Part shown: piece after piece, positions 1 to 64,000 of the stretch | Layout of the letters: every line of letters starts with the position of its first letter | How positions within the stretch are numbered: position 1 is the first letter of the stretch | Sequence record: SRR31156797_962 | Length of the DNA stretch: 64,000 nucleotides | Direction: 5' to 3' (one strand) | Position numbers and translations under genes: made by a program | Notes under the pieces: generated by a model | What the model was told of the DNA's origin: nothing | What the model saw: the letters and a program-made list of their open reading frames with translations, nothing else | The model's database searches: none

Positions 1-27
1 GGGGTTCGAATCCCTCCTGGCCTGCCA
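1..27 (+). tRNA. 3' fragment of a tRNA, most likely tRNA-Trp (truncated by window edge)
   Basis: GGGG-TTCGAAT-CCCTC T-arm, acceptor 3' strand CTGGCCT, discriminator G, encoded CCA. U72 plus G73 fit tRNA-Trp identity elements; the anticodon is not visible. Confidence 0.8.
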
Positions 28-63
28 TTTATCACTTCAAAAAAAGCGAACAAGCTACAATTC

Positions 64-702
64 ATGTTCGACATCGCCAATACAATCAAAGAAATAAGCA
101 TCCTTGCTTTACCTTTTCTTCTGGCAATTACCTGCCATGAGGCCGCTCACGGCTTCGCCGCTTATCTTCTTGGTGATCCTACGGCTAAACAGGCCGGACG
201 CCTTACCTTGAATCCCGTAAAACATCTTGATCCCATGGGAACCCTTGCTCTTGTGCTGACCCGCATGATCGGCTGGGCTAAACCTGTTCCGGTCAATCCA
301 ATGTATTTTAAAAATCCGCAGCGGGATATGATGATTGTCGCTTTGGCTGGTCCGGCGGCAAACATGACACTTGCGGTAATGTTCTCAATTGTCGTAAAGG
401 TGATTCTTTCACTTGATGTGAATTCCATGTCGCCGTTGATGCTCAAGATTCTTGAGCCTTCAGTGATGATTGCCAATGCGGGGGTCATAATCAATCTGGC
501 TTTGTGCTTTTTTAATCTGCTGCCTATTCCTCCGTTGGATGGAAGTAAGATTCTCGCCGGATTTATGCCTCGTGAGGCCGCATTCAAGTTTATGTCGTTC
601 CGGTACGGGTTCATTATCGTGATCGTGCTGGCAATGCTCGGACTGCTCGGCAGGATAATCAGTCCGGCCATGAGTTTTTTCTATAATTTTCTGGTCCACT
701 AG
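64..702 (+). CDS. Site-2 protease family (M50) membrane metalloprotease
   Basis: HEAAH zinc motif, NLLPIPPLDG motif, several TM helices. Confidence 0.93.
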   Translation: MFDIANTIKEISILALPFLLAITCHEAAHGFAAYLLGDPTAKQAGRLTLNPVKHLDPMGTLALVLTRMIGWAKPVPVNPMYFKNPQRDMMIVALAGPAANMTLAVMFSIVVKVILSLDVNSMSPLMLKILEPSVMIANAGVIINLALCFFNLLPIPPLDGSKILAGFMPREAAFKFMSFRYGFIIVIVLAMLGLLGRIISPAMSFFYNFLVH

Positions 703-729
703 GACCGCCAAGCATACAAGATTTTTAAA

Positions 730-1725
730 ATGAGTAAGACAAACAATCGCATAGTTTCAGGCATGAGGCCCACCGGACGTTTGCACCTAGGGCATTACTT
801 TGGTGTTCTGGTCAACTGGGTCAGGATTCAGGAAGATCACGAATGTTATTTCTTTGTTGCCGACTGGCATGCTATGACCAGTGAATATTCCGATCCTCGC
901 AAGATTCAGGGCTTTGTACCCGAACTGGTTAAAGACTGGATTGCCGCAGGTCTTGATCCTGAAAAATGTGTGATTTTCCACCAGTCTCAGGTCAAAGAAC
1001 ACATTGAGCTTCACTTGATTCTGTCCATGCTCACTCCGCTGGGCTGGTTGGAAAGGAACCCCACATACAAGGAACTCAAGCAGGAGCTGGTTCAGAAGGA
1101 ACTGAATACTTATGGTTTCCTCGGCTATCCTGTGCTCATGGCTTCAGATATCCTCATGTACAAACCTTCGCAGGTTCCTGTGGGGCAGGATCAGCTTCCT
1201 CATCTGGAGTTGGCTCGTGAGATTGCCCGTCGTTTTAACCATCTTAATGGCGAATATTTTCCTGAGCCGAAAGCTCTGCTTACTGAAGATGCAAAGCTGC
1301 CCGGACTTGACGGTCGTAAGATGTCAAAGAGCTACAATAACGGTATTTATCTTGGCGAACCTATGGATGAGGTTAAGCCCAAGGTTATGTCCATGCTTAC
1401 CGACAAAAACAGACTGCGTAAGTCCGATCCGGGCGATCCTGAAGTCTGTAACCTTTATCCTTATCACAAGCTGCTCACCGACGCAGAAACTTGTGCTGAG
1501 ATAGAGGAAGGCTGCCGTAATGCAAGTCGTGGTTGCGTGGAATGTAAGAAGTTACTGGCTGAAAACATGGCCAAGTTCCTTGAGCCCATGCAGGAACGCC
1601 GCCGTCATCTGGATGAGAATCCCCAGCTTGTTTGGGATATCCTCCACGAAGGCACTGCCAGGGCACAGGCCAAAGCCAAAGAGAACATGGATGAAATCCG
1701 TGAGCGGATCGGCTTCAAGTTCTAA
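730..1725 (+). CDS. trpS: Tryptophan--tRNA ligase
   Basis: SGMRPTGRLHLGHY (HIGH-like), VPVGQDQ, KMSKS. Confidence 0.97.
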   Translation: MSKTNNRIVSGMRPTGRLHLGHYFGVLVNWVRIQEDHECYFFVADWHAMTSEYSDPRKIQGFVPELVKDWIAAGLDPEKCVIFHQSQVKEHIELHLILSMLTPLGWLERNPTYKELKQELVQKELNTYGFLGYPVLMASDILMYKPSQVPVGQDQLPHLELAREIARRFNHLNGEYFPEPKALLTEDAKLPGLDGRKMSKSYNNGIYLGEPMDEVKPKVMSMLTDKNRLRKSDPGDPEVCNLYPYHKLLTDAETCAEIEEGCRNASRGCVECKKLLAENMAKFLEPMQERRRHLDENPQLVWDILHEGTARAQAKAKENMDEIRERIGFKF

Positions 1726-1746
1726 GTTATATTTTACAAAGACATT

Positions 1747-1786
1747 AAAAAATCCCCTGTTGCAGATGCAGCAGGGGATTTTTTTT
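1747..1786. terminator. Bidirectional intrinsic terminator between trpS and the convergent metal operon
   Basis: AAAAAATCCCCTGTTGC-AGAT-GCAGCAGGGGATTTTTTTT hairpin with A/T tracts on both sides. Confidence 0.85.
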
Positions 1787-1797
1787 ATTTGTTAGGC

Positions 1798-2001
1798 TTA
1801 ATTATCATTTGCTTTATCCACCACCTGGCGGATTTCCGGGAGACATCAGCGCCTTTTGGGGTTCTTCTCTGCGCACCGGCATTCCCCGTTTTTCTTTTCA
1901 GTCAGGATGCGCTCAAAAATGGTTGATCTTCCGTGCTGGAGAATATCTTTTTTGATGTCATCTGAGGTATATCCAAAACAGTAGCAAATAAGTTGCGTCA
2001 T
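1798..2001 (-). CDS. Small CopZ-like/BFD-like [2Fe-2S] protein, probable selenoprotein (in-frame TGA at 1846-1848, codon 52); 67 aa
   Basis: Manual translation MTQLICYCFGYTSDDIKKDILQHGRSTIFERILTEKKNGECRCAEKNPKRR-U-CLPEIRQVVDKANDN. CYCF...CxC...NPxxx(U)C pattern and a downstream SECIS-like hairpin. Not in the ORF track. Confidence 0.85.
1816..1833 (-). promoter_or_regulatory. Candidate bacterial SECIS element
   Basis: Minus-strand ATCCGCC-AGGT-GGTGGAT, a 7-bp stem (one G-U) with AGGU loop, starting 12 nt after the TGA. Confidence 0.7.
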
Positions 2002-2014
2002 TTCTTGGGGCCGC

Positions 2015-2551
2015 CTAGAACTTATTTTTAATAAAATCTGTTATTGCCTGAATGGCAGACTTTTTATGTTCAGTCACTTCTTCTTTAGTTTCCCACCATT
2101 GCAGGTCGCTGAATTCCAGCGGCAGTCGTAACGTGAGAAAGGGCAGGAAAAAACGAACTACATTTGCTTTTGAGGACCCTTTTACGGAATCAAAGTGGAA
2201 AAAAACTTCGCCGATGAACCATGCCCGGTCCTTCTGGGAAGCTGGCTCCGGGGGCTTGATGTACATGAAGTCCGGGTCTGTCTCGGATTTAAGTTCGCTG
2301 TCATGAAAACTGGCGAATAGCTCCAGTACTTGCTTGCGGATCAGTTTGTCACCGTAGACATCTACGATGAAAGTGAACTTAAGGAATCCGGTTTCCGGGG
2401 TCAGGTTGTGGCGTGATATTTTAAGCACCCCATCCTTGCGTCTGGATTCGTCATTATCAAGGAAAAGGTCAAAGGCGCAAAAGCCGATAAAGTTTTCCGC
2501 TCCGCGCAGTTCTTCCAACTGTGCTTCAATTCCGGCAGTACTTTTATTCAT
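2015..2551 (-). CDS. Hypothetical protein (probable start MNKSTAG at 2551)
   Basis: Long ORF co-oriented within the operon; its ATG overlaps the end of the upstream small ORF. Confidence 0.7.
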   Translation of the reverse strand: MNKSTAGIEAQLEELRGAENFIGFCAFDLFLDNDESRRKDGVLKISRHNLTPETGFLKFTFIVDVYGDKLIRKQVLELFASFHDSELKSETDPDFMYIKPPEPASQKDRAWFIGEVFFHFDSVKGSSKANVVRFFLPFLTLRLPLEFSDLQWWETKEEVTEHKKSAIQAITDFIKNKF

Positions 2552-2690
2552 TGCTGTCCATCTCTTTTTTTTCTCTTTCATCACGGGTTTCGGTTTGGCC
2601 CAACCCGTTTCCGGTTTTCTTTACCATCTTGAAGATGGCAAAGATGATGACCAGCATGATAATTATTGCTTCTACGCCTTCACCTGTCAT
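2544..2690 (-). CDS. Small single-TM protein, 48 aa (MTGEGVEAIIIMLVIIFAIFKMVKKTGNGLGQTETRDEREKKEMDSNE)
   Basis: Strong RBS (CAGGAG) just before the ATG, hydrophobic helix followed by KMVKK, end overlaps the next start; below the ORF-track size cutoff. Confidence 0.7.
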   Translation of the reverse strand: MTGEGVEAIIIMLVIIFAIFKMVKKTGNGLGQTETRDEREKKEMDSNE

Positions 2691-2722
2691 AGTTTACTCC
2701 TGTTCCCCGATGATGGGGGCAG

Positions 2723-3958
2723 TTAGTGTGAATGTCCGTGCAATGATTCACCTTTCACTAAAGCTGTTACCTTGGGAATAGCGATTAAGGCAAGCAGAAT
2801 GAGTGCACTAATGGTGTAGAGAAGGTTGTGTCCATGTTCCTCACCTGATTGAACCCAGTCGGTGATACTTAGTCCCATCGAATAATAGAGCCAGTTGGCG
2901 AACATACCCAGTGCGAGCGAGCAGGCGATGATGGACCCGAGGTAGATAAAAGCGGAGCGCTTGCCTAGAAGCTTTGCGACTACGGTGAATGAAGCTGCAT
3001 TGGTTGCCGGACCGGCCAACAGAAATACCAGTGCCGCACCGGGTGAGAGTCCTTTCAGGGCTAAAGCTGCAGCAATGGGGGTAGATGCCGTAGCGCAGAC
3101 GTAGAGCGGAATAGCGGCAGCCAGCATGATCAGCAGAGGGAAGAAACCATCACCAAGGTTGCGCTCAATGAAACCGTCGGGGATGAGTGCACCGAATATT
3201 CCGGCTAAAAGTACGCCACCGAGGAACCAGAGGCCGATATCCTGCAGCAGGTTACCAAAGGAATATTTCATACCGAAAGCCATTTTACCACTGAAGGAAT
3301 CAGGGCGCTCGTCATCATGGGAATGACCGCAGCCGCAGCCGGAATCTGAACAGCTTGTTTGGTCATGATTGTGATTCTCGTGAGAGCTGCATTCGCAGTC
3401 TGAGTCGGAGCAGCTGCCGAGTTCGTGATTTTGGGCGTCATGAGAATCACACCCGCAGCCGGATAATTCTTGCACGTTCTCCATTTTGGGAAGGAGGATT
3501 GCGTCCGGGATCAGTTTGGGTGCTTCCTTGGGGCTTCCGTTTTTCTTTTCATTCCTATCCACCATTATTCCCGCCACTACAGCAGTGAAAAATGCCGCAA
3601 AAGGCCTGAAAACGGCCATTACCGGATCAAGCAGGGCATAGGTTACGGCTATCGAGTCGACTCCTGTTTCTGGAGTCGAAATCAGGAATGAGGTTGTAGC
3701 TCCTTTGCTGGCTCCTTGCTGGCGGAGCTGGGCAGCAGCAGGTATAACTCCGCAGCTGCATAAAGGGATAGGTACTCCGAGAATGGAAGCCTTAAGCACG
3801 TCGGAGGTTTTGCCGGAACCGAGGTTTTTGGAAATGAATTCCGGCCCGACAAATGCTTTGAGCAGTCCTGCAATAAAGAATCCCAAGAGCATGAAAGGTG
3901 CGGACTCCAGCAGCACCTCCCACGATTCCTGCCCAATGGAAAGTAGTATATCTATCAT
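2723..3958 (-). CDS. SO_0444-type (DUF318/ArsP-like) heavy-metal permease with Cys/His-rich loop
   Basis: PLCSCGVIP, STPETGVDS, YVCATASTP and AGPATN motifs; internal Cys/His/Asp-rich segment. Confidence 0.9.
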   Translation of the reverse strand: MIDILLSIGQESWEVLLESAPFMLLGFFIAGLLKAFVGPEFISKNLGSGKTSDVLKASILGVPIPLCSCGVIPAAAQLRQQGASKGATTSFLISTPETGVDSIAVTYALLDPVMAVFRPFAAFFTAVVAGIMVDRNEKKNGSPKEAPKLIPDAILLPKMENVQELSGCGCDSHDAQNHELGSCSDSDCECSSHENHNHDQTSCSDSGCGCGHSHDDERPDSFSGKMAFGMKYSFGNLLQDIGLWFLGGVLLAGIFGALIPDGFIERNLGDGFFPLLIMLAAAIPLYVCATASTPIAAALALKGLSPGAALVFLLAGPATNAASFTVVAKLLGKRSAFIYLGSIIACSLALGMFANWLYYSMGLSITDWVQSGEEHGHNLLYTISALILLALIAIPKVTALVKGESLHGHSH

Positions 3959-4345
3959 TTATTTATCTCCCAGCGGAACTCCGCAGCCATCGCCCTGCAT
4001 GTGGGCCAGAGCTGTCTGCATGATGATTTCCACATGTTTATCATTAAGGCTGTAGATAGCCCTGCGTCCGTGTTTTTCAAAACGGACCATACGCGCCGTT
4101 CTCAGGATTCTCAGTTGATGCGAAACAGCAGAATGGGACATCTCCAGAAGTTCTGACAGATCGCAGACGCAAAGGTCGTTTATGGAAAGGGCGTGCAGAA
4201 TTTTTATTCTGACCGGTTCACCCAGAATTTTGAAAGTTGCAGCCAAATCATTCAATGTTTCATTTGGACAGCTTTTGCTATTAACGAGTTCCACAGCTCC
4301 CGGAGTTGGGTTGTGGGAGTTGCAGCAGTCAGAGTTATTTGTCAT
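3959..4345 (-). CDS. ArsR/SmtB-family metal-sensing repressor
   Basis: LCVCDL and SAVSHQLRIL winged HTH; N-terminal CC; alpha5-like DKH-x10-H. Confidence 0.95.
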   Translation of the reverse strand: MTNNSDCCNSHNPTPGAVELVNSKSCPNETLNDLAATFKILGEPVRIKILHALSINDLCVCDLSELLEMSHSAVSHQLRILRTARMVRFEKHGRRAIYSLNDKHVEIIMQTALAHMQGDGCGVPLGDK

Positions 4346-4364
4346 GGTTTTATCCTATATGTGT

Positions 4365-4388
4365 ATATATGAACAACTGTTCATATAT
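4365..4388. promoter_or_regulatory. SmtB/ArsR-type operator (11-2-11 inverted repeat)
   Basis: ATATATGAACA-AC-TGTTCATATAT perfect palindrome about 20 nt upstream of the repressor ATG. Confidence 0.85.
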
Positions 4389-4566
4389 TAAGAGTCAGCT
4401 GTGCAAAGTCAAGGAAAATCGTTTCTATTTATGCGCTATAGGAGTAAATTGCTACGATAAGGGAGATATATAATTTAATTTTGGGACCTAGTAGATTATC
4501 CTGAATGGATAAGAATAAGTCTCTATCTGTCTGAGGCTAAAGGTAAATTTATGCTAGGAGTTTGGT

Positions 4567-4878
4567 TTGGTCGATTCATCTCGTAACATCGTCTATGTGG
4601 AACCTGATCTATTTGATCTGGTACCCGTACTCATCGAGTCTCTCTCTGCAGAACTTTGTGAGATTGTCACAGGATCGGATAGTGCTGATTATCCTCTTGT
4701 TCGTGAGAAGGTCCATTCCTCAAAAGGTGCGGCCCTGACATTTGGCTTTGGTGCTTATGCGGAAGAGCTTGATAATCTCAGGCAGTTTGTAATTGATCAG
4801 GATGATGCCCGCATGCGACAGAGTATAGATAGGCTGAAGTTGCTTCTTGAAACAGCTGTTTTTGCTCCTGCCGCGTAG
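4567..4878 (+). CDS. Stand-alone Hpt phosphotransfer protein
   Basis: VHSSKGAA Hpt motif; AGGAG RBS before TTG. Confidence 0.8.
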   Translation: MVDSSRNIVYVEPDLFDLVPVLIESLSAELCEIVTGSDSADYPLVREKVHSSKGAALTFGFGAYAEELDNLRQFVIDQDDARMRQSIDRLKLLLETAVFAPAA

Positions 4879-5515
4879 CCAGTATTTCGCTGAGTAACTC
4901 CTGTGTTTTCCGGGCAATGCCCGGAGCCCCGCTTTCCCGTGGACCGGCTACATTCATTATTCTTATATTCTTTGCTGCTATCCATGCACGAACAATGTCT
5001 GCTGCATCCCGGCTGTCTAACGTGATAACGGCAACCGGCTTTCCATGTTTGCGGGCCAGTCGGATGGTCAGTGCGGTCCCTTTGGATTCATTTATTCCGG
5101 GAAAGATAAGTGTACCGTCTGAATCAAGCACGTTTTTTTCCGTCCGTATCCAATATTGCCAGCCAGCAGTTTCCTGCATGTTGTAGCGGGTGGGGATAGG
5201 ACCATCTTCGGCTTTACGCCCTTTCGGACACCAGCCCCGGTGAGGAATTCCATGTTCTATTGCTGCATCCAGAGCTCCACGATCTACACCGGTTTGTCCG
5301 CCGGAAATAATAGTCATTCCTTGAGGCAACAAGTCAGGTCCTTTTGAAAATGAACACTTTGCAGCATCGGATGCTGATCCGCACTTGGGACAGAATAGTG
5401 TAATATTGGCAGGATAGAGGCCCGCTTGCCGATCGAATGTGGTAAGCGGACCTGTATATGAGCATTTTGGGCAATTTGCGTATTTTTTTGTTCCGTATTC
5501 AGTTGGTATTTCCAT
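4778..5515 (-). CDS. Zn-ribbon plus 'putative molybdenum carrier'/circularly permuted YpsA (SLOG) protein
   Basis: Two CPKC motifs, then IISGGQTGVDRGALD, GWCPKGR, RTEKNV and NVAGPRES; probable start MEIP at 5515. Confidence 0.85.
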   Translation of the reverse strand: MEIPTEYGTKKYANCPKCSYTGPLTTFDRQAGLYPANITLFCPKCGSASDAAKCSFSKGPDLLPQGMTIISGGQTGVDRGALDAAIEHGIPHRGWCPKGRKAEDGPIPTRYNMQETAGWQYWIRTEKNVLDSDGTLIFPGINESKGTALTIRLARKHGKPVAVITLDSRDAADIVRAWIAAKNIRIMNVAGPRESGAPGIARKTQELLSEILATRQEQKQLFQEATSAYLYSVACGHHPDQLQTA

Positions 5516-5528
5516 AGAAAGAAGGATA

Positions 5529-8027
5529 TCAGCTTTCTGGTAAAATAACAATCTGCACATCAGGTGTTTGTGAAAGACGATTTAGGTCGAGGCTGGCACT
5601 TAGCTCAGCAGTGATAAAGATCGTCCCCTTGAAGCCTGATGAAACACGGGTCCACAGATCTGCTGGGGGGCAGTAGTTGATTTTGCCCGGGCAGATGACC
5701 AGCAGGTTCTCTGTGGGCGGTTCGTTCTCTTTGCCCAGCACCATACAGGGGTCTGACATGATCAGGTCTTCTTGCAGCAGCCCGTGGATGGTTTCCACCA
5801 GTCTTTTTTCATCAATGGGTTTGATAAGTGCAGCATCTCCTCCGGCCTGTTGACCTTCGGCCAGCGCGCTGATGACAATTACCGGAATATGCCTAGTGGA
5901 TGGGTCCTGACGCAGGACTGTAATGGCTTGCGCCCCGTCCATGACCGGCATTTTAAGGTCCATGGTGATCAATTGCGGCATGCGTTTTTTTGCTGTTTCC
6001 ACCGCTTCTTGCCCGTTAGTGACGGTTATGATCCTGTAGCCTTCCTCTTCAAGTACCTGCGAGAGGAATTCATTCAGTGCCGGATCATCGTCAGCAACCA
6101 TGATTAATGGACTGTTCGCACTTCCGGGATGCCCTTCCCTGAGAGCTGTTTTAGTGATGCGGGGCGGAATTTGTTTCTCTTCGGACGGCGCCCCAATGGC
6201 CAGAGTAAAGTGGAAGGAGCTTCCTTCGCCGAGTTTACTGTCTACCCAGATGCGGCCTTTATGGTGGTCAACAATTTGTTTGCAGATGGGTAAGCCTAGT
6301 CCGGTTCCTTTGGGTTTACCGGTCAGGGTGTCCCCGGCCTGCTTAAATCGTTGAAATATTTTTTTCTGGTCCTCAGGGGAAATACCACTTCCCGTATCAC
6401 TGACGCTGACCATGATTTCATCATCATGAGACCTTGCGGTACAAGTGATGAAGCCGGAGTCAGTGAACTTCACGGCATTTGATATGAGGTTGACCAGCAC
6501 CTGCATTACCCGGTCGCGATCTCCGTACATGGTGGGGATGTTTTTATCCACATCTACTGCCATTTCCAGATCTTGTGCTTTCCATAAAGGTATTGTGGTC
6601 TGCACCGATGTTTCAATAACTTCAGCAATTTCTATGGGTACTGTTTTCCAGTCGATTTTACCGGATTCCATTTTAGCGATATCCAGTACATCGTTGATGA
6701 GTTCGGTAAGTCGTTGGCCTTCTGAAACAATGATGCCGATATTGTCCTGCACCTGATTGATAGCTCGTTGTGTTTTCTTGTCAGGGGCCTCGCAGACCGG
6801 GAAAACAGATTTTTCGAGTTTTTTCTTGATGATTTTCGCAAAACCAAGAATGGAAGTCATGGGTGTGCGCAGTTCATGGGAGACTGTGGAAATGAAGTCG
6901 GTCTTCAGATTATCCACTTCCTTTTCATAAGTAATGTCACGGACGAGGATAACTGCACCTAGGCAGACATTAGGGGTATCTCCATGGTCCATCTTATGAA
7001 TCGGGGTGGCTACGGCTTTACCTGTTCTGCGCCCGGAGAGTTCGATTTCAGAGGAATATACTTCGTGTTCGCAGCCTTTTACCAGTTCGAAAAGGGCAGT
7101 CATTTCATCGGGGAAGAAAGTCCTGATGTCTTTGCCCCGGAGTTCATTCTCAGTGACTCCGAACAGGTCTCCCAGAGTAGGGTTGGTCACAGATATTTTC
7201 CCGTTAATATCCACAACCAGCAGACCGTCCGCTAGGTTGTCCATAATGACTTCCATATAAGTCAGGGTGTCCTGCAGCTCACTGGTGGCGTTGCCAACCG
7301 CCCGTTCAAGTCCTGAAATCAGAGTGGTCAGTTCTTCGGCCATGTTTTTCATGGTTCCGGCAAGCAGTCCTATTTCATCCTTGGAGGTGATTTCAATCTC
7401 CGCGGTAAAGTCATGGGCCGAGAGTTTTTTTGCGTATTCTGTCAACTGGTTGAGCGGTTCCGAGATGCGTTTGACCATCATATAAAGGATAAACACACTT
7501 CCCCAGAAGATGAAAAACATGACCACCTGCAGCTTGGCAATGGCCGCCCATACGTATTTATTGATTATGCCCTTATCCATTCCTACATGAACATATCCAG
7601 CCATTCCGGCAAGGATGGGCTTGGTTATATCTATCACATCACCCATGCCCGGGACTTCCAGTTCGCGGATGGATATTGAGTTGGGATGGATGCTGGTTCC
7701 ACTAAGAATTTCCGGAACTTCAGGCACAAAGGTATGCGAAACGATATCTCCGTTTGAATCCTGCACGTAAACGTAAGCGGCCCCGTCGCTGTCTTTGAAC
7801 TGGTCGATCATGGACTGGATAGTGGAGGCATCCCTGTTAAGTAGAATTTCCACACTGGAGCTGGCTATGCTGCTGGCAATGGCTTTGCCCTTGCTTACAT
7901 ATTCATCAACCATGTGATTGTGCAGGGTCAGAGCTGATACAAGGGACATGGAAGTGGAGATTACCCCGAAAAGGATGAAGTTCAGGAGCAGGGTTTTCTG
8001 GAATATTTTGGACATTCTCATTTTCAT
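5529..8027 (-). CDS. Hybrid sensor histidine kinase (TM-HAMP-PAS-HisKA-HATPase-REC)
   Basis: SHELRTPM H-box, NLISNAVKF, GTGLGL, C-terminal REC (VADDD, MDLKMP); ATGA overlap with the upstream gene. Confidence 0.95.
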   Translation of the reverse strand: MKMRMSKIFQKTLLLNFILFGVISTSMSLVSALTLHNHMVDEYVSKGKAIASSIASSSVEILLNRDASTIQSMIDQFKDSDGAAYVYVQDSNGDIVSHTFVPEVPEILSGTSIHPNSISIRELEVPGMGDVIDITKPILAGMAGYVHVGMDKGIINKYVWAAIAKLQVVMFFIFWGSVFILYMMVKRISEPLNQLTEYAKKLSAHDFTAEIEITSKDEIGLLAGTMKNMAEELTTLISGLERAVGNATSELQDTLTYMEVIMDNLADGLLVVDINGKISVTNPTLGDLFGVTENELRGKDIRTFFPDEMTALFELVKGCEHEVYSSEIELSGRRTGKAVATPIHKMDHGDTPNVCLGAVILVRDITYEKEVDNLKTDFISTVSHELRTPMTSILGFAKIIKKKLEKSVFPVCEAPDKKTQRAINQVQDNIGIIVSEGQRLTELINDVLDIAKMESGKIDWKTVPIEIAEVIETSVQTTIPLWKAQDLEMAVDVDKNIPTMYGDRDRVMQVLVNLISNAVKFTDSGFITCTARSHDDEIMVSVSDTGSGISPEDQKKIFQRFKQAGDTLTGKPKGTGLGLPICKQIVDHHKGRIWVDSKLGEGSSFHFTLAIGAPSEEKQIPPRITKTALREGHPGSANSPLIMVADDDPALNEFLSQVLEEEGYRIITVTNGQEAVETAKKRMPQLITMDLKMPVMDGAQAITVLRQDPSTRHIPVIVISALAEGQQAGGDAALIKPIDEKRLVETIHGLLQEDLIMSDPCMVLGKENEPPTENLLVICPGKINYCPPADLWTRVSSGFKGTIFITAELSASLDLNRLSQTPDVQIVILPES

Positions 8028-9265
8028 TTGCTCCACCTCATCCAATCTTTAAGGGGGACGAATTTTCCGTCCGAAACAGTTGTGTAGTATACTTCGTCAA
8101 GTCCTTGGTGCTTGCCGCGTCCGAAATTAACCTCCGTACCTATCCCGATGTCCAGATTACGGATGGACAGGGTGGCAGCATATATGTTGCCCTCATATTG
8201 GGGCATGGAGACTTTTTCAAGAATCCGGGCCATAACCTTGGCGTTCAGGAACCCTTCAAAGCTGATGAAGCTGTATTGCAGGGGGGTGTAATCCTTGCCG
8301 AATCCTTCCGGCGGCGGTGGTGGATTATTAGTCATGGCTTCGCGGTATTCGCGAACAGCCGGAAGGCTGGTGTCCTCGTAGCTTGGGACTGTCTGGGAAT
8401 TGATCAGGTCTTTAGTATAATTTTTACCTGTTTTGCGGCTCAGACCGTCCAGCAGCTCCAGCATATTTTCACTGCCCACAAATGAAAGGTTGCATATGGG
8501 AACGTTTATCCCGGCATCTCTGGCATCGCGCACAAATGCAGCGTATGCTTCATAGGCTCCCACAGAAATTATCGCGTCGGGCTTGCCTTTTTTTATGATT
8601 TCCACTTGTTCGTGCATGGATTCATTGAAAGAGGCACCACGTCTATATGTGCTTTCGGCAATGATATCCATGCCTTTTTCCTTCAGGGCTTTTCTGATCC
8701 CGTCCCAACCGCTTCTGCCGTATGCATCGGCCTGATAGAATACAGCCACCCGGTGGCGCCCGATCATATAAAGGTTGTGGACCAACCCCCATGTTTCCTG
8801 TCGGTAGGATGCCCGTAGGTTGAAGACATATTCTTCGTAAGGAAATTCTCTTTGTGGTTGAGCTCCGGTAAAGGGGAAGAAGAGGTATTCCGGCTCTTGG
8901 GAATTGAAATGTTTGATAACCGGAAGTACGCGGGTCACTGTCGGGGTGCCCACGTAGTTGAAAAGACAGTCTACTTTATCTTTTTCCACCAGCTTGATGG
9001 TGTTGCGGATGGCAGGTTCGGGGTTATATCCATCATCCATGAACTTGATGACGACCTTGTGCCCGTTTATTCCGCCCTGTGCATTGACATGATTGAAATA
9101 AGCCATCGAACCCCGGTAAAGCTCGATTCCCAAGCCTTTGCTTGGGCCAGTAAAGGCCGCGGACATTCCAAGCAGGAAGGTCTTGTGTTTTTCTGCGGCG
9201 GCTGAGGGACAGAGCAGCAGGGAAGTCAGCAGGAGCAATACTAGCGTGGATAAGGCGTTATACAT
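8024..9265 (-). CDS. Periplasmic ligand-binding protein (type I, LivJ-like)
   Basis: Signal peptide; GMSAAFTG, GGING, DDGYNP, YVGTPT, RASY. Confidence 0.9.
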   Translation of the reverse strand: MYNALSTLVLLLLTSLLLCPSAAAEKHKTFLLGMSAAFTGPSKGLGIELYRGSMAYFNHVNAQGGINGHKVVIKFMDDGYNPEPAIRNTIKLVEKDKVDCLFNYVGTPTVTRVLPVIKHFNSQEPEYLFFPFTGAQPQREFPYEEYVFNLRASYRQETWGLVHNLYMIGRHRVAVFYQADAYGRSGWDGIRKALKEKGMDIIAESTYRRGASFNESMHEQVEIIKKGKPDAIISVGAYEAYAAFVRDARDAGINVPICNLSFVGSENMLELLDGLSRKTGKNYTKDLINSQTVPSYEDTSLPAVREYREAMTNNPPPPPEGFGKDYTPLQYSFISFEGFLNAKVMARILEKVSMPQYEGNIYAATLSIRNLDIGIGTEVNFGRGKHQGLDEVYYTTVSDGKFVPLKDWMRWSK

Positions 9266-9322
9266 ACCGGAAACCCCGGGGTTTTACAGCCGTACCCTCT
9301 TAAAAAACTCGAAGGTTCGGCA

Positions 9323-11089
9323 TTAGTTCATGTTGCTACGAGGTACTTTGCAAAACCTCGTTGATACCGGACGGTCAAGGTCGATTGATTCCGCTCCGGT
9401 TTCAATTTCAGAAATTTTAGTAATGAACAGATCTACCAGATCCTGATCCAGCTTCCCTTCAGCAGCTTCTAGAGAAAGAATCTTCAAGGCTCTTTCTTTG
9501 GGGGTCGCAGGTTTATAGTGCCGTTCCTGAGTAATGGCATCATATATGTCCACGATAGCGAGGATTCTGCTCTGGATAAGAATATCCTCAGCCAAAAGAC
9601 CTTCAGGGTATCCTGAACCGTCTAGCCTTTCATGGTGCTGACCAATGATAGTCAGCAGTTGGGAAAGGTCATCCTGAAAGGGAATATGTTCGAGGATGCG
9701 TTTGCTCTCAGCTGGGTGGCGTTCAATTTCCATACGTTCTTCAGCGGTAAGGTTGCCGCGGCGTACGGTCAAACATTTACGCTCATCAGGCTGGAGCATG
9801 TGAATTGTTGAGCCGTTGACCTTAAATTTGACGGTGCTGATGTTGTCGACAAAATCAAGATCCTCCTGAGCAGGACTTAAGGAACAGTTGATCTGTTTGA
9901 TTCTCTTATAGTCATTTTCCCATTCATGCATGTGGTGAATTCCGAAGAGCTTCAAGCGCATACCTATTACGTCAACCATGGATTTTGGCAGACGGGTTTT
10001 CTTGGTCAGCACTTCTTCTTTGATACCGATTTTACCGATGTCGTGAAGGATGCCGGAATAGAAAATTTCTCGGAGGTGTTCATCTGAAAAATTGATGTGG
10101 TCGAAGGTTGAATTGTCCTGCGAGATCTGTCTGGCAAAGGAAACCGCTAGATGGGCCACTCGTTCGGAATGTCCTGCTGTGAAGGGGTCCCGCGCGTCAA
10201 TTGCCTCGGCAAGTGCCTTGAGCAGAGCATCCATCAGGACCCGGATGGATTCAAAGTTGTAGGCGTTGCTGATGGAAATGCCGGCTACTGAGGAAAGTGT
10301 TCCCACATGCTTCAGGTGGGCAGCGTTGAATGAGTTTGTTGCGCATGAGGTCAGCACCAGTACTCCCTCACAGACATTAGGAGAGGGAATGGGCATGATA
10401 AGCATGGAGCGGATATTGGTGGAGAGCTTCCCCTGGCAACGTTTGTCTTTGCTGACATCATTGATGATCTCGCCGCGCAGGCTGGAGATGATGTCTTTGA
10501 ACAGTGAGCATTCCACAAGCCTCTGGGATTCCTCAACTGAAAAATTTCCGAAGCTGTCAAAGATGGTAAAACCTTCTTCTTCGGGCAGATAAACCGCACC
10601 CATCTCCGCAGGCAGTGCAGACGTCTTGCATTCGTTGGTCAGGGCGGTGATAACGTCCTTCAGCCGCAGGGAATTGTTCAGTTCTACGATTGAACGGTGC
10701 AGCAGGGCCAGTTCCCTGTATTTGGAAAGTGTTTCCTCGCCGATCAACCTTCTGGCGGTTTCGGATTCGATGTAGTTTGCGATGGAGAAAGAAGTGAACT
10801 CCAGAACTGATTTGATGTGTTGCAGTTCCGGTTCAGAAAGATTGTCGCGGTTGTGGATGAATGCCCCGAGACAGAGGTTGTCTCCAGCAGGATTTTTGAC
10901 TGGACTGAGAATTGTTTCTTCAAAAGAATGACGGACAGGCTCGGCACAGAAAATGGGAGTTCCGTCAATATAAACGCAGAGCACCGAGCCCTCGGGAAGA
11001 AGCGGAAGTGCCTTTTGCAAGAACGCTTTCAGCTTTTTGGGCTTGATGATTTTTTTTAGCCGTATTTCCGGATTCAGTCCTGCATTCAT
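9323..11089 (-). CDS. GAF plus HD-GYP c-di-GMP phosphodiesterase
   Basis: AGHSERVA, LHDIGK, HHERLDGSGYP, VDIYDA; GAF region upstream. Confidence 0.92.
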   Translation of the reverse strand: MNAGLNPEIRLKKIIKPKKLKAFLQKALPLLPEGSVLCVYIDGTPIFCAEPVRHSFEETILSPVKNPAGDNLCLGAFIHNRDNLSEPELQHIKSVLEFTSFSIANYIESETARRLIGEETLSKYRELALLHRSIVELNNSLRLKDVITALTNECKTSALPAEMGAVYLPEEEGFTIFDSFGNFSVEESQRLVECSLFKDIISSLRGEIINDVSKDKRCQGKLSTNIRSMLIMPIPSPNVCEGVLVLTSCATNSFNAAHLKHVGTLSSVAGISISNAYNFESIRVLMDALLKALAEAIDARDPFTAGHSERVAHLAVSFARQISQDNSTFDHINFSDEHLREIFYSGILHDIGKIGIKEEVLTKKTRLPKSMVDVIGMRLKLFGIHHMHEWENDYKRIKQINCSLSPAQEDLDFVDNISTVKFKVNGSTIHMLQPDERKCLTVRRGNLTAEERMEIERHPAESKRILEHIPFQDDLSQLLTIIGQHHERLDGSGYPEGLLAEDILIQSRILAIVDIYDAITQERHYKPATPKERALKILSLEAAEGKLDQDLVDLFITKISEIETGAESIDLDRPVSTRFCKVPRSNMN

Positions 11090-11099
11090 GGTGTTGCAA

Positions 11100-11486
11100 T
11101 CAGTCCTCAATGTTCAGGATGGATTTCGCTACCTCTAAAATTTCGTCCGGGTCGAAAGGTTTGGTCATATAGCGTTCAGCACCAAGCTCAAGTCCGTGCT
11201 TGCGGTCTGCTTCCTGACCCTTGGCAGTAAGTAGTATAATCTTCACGGCAGAAAGTTCCGGATCTTCACGAACTGCCTGACAGACTTCGTAACCATTCAT
11301 GTACGGCATCATGATATCCAGAAAAACCAGTTCCGGGCGTTCTTCGCGGATGCAGTCCAGCCCTTCCTCACCGTTTTCTGCTGTAAGCAGTTCGACCCCA
11401 TAGTCATCTTCCAGTTCTTCCAATGTCTGCTCAAGAAGCATCCTGATGTGGACTTCATCGTCCACAACTAGAATCTTTCCGGCCAT
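11100..11486 (-). CDS. Single-domain response regulator
   Basis: VVDDE, LDIMMP, LTAK, TKPF. Confidence 0.95.
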   Translation of the reverse strand: MAGKILVVDDEVHIRMLLEQTLEELEDDYGVELLTAENGEEGLDCIREERPELVFLDIMMPYMNGYEVCQAVREDPELSAVKIILLTAKGQEADRKHGLELGAERYMTKPFDPDEILEVAKSILNIED

Positions 11487-11675
11487 GAGTCCTCCCTATT
11501 TATTGCCAAATTGTGACCATATTTACATATTGTATTCAAAGTCGGCAAGGGGTAGGTTCAGGAAAATAGAAATTAATTCGTTTATTGCCAATGTAGTGTA
11601 TAATGCATCAAAAAGTAGGGAAATACTCACTTAATGTAGTGGTGACGTCTTGTTGGAAATAATATATTCTGAAAT

Positions 11676-12803
11676 ATGCCCGTCAGCTATTATTTTGGGG
11701 TTGCATTAATTTATATCTGTAACAGAATTAGTTGTATGATACAGTCCAAAGTTGATTCTAGATTTTTGGGAACGATCCAGGATTCGTTTCACGGTTTGCC
11801 GCCCATGCCGGGGCCGGTAAAGATTTTTTTTATGTTTCTTGCTGCAGGGCTTTTACTGCTCTTGATAGGTTACTGGCTTAAAAAATACGGCGCAAAAAAA
11901 TTTATTTTAGATTTATTGAAACAAACACCGTTCGGTATCCATGGTGGAGATGATGCCGAGGAAGGCCAGAGTAAAGGATCTGCTGGAAATGTAGGCCGTA
12001 ATGGCGGTCCCTGGAAGGTTGCAAGTGATCAGGACATTCTCAATAAGCTGGTCATGGGCCGGATGCAGGTGGATGTTCTTGTAGAACGTTCCGGGCAGCG
12101 TTCTCTGGCTGCCGTTGTAAATGCTGCCGGTGTGGAAAGTCTTGACGTGGTGGTGACCTTCAAGGATTTGGTCAGCGATGAATTTCTTGCTCCGGGGACT
12201 CAGGTTAAATGTATTTTTTCCGAAATGGTGCGGGACAAAAAAAAGGTAAATGCCTTTGTTGGACTTGTTAAAAGCAAGTCCGGTAACAAGGGGATGGTTA
12301 TAACCCGCCGTTCTTCTTTTGGTTTTATCAAGCGCAGAGTCTTTGCTCGGCGTAAAGTTGCGGATCAGCGGTACATTAAGATTAAGATCTGGCGTCTAGA
12401 AGCTGAGGATTATGACGTAGATTTTATTTTGGATAATATTGAGTCGGATGTGCTCATCGATAACCGCAAATTTCAGACACCCAACCCATCAGTCCCGCAG
12501 GTTCTTGATATTTCAAAGGGCGGTATAGCTTTGACCGCCACCTTCAGGGAGGGGGGAAATGTTATTTCACGCAATGACAAGGTGCTTTTGTGCATGTTGA
12601 TTTACCAGCCTGCACGCAAGACCTTTCAGCCTCATCTGATTTATGCGGAAGCCCGGGCTGCCCGCTCTATGGGCAGGGGAATGACCCGGTTAAGTTTTCA
12701 GTTCCTGCGTAGTTTGAGTGTCCCGCCCCGTAAACGCAGCACATTGTTTAAAGGACAGGCGGTTATGGCTATGAGTCTGGCCCATCCTGAAAGAGATAGT
12801 TAG
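11676..12803 (+). CDS. Membrane-anchored PilZ-domain protein (start uncertain, possibly 11736 or later)
   Basis: One TM helix; RRVFAR (RxxxR) and DISKGG (DxSxxG) motifs. Confidence 0.75.
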   Translation: MPVSYYFGVALIYICNRISCMIQSKVDSRFLGTIQDSFHGLPPMPGPVKIFFMFLAAGLLLLLIGYWLKKYGAKKFILDLLKQTPFGIHGGDDAEEGQSKGSAGNVGRNGGPWKVASDQDILNKLVMGRMQVDVLVERSGQRSLAAVVNAAGVESLDVVVTFKDLVSDEFLAPGTQVKCIFSEMVRDKKKVNAFVGLVKSKSGNKGMVITRRSSFGFIKRRVFARRKVADQRYIKIKIWRLEAEDYDVDFILDNIESDVLIDNRKFQTPNPSVPQVLDISKGGIALTATFREGGNVISRNDKVLLCMLIYQPARKTFQPHLIYAEARAARSMGRGMTRLSFQFLRSLSVPPRKRSTLFKGQAVMAMSLAHPERDS

Positions 12804-12806
12804 TTT

Positions 12807-14012
12807 ATGAAAAAGATATTGCTTCTGGTTCTGTTTTTGGTCCTTGTCGCCTGTGAACGTTCTGTTTCAATAGAAGTTGAAGAAAGTGAACATGCGGGAA
12901 TCTATCCGGACAAGGTTGTGCTTGGTGCTTCCCTCGCTCTTGAGGGTCATGCCAGTTATCTGGGAACCCAGACCATCCATGGGGCTCTTGCTTATCTGAA
13001 ACATATCAATGAGCAGGGCGGGATTCATGGTCGGGAAGTTGAAGTCGTTGCCTACGATGACTCCTATGATCCGCCGAAGTGTTTGATCAACACCCAGAAG
13101 TTGCTCATAGAAGATAAGATTTTTGCCTTGTTCTGTTATGTAGGAACCCCCACTACGGTGGAGGTCTTGCCGCTGGTGGAAGATGCCCGCATTCCGCTGC
13201 TGGGGATGTTTACCGGAGCCGATGCTTTGCGTAAGCCTTTCAACCGTTATGTCATCAACATCCGTCCTTCGTATTATCAGGAAACCCGTGAAGCTGTGCG
13301 CCACATGGTCGAAGACCTTGGAATCACGAAAATAGCGGTCTTTTATCAATATGATGCCTTTGGTTTTGACGGGCTTACCGGTACCGAGTTGGCCTTGAAG
13401 GATTTTGATCTTGAGCCGGTGGCGAGAGGATCATATACCCGCGGATCTCTTGATGTCAGTGAAGGTGTTGAGCGGATCAAGGATTCGGGGGCTCAGGCTG
13501 TGTTCATGATTGGAACCAGTGGTCCGTGCATCAAGTTTATGGATCGGTTGCAGCAGGAAGATGTTTCTCCGGTTTATTACACCGTATCATTTATGGGAGC
13601 GCGTGAATTTGCCCGTCACCTGAAATCGGATGAGGAACTTGTTATTATGTCGCAGGTGGTTCCTCCTTTTGCTGATGATCGGGACCTCTCCAGCTCAGAG
13701 GCGGCCAATTATATCGAGCTGCTCAAGAAGTATTATCCTGATGACACGCCTAATCTTGTGGGGCTGGAGGGATTCTTCAATGCCCGTATTCTTGTGGAGG
13801 GCTTGCAGCGTAGCGGACGCGATTTGGACCGTGAAGGCTTTATCAAGGCCATTGAGTCCATGAATAAATATGAAATCGCGCCGGGAATCACTGTTTCATA
13901 CGGTGAGCAGGATCATCAGGGTATGGATAAAGTTTATTTTACCCGTTTTAAGAACGGCAGGTTTGAGTTGATAAGGAATTGGGCCGAATTGAAACAGGGG
14001 GCATTGAAATGA
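12807..14012 (+). CDS. Periplasmic ligand-binding lipoprotein (type I), paralog of 8024..9265
   Basis: LVAC lipobox; GGIHG, DDSYDP, YVGTPT, RPSY. Confidence 0.9.
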   Translation: MKKILLLVLFLVLVACERSVSIEVEESEHAGIYPDKVVLGASLALEGHASYLGTQTIHGALAYLKHINEQGGIHGREVEVVAYDDSYDPPKCLINTQKLLIEDKIFALFCYVGTPTTVEVLPLVEDARIPLLGMFTGADALRKPFNRYVINIRPSYYQETREAVRHMVEDLGITKIAVFYQYDAFGFDGLTGTELALKDFDLEPVARGSYTRGSLDVSEGVERIKDSGAQAVFMIGTSGPCIKFMDRLQQEDVSPVYYTVSFMGAREFARHLKSDEELVIMSQVVPPFADDRDLSSSEAANYIELLKKYYPDDTPNLVGLEGFFNARILVEGLQRSGRDLDREGFIKAIESMNKYEIAPGITVSYGEQDHQGMDKVYFTRFKNGRFELIRNWAELKQGALK

Positions 14013-16039
14013 AAATGATTTCAATGCAGGAACTTGTTGAGCGCTTTTCGGGCCTTACCCTAAAGAATAAAATTTTTATCTCCACTCTCGGAGTTATCCT
14101 GATCATCAGTGCCATCATCGCGTTGCTGGCCCGCTGGATTCTTGTTTCATCACTGACCAAGGAACTGGAACTGCGCGGCGTAGCAATTGCTTATTCCATT
14201 GCCGAGCGCGGTGCCGGATATATTCTGGATAAAGATTATCCCCAGTTGCTTAGCCTTGCTTTTGAGGAAGCTAAACTTCGCGAGCGGCAGCATCTGATCA
14301 CCTACATATATATATTAGATCAAGACGGTAAGGTGCTTTGCCATACTTTCACCAAGCCTTTTCCAGAAAATCTGGCTCAGGCCAACCCCATTCCAGAGGG
14401 GGATGACAAGTCCCTGCGGCTTATTGATCTGGGAAAAACATCCGCTTATGATATTGCCGTTCCTATCAAGGAGGGGTTGTACCGTATCGGAACAGTGCAT
14501 GTGGGGCTGAATAAGATTCATATTGATCAGCTTGTCTCCACGCTCCGGTTTACCTTTCTGGGATTTATCTCATTTGTGGTTGTTATCATTTTTGTGATCA
14601 GTCACAGGTTGGCGAAGTATATCACCCAGCCGGTGAGTACCCTGACCCGTGTCTCAGATGAATTGTCCAAGGGGAATTTTGATATCAGTCTGGATTTGCT
14701 TGCCGGAGGTTCGGATTGGAATCCTTCAGCCTGTCCGGCTTACTACAACACTGATTTCCCCTGTTGGCATTTTGACCTGTCCACTATCGATGATAATCGT
14801 GAAGCGGGAGGCCGAGCCAACTTGCAGCAGTGCCGGGACTGTCATTTTTATTACAAGCGTGATGGGGATGAGGTGGTCCAACTAGGGGATAGTTTCCGTA
14901 ATATGGTCTGGTCCATCAAGCTTTACCGTCGCAAATTGCGTGATTCAGAGGAAAAGTACAAATCGCTGTTCGACAGCGGGCCGGACCCGGTTCTGGTTGT
15001 TTCTTGTGCCGATTTCACTATTATTGATGCCAACCCGCGTGTTACCGAACTTTATGGCTATTCCCGTAATGAACTTATCGGTGAACAGTTTTTAAGGCTG
15101 GGGCCGGAATCCAACGAGGAATGTATTAAGGCTTTTGAGGAATACGGCGGTCCTTCCGGCTGCATTTATTTCCCGAAGATCATTCATTACCGCAAGGGCG
15201 GAAGTCCGGTTTACGTGAATATGCATGCCTGTCCCATTACCTATAAGAGTCGGCCGTCCATAATCGTTGCGGTTAACGATATTACTGAAATTATTGAGAA
15301 AGATGCTCAGCTGGTGCAGGCTGCGAAAATGAAATCTCTCGGTGAAATGTCCGCCGGAGTGGCTCATGAGGTTAATCAGCCTCTCAACGCCATCAAGATG
15401 GGTAGTGAATATCTTGCCCTTATGGCTGAGCAGGGACGCGATGTTCCCGCCAGCCAGTTGCAGGAAGTAGCAAAAGAGGTCAGTAATCAGGTTGACCGTG
15501 CTGCCGAGATTATCAGTGCTTTGCGGGCTTTCGGGCGTAAGTCCGGCTTCAAGACCGATAAAGTGGACATCAATGCCCCCATACGCAGTGTGCTTGCTCT
15601 TGTTACCAAGCAGTTTGAATTGCAGAATATCTTTATCCACTTGAATCTCATGGACGGATTGACCAAGATTGTAGCTGAGGACAACCGCTTGCAGCAGGTG
15701 CTGTTCAACTTAGTTAATAATGCCCGTGACGCCATTGCCGAGAAGCGGGAAAACCTTGGGCTGGACAGCGAAGATTACATCAATATAGATACTTATGAAG
15801 ATGGAGAGTTGGTTTATGTGCGTGTTTCAGATACCGGGGCCGGTATTACCGAGGAAGTGCGCAACAAGATTTTTGAGCCATTTTTCAGTACCAAAGAGGT
15901 AGGATATGGCATGGGCTTGGGCCTTGCCATTACCTATGGCATAGTCAGAGACTATAAGGGCAGCATTGATATTGAAAGTGAACCTGGGAACGGAACGTCT
16001 TTCATAATCAGTTTTCCGGCTGCTCCGAATGAAAATTAG
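14009..16039 (+). CDS. Sensor histidine kinase (TM-HAMP with Cys-rich insert-PAS-HisKA-HATPase)
   Basis: AHEVNQPL H-box, [19 protein letters not shown] overlap with the binding-protein gene. Confidence 0.95.
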
Positions 16040-16070
16040 TTTTTAAGTTTAATGTAAAGTTATTCAGGGG

Positions 16071-16790
16071 TTGGGCGTGAGTAGAATTCTTGTAATTGAT
16101 GATGAAAAGGCAACCTTGAACATGTTCAAGATGCTCTTGACCGCTTACGGTCATGAGGTCCTTACTGCCGAGAACGGCGAGGACGGGATCAGTGCTTTTG
16201 ATACCGAAAAGCCTGATCTGGTCATGACAGACATAAAAATGCCCGGTATGGACGGTTTGCAGGTGCTCGGGAAAATCAAATCAATTTCTCCTGATTCCGA
16301 GGTTATTGTGATCACCGGACACGGTGATATGGACCTTGCGATCAAGGCGCTTAACCTTGATGCCACGGATTTTCTGAACAAACCGGTCAAGCGCGAGGAG
16401 CTTGAAAAGGCCCTGAAGCTTTCAGCAGACAGGATTGAATTTGCTCGTAGCAGGCAAAAAGACATTGTGTTGACCCTTGAAGATGATCTGGCGGTGATCA
16501 ATGTCAGCGGAAACTTGACTTCCAAATCAGAAGGTCTGTTACAGGATGTTTTTGATGAGGCTCTTGCCACCGCTAAGGGAAGTTTTCTGCTTGTTTTTGA
16601 AGAAAAATCTTCCATCAACGGAGCGGCAATAGATTCCCTCTTCAAGCTGGTGGAAAAGGCCCGTACCCGTGGTTGCGGCGTGCACATCGCCGGGCTTTCC
16701 GAGAATTTCCGCTCCGTACTCGATTCCATGGGCATCACCCAGATGGCCTCTGTTTATGAAACAGAGCAGGAGGCGCGGGGGAGTTTGTAG
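16071..16790 (+). CDS. Response regulator with C-terminal STAS-like domain
   Basis: REC (IDDE, TDIKMP, TGHG, NKP) followed by an anti-sigma-antagonist-like domain. Confidence 0.88.
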   Translation: MGVSRILVIDDEKATLNMFKMLLTAYGHEVLTAENGEDGISAFDTEKPDLVMTDIKMPGMDGLQVLGKIKSISPDSEVIVITGHGDMDLAIKALNLDATDFLNKPVKREELEKALKLSADRIEFARSRQKDIVLTLEDDLAVINVSGNLTSKSEGLLQDVFDEALATAKGSFLLVFEEKSSINGAAIDSLFKLVEKARTRGCGVHIAGLSENFRSVLDSMGITQMASVYETEQEARGSL

Positions 16791-16867
16791 GATAAGGGGT
16801 GGGTTTAAGAATCTCAAAACCTTATAATAGGTTTCGCCGCTAGCGCGGGAGAATGGTTTTCAAAAAT

Positions 16868-16904
16868 AAAACCGCCCTGAGTTTGGTTACTCAGGGCGGT
16901 TTTT
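16868..16904. terminator. Bidirectional intrinsic terminator
   Basis: AAAACCGCCCTGAGT-TTGGTT-ACTCAGGGCGGTTTTT between convergent genes. Confidence 0.85.
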
Positions 16905-16922
16905 GGTCTAAATGGATTGGGT

Positions 16923-17984
16923 CTAATTATACGACCGATATGTCTTCCTGTTCCGTCGCAACTGATATTTTTTAACCGCAGCATTGTGCTCTTTGAGAGA
17001 TTTGCTGAAATAGTGAGAACCATCCCCCTTGGCTACGAAATAGAGGTAGGAATGCTTTTCCGGGTTAAGGGCCGCCTTGAGGGAGTCGAGGCCCGGTGAG
17101 CAGATGGGGCCGGGGGGCAGGCCCCGGTGCTGGTAGGAGTTGTAGGGGTTGGACTTGTCGGTCAAATGCTTTTTGCGCAGGTTGCCGTCAAAGGTCTCAC
17201 CCAAGCCGTAAATGATGGTCGGGTCGCATTGCAGCAGGTAACCTTTCCGAAGGCGGTTGGCAAAAACCCCGGCAATAGTGCGCCGTTCGCTCACATCCCC
17301 GGTTTCCTTTTCCACTAGAGAAGCAAGGATTACGGTCTTGTGGATTTCAGCAGGAGAGGGAAGCTTGCCGTCCCAAGCCTTGTTTGCTGCCTTGCGGAAT
17401 TCCTTGAGCATGGTTTCGACCATGATCTTTCCGGTTTCATTTTTAGGTCTGGTCAGCAGGTAGGTTTCCGGAAAAAGATAGCCCTCGGCATTTTGGGCCG
17501 GAATTTTATATTTAGCCAGCAGCGTCGGATCGGATATTGCCTGTTTGAATGCTGCGTACTCGGTCAACCCTGATTCGTCTGCTTTTGCGGCAGTGGCCCA
17601 CCAAGTGATTCCTTCGCGTACGGAAAATTTATGCAGGATGCCGGAAGAGGTAGTCAGGGTTTCAAGTACCTGCGGAGCAGTCATATTGGACCAGAGGCTG
17701 AATTCTCCGGCCCGGACCTTGGAAGCTTTGCCTTGCGCCTGTGCATATTCACGGAACTGCTTGACATTGGTAATAAGTCCGGCCTCGGCAAGGTCGCTTG
17801 CGACGGTCCAAAGGGGTTGACCCGGTTCAACGGTAAAAAGAATCTCGCGTCCTTCCAGTTCAGGAGGGACATTGAGGAAGGTCCAGTTGCGGTACATGAA
17901 CCAGCCCGCTATCAGCATCAGTGCCATGCAACCGAAGGCAATGGCGGGCATTACATAACGTAGTACTATGCTCGGGCGAGCCAC
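16923..17984 (-). CDS. mltG: Endolytic transglycosylase MltG (start uncertain; GTG at 17984 assumed)
   Basis: EGYLFPETY, ASLVEKET, LQCDPT, GLPPGPICSPG, YLYFVA. Confidence 0.95.
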   Translation of the reverse strand: MARPSIVLRYVMPAIAFGCMALMLIAGWFMYRNWTFLNVPPELEGREILFTVEPGQPLWTVASDLAEAGLITNVKQFREYAQAQGKASKVRAGEFSLWSNMTAPQVLETLTTSSGILHKFSVREGITWWATAAKADESGLTEYAAFKQAISDPTLLAKYKIPAQNAEGYLFPETYLLTRPKNETGKIMVETMLKEFRKAANKAWDGKLPSPAEIHKTVILASLVEKETGDVSERRTIAGVFANRLRKGYLLQCDPTIIYGLGETFDGNLRKKHLTDKSNPYNSYQHRGLPPGPICSPGLDSLKAALNPEKHSYLYFVAKGDGSHYFSKSLKEHNAAVKKYQLRRNRKTYRSYN

Positions 17985-18373
17985 GTTTCCAGAATTATTT
18001 TCGCTGCCTGGCTGTCCAGATTCTTCTTTCTTTTCCGGTCCCAAAGTCCGGCCTCCTTGAGTTCGTCTTCCGCTGCAATTGAGCTGAGTCTTTCATCAAC
18101 AAGATGAATGGGTAAGTCAACCCTTCTTTCCAGTGAGGCCGCAAAGTTGCGCACCTGGCGGGTGGTCAGGGTGTCTTCCCCATCCAGAGATAAGGGAAGG
18201 CCGATGACAATGTCACCGACCTTTTCATTTTCTATAATTTCAAGCAACTCCGAGAACATCGCATCACGGGTTGTGCGTTCCATCACTTTTAAAGGAAAAG
18301 CAAATACTTTTTCCGGATCTGTGATAGCAAGACCCACGCGTTTCATCCCGAAGTCTATGCCTAGTGCTTTCAT
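17966..18373 (-). CDS. ruvX: YqgF/RuvX pre-16S rRNA nuclease
   Basis: LGIDFGMKRVGLA, GLP, DERLSS, DSQAA. Confidence 0.95.
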   Translation of the reverse strand: MKALGIDFGMKRVGLAITDPEKVFAFPLKVMERTTRDAMFSELLEIIENEKVGDIVIGLPLSLDGEDTLTTRQVRNFAASLERRVDLPIHLVDERLSSIAAEDELKEAGLWDRKRKKNLDSQAAKIILETWLARA

Positions 18374-18375
18374 AT

Positions 18376-21300
18376 CTATATTAATACCAATTCATCCTGA
18401 CGGGTGGCTCTTTCAAGTTCTTTCTTGAAATCTTTACGCCACTTCGGTCCGCCGATGAGTTCTGCCATGTATTCCACGGTGTGGAGTACACGGTTTTGTT
18501 TTTTCAAGGTATCCATGTTGCGTTTAATACCCACTTTACAGGACGGGCAGCCGACCAGTACCGGGGTCTCCTTGCCATGCCCCTGAAGATCGTTCTTGAG
18601 CTGTCCGCCTTTGCGGTCGCGCAGCTTGTTATAGATTTCAGGGCTGGTGATGGAGCCGAGGCCGGATTCACCGCAACAGCCGGGGGAGAGTGTTACCTCA
18701 GCACCGAGCATGTCGGCAACTGCTTTTCGGTATATTTCCGGGGCCTTGTTCTTTTTCACATCGGTCCATTCAGTGTGGCAGGAAGCGTGATAAATCACGT
18801 CGCGTGCCGCATTGGCGGTGTTGAAATTGAGGTTGCCCGGGTTCTGGAGCAGATACTGAACCGCATCGCTGCGATTGATGTCGTACCCCAGTTCTTTGAA
18901 TTCATATGATTCAAGGGATTCGCGGCAGGTTCCGCAGGCAGTGATCAGAGTGGAAACCTTCATGCCTGCAATGGAAGCCTTGGCAATGCGGTACTGGATA
19001 TCGCTGATATTGCGGTGACGGTTGGTGTTGTATGCTTCAACACAGCCACTGGCCAGCAGCGGATAACCGCAGCAAAGATGCTTGGCTGGCATGATTACGT
19101 TCACGCCGGACTTGAGCAGCAGGTACAGGGTTGCCATACCGATATCCTTGGAGAACAGGGATGCACCGCAGCCGGGGAAGTAATAAACGCTGTCCGGTGC
19201 CGGGGTATTCTGTAGGAACATGGAACCCTTGTCGAGATTGATGGTCTCGGAAAGGTTTTTGAAATCCATGGCCGGTGTCTTGCTGTGCAGCATGGGGGAT
19301 TCCATGCGTCTGCGCCAGTGACCGGGAACAAGGCCGATAGCCTTGGCCTGTAATCCTGCGGACAGGGACAGAAACTTGGCGGCCTTGGGCAGTCTGCTCT
19401 GCGGGTCCTTGGCAACAAAACCGAGTACGGCATTCTTAATGGGATGTCCGCTGTCCCCTTTGTATTCGAGGAAAGAACGGATCTGGAGTGCGGCTCCTGC
19501 GGAATCGATCTTAATCGGGCAGACCGAGGTGCAGCGGCCACAGGCGGTGCAGTGCTCCATTAGCTTCCTGAGACGGGTCATGAGATCCGGGGAAGGTTCA
19601 CCGCGCTGTACCTGTGAGTAGTAAATAGCTTCAATGAGTGCACCCAGCGCTATGTTCTTGTTGCGCGGATGGTACATGAGTCCTTCTTCCGGGAAGAACA
19701 TGGGGCAGACTTGTTTGCATTTTCCGCAACGGGTACAGGTCTGGATGTTCTGGAGCAACTCCATCAGGTGTTCCTTATCCTTAATGGCAGTCTTGTTCAG
19801 GTCGTTGATGAGCCTGTTGAACGAGAATGTGTATGCCGGAGAAGGGAGATTTCTGCGAGTCAGCTTGCCAGGGTTGAGGATATTGAGCGGGTCCACCTTT
19901 AGCTTGTATGCTTTGATGGCCTCGATCTTTTCCTCGGAAAGGTAATCGATCTTGGTGATCCCGATTCCGTGTTCACCGGAAACTTCACCTTTGAGTTCAA
20001 GGACTTTCTTGAATACATCATCAACTGCTTCGTGGGCACTGTGCAGCATGTCCGGGTCGTTGGAGTTGACCGGGATGTTCACGTGGCAGTTACCGTCACC
20101 CGCATGCATGTGGTTTGCGATGATGATGCGCTGTTCCTTAAGCTTGGCGAGAATCTTGATGATCTTGGAATCCAGCTTGGGGAATTCGTCGCGCAGTTCC
20201 TGAAAAAGGTAATAAACCTGACTTTCAAGTTCTTGGTCGCTCATGTCTTTGCCGGTGATCTTGCCTTTGAGGATGTTAGTGGTCCGTTCTAGAGCCAACT
20301 CAACTTTTGGTTCCTCAATGGGGAAGCCCTGCAGTTCTTTGATGGAAAGCAGTGAACGGCGGTAGATTTTTGCAAGGTAGATCAGGTTCAGGTCTTCAAG
20401 GAAGTCTGAAAAGTCCGGGATAACTTCAAGGGGGATAACGATATCTTCGTTAACCTTGAATCCGGAAGTGCGTTTCGCAATGGCGGAGAGCTTATGTCGG
20501 TCTTCCCAGAAGTGTTCAGCTTCTTTGTCATCGCGTGCAGCAAAGATGTCCACCCCGTCATAGGGTTGGGCAATGGACAGGATGGTGTCCACTGCGCTTT
20601 GCAGAGCGGCTTCATCATCAGAATCCAGCTGCAGGATGAGTACGGAAATAGGGTCACCTTCGTAATTGTCGGACTTCTTAACGTACTTGATGGCCTGTAC
20701 GTACTTGGGACCGAATTCTTCCAGTGCAGAGATTTTTACAAGGTCACCCTCTTCGCGGATGGTATCGCGCAATGCCACTACATCTTTAATAACCAGCATA
20801 GCGTTACGCATGGAGCGGCCGAAGAATTCAAGGCAGAGCACTCTAGAGTTGCTCGGCTTGGGGTAGAGGGCGAAGCAGCATTCGGTGATGATGCCGTCGA
20901 CTCCTTCTTTCTGCACACCGGGCAGGCCGCCGAGGTACTTATTGGTTACGTCTTTACCGAGTCCGGTGGAGCGGATTTCTTCGGCTGTGAGTTCGATAGT
21001 GTCGATAAGACGATCTTTGGAATCGTAGATTTCAAAGGATGCATCCTCGTTGGCGAAAATCTTGTGCCCGGGATGGCCCTTACGGCGCACCTCAATAAGT
21101 TCACCTTTAGGCATAACCATCTTGTAACTGATGATGTTGTCAATGGTACAGCCATATTCAAAGGCAAAGGGGCCGCCTGAGTTTTCGGAAATGTTTCCGC
21201 CAAGGGATGATCCGGCCTTGGATGCAGGGTCCACGGTGAAAAGCACACCTTTTTTGTCAGCAGCATTGATGGCATCAAGGGTGATAACACCTGCCTGTGC

Positions 21301-21918
21301 ACAGAGAGTCATGGCCTCAGTGTCTACGGACAGGATTTTCTTGAAGCGGGCAAGGGAAAGCACTGCTGTGCGGTCAAGGGCCGGGATAGCTCCCCCGGTT
21401 GCCCCGGTTCCGCCGCCGCGGGGGATCAGGCCGAACTGCATTTCATTGGCGAGGCGCACAATGGCCCGGACCTGTTCGGTATCTTCAGGGAAGAGAACCG
21501 CGATGGGCAGTTCAATACGCAGGTCAGTGGCATCAGTTGCGGATTGAACAACTGTGTGCGGATCAAGTCCGATACAGTGCTCGGGCAGGATTTCCTTCAT
21601 CTTTTCGATGAACCTGTCACGGAATTCCATGTCCGCATCCTGCTTGAGCCAGAAGTTTTCTACAGAGCGGGTTAAGCGCTGCGGGTATTCGCCGGAAAGG
21701 GTCGGGCGGGCAAGGGTCAGGGTGCGGGATACTGATTTGCGAACCAGTTCCGGATCAATGAACGGGTTGTAGCGCACAAGGAAAAGCTCCGCTGCGATGC
21801 TTTCCGCAAGGGTGCGCACGTCTTCGGGCCATCCTTTAAATTCAAAGGGATCAAGGCCGAGTACCCTTTGCAGCAGGGCTTCGGCGGGAATAGAAATATG
21901 GGGACCTAATTGAGGCAT
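18376..21918 (-). CDS. FAD-linked oxidase (GlcD/D-lactate dehydrogenase-like) fused to 4Fe-4S and CCG domains
   Basis: PRGGGTG, HAGDGN, GEHGIG, two CxxCxxCxxxCP motifs, CCG motifs; probable start MPQLG. Confidence 0.9.
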   Translation of the reverse strand: MPQLGPHISIPAEALLQRVLGLDPFEFKGWPEDVRTLAESIAAELFLVRYNPFIDPELVRKSVSRTLTLARPTLSGEYPQRLTRSVENFWLKQDADMEFRDRFIEKMKEILPEHCIGLDPHTVVQSATDATDLRIELPIAVLFPEDTEQVRAIVRLANEMQFGLIPRGGGTGATGGAIPALDRTAVLSLARFKKILSVDTEAMTLCAQAGVITLDAINAADKKGVLFTVDPASKAGSSLGGNISENSGGPFAFEYGCTIDNIISYKMVMPKGELIEVRRKGHPGHKIFANEDASFEIYDSKDRLIDTIELTAEEIRSTGLGKDVTNKYLGGLPGVQKEGVDGIITECCFALYPKPSNSRVLCLEFFGRSMRNAMLVIKDVVALRDTIREEGDLVKISALEEFGPKYVQAIKYVKKSDNYEGDPISVLILQLDSDDEAALQSAVDTILSIAQPYDGVDIFAARDDKEAEHFWEDRHKLSAIAKRTSGFKVNEDIVIPLEVIPDFSDFLEDLNLIYLAKIYRRSLLSIKELQGFPIEEPKVELALERTTNILKGKITGKDMSDQELESQVYYLFQELRDEFPKLDSKIIKILAKLKEQRIIIANHMHAGDGNCHVNIPVNSNDPDMLHSAHEAVDDVFKKVLELKGEVSGEHGIGITKIDYLSEEKIEAIKAYKLKVDPLNILNPGKLTRRNLPSPAYTFSFNRLINDLNKTAIKDKEHLMELLQNIQTCTRCGKCKQVCPMFFPEEGLMYHPRNKNIALGALIEAIYYSQVQRGEPSPDLMTRLRKLMEHCTACGRCTSVCPIKIDSAGAALQIRSFLEYKGDSGHPIKNAVLGFVAKDPQSRLPKAAKFLSLSAGLQAKAIGLVPGHWRRRMESPMLHSKTPAMDFKNLSETINLDKGSMFLQNTPAPDSVYYFPGCGASLFSKDIGMATLYLLLKSGVNVIMPAKHLCCGYPLLASGCVEAYNTNRHRNISDIQYRIAKASIAGMKVSTLITACGTCRESLESYEFKELGYDINRSDAVQYLLQNPGNLNFNTANAARDVIYHASCHTEWTDVKKNKAPEIYRKAVADMLGAEVTLSPGCCGESGLGSITSPEIYNKLRDRKGGQLKNDLQGHGKETPVLVGCPSCKVGIKRNMDTLKKQNRVLHTVEYMAELIGGPKWRKDFKKELERATRQDELVLI

Positions 21919-22392
21919 AATTGTCTTACCGTGAATTGTTTTTGTTTTTACAGGCAGGCAGAACACCTTCCTGTGAAGAAAAAAGGGAATATAGTGACCA
22001 CTGTATTTAAAATCAAGTAACTATTTTGCAAAATAATGATTTTTATCAACGTTGTTTATTAAGTTGAATTTGCTAATTCTCTGAAATAATAAGTAAAAAT
22101 TTGAGATGCAGAGGATTAAGAAATGCAAAATAGTTTTTGTTTTTCCGGCATAAAATGTCTTTTGCGTTTGTGGGCGATAGACTTATACGAATGTGCCGGA
22201 CTTCGTTAGATATAATGATGGCTGGGCCGATTGTAAAGGACTGTATGCGGTTAATGCTTGACAGAAACAGTCAAACTGAATGATTATTTCTGCCTCAATA
22301 TTTCTCACAATTGATCGATTCTTAAACTCCATTTCGAAATTCGTAATATAAATATCAAAAATTCATAAATTTGAAAAAGAGAGGGTCTTTTA

Positions 22393-23532
22393 ATGATCGG
22401 TGACGATTTTGCAGAACTCAAACTTTTTATAACCGGTCCCATTCTTCTGCGTGAGCAAGTGCGTAAAGCCGGACTTCTTCCTGAATTCGGACACCGGGAT
22501 GCAGAGAATCCCAAACGTTTCGAACCAATCATGCGCAATCTTAAAACTATTGCAGGAAATCCCGAGGGATACATTCCGGTTATCTTTAATGGTTCCGGCA
22601 CCAATGTGCTTGAAGCTTCTATTCGTTCGCTTGTTGCGGATTCCGACAAGGTGCTCAATGTTTCCGTGGGCGCATTCGGTGATCTGTATCATAAACTTGC
22701 GGTACTTAACGGTAAAAACGCGGTGCAGCTGAAATTTCCCTATGGCCGGGCTATTGATCTGGAAAAATTGGAAGAAGCTCTCAAAGAGCACAAGCCGAAT
22801 GTGGTAACATTTACCCACAATGAAACTTCCACCGGGGTGATTAATGATGTGGTTGCGGTTTGCGAAATGATTCGCGCCTACGGGGCTGCTCCGATCATTG
22901 ATGCGGTATCAATTTTCGGCGGGGCACCAACATTAATAAATGAGTGTAAGCCGCTCATGTATTGCACTTCTACTCAGAAATCTCTCGGCCTGCCAGCTGG
23001 ATTCGGTATCGGTTTTGTAAGCGAGGAAGCTATGCAGAAAGCTGAAACCGTCACTAATCGTGGCTACACTACTGACATCATCGCTCAGATGGGCAAGGCC
23101 AAGCTCAACCAGACTCTGACTACACCCAACGGCACACTCGCTAACCAGATGTGTGTGCAGCTCGACTATATAGTTAATGAAGAGACCGTGGAGGGACGCT
23201 TCAAGCGCCACGAAGATATGCGTGCTATTGCCCATAAGTGGGCGAAAACCATGGATGGTTACGAATTGTTCGCGCAGGAAGGGTCTCGTTCACCCAGTCT
23301 GACAACGTTCAAAACTCCTTCTCATATGAGTATCGAGAAACTTAAAGAAGTGAAGGAACTCATGCGCGGTCACGGTTACTTGTTTGATCCTGGCTACGGC
23401 AAGATCAACAAAGAATTGGAAGAGCAGGGCGAATCACCTATTTTTCGCGTGGGGCACATGGCCGACATCATGCCTGAGATGCTTGATGAGTACCTTGAGG
23501 TGCTTGGCGGGGTGTTGAAGGAGTTTAAGTAA
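22393..23532 (+). CDS. Class V PLP-dependent aminotransferase (serine-pyruvate/alanine-glyoxylate-like)
   Basis: TGP, HNETSTG, DAVS, STQKSLG (PLP Lys), FRVGHM. Confidence 0.9.
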   Translation: MIGDDFAELKLFITGPILLREQVRKAGLLPEFGHRDAENPKRFEPIMRNLKTIAGNPEGYIPVIFNGSGTNVLEASIRSLVADSDKVLNVSVGAFGDLYHKLAVLNGKNAVQLKFPYGRAIDLEKLEEALKEHKPNVVTFTHNETSTGVINDVVAVCEMIRAYGAAPIIDAVSIFGGAPTLINECKPLMYCTSTQKSLGLPAGFGIGFVSEEAMQKAETVTNRGYTTDIIAQMGKAKLNQTLTTPNGTLANQMCVQLDYIVNEETVEGRFKRHEDMRAIAHKWAKTMDGYELFAQEGSRSPSLTTFKTPSHMSIEKLKEVKELMRGHGYLFDPGYGKINKELEEQGESPIFRVGHMADIMPEMLDEYLEVLGGVLKEFK

Positions 23533-23560
23533 GCTAATTTCAATATAGATAGTTTTTGAT

Positions 23561-23595
23561 AGCCCTGATCTGCGTGAGCTGATCAGGGCTTTTTT
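23561..23595 (+). terminator. Intrinsic terminator
   Basis: AGCCCTGATC...GATCAGGGCT plus T tract. Confidence 0.8.
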
Positions 23596-23729
23596 GTGGG
23601 AGAAAAGTTTGATGGTTTTAGAAATAGTATGTCTGTTGTTATGTCTAAAGTATATCTAAAAAAGTGTCGAATTAGGAGAAATTGAGGAGAGTGGTCGCGG
23701 GATAAATAATTTAACTTACGGAGTTTAAG

Positions 23730-24188
23730 ATGAAGTTTTTGAAAATTATGATTATTTCGTGTTTGTTCCTTGTTGCAGCTCAGTCAGTAGTCTTTGCCGG
23801 GAGTGGGAAGGCGATTGTTCCGCATTGGCTTGCACAGAATGATGGAAACACAAATATTCAGTCCTCAAACATTTTTATTTCAAATATTACTCAACACGAC
23901 CTTAAAATTAAGATCTCTATTTATAACAAAGATTCAACTTTGATCACATCTGGTCTCGAATATAAGAATTTTAAAAATAATCGAGATGAGATAGGCGCAG
24001 GGCAGACTGTTAATTTAAAAATTAACGCAGATCATGTAGGCGGTACCGCAGATTATGGGTATGCAGTAATCGAATGGGAGAATCTTGATTATCACGACGA
24101 TGTTGTAGGTCTTATTGCTTGGGCTGATTGGCGTGAAACAGGGAATAGAGGATATTCTGTTCAAGTCAATAATGGCATGCCTTTCTAA
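23730..24188 (+). CDS. Hypothetical secreted protein (AT-rich gene)
   Basis: GGAG RBS, signal peptide ending VFA, own terminator. Confidence 0.8.
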   Translation: MKFLKIMIISCLFLVAAQSVVFAGSGKAIVPHWLAQNDGNTNIQSSNIFISNITQHDLKIKISIYNKDSTLITSGLEYKNFKNNRDEIGAGQTVNLKINADHVGGTADYGYAVIEWENLDYHDDVVGLIAWADWRETGNRGYSVQVNNGMPF

Positions 24189-24214
24189 TTAAATTTTATA
24201 CTGCTCAGTAGCCT

Positions 24215-24242
24215 GGTCCCGCAAAAGCGGGACCTTTTTTTT
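24215..24242 (+). terminator. Intrinsic terminator
   Basis: GGTCCCGC-AAAA-GCGGGACC plus T8. Confidence 0.85.
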
Positions 24243-24468
24243 ATTTTCTAAGTAAAAATGTGGATTTTTTTGTAGTGCACGCTCAGTTTTCTTGCAAAAA
24301 CAAAAATAATTTGTCAATTAAAACCGAGTGCTGGCTCAGTTTTAATGGTGAAAATGAGATATGTGAAAAAAATATCATGACATTTTTAGGTTAAATTTAG
24401 AAGAAAAGAGTACATATATTAGTAGTTTAAGTTGTTATTTAGGCCATATTTGTGAAAAAATGGACGGG

Positions 24469-24523
24469 TTGACATTGAACCCGGATACAGATTATTTTAA
24501 ATTCCGACTGAGTGCTCAGTCGG
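24469..24523 (+). promoter_or_regulatory. Sigma70-like promoter with a probable TetR operator
   Basis: TTGACA at 24469-24474, AT-rich -10 near 24492, palindrome CCGACTGAG-TG-CTCAGTCGG at 24504-24523. Confidence 0.65.
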
Positions 24524-24544
24524 TTTTTTGAGAAAGGAGAAACA

Positions 24545-25138
24545 ATGACCAAGATGTCCAAAAAGAAGGCGGCAATTCTGGAGGCTGCCACCATCCTATT
24601 CGCCAACAAGGGATTTGCCGACACTTCCATGCAGGAATTGTCCAAGATGACCGGGGCGGCGGAAGGAACCATCTTTTATCACTTCAAGAACAAGGAACAT
24701 CTCCTGTTAACGATCCTCGAGGCAACAAGGATCCGTATACTGGAGGAGTTCGAGGCTCATATGGATCACCATCAGCCGGGAACCGGGATTGAAGAGATGG
24801 AAGAGGTGGTTGCGTTTTACCTTCTTCTGGCTGGACGAATGGAATACCAGTTTCTTCTTCTGCACCGACATTTCCTTTATCAGTTCGCCGAAAGCCGACC
24901 TGAGTTCCGGGAAAACCTCGAAGCCATCTATAACTGTCTGGTCATACTTTTTGAGCAGGCTATCCAGAAGGGGTTGGATGATGGCTCCATCGGCGAGGTC
25001 AACCCCCGGAAGAGTGCACTCATCATTTTCACGATGGTCGATGGTTTAGTGAGATTCAAGAATTTTAATCTCTACGATGCGGGTGCTCTGTTCAATGATT
25101 TGATCGAGTCCATTCGCAGGATGTTGAAACCTAACTAG
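24545..25138 (+). CDS. TetR/AcrR-family regulator
   Basis: LFANKGFADTS...GTIFYHFKNKE HTH; AAGGAG RBS before ATG 24545. Confidence 0.95.
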   Translation: MTKMSKKKAAILEAATILFANKGFADTSMQELSKMTGAAEGTIFYHFKNKEHLLLTILEATRIRILEEFEAHMDHHQPGTGIEEMEEVVAFYLLLAGRMEYQFLLLHRHFLYQFAESRPEFRENLEAIYNCLVILFEQAIQKGLDDGSIGEVNPRKSALIIFTMVDGLVRFKNFNLYDAGALFNDLIESIRRMLKPN

Positions 25139-25151
25139 GGGTGTTTATCTC

Positions 25152-27287
25152 ATGCTTACTAGAATTTTTCCTTTTCTGGGCTGGTTCAAAAAGTACAGCG
25201 GAGTGGCCTTCCGGGCGGATATTATTTCCGGTCTGACTGTTGCTCTGGTTCTTATTCCCCAGTCCATGGCGTATGCGCAGCTTGCAGGCATGCCTGCTTA
25301 CTACGGCCTTTACGCCTCACTGCTTCCCCCCATGGTGGCAGCCCTGTTCGGCTCCAGCCGACAGCTCGCTACCGGTCCCGTTGCTGTTGTATCCCTTATG
25401 ACCGCAGCCTCCCTTGAACCTCTGGCAACCGCAGGTAGTGAAGGTTACATTGCCTACGCTCTGCTGCTGGCCCTGCTGGTCGGTGTCTTCCAGTTTCTGC
25501 TCGGTGTTTTACGCCTCGGTCTGGTTGTAAACTTCCTCTCCCACCCGGTTGTTAACGGCTTTACCAACGCAGCAGCTATCATCATTGCCTCTTCCCAGCT
25601 TTCAAAAATGTTCGGCGTCTACGTGGACAAGGCTGAACTCCATTTTGAAACCATCATGAGGGTTATCAAGGGTGCAATCCATTACACCCATTTACCGACA
25701 TTAGGTATGGGGGTCCTTGCATTTGCCATCATGGTCGGATTGAAGAGGGTTAATCCGAAAATTCCAAATGTACTCTGTGCGGTTGTAATTACCACACTGC
25801 TTTCATGGGCCACCGGTTTTAACCATGATACCAATGTCAATATCGCCGCTATTCAGGATCAGGAAGTGCAGACTCTTATTGCTGATTTCAACAAGTCCGT
25901 AACCGGAATTGAGGATTTGGCGATCAAGCGTACTGAAATCGCAGCTCTTGAAGATCAGGCCAAGGCCGATAAAAACCAGATCGGATACTACGATGCCGAG
26001 CATGATATTGCCGTGGTCAACTATCAGGTTAAACTGCTTAAGCATAAATCTCATGAACTGCGTGCCTCCCTGCGTCACACTCTTTTTGAAGGCGTGGAGC
26101 AGGCTGACGGAACTATGGCTTTCTACGTACAGGGCAAAGCTCCTCAAGGAGTTACCACTGATGGACGTACCTGGCGTGTAAAAGTGGGCAACAAAGTACT
26201 CGATACTTCCTCTCTGAAAATGATGGGCGGCGGCGCGGTTGTAGGAACCATTCCTTCCGGTTTCCCTGCAATTGAGGTTCCTTCTCTTGATTTCAAGGTC
26301 ATATTGAAATTGTTCCCCTTTGCGATCATTATTTCTCTGCTTGGTTTCATGGAAGCGATTTCTATTGCAAAAGCCATGGCTGCTAAGACAGGTCAGAGAC
26401 TTGACCCCAACCAGGAACTTATCGGTCAGGGACTTGCAAATATGCTTGGTGCCTGCGGTTCCGCTTATCCCGCTTCCGGTTCTTTCTCCCGTTCCGCAGT
26501 TAACCTGCAGGCCGGTGCTGTAACCGGGCTTTCAAGTGTATTTACCTCCGTTATTGTGGCCATTACCCTGCTGTTCTTCACCCCGCTTCTTTATCATCTG
26601 CCGCAGGCTGTTCTGGCTGCTGTTATTATGATGGCTGTTATCGGGCTGATCAACGCATCCGGTTTCATCCACGCCTGGAAAGCCCAGAAATATGACGGAG
26701 CCATCTCAATTATCTCATTTATTGCAACTCTTGCCTTTGCACCGCACCTTGATAAGGGTATTATGATCGGTGTGGCCCTTTCGCTCGGCGTATTCCTCTA
26801 TAAGAGTATGCGTCCTCGCGTGGCAGCCCTGTCCAAGGGTGAGGATGAAGTCCTGCGTGACGCCAGCATCCACGGCTTGCGCGAATGTGACCACATTGCA
26901 GTTGTTCGTTTTGACGGCCCTCTGTTCTTCGCTAACGCAAGTTTCCTTGAAGATCAGATTACTGACCGCATTATGGACATGCCTAATTTGAAACACATTA
27001 TTCTGGTCTGCAGCGGTATCAACGACATTGACGCATCCGGCGAGGAAGCGCTTTCCCTGATCGTTGACACCGTTAGAAGCGGTGGCCGTGACATCTCCCT
27101 TTCCGGTGTGAATGAGGCGGTGATGGCTGTGCTTGAACGCACCCACCTGCTTGAGAAGATTGGAATGGACCATGTTTATGCTGATACTGAGGACGCTCTC
27201 TGCAAGACTCACGCTCAGGCCCACAAGGACGGTTCCGAGTCTGATTGCCCGCTCACAACTTACTGCCGTGTCAGCGGTAACGCTTAG
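25152..27287 (+). CDS. SulP/SLC26 anion (sulfate) transporter with STAS domain and an internal insertion
   Basis: PQSMAYA, GLY, GSSRQLATGP, NQELIGQG, GSFSRS, LFFANA...DASG. Confidence 0.95.
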   Translation: MLTRIFPFLGWFKKYSGVAFRADIISGLTVALVLIPQSMAYAQLAGMPAYYGLYASLLPPMVAALFGSSRQLATGPVAVVSLMTAASLEPLATAGSEGYIAYALLLALLVGVFQFLLGVLRLGLVVNFLSHPVVNGFTNAAAIIIASSQLSKMFGVYVDKAELHFETIMRVIKGAIHYTHLPTLGMGVLAFAIMVGLKRVNPKIPNVLCAVVITTLLSWATGFNHDTNVNIAAIQDQEVQTLIADFNKSVTGIEDLAIKRTEIAALEDQAKADKNQIGYYDAEHDIAVVNYQVKLLKHKSHELRASLRHTLFEGVEQADGTMAFYVQGKAPQGVTTDGRTWRVKVGNKVLDTSSLKMMGGGAVVGTIPSGFPAIEVPSLDFKVILKLFPFAIIISLLGFMEAISIAKAMAAKTGQRLDPNQELIGQGLANMLGACGSAYPASGSFSRSAVNLQAGAVTGLSSVFTSVIVAITLLFFTPLLYHLPQAVLAAVIMMAVIGLINASGFIHAWKAQKYDGAISIISFIATLAFAPHLDKGIMIGVALSLGVFLYKSMRPRVAALSKGEDEVLRDASIHGLRECDHIAVVRFDGPLFFANASFLEDQITDRIMDMPNLKHIILVCSGINDIDASGEEALSLIVDTVRSGGRDISLSGVNEAVMAVLERTHLLEKIGMDHVYADTEDALCKTHAQAHKDGSESDCPLTTYCRVSGNA

Positions 27288-27299
27288 TGGAGGTTGTTA

Positions 27300-28514
27300 A
27301 TGTCTGATCTATTTATCTTCAGCGGTCTTTTCTGTCAGGTAGACGCTATTGTGAAACGCCTGATGGATGACACCGATTTCAAACTGGTCACTGATGAGGA
27401 CCTTGTGACTGAAGCCGCTTCACTCGGTGGAATGAGCGAAAAGGCCGTTGCCAAGGCTTTCTCTCCCAAGACTTCCATCTTCAACAAGTTCAGCCACGAA
27501 AAGGAACGCGCTGTTTCTTGGCTCCGCTTGGCTCTTGCCAACAAACTTGCCGAAGGTCAGGCCCTGCTGGTTTCCGGAATGGTTACCCAGCTCCTGTCTC
27601 AGGAAATCAGTCACGTTCTCAAGGTTTGCATTATCGACGACCTTCCGAAAAGACTGGAAACTGCCCGTAATGAGTCCGGGCTTTCCGAAGGCGAGGCTGA
27701 AAAGGAAATCCAGCACAGCGATGAAGAACGCACTGTCTGGGTTCGCGAAGTAACCGGGAAGAATGATCCGTGGTCTTCTTCCCTCTACGATATGGTTATC
27801 CCGGCGGATAAAACCGGTGTGGACGAGTCTGTGGCTTTGATCAGGGAACAGCTGGTTAACTCTGCTGTTGAGGTCACCGAAGCTTCCAAGCAGGCAGTGC
27901 AGGATTTCCTGCTTGCCGCTAAGGTTGAGACCGCACTGGTGGCCAAAGGACATAATGTCGTTGTCAGTGCCAAAGCTGGCAAGGTTACCCTCGCTATCAA
28001 TAAAAAAGTGCTCATGGTTGAACGTCTTGAAAAGGATCTGCGTGAAATCGCCGAGCCTTTGGAAGGCGTCAAGAACGTTGATGTGACCTTTGGTAAGGAG
28101 TTCTATGAGGCTGATATCTATCGCCGCATGGATTTCGAACTGCCCTCACGAGTCTTGCTGGTTGACGATGAGCGTGAATTTGTTAAGACCCTGTCTGAAC
28201 GTTTGCTGCTGCGTGATCTTGGTTCAGCAGTGGTTTACGACGGAGAATCCGCACTTGACGTAGTTCAGGATGATGAACCTGAAGTAATGATCCTTGACCT
28301 TAAGATGCCCGGCATCGACGGTATCGAGGTTCTGCGCCGGGTTAAGTCCAACCGTCCCAACATCGAAGTGATTATCCTTACTGGTCACGGTTCTGAAGAC
28401 GACCGCAAGACCTGTATGGACCTCGGCGCGTTTGCTTACCTGAACAAGCCCGTTGATATCGATGTTCTCAGCAAGACTCTCAAGGACGCTTACGCCAAGG
28501 TGCGTAACGCTTAA
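27300..28514 (+). CDS. Cytidylate-kinase-like plus BON-like plus REC domain protein
   Basis: DPWSSSLYDMVI (cytidylate kinase-like signature); C-terminal REC (LVDDE, LDLKMP, TGHG, NKP). Confidence 0.8.
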   Translation: MSDLFIFSGLFCQVDAIVKRLMDDTDFKLVTDEDLVTEAASLGGMSEKAVAKAFSPKTSIFNKFSHEKERAVSWLRLALANKLAEGQALLVSGMVTQLLSQEISHVLKVCIIDDLPKRLETARNESGLSEGEAEKEIQHSDEERTVWVREVTGKNDPWSSSLYDMVIPADKTGVDESVALIREQLVNSAVEVTEASKQAVQDFLLAAKVETALVAKGHNVVVSAKAGKVTLAINKKVLMVERLEKDLREIAEPLEGVKNVDVTFGKEFYEADIYRRMDFELPSRVLLVDDEREFVKTLSERLLLRDLGSAVVYDGESALDVVQDDEPEVMILDLKMPGIDGIEVLRRVKSNRPNIEVIILTGHGSEDDRKTCMDLGAFAYLNKPVDIDVLSKTLKDAYAKVRNA

Positions 28515-28538
28515 TCAATAACCTCTCCGGGGCTGGAC

Positions 28539-30278
28539 ATGAACATAAAGGGAATATTCAAGCCGGAATTCTGGGATGCGGACCCCAAGTCTGCCGGACC
28601 TTACAAGCAGCTGTTTGACTACAAGCGAATCTGGCAGCTTTGTATCGGAATCCTTGTTGCGGTATCTCTTGTTCCCATTTTGATCATGGCCTCTATTGAC
28701 TTCAGCGTCACCCGGGGAGCGATTATATCTGAAAATACCTTGGAGGCGGCAAGGACTACGTCCAATACCCGCCGTTCGGTTTCCTACTTTCTGGAGGAGC
28801 GGAAATCAGCATTACAACTGCTGGTTGAACTGCATGATTTCCGCTCCTTCGGTGACCGGGAAAAACTGGCCCAGATGCTCCTGTCACTGAAAAACAGCTT
28901 CGGTGGATTCATTGATCTTGGCGTAATCAATAAAGAAGGTAAGCAGGTTGCCTATGTCGGTCCTTACAATCTGGAAGGACGGGATTATGCCGGACAGGAT
29001 TGGTTTCTGCAGACTGTGGAGCAGGGTATTTTTATTAGTGAAGTATTTCTCGGATTCCGTGATAGCCCGCACCTTGTTATCGCTGTAAAGCACGTGCTGG
29101 ATAAGAAAAAGAATCGTTTTAAGATCTTGCGTGCGACACTTGATACCAGGCAGTTCAACGGAATCCTGTCCTCGCTGGATCTTTCCGTCGGGGAAGATGT
29201 GTTTCTGGTTAACAGGGAAGGTGTTCTGCAAACCCCATCCAACTGGAACGGTGAAATCTTTTCAAAGATGGGGTTTGAACTCCCCGAGGAATCCTTCCGC
29301 ACAAAAGTTGAACAAATTTCTTATCGCAAGGGAGCCCCGGCAATGGTCGGTTATGCTTACCTTGAAAATACACCCTTTGTGCTCCTCTATGTGAAGACCG
29401 AAGAGGAATATATGGGCGGCTGGCAGAGTTCCCGCGATACGGTGACATGGTTTACTATTGTCAGTATTGCCGTCGTAATTCTGGTCATGTGGGCGGTAGC
29501 TTCTTATCTTGTAGAACGTATCTATATTGCGGACATGACCCGCTCCAAAGCCTTGCAGCAGATGGAGCATCACAACCGCATGGCCTCTATCGGTCGACTT
29601 GCTGCCGGGGTGGCTCACGAGATTAATAACCCCTTGGCTATCATCAATGAAAAAGCCGGGTTGCTTAAGGATCTGTTTACTTTTAGCAAGGCTTATGATG
29701 CAGATGAGCGGGTACTTGGGCTTGTGGATTCAGTTATTGCCTCTGTTGAGCGTTGTGGGCGTATCACCAAGCGGCTGCTTGGTTTTTCCCGCCAGACTGA
29801 TATGGAATTTCGTCCGGTTTATCCGCGCAAGGTGATCGATACCGTGCTGAGTTTTCTGGACAAGGAAGCAGAATACCGCTGTATTGATGTCAGTGTGGAT
29901 GTGGATGATAAAATTTATGAAGTGGTCACTGACCGCGGCAAGCTGGAACAGGTTCTGCTGAACCTGATCAACAATGCTTTTCAGGCCATGAAAGACGGGG
30001 GAGCCCTGCTGGTCAGGGTTGAGCGTGGAGATGAAGGGCAAGTGCTGTTTTCAGTGAAGGATAACGGGTGCGGTATTCCCGAATCAGACCTGAAAAGAAT
30101 TTTTGAACCGTTTTATTCAACAAAAAAGCAATCAGGCGGAACCGGGCTGGGATTATCCATCACCTACGGTCTGGTGCAGGATCTTGGCGGCGAAATGAAA
30201 GTACGGAGCCAGCTGGGTAAAGGCACTGAGTTCTGCTTTATGCTGCCTGTTGTTCCCAATATGAATGGGGAGAGTTAG
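28539..30278 (+). CDS. Sensor histidine kinase with Cache-type periplasmic domain
   Basis: Two TM helices, AHEINNPL, NLINNA, GTGLGL. Confidence 0.95.
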   Translation: MNIKGIFKPEFWDADPKSAGPYKQLFDYKRIWQLCIGILVAVSLVPILIMASIDFSVTRGAIISENTLEAARTTSNTRRSVSYFLEERKSALQLLVELHDFRSFGDREKLAQMLLSLKNSFGGFIDLGVINKEGKQVAYVGPYNLEGRDYAGQDWFLQTVEQGIFISEVFLGFRDSPHLVIAVKHVLDKKKNRFKILRATLDTRQFNGILSSLDLSVGEDVFLVNREGVLQTPSNWNGEIFSKMGFELPEESFRTKVEQISYRKGAPAMVGYAYLENTPFVLLYVKTEEEYMGGWQSSRDTVTWFTIVSIAVVILVMWAVASYLVERIYIADMTRSKALQQMEHHNRMASIGRLAAGVAHEINNPLAIINEKAGLLKDLFTFSKAYDADERVLGLVDSVIASVERCGRITKRLLGFSRQTDMEFRPVYPRKVIDTVLSFLDKEAEYRCIDVSVDVDDKIYEVVTDRGKLEQVLLNLINNAFQAMKDGGALLVRVERGDEGQVLFSVKDNGCGIPESDLKRIFEPFYSTKKQSGGTGLGLSITYGLVQDLGGEMKVRSQLGKGTEFCFMLPVVPNMNGES

Positions 30279-30281
30279 TCG

Positions 30282-30638
30282 ATGAAGATTTTATTGGTTG
30301 ATGATGAATCAGAACTGGTTTCAGCGTTGGCGGAAAGACTTTCCTTTCGGGGATTTGATGCTGACTGGGCCTGTTCCGGAGCAGAGGCCATAGACAAGGT
30401 AAAAGAGAATGAGTACGACCTCGCGGTTCTGGATGTAAAAATGCCACGTATGAGCGGGCTGGAGTTGCGGGGCGAACTGAACAAGATTCGTTCAGGTATG
30501 AAATATATTTTTCTTTCCGGCCACGGTTCGGAAGAAGATTACAAGGCGGGAGCGGCTGAAGCAGAGTGCTATCTGGTTAAACCCGTTAAGATTGAAGAGC
30601 TGGTGGAAAAGATTAATCTGGCTCTTGGATCTGAATAA
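30282..30638 (+). CDS. Single-domain response regulator
   Basis: LVDDE, LDVKMP, SGHG, VKP. Confidence 0.95.
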   Translation: MKILLVDDESELVSALAERLSFRGFDADWACSGAEAIDKVKENEYDLAVLDVKMPRMSGLELRGELNKIRSGMKYIFLSGHGSEEDYKAGAAEAECYLVKPVKIEELVEKINLALGSE

Positions 30639-30658
30639 ACATTCATAAGGAGTATCGC

Positions 30659-31291
30659 ATGGGAGCATCAGCACCGCAGAAAGACCGTGACGGGCTCTGC
30701 TTTTTTGGGCAGATCAGCGCGGCCATTTCCCATGACCTCAAAAATGTCTTGGCAATCATCAATGAAGATGCCGGCTTGTTGCAGGATTTTTCACTCATGG
30801 CTGCGCAGGGTATGGAACTTGACCCACCACGTCTGGTTAAACTAGCGGAAAAAATTCAGGGTCAGGTCAAAAGAGGTGATGGAATCATCAAAAACATGAA
30901 CCGGTTTGCCCACAGTGTGGACCTCCCGGTATGTGATGTTGATTTTCGCGAACTCACGGAACTGGTAATTTCCCTGCTGACTCGCATAGCCTCGCGCAAG
31001 TGTGTCACGGTAAATCTTAAGGAAGGCGAACAGGTCAACGGTAAAGGCGACCCGTTCACCATCCAGATGCTTATGGCTAAAGCTTTTGAGTATTCCATGG
31101 ATAGTGCCGGCAGGGATGGAGAACTCGGCATCGAGGTAAGCTCCGCAGGCGGTGTGAATGCCGTCGCAATTTCAGGATTGAGTGATGCAATTTCTGATGA
31201 ACAGCTGGCCGAGCTTAAATCAATTGCCGTTAAAGCGGGTGCAAAACCCGCATATGTCCCGCAGGACAATATATTAACTCTTAATTTTTAA
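30659..31291 (+). CDS. HisKA-containing protein with degenerate ATPase domain
   Basis: ISHDLKNVL H-box present; no recognisable N, G1 or G2 boxes. Confidence 0.75.
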   Translation: MGASAPQKDRDGLCFFGQISAAISHDLKNVLAIINEDAGLLQDFSLMAAQGMELDPPRLVKLAEKIQGQVKRGDGIIKNMNRFAHSVDLPVCDVDFRELTELVISLLTRIASRKCVTVNLKEGEQVNGKGDPFTIQMLMAKAFEYSMDSAGRDGELGIEVSSAGGVNAVAISGLSDAISDEQLAELKSIAVKAGAKPAYVPQDNILTLNF

Positions 31292-31327
31292 TTACTTTAA
31301 ACTGCTTCATGCAGGTGGAGAGAAAAG

Positions 31328-31756
31328 ATGGCAGAAAAAGTACTTCTGGTTGATGACGAAAAGGAATTTGTTGAAGGTTTGGCTGAACGTATGGAGCTGC
31401 GTGGTATGAATGTAACCGCATGTACCAACCCGCAGGAAGCCCTCGACAAAGTTGATGCTGAATCCTTTGACGCAATCGTGCTTGATCTCCAGATGCCCGG
31501 AATCGACGGCATTGAGGCTCTCAAGCACATCAAAAAGACCAGACCCGAAATGCAGGTGATCCTGCTCAGCGGTCATGCAACTGTTGAAAAGGGAATTGAG
31601 GCCATGAAGCTCGGCGCAATGGATTTCGTTGAAAAACCTGCCGACATCAACGTGCTTACCGATAAGATTAAAAAAGCACAGGCCAAGAAAATGATCATCG
31701 TAGAAGAAAAGACCGAAGAAAAAGTTAAGGATATTCTGAGCCACAAGGGTTGGTAG
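31328..31756 (+). CDS. Single-domain response regulator
   Basis: LVDDE, LDLQMP, SGH, EKP. Confidence 0.95.
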   Translation: MAEKVLLVDDEKEFVEGLAERMELRGMNVTACTNPQEALDKVDAESFDAIVLDLQMPGIDGIEALKHIKKTRPEMQVILLSGHATVEKGIEAMKLGAMDFVEKPADINVLTDKIKKAQAKKMIIVEEKTEEKVKDILSHKGW

Positions 31757-31780
31757 GAATACTTGATTACTATTAATAGC

Positions 31781-31819
31781 AAAAAGCCCCGTACTCGGTT
31801 GAGTGTAGGGCTTTTTTTT
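31781..31819. terminator. Bidirectional intrinsic terminator
   Basis: AAAAAGCCCCGTACTC-GGTT-GAGTGTAGGGCTTTTTTTT (imperfect stem). Confidence 0.75.
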
Positions 31820-31909
31820 AGTTGTTAAATCAGTTGGTTCAAAGGACTATTGTGATCCAATAATTGCAAAACAATAGTAAATTTTATTCAAAAGCAATAG
31901 TCATAATAA

Positions 31910-34252
31910 TTACTGGTCATTAAGCAGCAGCTGCCCATAAACTGCCTGTCCTAGGGATATGCAACCATCGTTAGGCGGCAGGTAGCGGTGGACCAGCGGA
32001 GTCAGATCTCGCTTTTGTAATTCCACGGGCAATTCTACGGCGATGGTCAGGTTCTGCATGACTCCGCCGCTTAAGCCTACGGTCTTGATTCCGGTTTGTT
32101 TGGCAATTTGCTCTGCGCAATCCGCAAGTCCTAAGATTAGACCACGATGGAAACGGCGGCTGATGACTGCCGTGGATATACCGTTCTGGAAATCTGTAAA
32201 GGCCTGCTTGAAAAGTTCTCCGGTGCAGATTTCGTATGGTTCATCTGATTTGTCGAGGGGGCAATCATAGACCCCGGTTTCATTCATATCTTGCATTTTT
32301 TCGAGAATGATGGCCGCCTGTCCTTCGTAGGATATTGCGGAGCATAGGCCGAGCATGGCTGAGACAGCGTCAAAAAGGCGACCGCAACTGCTGGTCAGCG
32401 GGCAGTTGATATTTTTCTCCAGCATCTGATCAAACATTTTCAGGCCGGATTGAAATTGATCCGGTACCGGAACTAAATTTACATCAAGGCTGAGGTCCTT
32501 TGCTGCTGCACGGGCAATGCGCCATGGTTCACGTACAGCAGCTTCTCCTCCGGGGAGACGCAGGTGGGTGAAACGGGCCAGCCGTTTGTGTTCCAGTTTT
32601 TTGTTATCCACCAGCAGACACTCGCCGCCCCAGATGGTGCGGTCCTCGCCCAGTCCTGTCCCGTCGAGAGCCAGGCCAAGCGCGGGCCCCTGATGTTTGT
32701 TCTCGGCAAGAACAGCGTGAATGTGGGCGTAGTGGTGCTGGAGAGTCGTTCGCTCAATTCCTCTCGCCAGTGAAATTTCTTCGGCAAATCCTGTGGTCAG
32801 GTAATCCGGATGCAGGTCGTGGACGATGAGTTCCGGTTTGACCTTAAGGATGGATTGCAGGTGCAGCCGGATTTCTTTCCAGAAATTAGCGGTCTCAAGG
32901 TTCTGCATATCGCCGATATGTTGGCTGCTGAAAGCCTGATCGCCCTTGGTCAGGCAAAGGGTGTTTTTCAGTTCCGGTCCGGTTCCCAGAACGCAAGGTC
33001 CGTCCTGCGCAAGGAAAACCGGAGAGGGAGTGAAGCCCCTGGCCCGACGCATGAAGACTGTGCGTGATTCTGATTCGCCGTTAAATTCAGCAACAGAGCG
33101 AGCAACAGAGTCATCTACTCGGATGAGGATGTCCCGGTTGTGAAAGAGGAATACATCCACAATGTGCGGGAGTCGTTTCAGGGCTTCGCGGTTGCCGATA
33201 CAAATGGGCGCGGAACTCATGTTCCCGGAAGTCATGACCAGTGCGGCAGGTTTGTCCGAATCATTCAAGGCTGAGAAATATTTGAGTAGTACCTGATGCA
33301 GCGGGGTGTAGGGCACCATCAGTCCGATGAAGTCCGTATCCGGTGCAATCTCAGGAGCAAGGGAATAGTTGTCACCTTTGGGTGCCAGTACGATTGGCCG
33401 TTGCAAACCTTCCAGCAGTTCAATGTCGTTGTCGGGTAGATCTGCAAGTTTGCGCGCTTCATCTACGTCGCGGAGCATGACTGCTAATGGTTTGTCCGGG
33501 CGGTTCTTACGCTCGCGCAGGGTGCGCACCGCTTCAGTATTTGATGCATCGCAGACCAGATGGAATCCGCCTAGCCCTTTTACTCCGGCAACTTTTCCAT
33601 CAGCCAACAGTTTTGCCAGTTCTCGCAGGGCTGTTTCCGGTCCGGCAAGTTCATTGCCCTCGTTATCGGTGAGCCAGACTTTGGGGCCGCAATCAGCACA
33701 GGCATTGGGCTGGGCATGGAAGCGACGGTCCAGTGGATCTTCGTACTCCGTACGGCAGTCGTCGCAGAGTTCGAAGCAGGCCATGGAGGTCACTGGGCGG
33801 TCATAAGGAATTGACTTAGTGATAGTGTAGCGCGGACCGCAATTGGTGCAGTTGGTGAAGGGGTATTCGTAACGGCGGTTCTGCGGATCATTCATGTCCG
33901 CGAAACAGTCCGGGCAGGTCGCCACGTCCGGGCTGATCAGCACGCAATGCCCTTCCCCGGCAGTGGAAGCCAGAATGCAGAATTTTTCTTCGCCCTCGAC
34001 GACTTCAAGATTTTCTTTTTTCAGCGAAACAATGTGGGCCAGCCTCGGCAGGTCGTCTTGAAAAGACAGGTCAAATCCATTCAGGGCATCATCGCTGCCC
34101 TGTAGCTCTATGAGTACTCCCTCTGGGCTGTTCAGCACCGTGCCGGAAAGTTTGTGTTTGAGGGCGGTCTTGTACACAAAGGGCCTGAAACCAACCCCTT
34201 GCACCTGTCCGGTTACAGTGAGCAGCCTGCGGGAAATTTTATTTGAGGTCAT
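31910..34252 (-). CDS. hypF: Hydrogenase maturation carbamoyltransferase HypF
   Basis: GQVQGVGFRPFV, CTNCGPRY, RRFHAQP, HDLHPDY, QHHYAH, NDGCISLGQ. Confidence 0.97.
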   Translation of the reverse strand: MTSNKISRRLLTVTGQVQGVGFRPFVYKTALKHKLSGTVLNSPEGVLIELQGSDDALNGFDLSFQDDLPRLAHIVSLKKENLEVVEGEEKFCILASTAGEGHCVLISPDVATCPDCFADMNDPQNRRYEYPFTNCTNCGPRYTITKSIPYDRPVTSMACFELCDDCRTEYEDPLDRRFHAQPNACADCGPKVWLTDNEGNELAGPETALRELAKLLADGKVAGVKGLGGFHLVCDASNTEAVRTLRERKNRPDKPLAVMLRDVDEARKLADLPDNDIELLEGLQRPIVLAPKGDNYSLAPEIAPDTDFIGLMVPYTPLHQVLLKYFSALNDSDKPAALVMTSGNMSSAPICIGNREALKRLPHIVDVFLFHNRDILIRVDDSVARSVAEFNGESESRTVFMRRARGFTPSPVFLAQDGPCVLGTGPELKNTLCLTKGDQAFSSQHIGDMQNLETANFWKEIRLHLQSILKVKPELIVHDLHPDYLTTGFAEEISLARGIERTTLQHHYAHIHAVLAENKHQGPALGLALDGTGLGEDRTIWGGECLLVDNKKLEHKRLARFTHLRLPGGEAAVREPWRIARAAAKDLSLDVNLVPVPDQFQSGLKMFDQMLEKNINCPLTSSCGRLFDAVSAMLGLCSAISYEGQAAIILEKMQDMNETGVYDCPLDKSDEPYEICTGELFKQAFTDFQNGISTAVISRRFHRGLILGLADCAEQIAKQTGIKTVGLSGGVMQNLTIAVELPVELQKRDLTPLVHRYLPPNDGCISLGQAVYGQLLLNDQ

Positions 34253-34295
34253 CAGTAGAAATTCTCTTTTTTTGAGGATCAACTTGAGGGCTTAT

Positions 34296-35228
34296 TTATA
34301 GGAACTTGCTGAAAAGGGATTTGATACGTCCTTTTACAAAACGGACCGGCTCAAATTCCATGGGCTTCAATTTTTCGGGTAGAATGAAATCAGTGGTGTC
34401 AAAATCATCTGGTGGTTCGATTACATATTTGATGTGGTCCGGGTCGTAACCGTGGATTCTCTGGCACGCGCTTTCCCGCCAGAGTAGTATCTTTTTGGGG
34501 CTGAGACCCAGCAGCATATATATGGCAGTATCAAGGGCAAATGGGTTGGTAGATCCTGCCAGCAAACTCATGGGATAGGGCTTGCCGCTGATTGGTCCCG
34601 ATTCGTGCATGGGGTAAATGGCATCCATTAGATTGAAGGCCAAGGGCATGGAATTAACCACTTCAATGATCATTTTTTCCATCAGTCTTGGTGTTTCACC
34701 AAAACGGGTATGGGCGTAGGCTTTGCGGAAACCTACCACTGTGCCGAAAAGGTTTTTCACCGCTCCGGTGACCACGAATTGTCCATGGGCTTTCAGCTTG
34801 GGGACGTTGATGATCATGTCCGATTCAAGGGCATCACGGGATATGCCGATGGTTTCGCCAAAGGAAAGTTTGAGTGGAGTCGGGCGGCCTAGACTTTTAG
34901 GTTTCAGGCCCATCTTTTTCAAGCCGTCAGTCATGCCGATGGCTTTGGAAACCTGAGCAGCACTGCCGTAGCCCGGAGAGTCCGCAACTGTAATCTGTGC
35001 TCCGCAATCCTTGAGGTAACGGCACAGGGAGAGGGTTACGTTGGGATGAGTGCAGGCCAGCGGATTTTTTGAGGAGACCAGATTGGGTTTAACCAGAACT
35101 TTGGCTCCGGGATTAACCTTAAACCCGCATTCCTCAAGGGTCATTGCTACTGCCGTATCAAGAAATGTGGATTCATATTCAAGGATACGGAAAAAGGCGA
35201 CAGGCACTTTCGGATTTTTACTGCTCAT
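34296..35228 (-). CDS. DUF362 domain protein
   Basis: VLVKPNL, THP, NVPKLKAH, TGAVKNLFG. Confidence 0.9.
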   Translation of the reverse strand: MSSKNPKVPVAFFRILEYESTFLDTAVAMTLEECGFKVNPGAKVLVKPNLVSSKNPLACTHPNVTLSLCRYLKDCGAQITVADSPGYGSAAQVSKAIGMTDGLKKMGLKPKSLGRPTPLKLSFGETIGISRDALESDMIINVPKLKAHGQFVVTGAVKNLFGTVVGFRKAYAHTRFGETPRLMEKMIIEVVNSMPLAFNLMDAIYPMHESGPISGKPYPMSLLAGSTNPFALDTAIYMLLGLSPKKILLWRESACQRIHGYDPDHIKYVIEPPDDFDTTDFILPEKLKPMEFEPVRFVKGRIKSLFSKFL

Positions 35229-36555
35229 CTGGTTTTATCTCTTTTTTTGCCGCTAGCGGGGCTTTTCCCGGTTTTTTTTCTGCCGGTTGGGCAGCAGGCT
35301 TCTTTTTCTTCTTTGTGCCTGTTTCCGGTTTAGGTTTGGCTGCAGCTTTTTTTCTCCCCTGCTGAGTAGTTACTTTTTTGCCATTGGTTTGTGAAGTGGG
35401 CTCTTTTACTTTTTTGCCGGGGGCTGTTTTTTTGATAGGTTTCCCCTCAGCGTCTTTTTTGATTGGCCGTTTCTTTTTCTCTGCAGGCTGAACAGTTTTT
35501 TTCTTGCCGGCGCCCGCAGTACTTTCTTTCGCTGCTGATTTTTGTCCGGCGGCTTTCTTTTTTAAAACTCTTTTTGTTTGTTGTTCGCCGGATGCAGCCT
35601 TTTTCTTGAGCGCCTTGGCTGTCTGGTCCGGGGCTTCTTTTTCCTTTTTAGCTGCTTTTTTTTGGGCGCTGCCGGAGTCTTCTGGTTTTGCTTTCGGTTT
35701 TGTTTTCTTTTTCAGTGCTTCCTTGTTGGTTTTGGTGCTTTTTTTCTTTTTTGCCTGTTCCTCTTTCTTCTTTTTTATGGCCTTGGCTTTGGCCGCTCTT
35801 TTTTTCTTGGCAGCAAGGGCTTTTTTTTGGGTGTCAGACAATTCTCGGCCTAGTTTAACGCGCACGCTTTTCATGAAATCTTCTGATGCAAGAGTGCCGA
35901 AAAAAAAGAAATTGGACATATCCCAGAGAATGGCAAATAGAAGTATTCCTAACGTCCCTAAGGTTAGATAGACATATCCGGAAGTCTGACTGACTGGTAA
36001 GGCTTCACGTAGATTGTATGCTGGGATGAGCAGTTCTTTCCGGATTGTCTTGATCAGCTTTTCCTGTGCTCCTTTTTCTTGTGAAGCCATGGCAACAGCC
36101 AGCTTTTGTAATATCCGGTCGAGATAATACATGGCCTGTGTTGCTGGCATGGAATATCTGTGCTGCAAGGCATTGAACCTGTTTAAGTAAAGCAGGTGAA
36201 TATCGTCCATGAAAAATTTGAGAGTGTAGCCAAAGTCGCCCTGAATGTTGACCTTCCGTCCCTTGGGAGTCACAGTCAGTTTATTGCGCAGGAACATCAT
36301 TGTCGTAATGCGCGCTTCATCATTGTTCCGAAAGACGAGCGTGGTTTTGAAATTTTTGCCGAGGAATTTGTTGTTTTCAGCTTCAATCTTCAGGAAAGGG
36401 GGTTTAACACCTTTGCGTAAGGAATTGAATGTGGATTCCATGGCTTCGAATCCATCTGCACCGTTAAACAACGGCAGGTGCATGGCCCCGACTATGAGCA
36501 TGCTGGAAACAAAAAGCATAGCCGCGATGGTGAGGGTTTTTATGGAGTAGGTCAT
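35218..36555 (-). CDS. Membrane protein with long Lys/Ala-rich (histone H1-like) C-terminal tail
   Basis: Two hydrophobic segments then about 200 aa of K/A-rich low complexity; overlaps both neighbours. Confidence 0.8.
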   Translation of the reverse strand: MTYSIKTLTIAAMLFVSSMLIVGAMHLPLFNGADGFEAMESTFNSLRKGVKPPFLKIEAENNKFLGKNFKTTLVFRNNDEARITTMMFLRNKLTVTPKGRKVNIQGDFGYTLKFFMDDIHLLYLNRFNALQHRYSMPATQAMYYLDRILQKLAVAMASQEKGAQEKLIKTIRKELLIPAYNLREALPVSQTSGYVYLTLGTLGILLFAILWDMSNFFFFGTLASEDFMKSVRVKLGRELSDTQKKALAAKKKRAAKAKAIKKKKEEQAKKKKSTKTNKEALKKKTKPKAKPEDSGSAQKKAAKKEKEAPDQTAKALKKKAASGEQQTKRVLKKKAAGQKSAAKESTAGAGKKKTVQPAEKKKRPIKKDAEGKPIKKTAPGKKVKEPTSQTNGKKVTTQQGRKKAAAKPKPETGTKKKKKPAAQPAEKKPGKAPLAAKKEIKPDEQ

Positions 36556-38009
36556 TTCTTTTCCTCCTCTTCCTCAACCGGTTGCAGGGATTTGTATATT
36601 CCGCTCAGGAAGGCGAAGAATATCCATCCTCCGAAAATTCCGGCTCCGATAAGTAGGATGTATGATCCGCTTGAATTCAAGGTTGATACCAGACCAGAAT
36701 CAATGGAGGCACCGGCCTTGCGTAACAGAGCAGGAATAGCCAGTATTCGGTTGATGATGACCGAGACCACCAGCAGGGCAACCAGTCCTTTAACCCGGTA
36801 GGGCAGGATGTTCTTCAGGCTTTTGCTGCCTAAATGCAGTCCGGTGATGGTTCCGAAGACTAATCCTGTTATGCAGTAAATGTTGATGAATCCATTTAAG
36901 CCGTATGTGGACATGGATAGGCCGCCTGTTGAAAGGGCCAATCTCGCCAGATCAGTCCCGGCCACCAGTGCAGCAACACAGCCAAATCCTTTGGTCATAA
37001 CCGTAAAGGTTAGGATTACCCCGCCAGATCCGGTGATGGCCATGAAGAATCCGCCGATAACAGTCAGGAAAAAGATTGGTAGGATTGGGATGCTCTCCGA
37101 TTTGTCCTCTTCCCCTGCTTTGTCCAGATCCGGTTCCTCTCCATCTCGTCTCATTTCAGCAGGTTCCAGTTCGTCATTCCCATCCTCTTTAATAGTGGAG
37201 GGAAATTTGATGTAGGGCGGCAGTTTCATGCTGCGCATGCTGCGAGCAATTTCCCATGGCTCTTCGTCGGGGTACAACTCATCTTCAAATTGCGGTTCTG
37301 GCTCAGGTTCTTTTTTCGCTTGCGGTTGTCCTTCTGCTCCTTCTTTGGGTTCTCCTTCCGTATTCTTATCTTCTCCCTTTGCTTGTTCTGCAGGGGCATC
37401 AGGTTGGGTGTTTATTGCCTCTTGTTCCTTGTTTTCTTCCTGTTCTTTGCGCAACAGTTCAAGAGCATATTTTTGTGCTGCTTCGCGGAAATCCGGGATA
37501 ATTATGACTGAGTATACGATCAGCCAGATGGCGATCATGGATGATATGAAGATGTCATTCCCGGCTGGGTCGGCAATGAAAATTGTTTTGCATAACGCGT
37601 AGCCTGCGAGTCCTCCAAGCACCGTGCCGACAGTCATGATCAAGGCTAATATGTATTTGATACGGCGGTTGATGCCCATACGCAGGCTTTGGATAGTGCT
37701 GAAGATAAACAGTCGCAACATTTCTGAACCGACAGCGTATATACCGCTTACTCCTGCGGTCATCAGTGCCGGGACAACCAGCAGTCCACCGCCAGCGCCG
37801 ATAACTGAGCTGAGCATTCCGGTAACTAGACCTATGGCTGCGCATTGGAAAAATCCCGGACCGTCTGCGTCCGGCAGGATGTATGGATTGTTTGCTCTTC
37901 CAATGTAGTTGGGAATTTTGATGTCTGCTGCATATAACAGCAGGGGGCAGAGCAGAAGAAATACTGCGCTGACAAGTAGGAATATAGCTCGGCCGGAAGG
38001 TTTCTTCAT
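36552..38009 (-). CDS. TauE/SafE (TSUP) family exporter with acidic insertion
   Basis: IGAGGGLLVVPALM, AVGSE and AGTDL motifs; many TM helices; E/D/P-rich central loop. Confidence 0.85.
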   Translation of the reverse strand: MKKPSGRAIFLLVSAVFLLLCPLLLYAADIKIPNYIGRANNPYILPDADGPGFFQCAAIGLVTGMLSSVIGAGGGLLVVPALMTAGVSGIYAVGSEMLRLFIFSTIQSLRMGINRRIKYILALIMTVGTVLGGLAGYALCKTIFIADPAGNDIFISSMIAIWLIVYSVIIIPDFREAAQKYALELLRKEQEENKEQEAINTQPDAPAEQAKGEDKNTEGEPKEGAEGQPQAKKEPEPEPQFEDELYPDEEPWEIARSMRSMKLPPYIKFPSTIKEDGNDELEPAEMRRDGEEPDLDKAGEEDKSESIPILPIFFLTVIGGFFMAITGSGGVILTFTVMTKGFGCVAALVAGTDLARLALSTGGLSMSTYGLNGFINIYCITGLVFGTITGLHLGSKSLKNILPYRVKGLVALLVVSVIINRILAIPALLRKAGASIDSGLVSTLNSSGSYILLIGAGIFGGWIFFAFLSGIYKSLQPVEEEEEKK

Positions 38010-38210
38010 GTGGTTCCCTGCCTGATTGAGTAATGATTTTATTTACATATAAAAAGAATTGGGAAATATATCAACCACCTGTCTTCTCTTTTCATCCTTA
38101 TTCCGGAGGGCAACTTGCGCTTGCTTTTTTTAAGTAGTAGAAGTTTAGCCCTGATCATAAATATTGGTTTATATTTTAAAAGCTTAAGTCTAAGGTGAAG
38201 CGGGGTTGTC

Positions 38211-39695
38211 ATGAGCGGTAAATTTGTTTCCATGAAGGATCTTTCTCTTACTCTGGATCGTGGTCCTGTGTTGCAGGATATCGATTGGGATATCCGTTCC
38301 GGTGAGCACTGGGCTGTTCTGGGCCCTAATGGCGCCGGGAAGACAACTCTAATGATGATTTTGGCCGGAGAAGTCTGGCCTGATGATGAAATTAGCCGAG
38401 AGTTCAGCGTTGAAGGTGATATGGTTAACAGCCCGTTGGAACCTCTTGAGCGCTACCGCATGATTTCACCGGAGCATCAGGATATTTTTGAAAAGCTGGC
38501 TTGGGACGTAACCGGAGAAGAAGTTGTTTTGGCTGGAAAGGACAACACTCCATTTTTGTATCGTCTGGCTGACGAAGAGGAATACGTGCGGGTCCGTGAT
38601 TTTATGGAATCGCTGGGTATGCTCGACCTTGCCAAGCGCAGTATGGTTAAAATGTCGCGCGGTGAGGGACGCAAGATTCTTATTGCCCGTGCCCTGATGG
38701 CTGAACCGGAAATGCTCATTCTTGACGAATTTCTTGAAGGGATTGACCAGCAGTCACGCGAGCAGTTGATTAGGGCAATTGATATTGCTGCTGCCAATGG
38801 AACTACCATTGTCTGTTCAGCCCACCGCAAGGAAGAATTACCTTCCTGTGTCAATAAAACTCTGTATATCCGTGATGGAAAGATTGATCATTGCCGGGAC
38901 GAACAGGGCCGCGAGGTTTCCTGTGCAAGCTCTAATGAATGGAAGCGGACTCCCCCGGAAGTGAACAGTATTGAATCGGGCCGGACCTTGTTCAAGCTTA
39001 CTGATTCAAGTGTTGTTTTTCTCGGCAAGACTGTGCTGCAAAATATCGATTGGGAGATGACTGGCGGAGAAAGTTGGGCCGTGCTTGGTCGTAATGGGGC
39101 CGGGAAGTCCACCCTTTTACGCCTGCTCTACGGAGACGCCGCAGCTTATGCCGCTGAAGATGAAATGGAACGTCTGCCTGAAAGGGGTGACAGTCTGCGT
39201 TCGGTGCGCGGGCGTATGGGGATGGTTTCTGCTTCCATGCAGGCCTCATTCGGAGAGGCTGTGGGGAAACCTATTCCGATTTTTGATGTGGTTATTTCCG
39301 GATTTTTTGCCTCTGCGGGGATTTTGGATGAAATTTCAGATGAAATGCGTGAGAAGACATGGGAGTGGCTGTGTTTCTTCGGGATTGAAGATCTGGCAGA
39401 AAGACCCATGGAGCAAGTTTCATACGGGCAGTTACGCAAGGCATTTATTGCACGCGCACTGATTTCCGGTCCGGATGTTCTGCTGCTTGATGAGCCGCTT
39501 GCTGGAGTGGATGAGGAATCGCGCCAGGAAATTTACCAGTTGCTGGAGCTTCTTGCCAAGGCCGGGGTAGCTATGGTTTACGTGACCCATCATCGTGAAG
39601 AATTGATTCCCTCTATTTCCCATGTCCTTGAAATCGAAGAGGGCAAGGTGTCCTTCCGGGGAACCAAGGAAGATTATTTTAAGCTACGTGATTAA
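38211..39695 (+). CDS. ModF-like ABC ATPase with two nucleotide-binding domains
   Basis: GPNGAGKT and GRNGAGKS Walker A; SRGE/SYGQ signatures; LDE motifs. Confidence 0.88.
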   Translation: MSGKFVSMKDLSLTLDRGPVLQDIDWDIRSGEHWAVLGPNGAGKTTLMMILAGEVWPDDEISREFSVEGDMVNSPLEPLERYRMISPEHQDIFEKLAWDVTGEEVVLAGKDNTPFLYRLADEEEYVRVRDFMESLGMLDLAKRSMVKMSRGEGRKILIARALMAEPEMLILDEFLEGIDQQSREQLIRAIDIAAANGTTIVCSAHRKEELPSCVNKTLYIRDGKIDHCRDEQGREVSCASSNEWKRTPPEVNSIESGRTLFKLTDSSVVFLGKTVLQNIDWEMTGGESWAVLGRNGAGKSTLLRLLYGDAAAYAAEDEMERLPERGDSLRSVRGRMGMVSASMQASFGEAVGKPIPIFDVVISGFFASAGILDEISDEMREKTWEWLCFFGIEDLAERPMEQVSYGQLRKAFIARALISGPDVLLLDEPLAGVDEESRQEIYQLLELLAKAGVAMVYVTHHREELIPSISHVLEIEEGKVSFRGTKEDYFKLRD

Positions 39696-39728
39696 AAAAA
39701 ACGGGGATGTTGAACATCCCCGTTTTTT
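39694..39728. terminator. Bidirectional intrinsic terminator
   Basis: AAAAAAACGGGGATGTT-G-AACATCCCCGTTTTTT palindrome. Confidence 0.85.
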
Positions 39729-39990
39729 ATTTTTTAATCCATCCTTTACCGCTCATACAGCGCTGGAAGACTTTAACTTCCTGGGTGTAAAGGTCCTGGT
39801 CTTGCGTGTAAGTCCTTTCGGGTAGGTCATTGTCAGGGGCGGAGTTGGTAGCTTTCTGTGATCTTTCTCGGCATTCGGCTCGGTCTGCTGCAAAGCGTTC
39901 ACTTCTGTTTACAGAGAGATCCAAGCTGGGATTCTGCCACGATGTGCAGCCTGCCAGAAAGAGCAGTCCGGTCAGAATTAAATATTTCAT
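39727..39990 (-). CDS. Small lipoprotein
   Basis: LAGC lipobox; C...CMxxKGW pattern. Confidence 0.8.
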   Translation of the reverse strand: MKYLILTGLLFLAGCTSWQNPSLDLSVNRSERFAADRAECRERSQKATNSAPDNDLPERTYTQDQDLYTQEVKVFQRCMSGKGWIKK

Positions 39991-40003
39991 GTTTCATCCT
40001 TGA

Positions 40004-40759
40004 TCAGGCTTTGACAATAAAGCCTGCATTTCTCAAATTTTCTTTGTTGTAGGGAAATTCCTTTCCGTCTAGTCCGAGCATAGTGCCACCTGCAGCCTCC
40101 ACAATAGCCTGTCCTGCCGCGGTATCCCATTCCATTGTAGGGTTGAAGCGGGGGTAGAGATGGGCTTTGCCTTCAGCAATAAGGCAGAATTTAATGGCAC
40201 TGCCTGCCGGAGTCATCTTTTTAAGATTTATAGTTTTCAGGTAATCCGCAAGGTCTGGTGCTGGATGCGATCTGCTGCCGACTACTTTGAGTCCTTCGTT
40301 TTTGACTGGGGGATGAGTGGTGATGGTGACAGGAGGCTCGTTGTCTCTGCTGACCTCAGCTCCGGTCTCAATGCTTCCTGTGTAGAGTGCGTTCTGTGTC
40401 GGGGCGTAGACCACTCCCAGAACCGGACGATTTTTACGCATTAGAGCTATGCAGACGCAGAATTCTCCATTGTCCTTGATGAATTCTTTTGTACCGTCCA
40501 ATGGATCTACCAGGAAAAATTCGTCCCATTGTCTTCTTTCTTTAAACGTGATTTTAGCCCCTTCTTCGGACAATATCGGAATATCAGGGTAAAGTTCAGC
40601 CAAGCGTTTTGAAATGACTTCATTGGAGGCAATATCCGCCGCAGTAACCGGGGATTTGTCGCCCTTATTTTTTACCTCGAACCCATTGTTGCGGACTGTC
40701 ATGATGGCAGCTCCGGCCTCACGAGCAATACTGGAGATATTTTTAATCATTTCTTTCAT
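40004..40759 (-). CDS. cysQ: 3'(2'),5'-bisphosphate nucleotidase CysQ
   Basis: SPVTAAD, LSEE, VDPLDGTKEF, GSRSH, EWDTAAG. Confidence 0.95.
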   Translation of the reverse strand: MKEMIKNISSIAREAGAAIMTVRNNGFEVKNKGDKSPVTAADIASNEVISKRLAELYPDIPILSEEGAKITFKERRQWDEFFLVDPLDGTKEFIKDNGEFCVCIALMRKNRPVLGVVYAPTQNALYTGSIETGAEVSRDNEPPVTITTHPPVKNEGLKVVGSRSHPAPDLADYLKTINLKKMTPAGSAIKFCLIAEGKAHLYPRFNPTMEWDTAAGQAIVEAAGGTMLGLDGKEFPYNKENLRNAGFIVKA

Positions 40760-40871
40760 GGGCTATGCAATATCAAAGCTTTAACAAAGTGTCATCTGTT
40801 GCAGGGGTTAGTTTTGTTGATTTTGACTTGCTCGGGTATGAAGTTTATCTTCATAGGTTACAGGGGGAATT

Positions 40872-41714
40872 ATGAAGATAGATATCAGAGTTGCGGAAAT
40901 GCTAGACGGTCAGTTCATTGAAAAGTGTTTTACCTCAGGTGAAAAGGTTCGGATCGTTCCTCATGTTATTATTCGTAAGATCTCGCGGGAACTTGGACTT
41001 GACATGAATTGTGTTGAGCGGGCTGTTTTCACCCATGAAGCGGTCCCGGAACGGTATGCGCGCAATCTCATTTCTTTTTCTGCGACTGAGCAGCGGCGGC
41101 TGTTTTTTTCTAAGGTGGCCATGGTCGGTGTAGGCGGGCTCGGAGGGCATCTTCTTGAATCCCTGGCTCGGGCCGGAGTTGGGCATATTACTGCCTGTGA
41201 TGGTGACAGTTTTGAACCCTCTAACCTTAACCGGCAAAGGTTTGCTGTTGAAAACTCTCTGTACAGTAAAAAGAGCGAGGCTGCATTCGAGATGATCAGG
41301 GAAGTAAATCCTGCTGTTTTTTTGGATGTACGGTCTGATTTTATTGAAGACGATTTTGAATCTTTTATTAAAGGTGCTGATCTTGTTGCTGATTGTCTGG
41401 GTGGGCTTGAGTATAGAGGTAAGCTTAAAGATGCTGCAGCAAAGCTGGGGATTCCATTGGTGACGGCATCAGTAGCTGGTTGGGCCGGTATAGTTTCTAC
41501 TGTTTTTCCGGGAGACAGTTCTCCTGCGGATTTCTTTGGTTCTGATAATGGGCTTGAGGAAGAATTGGGTACTCCTATTCCTGCAATTGCTACTGCTGTA
41601 GGGATTCAATGCGGTGAAATTTTAAAGATACTCAGCGGAAAAGAATCCTCTCTTTCAGGGAAAGCCCTAATGTTTGACCTTTCCAAGTTGTATTTTGAAA
41701 CAGTTTCTCTTTGA
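40872..41714 (+). CDS. ThiF/MoeB/HesA-family adenylyltransferase
   Basis: RYARN, GVGGLGG, DGDSFEPSNLNRQ. Confidence 0.9.
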   Translation: MKIDIRVAEMLDGQFIEKCFTSGEKVRIVPHVIIRKISRELGLDMNCVERAVFTHEAVPERYARNLISFSATEQRRLFFSKVAMVGVGGLGGHLLESLARAGVGHITACDGDSFEPSNLNRQRFAVENSLYSKKSEAAFEMIREVNPAVFLDVRSDFIEDDFESFIKGADLVADCLGGLEYRGKLKDAAAKLGIPLVTASVAGWAGIVSTVFPGDSSPADFFGSDNGLEEELGTPIPAIATAVGIQCGEILKILSGKESSLSGKALMFDLSKLYFETVSL

Positions 41715-42232
41715 AAAGAGGAACAGGTGAAGAAATTTTTAGATTAGAGTTATCTTCTGATAAATATATGATATAGAAAGTCGAGGCATAATATAAATGT
41801 GACTCGGCTTTTTTTTGCGTTTTATTTATCCTTAATGGGATTTGATAAGTATTTGTGCTCTAGTATGAGGAGTGTCTTGTGTGGTGTTGTATGCGGGTTG
41901 ATTTTGTTTGTTTGCTTATTTAAGTATATTATGGTTTTTGAATGTGTGTTTTGTTGTTATGTCCTTATTGTCTGCGATGGTTTTTAGGTGGTTTAATATA
42001 ATGTTGCTTTTATTTTATTGTATTATTTAGAAAGTGCTCACTTTTATTGCTTTTGATTTGTTTTAGTCTTCATTTACATAAAACTTTTAAAAATATGAAA
42101 ATGGAATTAGCAATGCAAATAGGTGAATCTATTGAAAAAAATACACATTTATGTGGACAAAATAGTCTTTTGAATATATTTCTACGTCTATTGTTTTTAC
42201 GTTTATAGACAATTTAAGATTAGGAAATATTT

Positions 42233-42463
42233 ATGATTAAACGTTATGAAGATGTTATTGTTGAAATTAACAACGTTTCTGCAGCGTTAGAATTTATAAG
42301 TGAGTCTATTGAGAGTTGCGCTGCTGAGGGTCGTTCGCTTAATACGTGCGGGTTGGCATATTTAATCAGAGTGTTGGGTGTGCGATCATCCAGTGCGGCG
42401 GATATTTGTTGGGGTATATCTCCTGAAATTTCTACAGGAAGCAGCGAATCGTGTGATTCTTAA
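42233..42463 (+). CDS. Hypothetical small protein
   Basis: 76-aa ORF with AGGA upstream, at the end of a long AT-rich spacer. Confidence 0.5.
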   Translation: MIKRYEDVIVEINNVSAALEFISESIESCAAEGRSLNTCGLAYLIRVLGVRSSSAADICWGISPEISTGSSESCDS

Positions 42464-42603
42464 TTACGAGCCTGTTTATACTACATAATCACTTTGAGTT
42501 GTGATACTTTCGAATTGTACTGAATAATAAACAGTGGCGGTAATGCTCTGGTTTGTGCTGCTGGACATGCACTAGGATTGTATATGTTTGCGGAGGTTCT
42601 CAG

Positions 42604-43797
42604 GTGAGCGAAAGTACCCTTGATGTAAAGGCGGGTGAAGAGATTCCTAAGATACTGGTGGTGGATGATTCTGCGACCATGAGGAATTTTTTGACCCGAG
42701 TGCTCGAAGGCGACTACGATGTAGAAACTGCCTCAGATGGGCTTGAGTGTATTGCGCAATACATGAAGGTTAAACCCAGTGTTATACTGCTTGATTTATT
42801 AATGCCGGGTATGGACGGGTTTGATGTTATTGAGAAAATTCGCAATGTCATCGATGATCAGGAAGTTATTATTATTGTTCTCACTGGGCAGGATGAACAG
42901 GAAATTAAAGCCCGGGCCCTCAATAGCGGGGCCAATGATTATCTGACCAAGCCTTTTCATGTTGTTGAACTTAAGGCCAGGGTTGGGGTCGCTATCAGGC
43001 AGGTTATGCTTACCCGCGAGTTGCAGGCAGCCAACACAAGTTTACAGCGTGCCTATGATATCATTGATGATGAAGTTAAGCTTGTTGCCCGGTTGCAGGA
43101 CAAACTCTTGCCGACAGTTATCCCGGTTATTGAAGGATTGGAGATCAAGAGCATGTATCGTCCGTCAGGGCGGGCAAGCGGCGATTATTATGATGTGTTC
43201 GGGCTGGAGGATGGAGTTGTTCGAGTTATAATGGCCGATGTGTCTGGCCATGGTCCGCAAGCTGCTTTCATTATGGCTATTGTGCGTACCCTCTTTAAGG
43301 CTGATGGAGCAAACCATAATGATCTTTCAGAGAGTCTGAATCAAATTAATGAGCATCTTCTCGATCTTATTGGTAAAGACAGTTATTTTGTTACCCTGTT
43401 TGCCGCTGATATCGATTTCAATAAAGGCCTGATAAAATATATGAGTGCCGGACATTGCCCTGCGCTGGTTATGCTGGATGGAAAAATGAGCGAGCCTTTG
43501 GTGGCCGAGGTGCCGCCCTTGGGTTTTTTTCCGGTTAAGAGCGTCCTTTCGGAGTGTCGATTTTCATCTTCCTTGCGACTGTTTTTGTTTACCGATGGCT
43601 GTTACGAGTGGCGTATGAATGATGATTTCTTCAGTCTAGATCCTTTTGTGGAAATAGCTGAAGAATTGATGCTCAATAATTCTTTGCATCTCGATTCCAT
43701 AGAAGATATTTTAGAAGAAAAGACCGGGGTTCGCCCTGTTTTTGATGACGATGTGACCGCACTTTCAATTGATTGGTCCGGCTCTGTGGTAGGCTAA
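42604..43797 (+). CDS. REC plus SpoIIE/PP2C serine phosphatase (RsbU-like)
   Basis: REC; SGDYYD, ADVSGHG, SAGH, TDG, DDVT; GGAGG before GTG 42604. Confidence 0.93.
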   Translation: MSESTLDVKAGEEIPKILVVDDSATMRNFLTRVLEGDYDVETASDGLECIAQYMKVKPSVILLDLLMPGMDGFDVIEKIRNVIDDQEVIIIVLTGQDEQEIKARALNSGANDYLTKPFHVVELKARVGVAIRQVMLTRELQAANTSLQRAYDIIDDEVKLVARLQDKLLPTVIPVIEGLEIKSMYRPSGRASGDYYDVFGLEDGVVRVIMADVSGHGPQAAFIMAIVRTLFKADGANHNDLSESLNQINEHLLDLIGKDSYFVTLFAADIDFNKGLIKYMSAGHCPALVMLDGKMSEPLVAEVPPLGFFPVKSVLSECRFSSSLRLFLFTDGCYEWRMNDDFFSLDPFVEIAEELMLNNSLHLDSIEDILEEKTGVRPVFDDDVTALSIDWSGSVVG

Positions 43798-43802
43798 GTT
43801 TG

Positions 43803-44663
43803 TTAGGTGAGTTTGTTTTTGACGATTTTCAGCATCGCCTTGATTTCATTTCGATGTAGGTATGACATTATAAGGCATACGAAAAAAACTATTATTCCGG
43901 CAGTCTTGCGGTGATCTTCTCTCTTAGGGGTAAAGTCTAGCCATTTATTCACTATTGTTGTTTTTCTTTTTTTTGGGATGGCAGCCATGTTCAGGTTGAT
44001 TTCTTTGATTAGATTTGGCTTGCGCTTGCTTACCGTGGGGTAAAGCTCTCTGGTGTATAAGTCCTGAATACATTCGAATGAGTCTGCAATTCCCAGCTCA
44101 TTCATCAGATAAATCGCTACAGGGTAATCCGCGACAAAGACTTTAACTCTTCCTTCCGCCGCTGCATTGAACATCTCTGATGCAGAGTTGAATAGCATTA
44201 GCTGGGTGTACGGATAGTGCTCTTCCATAAAAATTTTTGAATAATCAGCCTTTATTACGCCGCAACTTTCTCCATTAGTTATTTTCTTATCTTTGATAGC
44301 ATCATGGTTGGCGAAAAGGCTTCCTTTGATGTAGAAGAGGTAGTCCCCATAAAGCATTTTCTCTGCACGACCTTCTGAATAAAACATGCCCCCGTTGATG
44401 TCTGCTTCACCGCTGACAGTGTCTTGTACAGCTTCTTTCCATGTTTGAAGCTTGAATTCAATTTCTACCTCTGTCTGCCTTGCCCATTCTTTCCAAAAGT
44501 CAACGAGAACGCCGTCCGGTGTTCCTTCTTTGTTAATGAAAGACAGAGGAGGCATGCTTGAGGAATGAGTAATGATCAGAGGAGGGGAAGCTGCTAAACT
44601 TATTGGCAGTAGGATTAATATCGCGGCAATTGTGGAGATTAATGTTTTTATGAATTTATTCAT
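43803..44663 (-). CDS. Family 3 extracellular solute-binding domain protein with C-terminal TM
   Basis: Signal peptide, MPPLSF...GVLVDFW, C-terminal hydrophobic helix. Confidence 0.82.
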   Translation of the reverse strand: MNKFIKTLISTIAAILILLPISLAASPPLIITHSSSMPPLSFINKEGTPDGVLVDFWKEWARQTEVEIEFKLQTWKEAVQDTVSGEADINGGMFYSEGRAEKMLYGDYLFYIKGSLFANHDAIKDKKITNGESCGVIKADYSKIFMEEHYPYTQLMLFNSASEMFNAAAEGRVKVFVADYPVAIYLMNELGIADSFECIQDLYTRELYPTVSKRKPNLIKEINLNMAAIPKKRKTTIVNKWLDFTPKREDHRKTAGIIVFFVCLIMSYLHRNEIKAMLKIVKNKLT

Positions 44664-44814
44664 TTTATGCCAATGCGTTATTTGGGTCTAGTCGTACTAC
44701 TTCCAAAATCGATTATTAGCAGTAAAGGTCGGTTTAATCCATAATAATATTAAGTGATCAAGATTAGTATTGTAGTAAACTCTGTGGTGTCCGGAAACGG
44801 GTAGGGAAGGCGAG

Positions 44815-46125
44815 TTAACTTGCCGAAGCGAGTTCCATTAATTTAGCAAGGCTTTCGTCAATGGTCTGCTTGTCTTCTACAAGTTGCTGCAGAAATTCAT
44901 TGATAACCGGTACCATTTTTATGGCGGTATCAATTTCCGGGTTTGCCCCTTTCTGGTAGGCACCGATGTTGACCATATCTTCCACCTTACGGAAAGTTGC
45001 CAGCTGGCCGAGGACTTTGCGACCGGCAGCAACAATGTCACCCTGAACAATATCTCCGCGAACACGGCTGACGCTTTTGAGTACGTCGATACAAGGATAA
45101 TGACCCTGGTCGGCGAGGTCTCGGGTGAGCACTATGTGTCCGTCAAGAATAGAACGCACGGCATCGGCAATGGGTTCGGTAAAGTCGTCACCGTCAACAA
45201 GAACTGTGTAGATTCCGGTGATGGAGCCGTGCGGGTTTTTACCTGCGCGTTCCAGTAGCTTAGGCAGCTGTGCAAAGACTGACGGGGTATAACCACCACG
45301 GGTCGGTGGTTCTCCCGCAGCAAGCCCAACTTCACGTCCGGCCATGGCAAAACGCGTAACTGAATCCATCATTAAGAGGACGTCTTTATTCAGGTCACGG
45401 AAATATTCGGCAATGGCTGTGGCGGTATAGGCCGCACGCATACGGATAAGCGGGCTTTTGTCGGATGTTGCGATGACCAGTACGGAGCGGGCTAGCCCTT
45501 CGGGGCCGAGGTCGCGTTCTATGAATTCCACAACCTCACGGCCACGCTCACCAACCAGAGCGATAACGTTGATGTCAGCCACTGTGTAGCGGGCCATCAT
45601 GGAGAGCAGTGTCGATTTACCGACACCTGATCCGGCCATGATGCCCATACGCTGGCCTTTGCCCAGTGTCAGTAATCCGTTGATAGCTTTTACGCCTACA
45701 TCAAGTGGTTCGTTGATGCGCGGGCGTTCAAGTGGGTTGGGTGGATCACAGTGCAGGGGGTTATATGCTTCGGGGATGATTGGCCCTTTGCCGTCAATGG
45801 GTTCGCCAAAGGCGTCCACAGCGCGTCCGAGCAGGCTCATTCCCACAGGGATTTTAGGGGGAGTGCTGGAGTTCTTAATTAAGCTGCCGGGGCTGATCCC
45901 GTGCATTTCCCCGTAGGGCATGAATAAACATGCGCCGTCCCTGAAACCGACAACTTCCGCGGCGATGGGGGCTGCCTCGTCTGGAATGAGATGACATACT
46001 GACCCCAGCGGGGCTTTGATGCCCTTGCCCTCTGCAATGAGGCCGACGACCTTACTGACCCGGCCATAGCTCCGGCAGGGATCCAGTCCGGCAAGGAGTT
46101 GAGTGCAGCCTTTCATGTCAGCCAT
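44815..46125 (-). CDS. fliI: Flagellar export ATPase FliI
   Basis: GSGVGKS, GERGREV, DSVTRFA, GEPP. Confidence 0.97.
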   Translation of the reverse strand: MADMKGCTQLLAGLDPCRSYGRVSKVVGLIAEGKGIKAPLGSVCHLIPDEAAPIAAEVVGFRDGACLFMPYGEMHGISPGSLIKNSSTPPKIPVGMSLLGRAVDAFGEPIDGKGPIIPEAYNPLHCDPPNPLERPRINEPLDVGVKAINGLLTLGKGQRMGIMAGSGVGKSTLLSMMARYTVADINVIALVGERGREVVEFIERDLGPEGLARSVLVIATSDKSPLIRMRAAYTATAIAEYFRDLNKDVLLMMDSVTRFAMAGREVGLAAGEPPTRGGYTPSVFAQLPKLLERAGKNPHGSITGIYTVLVDGDDFTEPIADAVRSILDGHIVLTRDLADQGHYPCIDVLKSVSRVRGDIVQGDIVAAGRKVLGQLATFRKVEDMVNIGAYQKGANPEIDTAIKMVPVINEFLQQLVEDKQTIDESLAKLMELASAS

Positions 46126-46127
46126 GA

Positions 46128-46865
46128 CTATTCTCCTGTTCCGGGTGTTAGTTGGCCGAGAATTTCCTGCACGCCTTCCCAACGGGAGGTTACAGTGTTC
46201 TCGATCATGGCGTCGGCGGCTTCAATGATGATTCCGCCGTTGTCGATAGCTGGATCAGGTTTTATCCGCCATTTGGCAAGGTCGGGGTGTTCGGTCTGGG
46301 CCTGCTCCAGCAGGGGACCGATGATTTCGCTGTCAGCCGGGGAAACTTTGATGACCAGCTGGGTCATGGAGTCGATGCGGTTCAGAGCGTCATCCAGCAA
46401 AGATGCAAGTATTTCCTGTCTGCGTGAGTCCATTTCCACAGCCAGTGTTTTTTCGATAACCATGAAAACCAGCGAAATGGCATCAGTGGACTGAGCCATC
46501 ATTACGTTATGGGACTGGTTCTGAATGGTCTGCAGGGTCTGGGCGACATTTTGGCTGAAGCTGATTAAATGCTGTTCGGCTTCCTGGGCAGCCTGAGCCT
46601 GTCCTGCTGCATAGCCTTCCGCCTGCGCATTGGCTTTGATGTCTTCCGCCTCAGCCATGGCTTTGGCAATGATTTCTTTGGCCATATTCTGGGCTTTAGC
46701 CTTGACCCGCTCATAATATTCGCGGTCAGTGTCTTCGTTCCAGGTAGGTTTTTTCTTGCCTTCCATTTCCTGTATAGTCATTTCCTGGGTCTTGTTATTG
46801 GAATCAAGACCCATGATAACTCTACCGGTGTAGAACTTATTGTCTTCAGCCTTAGACAAAGACAT
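46128..46865 (-). CDS. fliH: Flagellar assembly protein FliH
   Basis: Between fliG and fliI; AEGYAAG (GxxxG) motif; GGIIIE. Confidence 0.9.
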   Translation of the reverse strand: MSLSKAEDNKFYTGRVIMGLDSNNKTQEMTIQEMEGKKKPTWNEDTDREYYERVKAKAQNMAKEIIAKAMAEAEDIKANAQAEGYAAGQAQAAQEAEQHLISFSQNVAQTLQTIQNQSHNVMMAQSTDAISLVFMVIEKTLAVEMDSRRQEILASLLDDALNRIDSMTQLVIKVSPADSEIIGPLLEQAQTEHPDLAKWRIKPDPAIDNGGIIIEAADAMIENTVTSRWEGVQEILGQLTPGTGE

Positions 46866-47853
46866 CTCCTGAACCTCTGCTGATCATAATCCGACCCTCG
46901 TCTTCGAGGCGGCGGATGTTTTTAACAATATTCTGCTGTGCTGCTTCCACATCGGAGAGCTTCACAGGTCCCATGATTTCAAGGTCTTCGCGGATCATGT
47001 TGGAAGCACGCTCGGACATGTTCTTAAAGAAGAGCTCCTGTAAATCGTCGGAGGCACCCTTGAGTGCTGTGGTGAGCTCTTCGTTTGAAACTTCCTTGAG
47101 CAGTTCGCGGATCGCACGGTCGTCCAGTCCCTTGATGTCTTCGAAAACGAACATGAGGTTCCTGATTTCTTCGGCCATCTGGGTGGATTCTTCCTCGATT
47201 TCTGAAAGAACTTCCTCTTCTGTAGAGCGGTCTACGGCGTTGAGGATTTCCGCTACTGCGGGTACGCCGCCCACTTTCTTTCCTTCCTTGCCGCCCATGG
47301 CGATCAGCTGGCTTTGCAGCACCCGATCTACTTCCATGAGCATTTCTTCTGCTACAGCTTCAAGTTTGGCAAGTCTCATGAGCACTTCGGCTCTTACGCC
47401 GCCGGGCAGGTTGGATATAAGGTCCGCTGCCTGATCCGGGTGCAGATGGCCGATAATGAGGGCCAGTGTCTGCGGGTGCTCGTTCCTGAGAATCTGGGCC
47501 AGAATCTTGGGGCTGACGTTCTGGAGTTCCTGAAACGGAGCAGGTCCGCTTTCAAGGTCGAGCTTATCCAGAATGTATTTTGCGGTTTCCTCGTCAAGGG
47601 ATTTGCTGAGCAGTCTTTTGACCTGATCGGCTCCGCCCATGAGGAGTTCAGCTCCATATGCCAGAGTTTCATTGAACTCTTTGAGTACTTCTAGAACCTG
47701 TTCTTTGGGGACGGAATCCATCTCCAGCATGGCTTTTGATACGTCGGCAATTTCCTGACGGTTCATGCGTTTGAAGGTTTCAGCGGTAAACTTGTCCCCG
47801 AGGGCGAGAAGTACGATTGCTGTTTTTTGATTACCGGTGAACGGCGTTGACAA
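46852..47853 (-). CDS. fliG: Flagellar motor switch protein FliG
   Basis: EHPQTLA, MFVFED, NMSERA. Confidence 0.97.
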   Translation of the reverse strand: MSTPFTGNQKTAIVLLALGDKFTAETFKRMNRQEIADVSKAMLEMDSVPKEQVLEVLKEFNETLAYGAELLMGGADQVKRLLSKSLDEETAKYILDKLDLESGPAPFQELQNVSPKILAQILRNEHPQTLALIIGHLHPDQAADLISNLPGGVRAEVLMRLAKLEAVAEEMLMEVDRVLQSQLIAMGGKEGKKVGGVPAVAEILNAVDRSTEEEVLSEIEEESTQMAEEIRNLMFVFEDIKGLDDRAIRELLKEVSNEELTTALKGASDDLQELFFKNMSERASNMIREDLEIMGPVKLSDVEAAQQNIVKNIRRLEDEGRIMISRGSGDVFV

Positions 47854-47854
47854 T

Positions 47855-49462
47855 TTAAGCTGCCTCCTGCTGCTTCAGCCAGCTCTTCAGCACCTGCACA
47901 GCCTGATCCATATTTTTTTCTGAAAGTTGCAGGGCCTGAGCCTTGGCGTTCTCCAGTCTACGTGCCGTATCAAGAGCCTCTTCGTCAAGGTCGCTTTCAT
48001 CAATTGCGAGTCTTTCGCCTGCTTCAGGCAGACCTGCAACTTCATCAATTTCTTCTTCAGCCACGCGGGGCTTGATCAGAGCCATGATTACCGGACGTAC
48101 AACCAGAATCAGGAAGAGGAAGATCAGGAGACCGTTGAGGAAAGGCTTACCAAGGCGCTGAGCGTATTCAAGCATGGTGCGCATGAGGCCTTCGTCGCCA
48201 AACATATCCTGCATGCCGAAGGACATATTTGAAACCTCAACGATATCACCGCGAACTTCGTCATAGCCTACAGCTGAGCTTACCAGTTCCCGGATGCGCT
48301 GCATTTCCTCTTCAGAGCGGGGTACGTATGTCATTTCCCCTGTTTCAGGGTCCTTAGTGTAGGTTCCGTCAACGATAACCGCTACACTAAGGCGTTTGAG
48401 CTCGCCCACGGGAACGATGATCTGCTGTTCTTCTTTGTTGATTTCATAGTTGGTAGTACGGGTTTCACGGGTAGAGTCCTGAGTGGTTGCTGTCCCTGTG
48501 AAGCCGTCCCCTCTAAAGTTTGCTTCAGGTACGCCGCCGTCCACGTTAGCGGTTCCTCTGGTGTTTTCTTCGCTGGTCTGCTCGGAGCGGGCAACCTGAC
48601 CGTCAGGGTCGTATGCTTCTGTCTTGATGGTGCGCTGCCTGAAATCGAGATCCGCGTTCACCTTGGCAATAACTTTGTTCGGGCCGACGATGGGCATGAG
48701 CAGACGCTGGATGCGCTGTTCAACTTTTGACTCAAGGCCGGATTTGTATTCGAGCTGGCTGTTGGTGATGTTCAGTCCCAGTCCGCCGTCATCTTCAGGC
48801 TGGTAGAGGACCTGTCCGCGCATGTCAGTAATGGTGACATGTTCAGGTTTTAAACCTTCAACAGACATGACTACGAGGTTGAGAACACCCTTGATTTGTT
48901 TGTCTGCAAGCTTTTCCCCGTCCTTGAGCTTAAGTACTACGGAAGCAGAGGGATCAACCTGTTCTTCAATAAAAAGAGATTTTGCCGGCAGCACCAGATG
49001 GACTCTGGCCCGCTCAACTTGTGGAAATTCGCTGATTGTTCTTGCCAGTTCACCCTGCAGGGCACGCTGGTAGTTGATGCGCTGGATAAAGTCTGTCTGC
49101 CCGATTTGGACCTCATCGAAAATTTCATAACCGATTCCCTGGCCGTGAAGAGCGCCTTCACCGGCAATTTTCAGACGCAGGTCGTACACCTTGTCTGCTG
49201 GAACTAAAATGGTGGAGCCGTTATCTTCAATCTTATATGGCTCTTTGGTGGATTGCAGTATGGAAACAACGCGGGAGGCATCTTCGGCGTACAGCTTGGT
49301 GTAGAGGACCCGGTACTCGGTCTGGTTGAGCCAGAAGACCATAAGGATGAAGGCAATTACGACGGTGGCAGCAAGTCCCCCGATCATGATTCTTTGCGAA
49401 ACAGTTCGGTCAGACCAGAAACTTTGAAATTGACTCAGATACTCAGCGATGAAATTAGGCAT
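47855..49462 (-). CDS. fliF: Flagellar MS-ring protein FliF
   Basis: GYEIFD, RALQGELARTI, ARVHL, SASV, RLSVAVIVDG. Confidence 0.97.
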   Translation of the reverse strand: MPNFIAEYLSQFQSFWSDRTVSQRIMIGGLAATVVIAFILMVFWLNQTEYRVLYTKLYAEDASRVVSILQSTKEPYKIEDNGSTILVPADKVYDLRLKIAGEGALHGQGIGYEIFDEVQIGQTDFIQRINYQRALQGELARTISEFPQVERARVHLVLPAKSLFIEEQVDPSASVVLKLKDGEKLADKQIKGVLNLVVMSVEGLKPEHVTITDMRGQVLYQPEDDGGLGLNITNSQLEYKSGLESKVEQRIQRLLMPIVGPNKVIAKVNADLDFRQRTIKTEAYDPDGQVARSEQTSEENTRGTANVDGGVPEANFRGDGFTGTATTQDSTRETRTTNYEINKEEQQIIVPVGELKRLSVAVIVDGTYTKDPETGEMTYVPRSEEEMQRIRELVSSAVGYDEVRGDIVEVSNMSFGMQDMFGDEGLMRTMLEYAQRLGKPFLNGLLIFLFLILVVRPVIMALIKPRVAEEEIDEVAGLPEAGERLAIDESDLDEEALDTARRLENAKAQALQLSEKNMDQAVQVLKSWLKQQEAA

Positions 49463-49494
49463 ACTTAAACTCCTGACGATTTTTCATTTGTTTA

Positions 49495-49510
49495 AGCAAT
49501 TAGTGGGCCA
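49495..49510 (-). promoter_or_regulatory. Sigma54 (-24/-12) promoter of fliFGHI
   Basis: Minus-strand TGGCCCACTAATTGCT (GG-N10-GC). Confidence 0.75.
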
Positions 49511-49619
49511 CTGAAAAAAAATCCAATAAAAAAATAGTCTTAGGTGGACTGTGTTTGAGATTCTTTTGTGGTGTGACGAGGGGAGGACAAAAAAATGTCA
49601 ATGCGAATGATATATGAAA

Positions 49620-49658
49620 GCTACCACGAGAACCCTCGTAGCAAGGGCTCGTGGTAGC
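49620..49658 (-). terminator. Hairpin after fliE (probable terminator)
   Basis: GCTACCACGAG...CTCGTGGTAGC 11-bp arms, short U tract on the minus strand. Confidence 0.6.
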
Positions 49659-49696
49659 AATATTTTGTAGACAGATAAAGGAGCGTTTCTGTCAGA

Positions 49697-50023
49697 CTAG
49701 AAAGGCATTTTCATGACTTCCTGATACGCAGTCATAACTTTGGTGCGTACAGTGCTGGTCATGGTCATGGCAACGCTGGCTTTTTGCAGCGAAATCATCA
49801 ATTCGTGAACGTTCTGGTTTTTGCCGGAGGCAAATTCTTCGATCATTTGTTTTTTCTGGCCCTGAAGTTCGTTAACGCTCTTGATGGAGTCGGTCATGGT
49901 TTCGGAAAAAGAGTTCGGCTGGGCCTTGTTAAGTTCCATAGTCTTATCGAACTTTTTATCGAACTTCTGTTGGTTCTGGATGGCATTGGTGTATGCCTGC
50001 ATTGCTACGTTTCTAATAGACAT
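49697..50023 (-). CDS. fliE: Hook-basal body protein FliE
   Basis: VHELMI...KA...VRTKVMTAYQEVMKM. Confidence 0.95.
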   Translation of the reverse strand: MSIRNVAMQAYTNAIQNQQKFDKKFDKTMELNKAQPNSFSETMTDSIKSVNELQGQKKQMIEEFASGKNQNVHELMISLQKASVAMTMTSTVRTKVMTAYQEVMKMPF

Positions 50024-50076
50024 GTTTTGCTCCTTTTTCGAAAGTCGGAAATCTATCGGTCTGGGTCAGCCGGTAA

Positions 50077-50520
50077 TTACTGTCCCATTCCTATTCTCAG
50101 TGCGCGGTTGAACATCCTTTTGGCGGAGTCCACTGCCTGCGCGTTGGCTTCGTAAGATCTGCTGATGCTGATCATGTTGACCATTTCTTCAACCACGTTG
50201 ATGTCCGGGTATCTGACGATTCCTTTTTTATCCGCATCAGGGTGGTTCGGCTCATAAACTTCTTTGAAAGGGCGGGTGTCGGAGACGATGCCTCGAACTG
50301 TTACGCCCCGGAGTTGTTGATTGAGCTGTTGGTTCATAGCGGTTTCAAAAGGTGAGAGAACAGGGCTTGACTCCATGGAAACACTTTTGCGGCGGTAGGC
50401 TCCGCCTTCGGCTGTCCGTGTAGTCTTGGCGTTAGCCATGTTCATAGACACAACGTTCAGGTACTCCCTCTGGGCTTTGAGCCCTGAAGCTCCGATATCA
50501 AGTGCTGTGAAGAAGTTCAT
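50077..50520 (-). CDS. flgC: Basal-body rod protein FlgC
   Basis: ASGLKAQR, NMANA, YRRK, YEPNHPDAD, SYEAN. Confidence 0.97.
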   Translation of the reverse strand: MNFFTALDIGASGLKAQREYLNVVSMNMANAKTTRTAEGGAYRRKSVSMESSPVLSPFETAMNQQLNQQLRGVTVRGIVSDTRPFKEVYEPNHPDADKKGIVRYPDINVVEEMVNMISISRSYEANAQAVDSAKRMFNRALRIGMGQ

Positions 50521-50930
50521 TATCTTGCTCCGCTCTGGATAATCTTACTCATGCCCTGAAAATTTTTCCCGATAACCTGAGAGAGGGCATTGTAGTAAAG
50601 AGTGTTCTTGGCCATTGCGACCATTTCTTTATCCATGTCGACTCGGTTTTCACCGTGAATGACTCTGGGTTCGAAGTTGGATAGAACATCCCCTTCAAAT
50701 TTATTTGCATCAAAGGCTGTGGGAATGTGCATCTTGCTGGTTCTTGTCATTTTGCCTTTGGCATCAAGGCCCATTGCTTTCTGAAGGTCGTCTTCAAACT
50801 CAAGGCGTTTTTCCTTGTAGCCGGGGGTGTTGACGTTTGCCAGATTGGAGGAGACAAGGTTTTGACGCTGAAGTCTGAGGTCGAGTACTTTGCCTGTCAA
50901 TTGTATGTGGCTGCCAAAAAGTCCTTTCAT
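50520..50930 (-). CDS. flgB: Basal-body rod protein FlgB
   Basis: SNLANVNTPGYK, ENRVDMDKEM; GGAGG before ATG 50930. Confidence 0.96.
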   Translation of the reverse strand: MKGLFGSHIQLTGKVLDLRLQRQNLVSSNLANVNTPGYKEKRLEFEDDLQKAMGLDAKGKMTRTSKMHIPTAFDANKFEGDVLSNFEPRVIHGENRVDMDKEMVAMAKNTLYYNALSQVIGKNFQGMSKIIQSGAR

Positions 50931-51007
50931 GTGTATATCCTCCTGCAAAAAATTCCCGGTGCCCATCTGGGTCGGAATGAATTGGTGATTTCGTTTGATT
51001 TGTAGTT

Positions 51008-51024
51008 AGCAAAAGGCGTTCCAA
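51008..51024 (-). promoter_or_regulatory. Sigma54 promoter of flgBC-fliE
   Basis: Minus-strand TTGGAACGCCTTTTGCT (GG-N10-GC). Confidence 0.8.
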
Positions 51025-51148
51025 GTTTGCAATCTATTGTTATTGTTAAATAAAATAGAGATATTTTAAGTCTGGGGAAACCGAGTGTCGGAAATCAGGC
51101 GCTTTAAAATAGTCTCTTTATATATAATGTAGGATTGGGGTGGCCTTT

Positions 51149-51165
51149 TTGGCACGCTGCATGCA
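51149..51165 (+). promoter_or_regulatory. Sigma54 promoter of the TPR gene
   Basis: TTGGCACGCTGCATGCA (GG-N10-GC). Confidence 0.75.
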
Positions 51166-51247
51166 TAATTTCAGGCAGACCCTCAGGGGTCGAAAAAAAT
51201 GCCGCTTTGGATTGTCCGGTGGTAAATAAAATTTCCGGAGGGGAATT

Positions 51248-51802
51248 ATGAGTCATTTAGATTACGAAATTAACAAGGAACTCGGTGAGTGTTATCTGTT
51301 CATGGGTGAACTGGATAAGGCTGAAGATTACTACAAGAAGGCTGCCGGCTCTAACGGTGTGCATCCTGATCCTTACATCGGGCTTGCCACTATCGCAGTT
51401 CAGCGTGGTGAGTATGATGCTGCCATGTCTCTGTACGAAAAAGCACACACAGTGGAAGCCACTGATAAGAGCTTTGCCGGTATGGGACTGATCCAGATGG
51501 AAACCTCACGTCAGGATGAAGCTTTTGAAAACTTTTCTCAGGCTCTCGACATCAACATCAGCAACATGGTTGCTCTTTTCGGCATCATCAGAATCGGTCA
51601 CGAGGCTGAAAGAATGGCTGAAGCTATTCCTTTCCTCGAGAAGTTTCTCGAAGTTGATCCCGAGAAGCACGAAGTCCGCTACTCTCTTGCAGGTCTTTAT
51701 ATCTGCATGGAGCAGAAGGATGAGGCTGTCGAGCAGCTTGAAATGATCCTTGAAAAGGATCCCGCAAATGATGCGGCTAAGGAACTGCTGAGCCAGATTT
51801 AG
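51248..51802 (+). CDS. Tetratricopeptide repeat protein
   Basis: Repeated TPR helices (LGECY...AEDYYKKA, PYIGLA, YSLAGLY). Confidence 0.9.
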   Translation: MSHLDYEINKELGECYLFMGELDKAEDYYKKAAGSNGVHPDPYIGLATIAVQRGEYDAAMSLYEKAHTVEATDKSFAGMGLIQMETSRQDEAFENFSQALDINISNMVALFGIIRIGHEAERMAEAIPFLEKFLEVDPEKHEVRYSLAGLYICMEQKDEAVEQLEMILEKDPANDAAKELLSQI

Positions 51803-51972
51803 CTCACTCAGATCCTTTATATATAGCCGACTCCCCTCCCGGTTGGTCCCGTTCCTGTTCGTGTGGTTCAGGGACGGGGGCCAGCTACAGGGAAAAAGGT
51901 TCAGTCCGGAAGCTTGCCTTTACGGCATAAATCCGGCACAACTCCACAAAAACAATAATCTGGAGATGTGTT

Positions 51973-52572
51973 ATGGATATGTTGCCTGTAAAGCGTGGAG
52001 TTCTCAGTGTTACTGATAAATCCGGGCTTGCTGAATTTGCGGCTGAGTTGGCTGGCTTCGGTGTGGAGCTCATCAGCACCGGCGGCACAAGAAAAATGCT
52101 TCTTGATGCCGGACTTGAGGTCAAGTCTGTAAGTGATGTTACCGGTTTTCCTGAAATCATGGGTGGCCGTGTAAAGACCCTGCACCCCAGCGTGCATGGC
52201 GGCATTCTTGCGGATAAGGATAATCCGGAACACCTGTCGACTCTTGATGAGCATGGAATCGAGACTATCGATATGGTTTGCGTTAACCTGTACAATTTTG
52301 CCAAGGCTGTTAGCGAAGGGCAGGATCTGAAGAACGCTGTCGAGCAGATCGACATCGGCGGTCCTACAATGCTGCGTGCTTCAGCCAAAAATTTTCATTC
52401 TGTTCTGGTTATCCCCAGTCCGGTACATTACCCCCGTATTCTTGAAGACATGAAAAAGAACGATGGCAAGGTTTCTCTCGACCTGAGAAAAGACCTCGCC
52501 GCGGAAACTTTTGCGCTTGTTTCCGAATACGATTCCATGATCGCCAAATATCTGGCAGATCACGACGCTTAG
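51973..52572 (+). CDS. Stand-alone IMP cyclohydrolase (N-terminal PurH/MGS-like domain only)
   Basis: LSVTDKSG, STGGT, GRVKTLHP, NLY, IDIGGPTM; stops at 199 aa followed by a terminator. Confidence 0.9.
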   Translation: MDMLPVKRGVLSVTDKSGLAEFAAELAGFGVELISTGGTRKMLLDAGLEVKSVSDVTGFPEIMGGRVKTLHPSVHGGILADKDNPEHLSTLDEHGIETIDMVCVNLYNFAKAVSEGQDLKNAVEQIDIGGPTMLRASAKNFHSVLVIPSPVHYPRILEDMKKNDGKVSLDLRKDLAAETFALVSEYDSMIAKYLADHDA

Positions 52573-52577
52573 TTTTC

Positions 52578-52611
52578 AAAAACGGGATGTCATTTTTATG
52601 GCATCCCGTTT
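52578..52611 (+). terminator. Intrinsic terminator
   Basis: AAAACGGGATGTCAT-TTTT-ATGGCATCCCGTTT. Confidence 0.7.
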
Positions 52612-52706
52612 ACTATTGTTATAAGATAAGACAATTCAGTCTCAAAAGTGGCGAAGCCTAAATAAAAGGGTTTAAGCCGCGGAGGCAAAATACTTGGAGA
52701 ATTCCC

Positions 52707-54350
52707 ATAGCTCTTAAAGCCAAAGGAAACACTCAGGGCCTTAAGCCCAGTGAGTTGAAACGTATCAACCGCCTTGCGGACCGCCGTTACAATGCCCCCA
52801 ACGGATTTACCAACGAGCAGGCCCGTGAGCTTTCTTTTCTCAGTCATGAAATCGGACGCCAGATCGGTCTGCTGATCAACAGGCAGGGCAAGCCGGAAAT
52901 GATTCTGGTCGGTGATCCGGGGTCAATTTATATTCCCGAACTGCCTAGATCCCGGCAGTCCGAAGGACGCTTGCGCGGTTTAAGGCTTCTGCATACCCAT
53001 ATTTCCGGGGAAAACCTGTCCGAGGAAGACCTTATGGATATGGTTTTTCTGCGTCTGGACAGTGTCAGTGTTATCACTTCCAACCCCCATGGCGAGCCTG
53101 ATTTCGTACAATACGCTTACCTACTTCCTCCTGGAGCAGGGACGAAACCGTATGAACAGTTGTCTCCGGTTCGTTGGGATCGTGCGGATATGGATCTTCC
53201 GAGCCAGATTAAAGCTCTTGAAGATGAATTTCGCCGTGCGGATCGTACCCGCGATACCACGGATAAACGTGAGCGGGCTATTGTGGTCAGTGTTTCACAG
53301 GATCCCAAGTCCGTGCAAGAACGTTCCCTTGATGAGCTGGAAGACCTTGCCGATACCGCAGGGCTGAAGGTTGAAGGGCGTTTGGTACAGCGTATCCGTA
53401 AGCTCAATCCGAAATTTATCATGGGTAAAGGTAAGCTTGCGGAGCTGGAAGTTATTGCCCTGCAGGCTGATGCAGAGGTTATCCTTTTTGATCAGGAGCT
53501 TTCTGCCGCACAGATGCGCAACCTTGCCAAGCTGACTGAGCGTAAAATTATTGATCGCACACAGTTGATTCTTGATATTTTCGCCCAGCATGCCACTACC
53601 CGCGCTGGTAAGTTGCAGGTGGAAATGGCACAGCTGAAATATACTATGCCCCGTCTTGTGGGCAAGAACCGGGCTATGTCCCGGCTCATGGGTGGTATCG
53701 GTGGTCGTGGTCCCGGTGAAACCAAACTGGAAATCGACCGTCGTCGCATTAAGGACAAACTGACCAAGCTTGGCAAAGAGCTGAAAAAAGTAAGCCGGCA
53801 GCGAGGATTTACCCGTGAACGCCGCGCCCGTGCCGGAGTTCCCGTTGTATCGTTGGTCGGTTATACAAACGCAGGCAAGTCCACCCTGCTCAACACCTTG
53901 ACCAATAGTGGAGTGTTGGCTGAAGACAAGCTCTTCGCTACCCTCGACCCCACCAGCAGACGTATCCGTTTTCCACGTGAGCAGGAATTGATTCTTACGG
54001 ATACCGTTGGGTTCATTCGCCAATTGCCCGTGGAATTGAAAGAAGCCTTCCGGGCTACTTTAGAAGAATTGGAAGCCGCCGACGTGCTGCTTCATGTCTG
54101 CGATTCTTCACATCCTGAAGTTGATGAGCAGATCGCGGCGGTGGATAACATCATTGCTGATATGAAGCTTGGTGATGTGGTGAACATTCTCGTACTTAAC
54201 AAATGGGACAAGCTTGATGATGAGCAGCGCGAACTTATGCGCAACACTTACCCGCAGGGCATTCCGTCCAGCGCAGTGAATCGTCGTTCATTAAATGTTC
54301 TGGTGGAAGAAATTCTTAATGCCATCGATAGACTCGGTCATAAGTTCTGA
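52707..54350 (+). CDS. hflX: GTPase HflX, long form (probable non-canonical ATA start at 52707; TTG at 52755 is the alternative)
   Basis: GGRGPGETKLE, GYTNAGKS, LFATLD, DTVGF, NKWD; in-frame upstream KGNTQGLKPS. Confidence 0.93.
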   Translation: MALKAKGNTQGLKPSELKRINRLADRRYNAPNGFTNEQARELSFLSHEIGRQIGLLINRQGKPEMILVGDPGSIYIPELPRSRQSEGRLRGLRLLHTHISGENLSEEDLMDMVFLRLDSVSVITSNPHGEPDFVQYAYLLPPGAGTKPYEQLSPVRWDRADMDLPSQIKALEDEFRRADRTRDTTDKRERAIVVSVSQDPKSVQERSLDELEDLADTAGLKVEGRLVQRIRKLNPKFIMGKGKLAELEVIALQADAEVILFDQELSAAQMRNLAKLTERKIIDRTQLILDIFAQHATTRAGKLQVEMAQLKYTMPRLVGKNRAMSRLMGGIGGRGPGETKLEIDRRRIKDKLTKLGKELKKVSRQRGFTRERRARAGVPVVSLVGYTNAGKSTLLNTLTNSGVLAEDKLFATLDPTSRRIRFPREQELILTDTVGFIRQLPVELKEAFRATLEELEAADVLLHVCDSSHPEVDEQIAAVDNIIADMKLGDVVNILVLNKWDKLDDEQRELMRNTYPQGIPSSAVNRRSLNVLVEEILNAIDRLGHKF

Positions 54351-54542
54351 TGCGCTTTGCGCTTTTGATAAATAATTTCTCCTCCGGCGGGCAAAGGGGA
54401 TAATCCCCTTTGAAATCCTTAGTTGTTTTACATAAAAAGACAAAGTTCTTTGTTTATTGCATTAATACCTGTTAATTAGTAAAAAAGCTTAAGTAGCAGT
54501 ACTAATTTGATTCAGAAGCAGTTGTTGGCGACGGAGGAAGCC

Positions 54543-54761
54543 ATGGCTAAAGAAGAAGGTATTGAGGTAGAGGGTATAGTACAGGAAGCATTGCCCAATG
54601 CGATGTTCAAGGTAGAGCTTGAAAACGGGCATGTTATTCTGGGACATATTTCCGGCAAAATGCGTAAATATTACATCCGCATTCTGCCGGGTGACCGGGT
54701 CAAGGTAGAGCTTTCTCCATATGACTTGACCCGAGGGCGGATTACTTTCCGCATGAAATAA
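54543..54761 (+). CDS. infA: Translation initiation factor IF-1
   Basis: MAKEEGIE...LPNAMF...ISGKMR...[13 protein letters not shown]. Confidence 0.97.
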
Positions 54762-54806
54762 TATTTCGCTGAAAAAACTCAGTCTTGATCAGACTGGTGA
54801 GGTTCT

Positions 54807-55019
54807 ATGAGTTTAAAAGGGGTAGTCAGCTGGTTCAACGATATCAAGGGATTCGGTTTTATTGTAGATGAGGCCGGAAGGGATATCTATGTCCATTATT
54901 CCGAAGTGCTCCGTGATGGATTCAAAACCCTTAACGTGGGCGAAAAAGTCGTCTTCGAAGTTATTGATGAAGATACAGCACCCAAAGCTACGTCTGTTCG
55001 AATTATAAATTACCAGTAG
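54807..55019 (+). CDS. Cold-shock domain protein
   Basis: GVVSWFNDIKGFGFI, IYVHYS. Confidence 0.93.
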   Translation: MSLKGVVSWFNDIKGFGFIVDEAGRDIYVHYSEVLRDGFKTLNVGEKVVFEVIDEDTAPKATSVRIINYQ

Positions 55020-55039
55020 ATTGAATTAATATAAATTTT

Positions 55040-55073
55040 AAGCCCGCCTGTTGAAAAACAGACGGGCTTTTTT
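55040..55073 (+). terminator. Intrinsic terminator
   Basis: AAGCCCGCCTGTT-GAAA-AACAGACGGGCTTTTTT. Confidence 0.8.
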
Positions 55074-55079
55074 ATTTCG

Positions 55080-55406
55080 CTATCTTTGACCAGCTTCATT
55101 CTTTGTTGGTTCGAGAACCGCATCCACGTTGACGACACGTGAAGTCATTTTGTTGTTTTCGATTTCGTAGCGGATCAGCTGCCAGTCGATGTGGTCGATG
55201 AAATCAACTTTTGCCCATCCTTCTGGGGGTAACCGTTTGACCATTTCTTCAAGAAAATCATCTATATCAATATAGTGGCCTTCGTAATCAACGTTCAAAA
55301 CTTTGTCCTTATAAACAATCTTTTCAAACGGCAATTCCATTTTAATATCTTCGAAGTCTTCTTCGGATAAGCCGTGAACATCTCCGTAAACTCTTACGTC
55401 TTCCAT
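55080..55406 (-). CDS. Hypothetical protein (start MEDVRVYG)
   Basis: GAGGAG RBS; acidic 108-aa ORF. Confidence 0.78.
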   Translation of the reverse strand: MEDVRVYGDVHGLSEEDFEDIKMELPFEKIVYKDKVLNVDYEGHYIDIDDFLEEMVKRLPPEGWAKVDFIDHIDWQLIRYEIENNKMTSRVVNVDAVLEPTKNEAGQR

Positions 55407-55551
55407 ATTGTTCTCCTCTGTGAAGGGGATATTTTTTTTGAATACCATTTCGAAAAAGGACGATATTGCCACATTTGGATTCATGCAACAAAAAACGGTT
55501 CACATAAGTGCAAACCGTTTTTTGTCTTCTTTTCAGAAAATAGCTGTTGCG

Positions 55552-56502
55552 CTAATTGGCTTTACGATTTTCGATCAACCGGATGGCTTTTTCCGGCAGC
55601 AAATGTAAATCCGGTTTGGAAATCTGGTCATCTGCACCAACAGATTCTCCTTTGTGGCGAAGTTCTTTAGTAATGATAGAGGAGTAGAGAATGATAGGCA
55701 GATCTTTAAGATCCTGATCGTCCCTGATCCATTTGGCAAGGCTGAATCCGTCCATAAGTGGCATTTCAATGTCTGAGATAACGATTTCGACGTAATCTTT
55801 TACCGGGCGATTCTCTTGCTTGGCAACTTCTTTGATATTTTGCAGAGCTTTTCGAGCTTCTTCCCCATTGTGAACAATGGTGTGTCTGAAATTAGCCTTT
55901 TGAAGGCTTTTATCCAACATGGCCCGGATAGTAGGCGAGTCGTCGCAGACCAAAGCATTATATGCTTCGGTTGCAACTGCCGAAGGCGCATCAAAGTCAC
56001 CGCCGAGAGTGGGGTCGAGATCAGCGAGTATGGATTCAAGGTCCAACAGTTGGATGAAACGGTCTTCGCGTTCAACTATGCCCACAATACAGCTGTCATC
56101 GAAGCTGCTCATAAATTTGTCGGGTGAAAGGACCTGTTGCCAGCCGACACGATGGATCTCAGTTACCCCGCTGACCTGAAATCCTGATACGGTCTGGCTG
56201 AATTCAGTTACGATGACGATATCGTATTTCTGTTTCTTGCGTTCCATTCCCAGCCATACAGCAAGATCCAGAACAGGCAGGATGTGATTGCGCAGGGGAA
56301 TTGTTCCCATGAAGCACGGATGCTCTGCCGATTCGGGGTGCTCAAGCTCAGGGCTTTCGATTACCTGCATGACCTTGGCGACGTTAACCCCGAAATGGCA
56401 TCTCTCTTCCGGTCCGTCTTCCGATTCGGGCAGGTCGATGTAAAATTCAAGAATTTCAAGTTCATTGGTGCCGGTTTCGAGCAGGATTTCTGTTTTTGCC
56501 AT
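55552..56502 (-). CDS. cheV: Chemotaxis protein CheV (CheW plus REC)
   Basis: GTNELEI, FGVNVAKV, SDIEMPLMDG. Confidence 0.93.
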   Translation of the reverse strand: MAKTEILLETGTNELEILEFYIDLPESEDGPEERCHFGVNVAKVMQVIESPELEHPESAEHPCFMGTIPLRNHILPVLDLAVWLGMERKKQKYDIVIVTEFSQTVSGFQVSGVTEIHRVGWQQVLSPDKFMSSFDDSCIVGIVEREDRFIQLLDLESILADLDPTLGGDFDAPSAVATEAYNALVCDDSPTIRAMLDKSLQKANFRHTIVHNGEEARKALQNIKEVAKQENRPVKDYVEIVISDIEMPLMDGFSLAKWIRDDQDLKDLPIILYSSIITKELRHKGESVGADDQISKPDLHLLPEKAIRLIENRKAN

Positions 56503-56691
56503 GATAGTGGCTCCTGAAAAATTATATTAAAGGGGTTTGAGTTCTTATTCTAGTAAGTTACAATATTCGAAAGTTCAGGTCCATAAATTTTGGATGGAAT
56601 GTATTTCTTTTTGATATTGGATAGGTCTTTACAAATACTTCCCATTTAGCTTAGGCAGTACAGAATCGATAAATAAAATGAAGAGGGGTTC

Positions 56692-57057
56692 ATGTATAAA
56701 ATATTGATTGCTGAAGATGATAAGATTTCCCAAAAGCTTGCCGCGCGGTTTGTGGATGATCTGGGGCACATTTCTTTTGTCAGCCCTCATGGTAAGCACG
56801 CTTATGAAGCATTGAAAGCTGAGAACCATTTTGATGTTCTGGTGACTGACATAATGATGCCCGAAATGGATGGACGCCAACTGGTGCAGACCCTGAGAGG
56901 GGATTCCCAGTTTATGGACATGCCTATCGTGATTATGTCAGCTGTGGTCGGTGTTTCGGATATTTCCAATTTATTGGCTCTTGGAGCGACTTATTTTCTG
57001 CCCAAACCTATTGATAAAGAAGAATTCAACGAGGTAATCACTCGTTGCCTGAAATAA
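56692..57057 (+). CDS. Single-domain response regulator
   Basis: IAEDD, TDIMMPEMDG, PKP. Confidence 0.93.
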   Translation: MYKILIAEDDKISQKLAARFVDDLGHISFVSPHGKHAYEALKAENHFDVLVTDIMMPEMDGRQLVQTLRGDSQFMDMPIVIMSAVVGVSDISNLLALGATYFLPKPIDKEEFNEVITRCLK

Positions 57058-57085
57058 CAATAAGGTTTTGTTTACTGATTTTATT

Positions 57086-57119
57086 AAGGCTCCGCCATAT
57101 TTGGGCGGAGCCTTTTTTT
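57086..57119 (+). terminator. Intrinsic terminator
   Basis: AAGGCTCCGCC-ATATTTG-GGCGGAGCCTTTTTTT. Confidence 0.85.
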
Positions 57120-57262
57120 GTGGTTTAAAATATCCGGTGTAACGGGCTTGTTACTAAACGTGAATGGGTATAATGAGAACAAAAGCTTTATGAATAACAA
57201 GGTTATATCTGTGCGTTGTTAGTATAATCTGTTTATGGAAATGTTAACTTTGGGGGTGCTCC

Positions 57263-58357
57263 TTGTCGCTTGAGATTTTGGATAAATTTAATGACCCTGA
57301 ACTGTGTAAGGAACTTCTGACTTGTTTGCGGGACGAGCTGGATGGGGAAATACGGTTCATGGAGGTCTGCGGAACACATACTGTTTCCATTTTTCGCAGC
57401 GGGCTGCATTCGGTCCTGCCGAAGGAGGTCGTCCACCTCAGTGGTCCCGGATGCCCGGTATGTGTAACCCATGAATCCGAGGTGAACGCTTTTTTGGATC
57501 TCGCAGGGAAGGACGGGGTTATAGTTGCGACTTTCGGTGACCTGATCAAAGTTCCCGGCGACAAAGGTCACTGCTTGAAAAATGCGCAGGCCGACGGTGC
57601 CCGGGTGGAAATTATTTATTCCCCCTTTGATGCGTTGGAACTTGCGCGGAACAATCCTGACAGCACGATTGTTTTTCTAGGTGTTGGCTTTGAGACAACG
57701 GCTCCGACTATTGCGGCCACGGTCCTCATGGCCCAACAGGAGGGGCTTGAAAATTTTAAGGTGCTTTCCTTCCACAAGTTGGTTCCGCCTGCACTTGATG
57801 TTTTGATTTCCGACCCTGAAACACGCATTGACGGTTTTATCCTGCCCGGACATGTTTCCACTGTTATCGGAATACATCCCTATGATTTTATTGCTGAAAA
57901 ATATGGTAAGCCTTCTGTTGTCACCGGATTCGATCCTGTTGATATCCTGCAGGCTCTGCTTATGATGGTCCGGGCATCCCGGGAAGAACACCCGGTCATT
58001 CAGAACCAGTATGTGCGCGGTGTATCAGAGAATGGTAACCCCAAGGCTGTGGAAGTCATGTATCAGGTCTTCGAGGAATCTGATGCTCTCTGGCGTGGCA
58101 TCGGAATGATTCCAGGCAGTGGGCTTGAATTCCGGGCTGAGTTTGAAAAATATGACGCCAAGAAGATTTTTGATCTCAACATAGGTGAATGTCCGCCGCT
58201 CAAAGGTTGTAAATGCGGGGAGGTTTTAAAGGGCAAGATGACTCCTGAAAAATGTCCTCTGTTCGGGAAAGTTTGTACTCCCGCTAAACCGGTAGGTCCT
58301 TGTATGGTTTCAACTGAAGGCAGCTGCGCCGCTTACTTCAAATACAAAGTAGATTAA
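57263..58357 (+). CDS. hypD: Hydrogenase maturation protein HypD
   Basis: MEVCGTHT, GPGCPVC, GFETT, PGHVS, CMVSTEGSCAAY. Confidence 0.97.
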   Translation: MSLEILDKFNDPELCKELLTCLRDELDGEIRFMEVCGTHTVSIFRSGLHSVLPKEVVHLSGPGCPVCVTHESEVNAFLDLAGKDGVIVATFGDLIKVPGDKGHCLKNAQADGARVEIIYSPFDALELARNNPDSTIVFLGVGFETTAPTIAATVLMAQQEGLENFKVLSFHKLVPPALDVLISDPETRIDGFILPGHVSTVIGIHPYDFIAEKYGKPSVVTGFDPVDILQALLMMVRASREEHPVIQNQYVRGVSENGNPKAVEVMYQVFEESDALWRGIGMIPGSGLEFRAEFEKYDAKKIFDLNIGECPPLKGCKCGEVLKGKMTPEKCPLFGKVCTPAKPVGPCMVSTEGSCAAYFKYKVD

Positions 58358-58358
58358 T

Positions 58359-59366
58359 ATGTCCTCAGATAAAGTTTTACTCGATTACGGTTCCGGTGGA
58401 AGGGCTTCCCAGAGGCTTATTTCTGAACTTTTTCTTAAGCATTTTGCGAACGATGAACTGGACAGGCTTAATGACGCTGCCACTTTGAATTTGAACGGGC
58501 AGATTTCCATGAGCACTGACAGCTTCACCGTTGACCCCATCTTTTTTCCTGGCGGTGATATCGGATCGCTGGCTGTTCATGGAACAGTGAATGATGTGGC
58601 CATGCTCGGTGCTATCCCTCGTTATATGACTTGTGCATATATTATTGAAGAAGGGTTGCCCATGGAAGATCTGGAGAAAATCGTAAAATCCATGGGTGAA
58701 GCCTGTAAGCATGCCGGGGTCAATATCGTTACCGGCGATACCAAGGTCGTACCCAAGGGTATGGTGGATAAGATTTTTATCAATACTACCGGAGTAGGTG
58801 AAATCATCGCTGATCCTGCTCCCAGCGGAGACCGTGCTGCCGTCGGCGATGCCGTGCTGGTCAGCGGAACTATGGGCGATCACGGGTTGACCATTCTCGG
58901 CACCCGGGAAGGGCTTTCTCTTGAATCAAATGTAAAGAGTGATAGCGCTGCCCTGAACCATTTACTGGTCAAGCTGGTGCAGGAAATCCCGGATATCCAT
59001 GTTTTGCGTGACCCTACAAGGGGTGGACTTGCAACCACATTGAATGAAATTACTGTTTCCTCTAATGTTTGTTGCGAGCTTGAAGAGTCGACTATTCCGG
59101 TACTTCCCGAAGTTGCCGGAGGATGCTCATTCCTCGGTTTAGATCCTCTTTATCTTGCAAATGAAGGTAAGTTTTTGTGCATTTTGCCACAAGAGTACGC
59201 AGAGCAGGCCCTTGAAATTATGCGTGCAGACGAACTGGGTAAGGATGCATGTCAGGTGGGGACCATCACCGAAGCCAATCCGGGAAAGGTTATCCTTGTA
59301 ACCCCGCTGGGCGGCAGAAGACTGCTCAATATGCTTGAAGGTGAGCAATTGCCCCGCATCTGTTAA
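58359..59366 (+). CDS. hypE: Hydrogenase maturation protein HypE
   Basis: FFPGGDIG, GDTKVV, RDPTRGG, ANEG, C-terminal LPRIC. Confidence 0.97.
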   Translation: MSSDKVLLDYGSGGRASQRLISELFLKHFANDELDRLNDAATLNLNGQISMSTDSFTVDPIFFPGGDIGSLAVHGTVNDVAMLGAIPRYMTCAYIIEEGLPMEDLEKIVKSMGEACKHAGVNIVTGDTKVVPKGMVDKIFINTTGVGEIIADPAPSGDRAAVGDAVLVSGTMGDHGLTILGTREGLSLESNVKSDSAALNHLLVKLVQEIPDIHVLRDPTRGGLATTLNEITVSSNVCCELEESTIPVLPEVAGGCSFLGLDPLYLANEGKFLCILPQEYAEQALEIMRADELGKDACQVGTITEANPGKVILVTPLGGRRLLNMLEGEQLPRIC

Positions 59367-59394
59367 AAAAAAGGAAAATTGTTCGGTTATTTAG

Positions 59395-59423
59395 AGGCTT
59401 CTCCAATGGGGGAAGCCTTTTTT
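59395..59423 (+). terminator. Intrinsic terminator
   Basis: AGGCTTCTCC-AATG-GGGGAAGCCT plus T tract. Confidence 0.8.
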
Positions 59424-59493
59424 GTTACTAAATTGGGGTATGATATGTTTGTTGAACCATGCTATACTTAAGAAAATTTGTAAGGAGTATAGC

Positions 59494-60744
59494 GTGGAAA
59501 GCGATATTAAAAGTTGTATTACAGCCATCAGTAAAGTTGTCACTGAAGATAGCCTTACCATATTATTTCAGCCTGTCGTATCTCTTTTGTCTCGCGCGGT
59601 GGTCGGTTTTGAAGCCTTTGCCCGTGGTGTTGATGAAAGTGGTGAAACCGTTGCTTCTCCCGGCTGTCTTTTCAATTCCTCCCTTCCCATTCAAGCACAA
59701 CTTAAAGTTGAAGAAGTCTGCCTCAAGAAAGGATTTGAAGCTTACAAGCCCCTTTATGAAAGGTATCGGGATATGCTTCTCTTTCTTAATATTAATTGTG
59801 GAATATATTGTTGTGAAGAAAGCAAAGGCCGTAGTCCCCATCAATTGGCAGAGCTGTATAAATATTCCCCAAGAATGATCGTTTTCGAAATGGATGCAGT
59901 GCAGCTTAAGGAGAGTCCCCCATTGGATATGATTCGTTCTGTACGAGATAAGGGCTATCGGCTGTCGATTGATAATATTATCCCGTCAGTGGATTGTATG
60001 GAATTTTTGCATATAATTAAGCCGGACTTTGTAAAGTTTGACCGCAAATTTTATGAAGGAATTGAAAAGTCTGCTAGGATTAAAAAGAAAGTTTCTTCGG
60101 CTGTGGAGATTTTTGTCCAGTGCAGCGTCCTGCCTGTGGCAAAGGGGGTGGAAACTGAAGCCGAAGCCGTTGCCCTTATGCAAAGTGGTTTTTATCTGCA
60201 GCAAGGTTATTTTTATTCTGATAGCGCAGATGCAGAGGGTAGGGAAGATTCCTTTAAGGACAAGGTTAATCGTATAGGCCAGTCCGTAGGTGGGGACAAT
60301 AAAACAGATGCCGGGCATGTCCGTGAAAGATTCAGGAATTCGCATTTATTGTTGAAAAGTACCATGACCCGTTTGCAGCAGGAAGGGGATCGGGATATGA
60401 ATCGGATTCTTGAAGAACTACTCAAAAAGAATGCTAATATTATCTCAGTTTACGTTCTGGACAGTTCCGGCAAGCAGATGAGTAAACGTCTGGCCGGAAG
60501 GGCCGCCGATCCGTTCGGCTTGCGTATTCTTCCATCTGCCGTGGGGAGTGATCATAGCGGGCAGGATTTTTTTACTTATTTGAATTCAGGGTTTGAAAAA
60601 GCAGCTGGAGTATGCCGTCCTGATGCGCTTTGTCGTGACGGATACAATTATCTTGCAGGTTTTTATTACAAAGAAGGCAGCCGACGTGGTCAGATTTTGG
60701 TGTTGGAATATGTGAATTCACAACAAGAGGATGCAAAAGACTAA
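59494..60744 (+). CDS. Degenerate EAL-domain protein with a C-terminal sensor-like domain
   Basis: FQPVV, GFEAFAR, LFLNIN, VKFDR, QQGY; AAGGAG before GTG 59494. Confidence 0.85.
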   Translation: MESDIKSCITAISKVVTEDSLTILFQPVVSLLSRAVVGFEAFARGVDESGETVASPGCLFNSSLPIQAQLKVEEVCLKKGFEAYKPLYERYRDMLLFLNINCGIYCCEESKGRSPHQLAELYKYSPRMIVFEMDAVQLKESPPLDMIRSVRDKGYRLSIDNIIPSVDCMEFLHIIKPDFVKFDRKFYEGIEKSARIKKKVSSAVEIFVQCSVLPVAKGVETEAEAVALMQSGFYLQQGYFYSDSADAEGREDSFKDKVNRIGQSVGGDNKTDAGHVRERFRNSHLLLKSTMTRLQQEGDRDMNRILEELLKKNANIISVYVLDSSGKQMSKRLAGRAADPFGLRILPSAVGSDHSGQDFFTYLNSGFEKAAGVCRPDALCRDGYNYLAGFYYKEGSRRGQILVLEYVNSQQEDAKD

Positions 60745-62513
60745 ATTGAGGAAGAGAGGATTTTGTTTTTGAATCTTTTCTGGCGGAAAATTTTCATGGC
60801 GTCTTTGGATTTGATTATTCCTGCTACCGTGCCGTTCTGATTGACCAGTGGTAAAAAGGACACCCCGGTTCTTTCAAATTTAATAATGGCTTCTTTGAGA
60901 TTGGATTCTACAGGAAGTGATACAACTGTGCGGACCATCAAGGTGTCTACAATCTCAGCTCCGCCTTTTAAGTCTTGCGCATTTTTGAGGAAAGCTCGCA
61001 TGTCACGTAAGGTAAGGATTCCGGCAAGTCTTTTGTCTTCATCCAGTATTGGAAAATGAGGGAATTCGGAGTTTAGCACCATGTCGGCGGCCTTGCTTAG
61101 GCTGTCGGTGGTTAACAGGTAGTCGAATTCTGTTTCCATTATATCCTGCAGTGAGACATTTACCATGACCGATTCATCATGTCCGCGTAGAATATTTATG
61201 CCTTGACGTAATAATTTAGCTTCATAAACAGAGTAGCCCTTAAGTATGCGGACTACCAGTGCACTGGTGATGCAGCCTACCATCATGGGCAGGATTATCT
61301 TGTATGAGTATGTCAGTTCAAAAACTGTGAGTACTGCGGTTATTGGTGCAAGGGTGGTGCCTGCCACAACTGTTCCCATGCCCACCAGAGCATATTGGCC
61401 GTGGGTGAGGGCTAGCTCCGGGAAAAGCATATTGATGGTTGAGCTGACCGAGACCCCCAGTGTGGCCCCCAAAACCAGCGAGGGAGCGAAAATACCGCCG
61501 CTCATTCCTGAACCGATACAAAGAGAAGTGGCAACTAATTTGGCTACAAGCAGAAGTAATGCCAGATCAAGGGGCAGTACTCCGGTCAAGCCCATGTTAA
61601 CGGCTTCATAGCCCACTCCGAGCACTGCCGGAATCTTAAGAGCCATTGCACCCAGAATTAATCCGCCAAGACCGGGCTTAACCCAGCCAGGAATAGGTAT
61701 GTGGTCAAAGGTGAATTCGCAGAGTCTGATCATTTTTACAAAAGCAATGGAAACCAGTCCGGCGAGAATTCCAAGCATGAAGAATATGATCAGTTCTTCA
61801 AAATTGCTGAAAACAAATTTAGGTGCGTCGAAGGTAGGGAAGTCGCCCCAGAAAAATTTGGAAAGGGCGGATGCTGTTACCGAGGCTACGATGATGTGGC
61901 TAACGTAAGACATCTCTGTATCCAGAAGCAGAATTTCAATGGCAAACAAGGTCCCGGTGAGCGGAGCATTGAAGGTTGCTGCAATTCCTGCTGCGGCTCC
62001 GGAGGCCACACATACCGGAAGCATGCCGGGATCAAGACGGAATACTCTTGCTGCGGAGGAACCTAGCGAGGCTCCGATCTGCACAACCGGCCCTTCTCGA
62101 CCGACAGAAGCACCGCAGCCGATGAGCAAGCTGGTAACTAAAGCTTTAAGAAAGGTAATGCGGTGGCGAATTACCCCGCCCCGAACCGCCAGTGCTTTGA
62201 TCACTTCGGGAACTCCCGGACCTTGAGCTTCTGGAGCCCAGTTGGTGATGATTATCCCGGCGATCAATCCGCCTATGCAGGGTAGGAAAAGAACAAGCCA
62301 CCACGGCGAATTGGCCGTCATATCAAGAAAGGAATTGCCTCCGGCCCAGAATAGGTGCTGGAAATTTTCAATCAGCCAGCGAAAAATGAAGGCCCCACCT
62401 GCCGCGGCCATACCGATGGCTACGGAAAAGGACATAAGTAAAACGTACTGGACCCTAGGATTAAATGAGGTTCCAGTACGTTCTTTAGTTTTGGGGTTGG
62501 AAGAGGAAACCAT
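60741..62513 (-). CDS. ClC chloride channel/antiporter with two CBS domains
   Basis: GPGVPE, GREGP, FNAP, GGIFAP; C-terminal CBS pair. Confidence 0.95.
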   Translation of the reverse strand: MVSSSNPKTKERTGTSFNPRVQYVLLMSFSVAIGMAAAGGAFIFRWLIENFQHLFWAGGNSFLDMTANSPWWLVLFLPCIGGLIAGIIITNWAPEAQGPGVPEVIKALAVRGGVIRHRITFLKALVTSLLIGCGASVGREGPVVQIGASLGSSAARVFRLDPGMLPVCVASGAAAGIAATFNAPLTGTLFAIEILLLDTEMSYVSHIIVASVTASALSKFFWGDFPTFDAPKFVFSNFEELIIFFMLGILAGLVSIAFVKMIRLCEFTFDHIPIPGWVKPGLGGLILGAMALKIPAVLGVGYEAVNMGLTGVLPLDLALLLLVAKLVATSLCIGSGMSGGIFAPSLVLGATLGVSVSSTINMLFPELALTHGQYALVGMGTVVAGTTLAPITAVLTVFELTYSYKIILPMMVGCITSALVVRILKGYSVYEAKLLRQGINILRGHDESVMVNVSLQDIMETEFDYLLTTDSLSKAADMVLNSEFPHFPILDEDKRLAGILTLRDMRAFLKNAQDLKGGAEIVDTLMVRTVVSLPVESNLKEAIIKFERTGVSFLPLVNQNGTVAGIIKSKDAMKIFRQKRFKNKILSSSI

Positions 62514-62530
62514 ATTGATTTCCGCCCGGA

Positions 62531-63478
62531 TTATTTTTCAATCAGGGCAATAGCGCGCTGAGCCAATTCGGTTACTTCAGGTTTTGAAATCTGGTCGTCA
62601 GCACCAACAGATTCACCTTTATGGCGAAGTTTATCGGTAATGATAGAGGAAAAAAGGATTACAGGCAGTTGCTTCAGCACTTCATCAGCCTTGATGCGTA
62701 CGGTAAGGTTGTGCCCGTCCATAACCGGCATTTCAATGTCGGAGATAACTACGTTGACGAAGTCGGTAATGGGACGTTCTTCTTCAATGGAGCGTCGCTT
62801 ATGTTCCAGCAGTTTATCCCAACAGGAGCGCCCGGTATTGGCCATTTCAACTGAGAATTTGGCTCGGACCATCATTTCGAAGAGCATTTCCCGGATCAGG
62901 GTGGAGTCGTCCGCAATGATGGCTTTGTAACCTGCATGGTTGGTCCAGTCGATGGAATCGTCCAGTTGCAGTCCGAGGTCGGGGTTAAGCTCGGCAACGA
63001 TTTTTTCAAGGTCGAGAATCAGAGAGATTCTGTCTTCAAACTTAACGACCCCGGTAATGGAGTCTTCGGAGAGTGTGGACACATAATTGGAGGGAGCTTC
63101 AACCTTTTCCCAGCTGATCCTGTGGATTCTGGTTACCCCGGAAACGAGGAAAGCAGAAGAGACATTGTTGAATTCAGTAACAATTACTTTGGGAGGTTCT
63201 GTTTCAACGCGCGGCTTTTTGAGCCAGTGGCTCAGGTCCACAAGGGGAATTACTTTGTTGCGCAGGTTGAAAGTTCCCATGATAGCCGGGTGTGCAACCT
63301 TGGGAAGTTTTGTTATTTTATCAGGAATTCTGATGATTTCCAGAACCTTAGCAACGTTAACGCCGTAAAATCCGCGATAGTTGCCTTCGCCTTCTTCGCG
63401 CGGTTCTTCTTCAAGCCAGAATTCAACGATTTCAAGTTCATTAGTACCGGCTTCAAGTAAAATATCAGTCTGAGCCAT
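62531..63478 (-). CDS. cheV: Chemotaxis protein CheV (second paralog)
   Basis: GTNELEI, YGVNVAKV, SDIEMPVMDG. Confidence 0.93.
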   Translation of the reverse strand: MAQTDILLEAGTNELEIVEFWLEEEPREEGEGNYRGFYGVNVAKVLEIIRIPDKITKLPKVAHPAIMGTFNLRNKVIPLVDLSHWLKKPRVETEPPKVIVTEFNNVSSAFLVSGVTRIHRISWEKVEAPSNYVSTLSEDSITGVVKFEDRISLILDLEKIVAELNPDLGLQLDDSIDWTNHAGYKAIIADDSTLIREMLFEMMVRAKFSVEMANTGRSCWDKLLEHKRRSIEEERPITDFVNVVISDIEMPVMDGHNLTVRIKADEVLKQLPVILFSSIITDKLRHKGESVGADDQISKPEVTELAQRAIALIEK

Positions 63479-63579
63479 AAGTCTCTCCGATTAAATTCAG
63501 ATTCTGTAATTCGATTACAATACGTATATTACGCTTTAAACAGTGTTATCGTCAACAATCGCTTAAAAAAAATAAATGA

Positions 63580-64000
63580 TTAGCAACGGTCACGGGTAAG
63601 GGTGGATACCTCACGTGCAGCTTCGATGAGTTCGTCCCAGTCTTCGCAGGCGGTGAGCTTTGTTCTGATAGCCCGAATGCCGTCCATTCCTTTGGCGTAG
63701 CGTGGCAGTATGGATCTGATTTTTCTGAACGAGCGATTGCTGCCGTCAAATGCGCGGGTCATATGAATATGCTCTTCCATGGTCTTGCCGAGATCGAAGG
63801 GTGGCAAGTCAGCACATTGAGGATCGTTGAGTGACTTCAGGTAGCGCGCGAATATTTCGGGATCGAAAAGGGCGCCTCGAGCAAACATGATCCCGTCTAT
63901 CCCAGTCTGTTTGATGCACTCCATACCATCTTCTGCAGTGAAAAGGTCTCCACTGCCTATTACAGGGATGGATACATTCTGTTTCAATATAGCGAGCTTG
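63580..64000 (-). CDS. tRNA-dihydrouridine synthase (Dus family), 3' part; truncated at window edge
   Basis: IPVIGSGDLF...DGIMFARGAL. Confidence 0.88.
   Translation of the reverse strand, partial: KLAILKQNVSIPVIGSGDLFTAEDGMECIKQTGIDGIMFARGALFDPEIFARYLKSLNDPQCADLPPFDLGKTMEEHIHMTRAFDGSNRSFRKIRSILPRYAKGMDGIRAIRTKLTACEDWDELIEAAREVSTLTRDRC

Follow-up and report, generated by a model that had tools for sequence, protein, structure and literature searches.

The question raised by this locus is what is encoded in the apparent gap that follows trpS in the 64,000-nucleotide stretch of DNA analysed here (sequence record SRR31156797_962; hereafter the window). The trpS gene lies on the plus strand at 730–1725 (TIGR00233, 302 bits). 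On the minus strand, the gap was found to hold a reading frame that starts with an ATG at 2001–1999 and runs for 51 codons (MTQLICYCFGYT...GECRCAEKNPKRR; full 51-codon peptide MTQLICYCFGYTSDDIKKDILQHGRSTIFERILTEKKNGECRCAEKNPKRR) up to an in-frame TGA at 1848–1846. The TGA is followed immediately by a TGT codon (Cys53, 1845–1843) and by a further 14 codons that translate as LPEIRQVVDKANDN before the frame closes with a TAA at 1800–1798. Read through at codon 52, the coding sequence spans 1798–2001 and specifies 67 residues. Translation of this frame gave exactly one TGA and thus one selenocysteine (Sec, U) per protein. Upstream of the ATG no obvious Shine-Dalgarno sequence was seen. The same coordinates had been given in a preliminary description of the locus, in which the gap after trpS was read as a minus-strand frame with TGA-Cys and read-through to a TAA placed just ahead of a terminator. 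The TAA is indeed followed by an intrinsic terminator hairpin at 1784–1747, with 17 pairs and T-runs on each side, which acts on both strands and is common to trpS and the selenoprotein operon. Based on comparison with relatives, it is very likely that the in-frame UGA is correctly read as selenocysteine and that 2001–1798 on the minus strand constitutes a single gene for a 67-residue selenoprotein, probably of the catalogued CopZ-family form 1.

In public records the gene is missed or shortened, so the practical outcome of the analysis is an annotation fix. All four close homologues in a large protein database (67–80% identity) are exactly 51 residues long and stop at the TGA position. Two of these 51-residue homologues are labelled 'hypothetical protein' and belong to Maridesulfovibrio, and in the nearest ones, P0002 and P0003 (80% identity), G-R precedes the stop; a PF04324 match is precomputed for the homologue cluster P0004. 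When 1.84 billion cluster representatives were searched with a profile, 1543 proteins were returned at E ≤ 0.001, 865 of them at E ≤ 1e-10. Among the best 150 of the 1543 representatives, 60 stop directly before the U position, while a C-C pair is present in 46 long forms and 22 short stand-alone forms. W-C occurs in at least 9 of the best 150, as expected from a TGA called as Trp, and R-C in 3; most of the rest have frame-shifted tails or are H-P variants outside the pattern. With 60 of the best 150 representatives ending at the UGA, the same calling error is widespread, in line with the earlier expectation that standard gene callers would cut the gene short. The 51-codon calls drop both the Sec-Cys pair and the last helix of the protein.

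The sequence beyond the TGA was compared using the read-through product with C in place of U (P0001) as the query for homologue searches. A locus in an unrelated MAG (L001) matched at 59% identity across the TGA; TGA-TGC stands at the corresponding codon, and the tail is conserved. The phylum of this MAG was sampled with 401 genomes, in which a six-frame search at a cut-off of E ≤ 1e-12 returned 47 matches, of which 43, spread over 41 genomes, contained one TGA, one contained two and three contained none. Reading of the window together with 25 loci gave 26 distinct sequences, L018 being a duplicate of L001. In all 26 the TGA stands at one alignment position with a TGC or TGT codon directly after it, beyond which the frame stays open for 14–31 codons. 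The TGA-Cys arrangement was also found in five further loci, and it is present in the 30 copies read among the strong matches. Five of the 30 loci L010–L039 were missed by the strict motif pattern, namely four H-P variants and L011; in these four variants H-P replaces N-P, with U-C and the hairpin described below otherwise unchanged. The weak matches L043, L044, L045, L047 and L049 fall outside the motif and were set aside. In the 25-sequence protein alignment C6, C8, F9, I16, D19, S26, I32, G39, C43, N47, P48, U52 and C53 are invariant, and C41, D15, I28, G50 and V57 are conserved in at least 90%. The tail follows the pattern C-[LIVA]-x-[DEH]-[VI]-[RH]-[RQ]-[VLA]-[VA]-[DE..], in which C53 is invariant and V57 again reaches 90% or more.

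Longer proteins with an additional N-terminal segment account for the three stop-free matches, and their genomes read NPRGRCC, NPSGRCC and NPKGSCC across the position in question. The in-frame UGA is thus found where homologues have Cys and, as judged from these alignments, the pairing of Sec and Cys forms is of the classic type. The preliminary description had proposed to look for TGA or Cys at codon 52 of homologues and for conservation after it, and both were observed. Two of the outcomes that it named as speaking against a selenoprotein can be set against these data. The first, homologues that end at the TGA with no conservation downstream, is contradicted by the conserved tail and by a frame that is open in 26 of 26 sequences; the second, relatives that all carry TGC or TGT and lack the hairpin, is contradicted by the TGA in 43 of 47 matches and by conservation of the hairpin.

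It had been suspected from the outset that Sec-containing members of the family were already annotated. This proved to be so, as a '(2Fe-2S)-binding protein (CopZ family) form 1' with the motif GxUC is tabulated in two reviews, from 2026 (PMC13188914) and 2022 (PMC9312934). The main text of the 2008 GOS paper cited by these reviews (PMC2398784) makes no mention of 2Fe-2S, CopZ or BFD. The locus does not, then, represent a new kind of system, since the family is already in the tables of selenoprotein catalogues. Form 1 is tied to the CopZ-like Fer2_BFD-like domain cd10141. The window protein likewise has a single Sec that follows NP-x-G/R-x and immediately precedes a conserved Cys, within what appears to be a domain of the CopZ-N-terminal/BFD type. 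Its relatives read ...NPKGRUC..., with G-x-U-C in 25 of the 26 sequences. The window departs from the tabulated motif with R-R-U-C, in which Arg replaces the Gly two residues ahead of Sec. The same Arg-Arg precedes the recoded position in further cluster representatives, P0029, P0031 and P0034 among them, which suggests that the form 1 motif is looser in nature than it is printed in those tables.

Assignment to known domains was evaluated with profile searches. Residues 4–62 matched Pfam PF04324 (Fer2_BFD) with 22.9 bits and an E-value of 1.1e-4, below the gathering score of 26. The NCBIfam model NF047645 (CopZ_Nterm_CC) matched at 48.5 bits (E 9.8e-13), below its cut-off of 100, over positions 86–137 of 138, and NF045877 (CopZ_Nterm_CU, '(seleno)protein') at 31 bits (E 2.2e-7), below its cut-off of 190, over positions 99–159 of 161. 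The protein is not a full-length member of NF047645 or NF045877, in that only the last ~55 model positions are covered and the N-terminal part is absent. The family profile aligned with one credible solved structure, the N-terminal domain of CopZ from Archaeoglobus fulgidus (2hu9_A; E 0.0058, residues 72–124). In this alignment VCYC...C-VVTNPSGRCC of 2hu9 corresponds to C6-x-C8...C43...NP-x-G-x-U52-C53. The U52-C53 pair thereby falls on the C-C pair of 2hu9 and of the NPxGxCC Cys homologues, as had been proposed when the CC motif was said to be UC here. A phmmer search of the single protein against the PDB returned one chance-level match only.

An AlphaFold model calculated from the 25-sequence alignment reached a pLDDT of 91.7. 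When the model was compared with structural representatives, the top matches were the Pseudomonas Bfd structures 4e6k_G (Z 6.1) and 6e6q_A (Z 5.9), with an rmsd of 2.3–2.4 over 51 of 56–57 residues and 26% identity, and 2hu9_B was matched with Z 3.7 and an rmsd of 2.4 over 57 residues. These Z values are modest for a protein this small, but the top matches stand above the rows of unrelated structures. Foldseek against the PDB gave no match at E ≤ 0.001, with Bfd at the head of its list. Profile and modelled fold show a protein that would form a stand-alone BFD-like [2Fe-2S]-type domain, resembling the C-terminal end of the CopZ N-terminal domain (CopZ-NT), and so favour the CopZ-like, BFD-type domain that had been suggested from the sequence; the profile alignment to 2hu9 and the Bfd-like model fold both lend support to it.

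The protein differs from each of the closest known proteins. CopZ-NT binds Zn and a [2Fe-2S] cluster and reduces Cu(II). The A. fulgidus domain (2hu9, NF047645) shares the C-x-C ... C ... N-P-x-G-x-C-C pattern with the window protein but is ~130 residues long, extends further at the N-terminus and is joined to a copper-chaperone domain, whereas the window protein corresponds to its last ~60 residues only and carries Sec as the first Cys of the pair. Bfd of P. aeruginosa (4e6k/6e6q, PF04324) has the same helix-rich mini-fold and N-terminal C-x-C. Unlike the window family, it has neither Sec nor a C-C/U-C pair, and the additional C-x-C (C41, C43) and N-P loop of that family are missing from it. 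The selenoprotein gene has no bacterioferritin gene nearby. The Csac_0668 family (NF045877, 'form 2') is likewise a CopZ-NT-type selenoprotein with a homologous C-terminal domain. As catalogued, it is ~160 residues long and has Sec second in the pair (C-U), unlike the 67-residue window protein with U-C.

Alignment to 2hu9 and the invariance seen in 25 sequences suggest that Cys6, Cys8, Cys43 and one of U52 and C53 would hold a [2Fe-2S] cluster. C41 is not essential, because Ser replaces it in one sequence. In the structure of A. fulgidus CopZ-NT the second Cys of the C-C pair is reportedly a ligand of the cluster, and this Cys presumably corresponds to C53 here. With the second Cys as ligand, Sec52 would be left free beside the cluster. 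Of the pair, the residue that is not a ligand (most likely Sec52) would then be an exposed and very nucleophilic selenolate next to the cluster.

The genes that precede the selenoprotein gene on the minus strand offer a possible context for such a residue. The order on this strand is an ArsR-type regulator, an efflux permease, a hypothetical protein and, as the last gene, the selenoprotein, followed by the terminator. The ArsR/SmtB-type metalloregulator (3959–4345, minus strand) was recognised by NF033788 (89.6 bits, cut-off 55) and PF01022 (59.9 bits); it abuts the permease gene and is probably the first gene of the operon. The permease (2723–3958, minus strand) belongs to the SO_0444 family of Cu/Zn efflux permeases within the ArsP_1 superfamily (NF033936, 454.8 bits, cut-off 300; PF03773, 153 bits) and has a Cys/His-rich loop. 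The hypothetical protein is encoded at 2015–2584 on the minus strand, 13 nt from the selenoprotein ATG, by an open reading frame of 189 residues that matched no family; its true start is probably an internal Met, because its homologues are 177–183 residues long. It has 19 homologues, the best at 94% identity, and the named ones come solely from Maridesulfovibrio and one Desulfovibrio sp. MAG. This distribution places the window in or beside the genus Maridesulfovibrio.

In order to see how often such neighbours recur, about 5 kb of flanking sequence was surveyed at 18 other loci; of 21 loci, 3 without a motif match were left out. An ArsP_1 permease gene adjoins the homologue in 4 of the 18 loci (L056, L057, L060 and L061, from four genomes). 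An LMWPc (ArsC-like) gene is found as well at two of these four ArsP_1 loci, and at L057 there is an ArsR gene together with a cation-efflux gene. At L001 a heavy-metal-resistance gene (PF13801) lies directly upstream. The neighbours in the remaining 14 loci are unrelated to metal transport and include an MFS gene with an FMN reductase, a nitroreductase and universal stress proteins. The survey hints at a link to metal(loid) efflux that is recurrent, in 4 of 18 loci and the window, but not universal. We infer that adjacency to ArsP_1 genes at this frequency is far above chance for a family present in few copies.

On this basis we tentatively suggest that the product may be small, redox-active and able to reduce or bind a soft metal or metalloid, as a partner of the efflux permease from the same operon. 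A more specific version, in which the Sec-bearing BFD mini-protein would serve as a dedicated cytoplasmic partner of ArsP/SO_0444 permeases, with the cluster giving an electron and the selenolate capturing a soft metal or (organo)metalloid and passing it to the permease, is decidedly doubtful. If true, it would amount to an undescribed selenium-dependent, redox-coupled 'metallochaperone' step in detoxification. The placement beside ArsR, ArsP/SO_0444 permeases and ArsC-like genes in any case gives a catalogued family a concrete metal- or metalloid-handling hypothesis; this link to efflux is the sole lead with some novelty, and nothing found at the locus overturns current knowledge.

The alternative to be weighed against this suggestion accepts the selenoprotein but makes Sec52 itself the ligand of the cluster, with the Fe-Se bond tuning the potential of a plain electron carrier that neighbours a permease by coincidence. 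We consider this rather unlikely, yet three observations speak for it: the best structural match, Bfd, is an electron-transfer ferredoxin, most of the surveyed loci (14 of 18) have neighbours without relation to metal transport, and the hypothetical gene between the permease and the selenoprotein is also found in one genome that lacks the selenoprotein. It is opposed by the assignment of the CopZ-NT ligand to the second Cys of the pair, that is C53 here, and by permease adjacency in different genomes and in the window, which would exceed chance. A role as a soft-metal or metalloid partner of the permease, with Sec52 free, is the reading we prefer for function, at the tentative strength given above.

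The remaining alternatives concern the decoding of the UGA itself. The hairpin that had been described as ATCCGCC-AGGT-GGTGGAT, 12 nt after the TGA, was found at 1833–1816 on the minus strand, where a 7-bp stem (AUCCGCC/GGUGGAU) closed by the loop AGGU spans codons 57–62. It constitutes the minimum-free-energy fold of both a 41-nt and a 71-nt stretch. Bacterial SECIS elements are stem-loops located shortly 3' of the UGA, with G or GU in the apical loop. The stem 12 nt 3' of the UGA and the AGGU loop agree with these loop and spacing rules. In the preliminary description the loop was likened to that of E. coli fdhF, given there as AGGU. Rfam at the gathering threshold gave no match over the whole 64-kb window and, at E ≤ 10 on 1740–1900, only sub-threshold matches driven by the terminator and no SECIS family. 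As a single sequence the hairpin is not more stable than expected by chance, with z-scores of –0.85 to –1.36; an equal or better fold was reached by 39 of 200 shuffled 41-mers and by 20 of 200 shuffled 71-mers. As the hairpin alone is unexceptional, the case rests on comparison with relatives.

Base pairs were counted in a gap-free 48-nt alignment of the 26 sequences. All 26 keep the inner five hairpin pairs intact, and over the 7-pair helix 87.9% of cells are paired, compared to 27–58% when the 3' partners were slid by 1–3 columns. Pair 21-34 is C-G in 22 sequences, U-A in 2 and U-G in 2, and pair 23-32 is G-U in 12, G-C in 10 and A-U in 4, but never A-C. The covariation score was 0.233 against a shuffled mean of 0.179, a value reached by 1 of 500 shuffles; the covariation is modest, as changes on both sides occur in 2 pairs only and most stem positions also code for conserved residues. 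The apical loop is AGGU in 8 of the 26 sequences, GGGU in 8, GUGU in 6 and of other sequence in 4.

Because the stem overlaps conserved codons (V-R-R/Q-V-V/A-D/E), synonymous sites were examined separately. At four-fold codons outside the stem, the third-base entropy ranged from 1.2 to 1.96 bits, for example 1.96 bits at Gly –13, 1.81 at Pro –4 and 1.49 at Gly –2. Within the stem it fell to 0.63 bits at Val +5 (C in 21, T in 4) and 0.27 at Arg +6 (C in 21, T in 1), and to 0.00 bits at Val/Ala +9, where all 26 sequences have G as third base. At codon +8 the third base, which lies on the outermost, poorly kept pair beside the loop, is free (1.80 bits). To judge from these codon columns, the freezing of synonymous sites in the stem is a constraint on the RNA that exceeds what the protein requires.

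Genes for selenocysteine synthesis and insertion were sought first in the window, where the 64 kb contained no sel gene, no tRNA according to ARAGORN and no Rfam match. The five nearest genomes, picked by TrpS identity (89, 88, 84, 83 and 82%), were used as a stand-in for the window's own genome. All five have selA and selB above cut-offs, a selD with an in-frame TGA of its own and a tRNA-Sec scoring 80–83 bits. Across the phylum sample, selB was above cut-off in 372 of 401 genomes, including all 41 genomes that hold a single-TGA copy; being near-universal in this sample, selB fits the use of Sec and discriminates weakly. Comparison with relatives strongly suggests that the UGA at 1848–1846 would be read as selenocysteine by SelB and tRNA-Sec, that the hairpin at 1833–1816, inside the frame and 12 nt downstream, would direct SelB to it, and that translation would then go on to the TAA at 1800–1798, just before the bidirectional terminator.

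Cys forms of the mini-protein exist (22 of the best 150 representatives) and are presumably functional, which leaves some room for a UGA that is recoded mostly as Cys or Trp, either by Cys-tRNA-Sec under selenium limitation or by near-cognate read-through. This is very unlikely, however, given that in 41 genomes, all of which have selB, the TGA has persisted alongside a SelB-type hairpin and frozen synonymous sites. The co-occurrence of TGA, hairpin and frozen sites in carriers of selB points to selection on the insertion of Sec itself.

An ordinary stop at the UGA, with a 51-residue product and downstream conservation due solely to a terminator, an attenuator or another RNA element, is more improbable again. 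It would account for the 51-residue form found in the databases, that is in all of the close homologues and in 60 of the best 150 representatives, and the unexceptional fold of the single hairpin sequence also speaks for it. A product of this length, however, would be without the invariant Cys53 and so without the fourth cluster ligand that is supplied in 2hu9 and in the Cys homologues. In addition, the downstream stretch is conserved as an in-frame protein in every sequence read, free of stops for those 14–31 codons, the Cys forms read straight across the UGA position, and the true terminator lies further downstream.

Insertion of selenocysteine is thus the decoding we favour, in a gene that is unevenly distributed among close relatives. 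The selenoprotein gene is absent from four of the five nearest genomes and, in all five, the syntenic site is empty of it; the fifth holds a homologue of 47% identity elsewhere, with G-R-U-C and the hairpin. In the three nearest genomes that were fetched the operon is not downstream of trpS. Missing in four of five nearest genomes and never syntenic, the selenoprotein gene is dispensable, an accessory gene of a genome in or near the genus Maridesulfovibrio. A composition profile of positions 1–9000 gave no clear island signal.

That the TGA reflects a nonsense mutation, a pseudogene in decay or an error of sequencing in the window is hardly credible: the gene is dispensable in near relatives, the window copy has its odd Arg at –2 and two TGAs occur in a degraded-looking paralogue elsewhere (G360:C22), but the same TGA is present in 43 of the 47 strong matches, from 41 genomes, the Arg-Arg recurs in cluster representatives such as the three named above, and the only sequencing run that is near-identical over the whole stretch shows no difference across 1600–2700 at a depth of 243, although this run is not independent because it is probably the source sample. 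Among the sequencing runs that matched the stretch none was listed as RNA data. In one other run (X9) the stretch is spanned by a single contig that is about 87% alike.

The UGA-Sec codon of the window selenoprotein gene (1798..2001, minus strand; codon 52) is directly preceded by two arginine codons (codons 50-51, 1849-1854, minus strand), the stretch reading AAA AGG CGC TGA. Position -2 from Sec was glycine in 25 of the 26 sequences compared and arginine in the window copy. An Arg-Arg pair ahead of the recoded position was also observed in a few distant cluster representatives (P0029, P0031, P0034 and P0035), and on this account the variant is probably tolerated.

A single in-frame TGA was found in selD in all five of the genomes nearest to the window by TrpS identity (G570, G475, G409, G519 and G550), so that SelD is itself predicted to be a selenoprotein in this lineage.

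In metagenome run X2, with reads aligned at 85% likeness, two low-depth contigs, roughly 88-90% alike to the window, pass straight from the trpS end into that of the hypothetical gene. In the region of window 1782-2027 they skip 222 and 244 nt and carry 24 and 18 other letters in between. As the reads were aligned at that likeness, these contigs represent other organisms, and they weakly suggest that related strains lack the selenoprotein gene at exactly the same site as in the window.

Among homologue loci in other genomes, L048 (G360:C22:6600-12900) carries in-frame TGAs at two places, and its middle part is disturbed. It is a second family copy in that genome, which also has an intact copy elsewhere (G360:C42), and L048 looks like a decaying paralogue. 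At L059, in one genome, a 78-aa fragment of the C_GCAxxG_C_C family (4759-4992) lies directly upstream of the selenoprotein homologue. It is possible that this ORF, too, is a selenoprotein gene called too short, since two reviews of prokaryotic selenoproteomes (PMC13188914, PMC9312934) also list Sec-containing members in that family.

A 48-codon ORF (2544-2690, minus strand) lies in the window operon, between the genes for the permease and the hypothetical protein. Its product has a hydrophobic segment with a charged tail after it (MTGEGVEAIIIMLVIIFAIFKMVKK...) and may represent a small membrane protein encoded by this operon. The SO_0444-family permease (2723-3958, minus strand) has a long loop rich in Cys, His and Asp at about residues 165-215 (CGCDSHDAQNHELGSCSDSDCECSSHENHNHDQTSCSDSGCGCGHSHDDE), which resembles a metal-binding segment. 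Farther along the window, a 1196-residue fusion protein (18376-21966, minus strand), composed of a GlcD-like FAD-linked oxidase and a C-terminal Fe-S/CCG-type (LdhH/GlpC-like) part, gave a weak match to the NCBIfam model 'diclust_near_Sec'.
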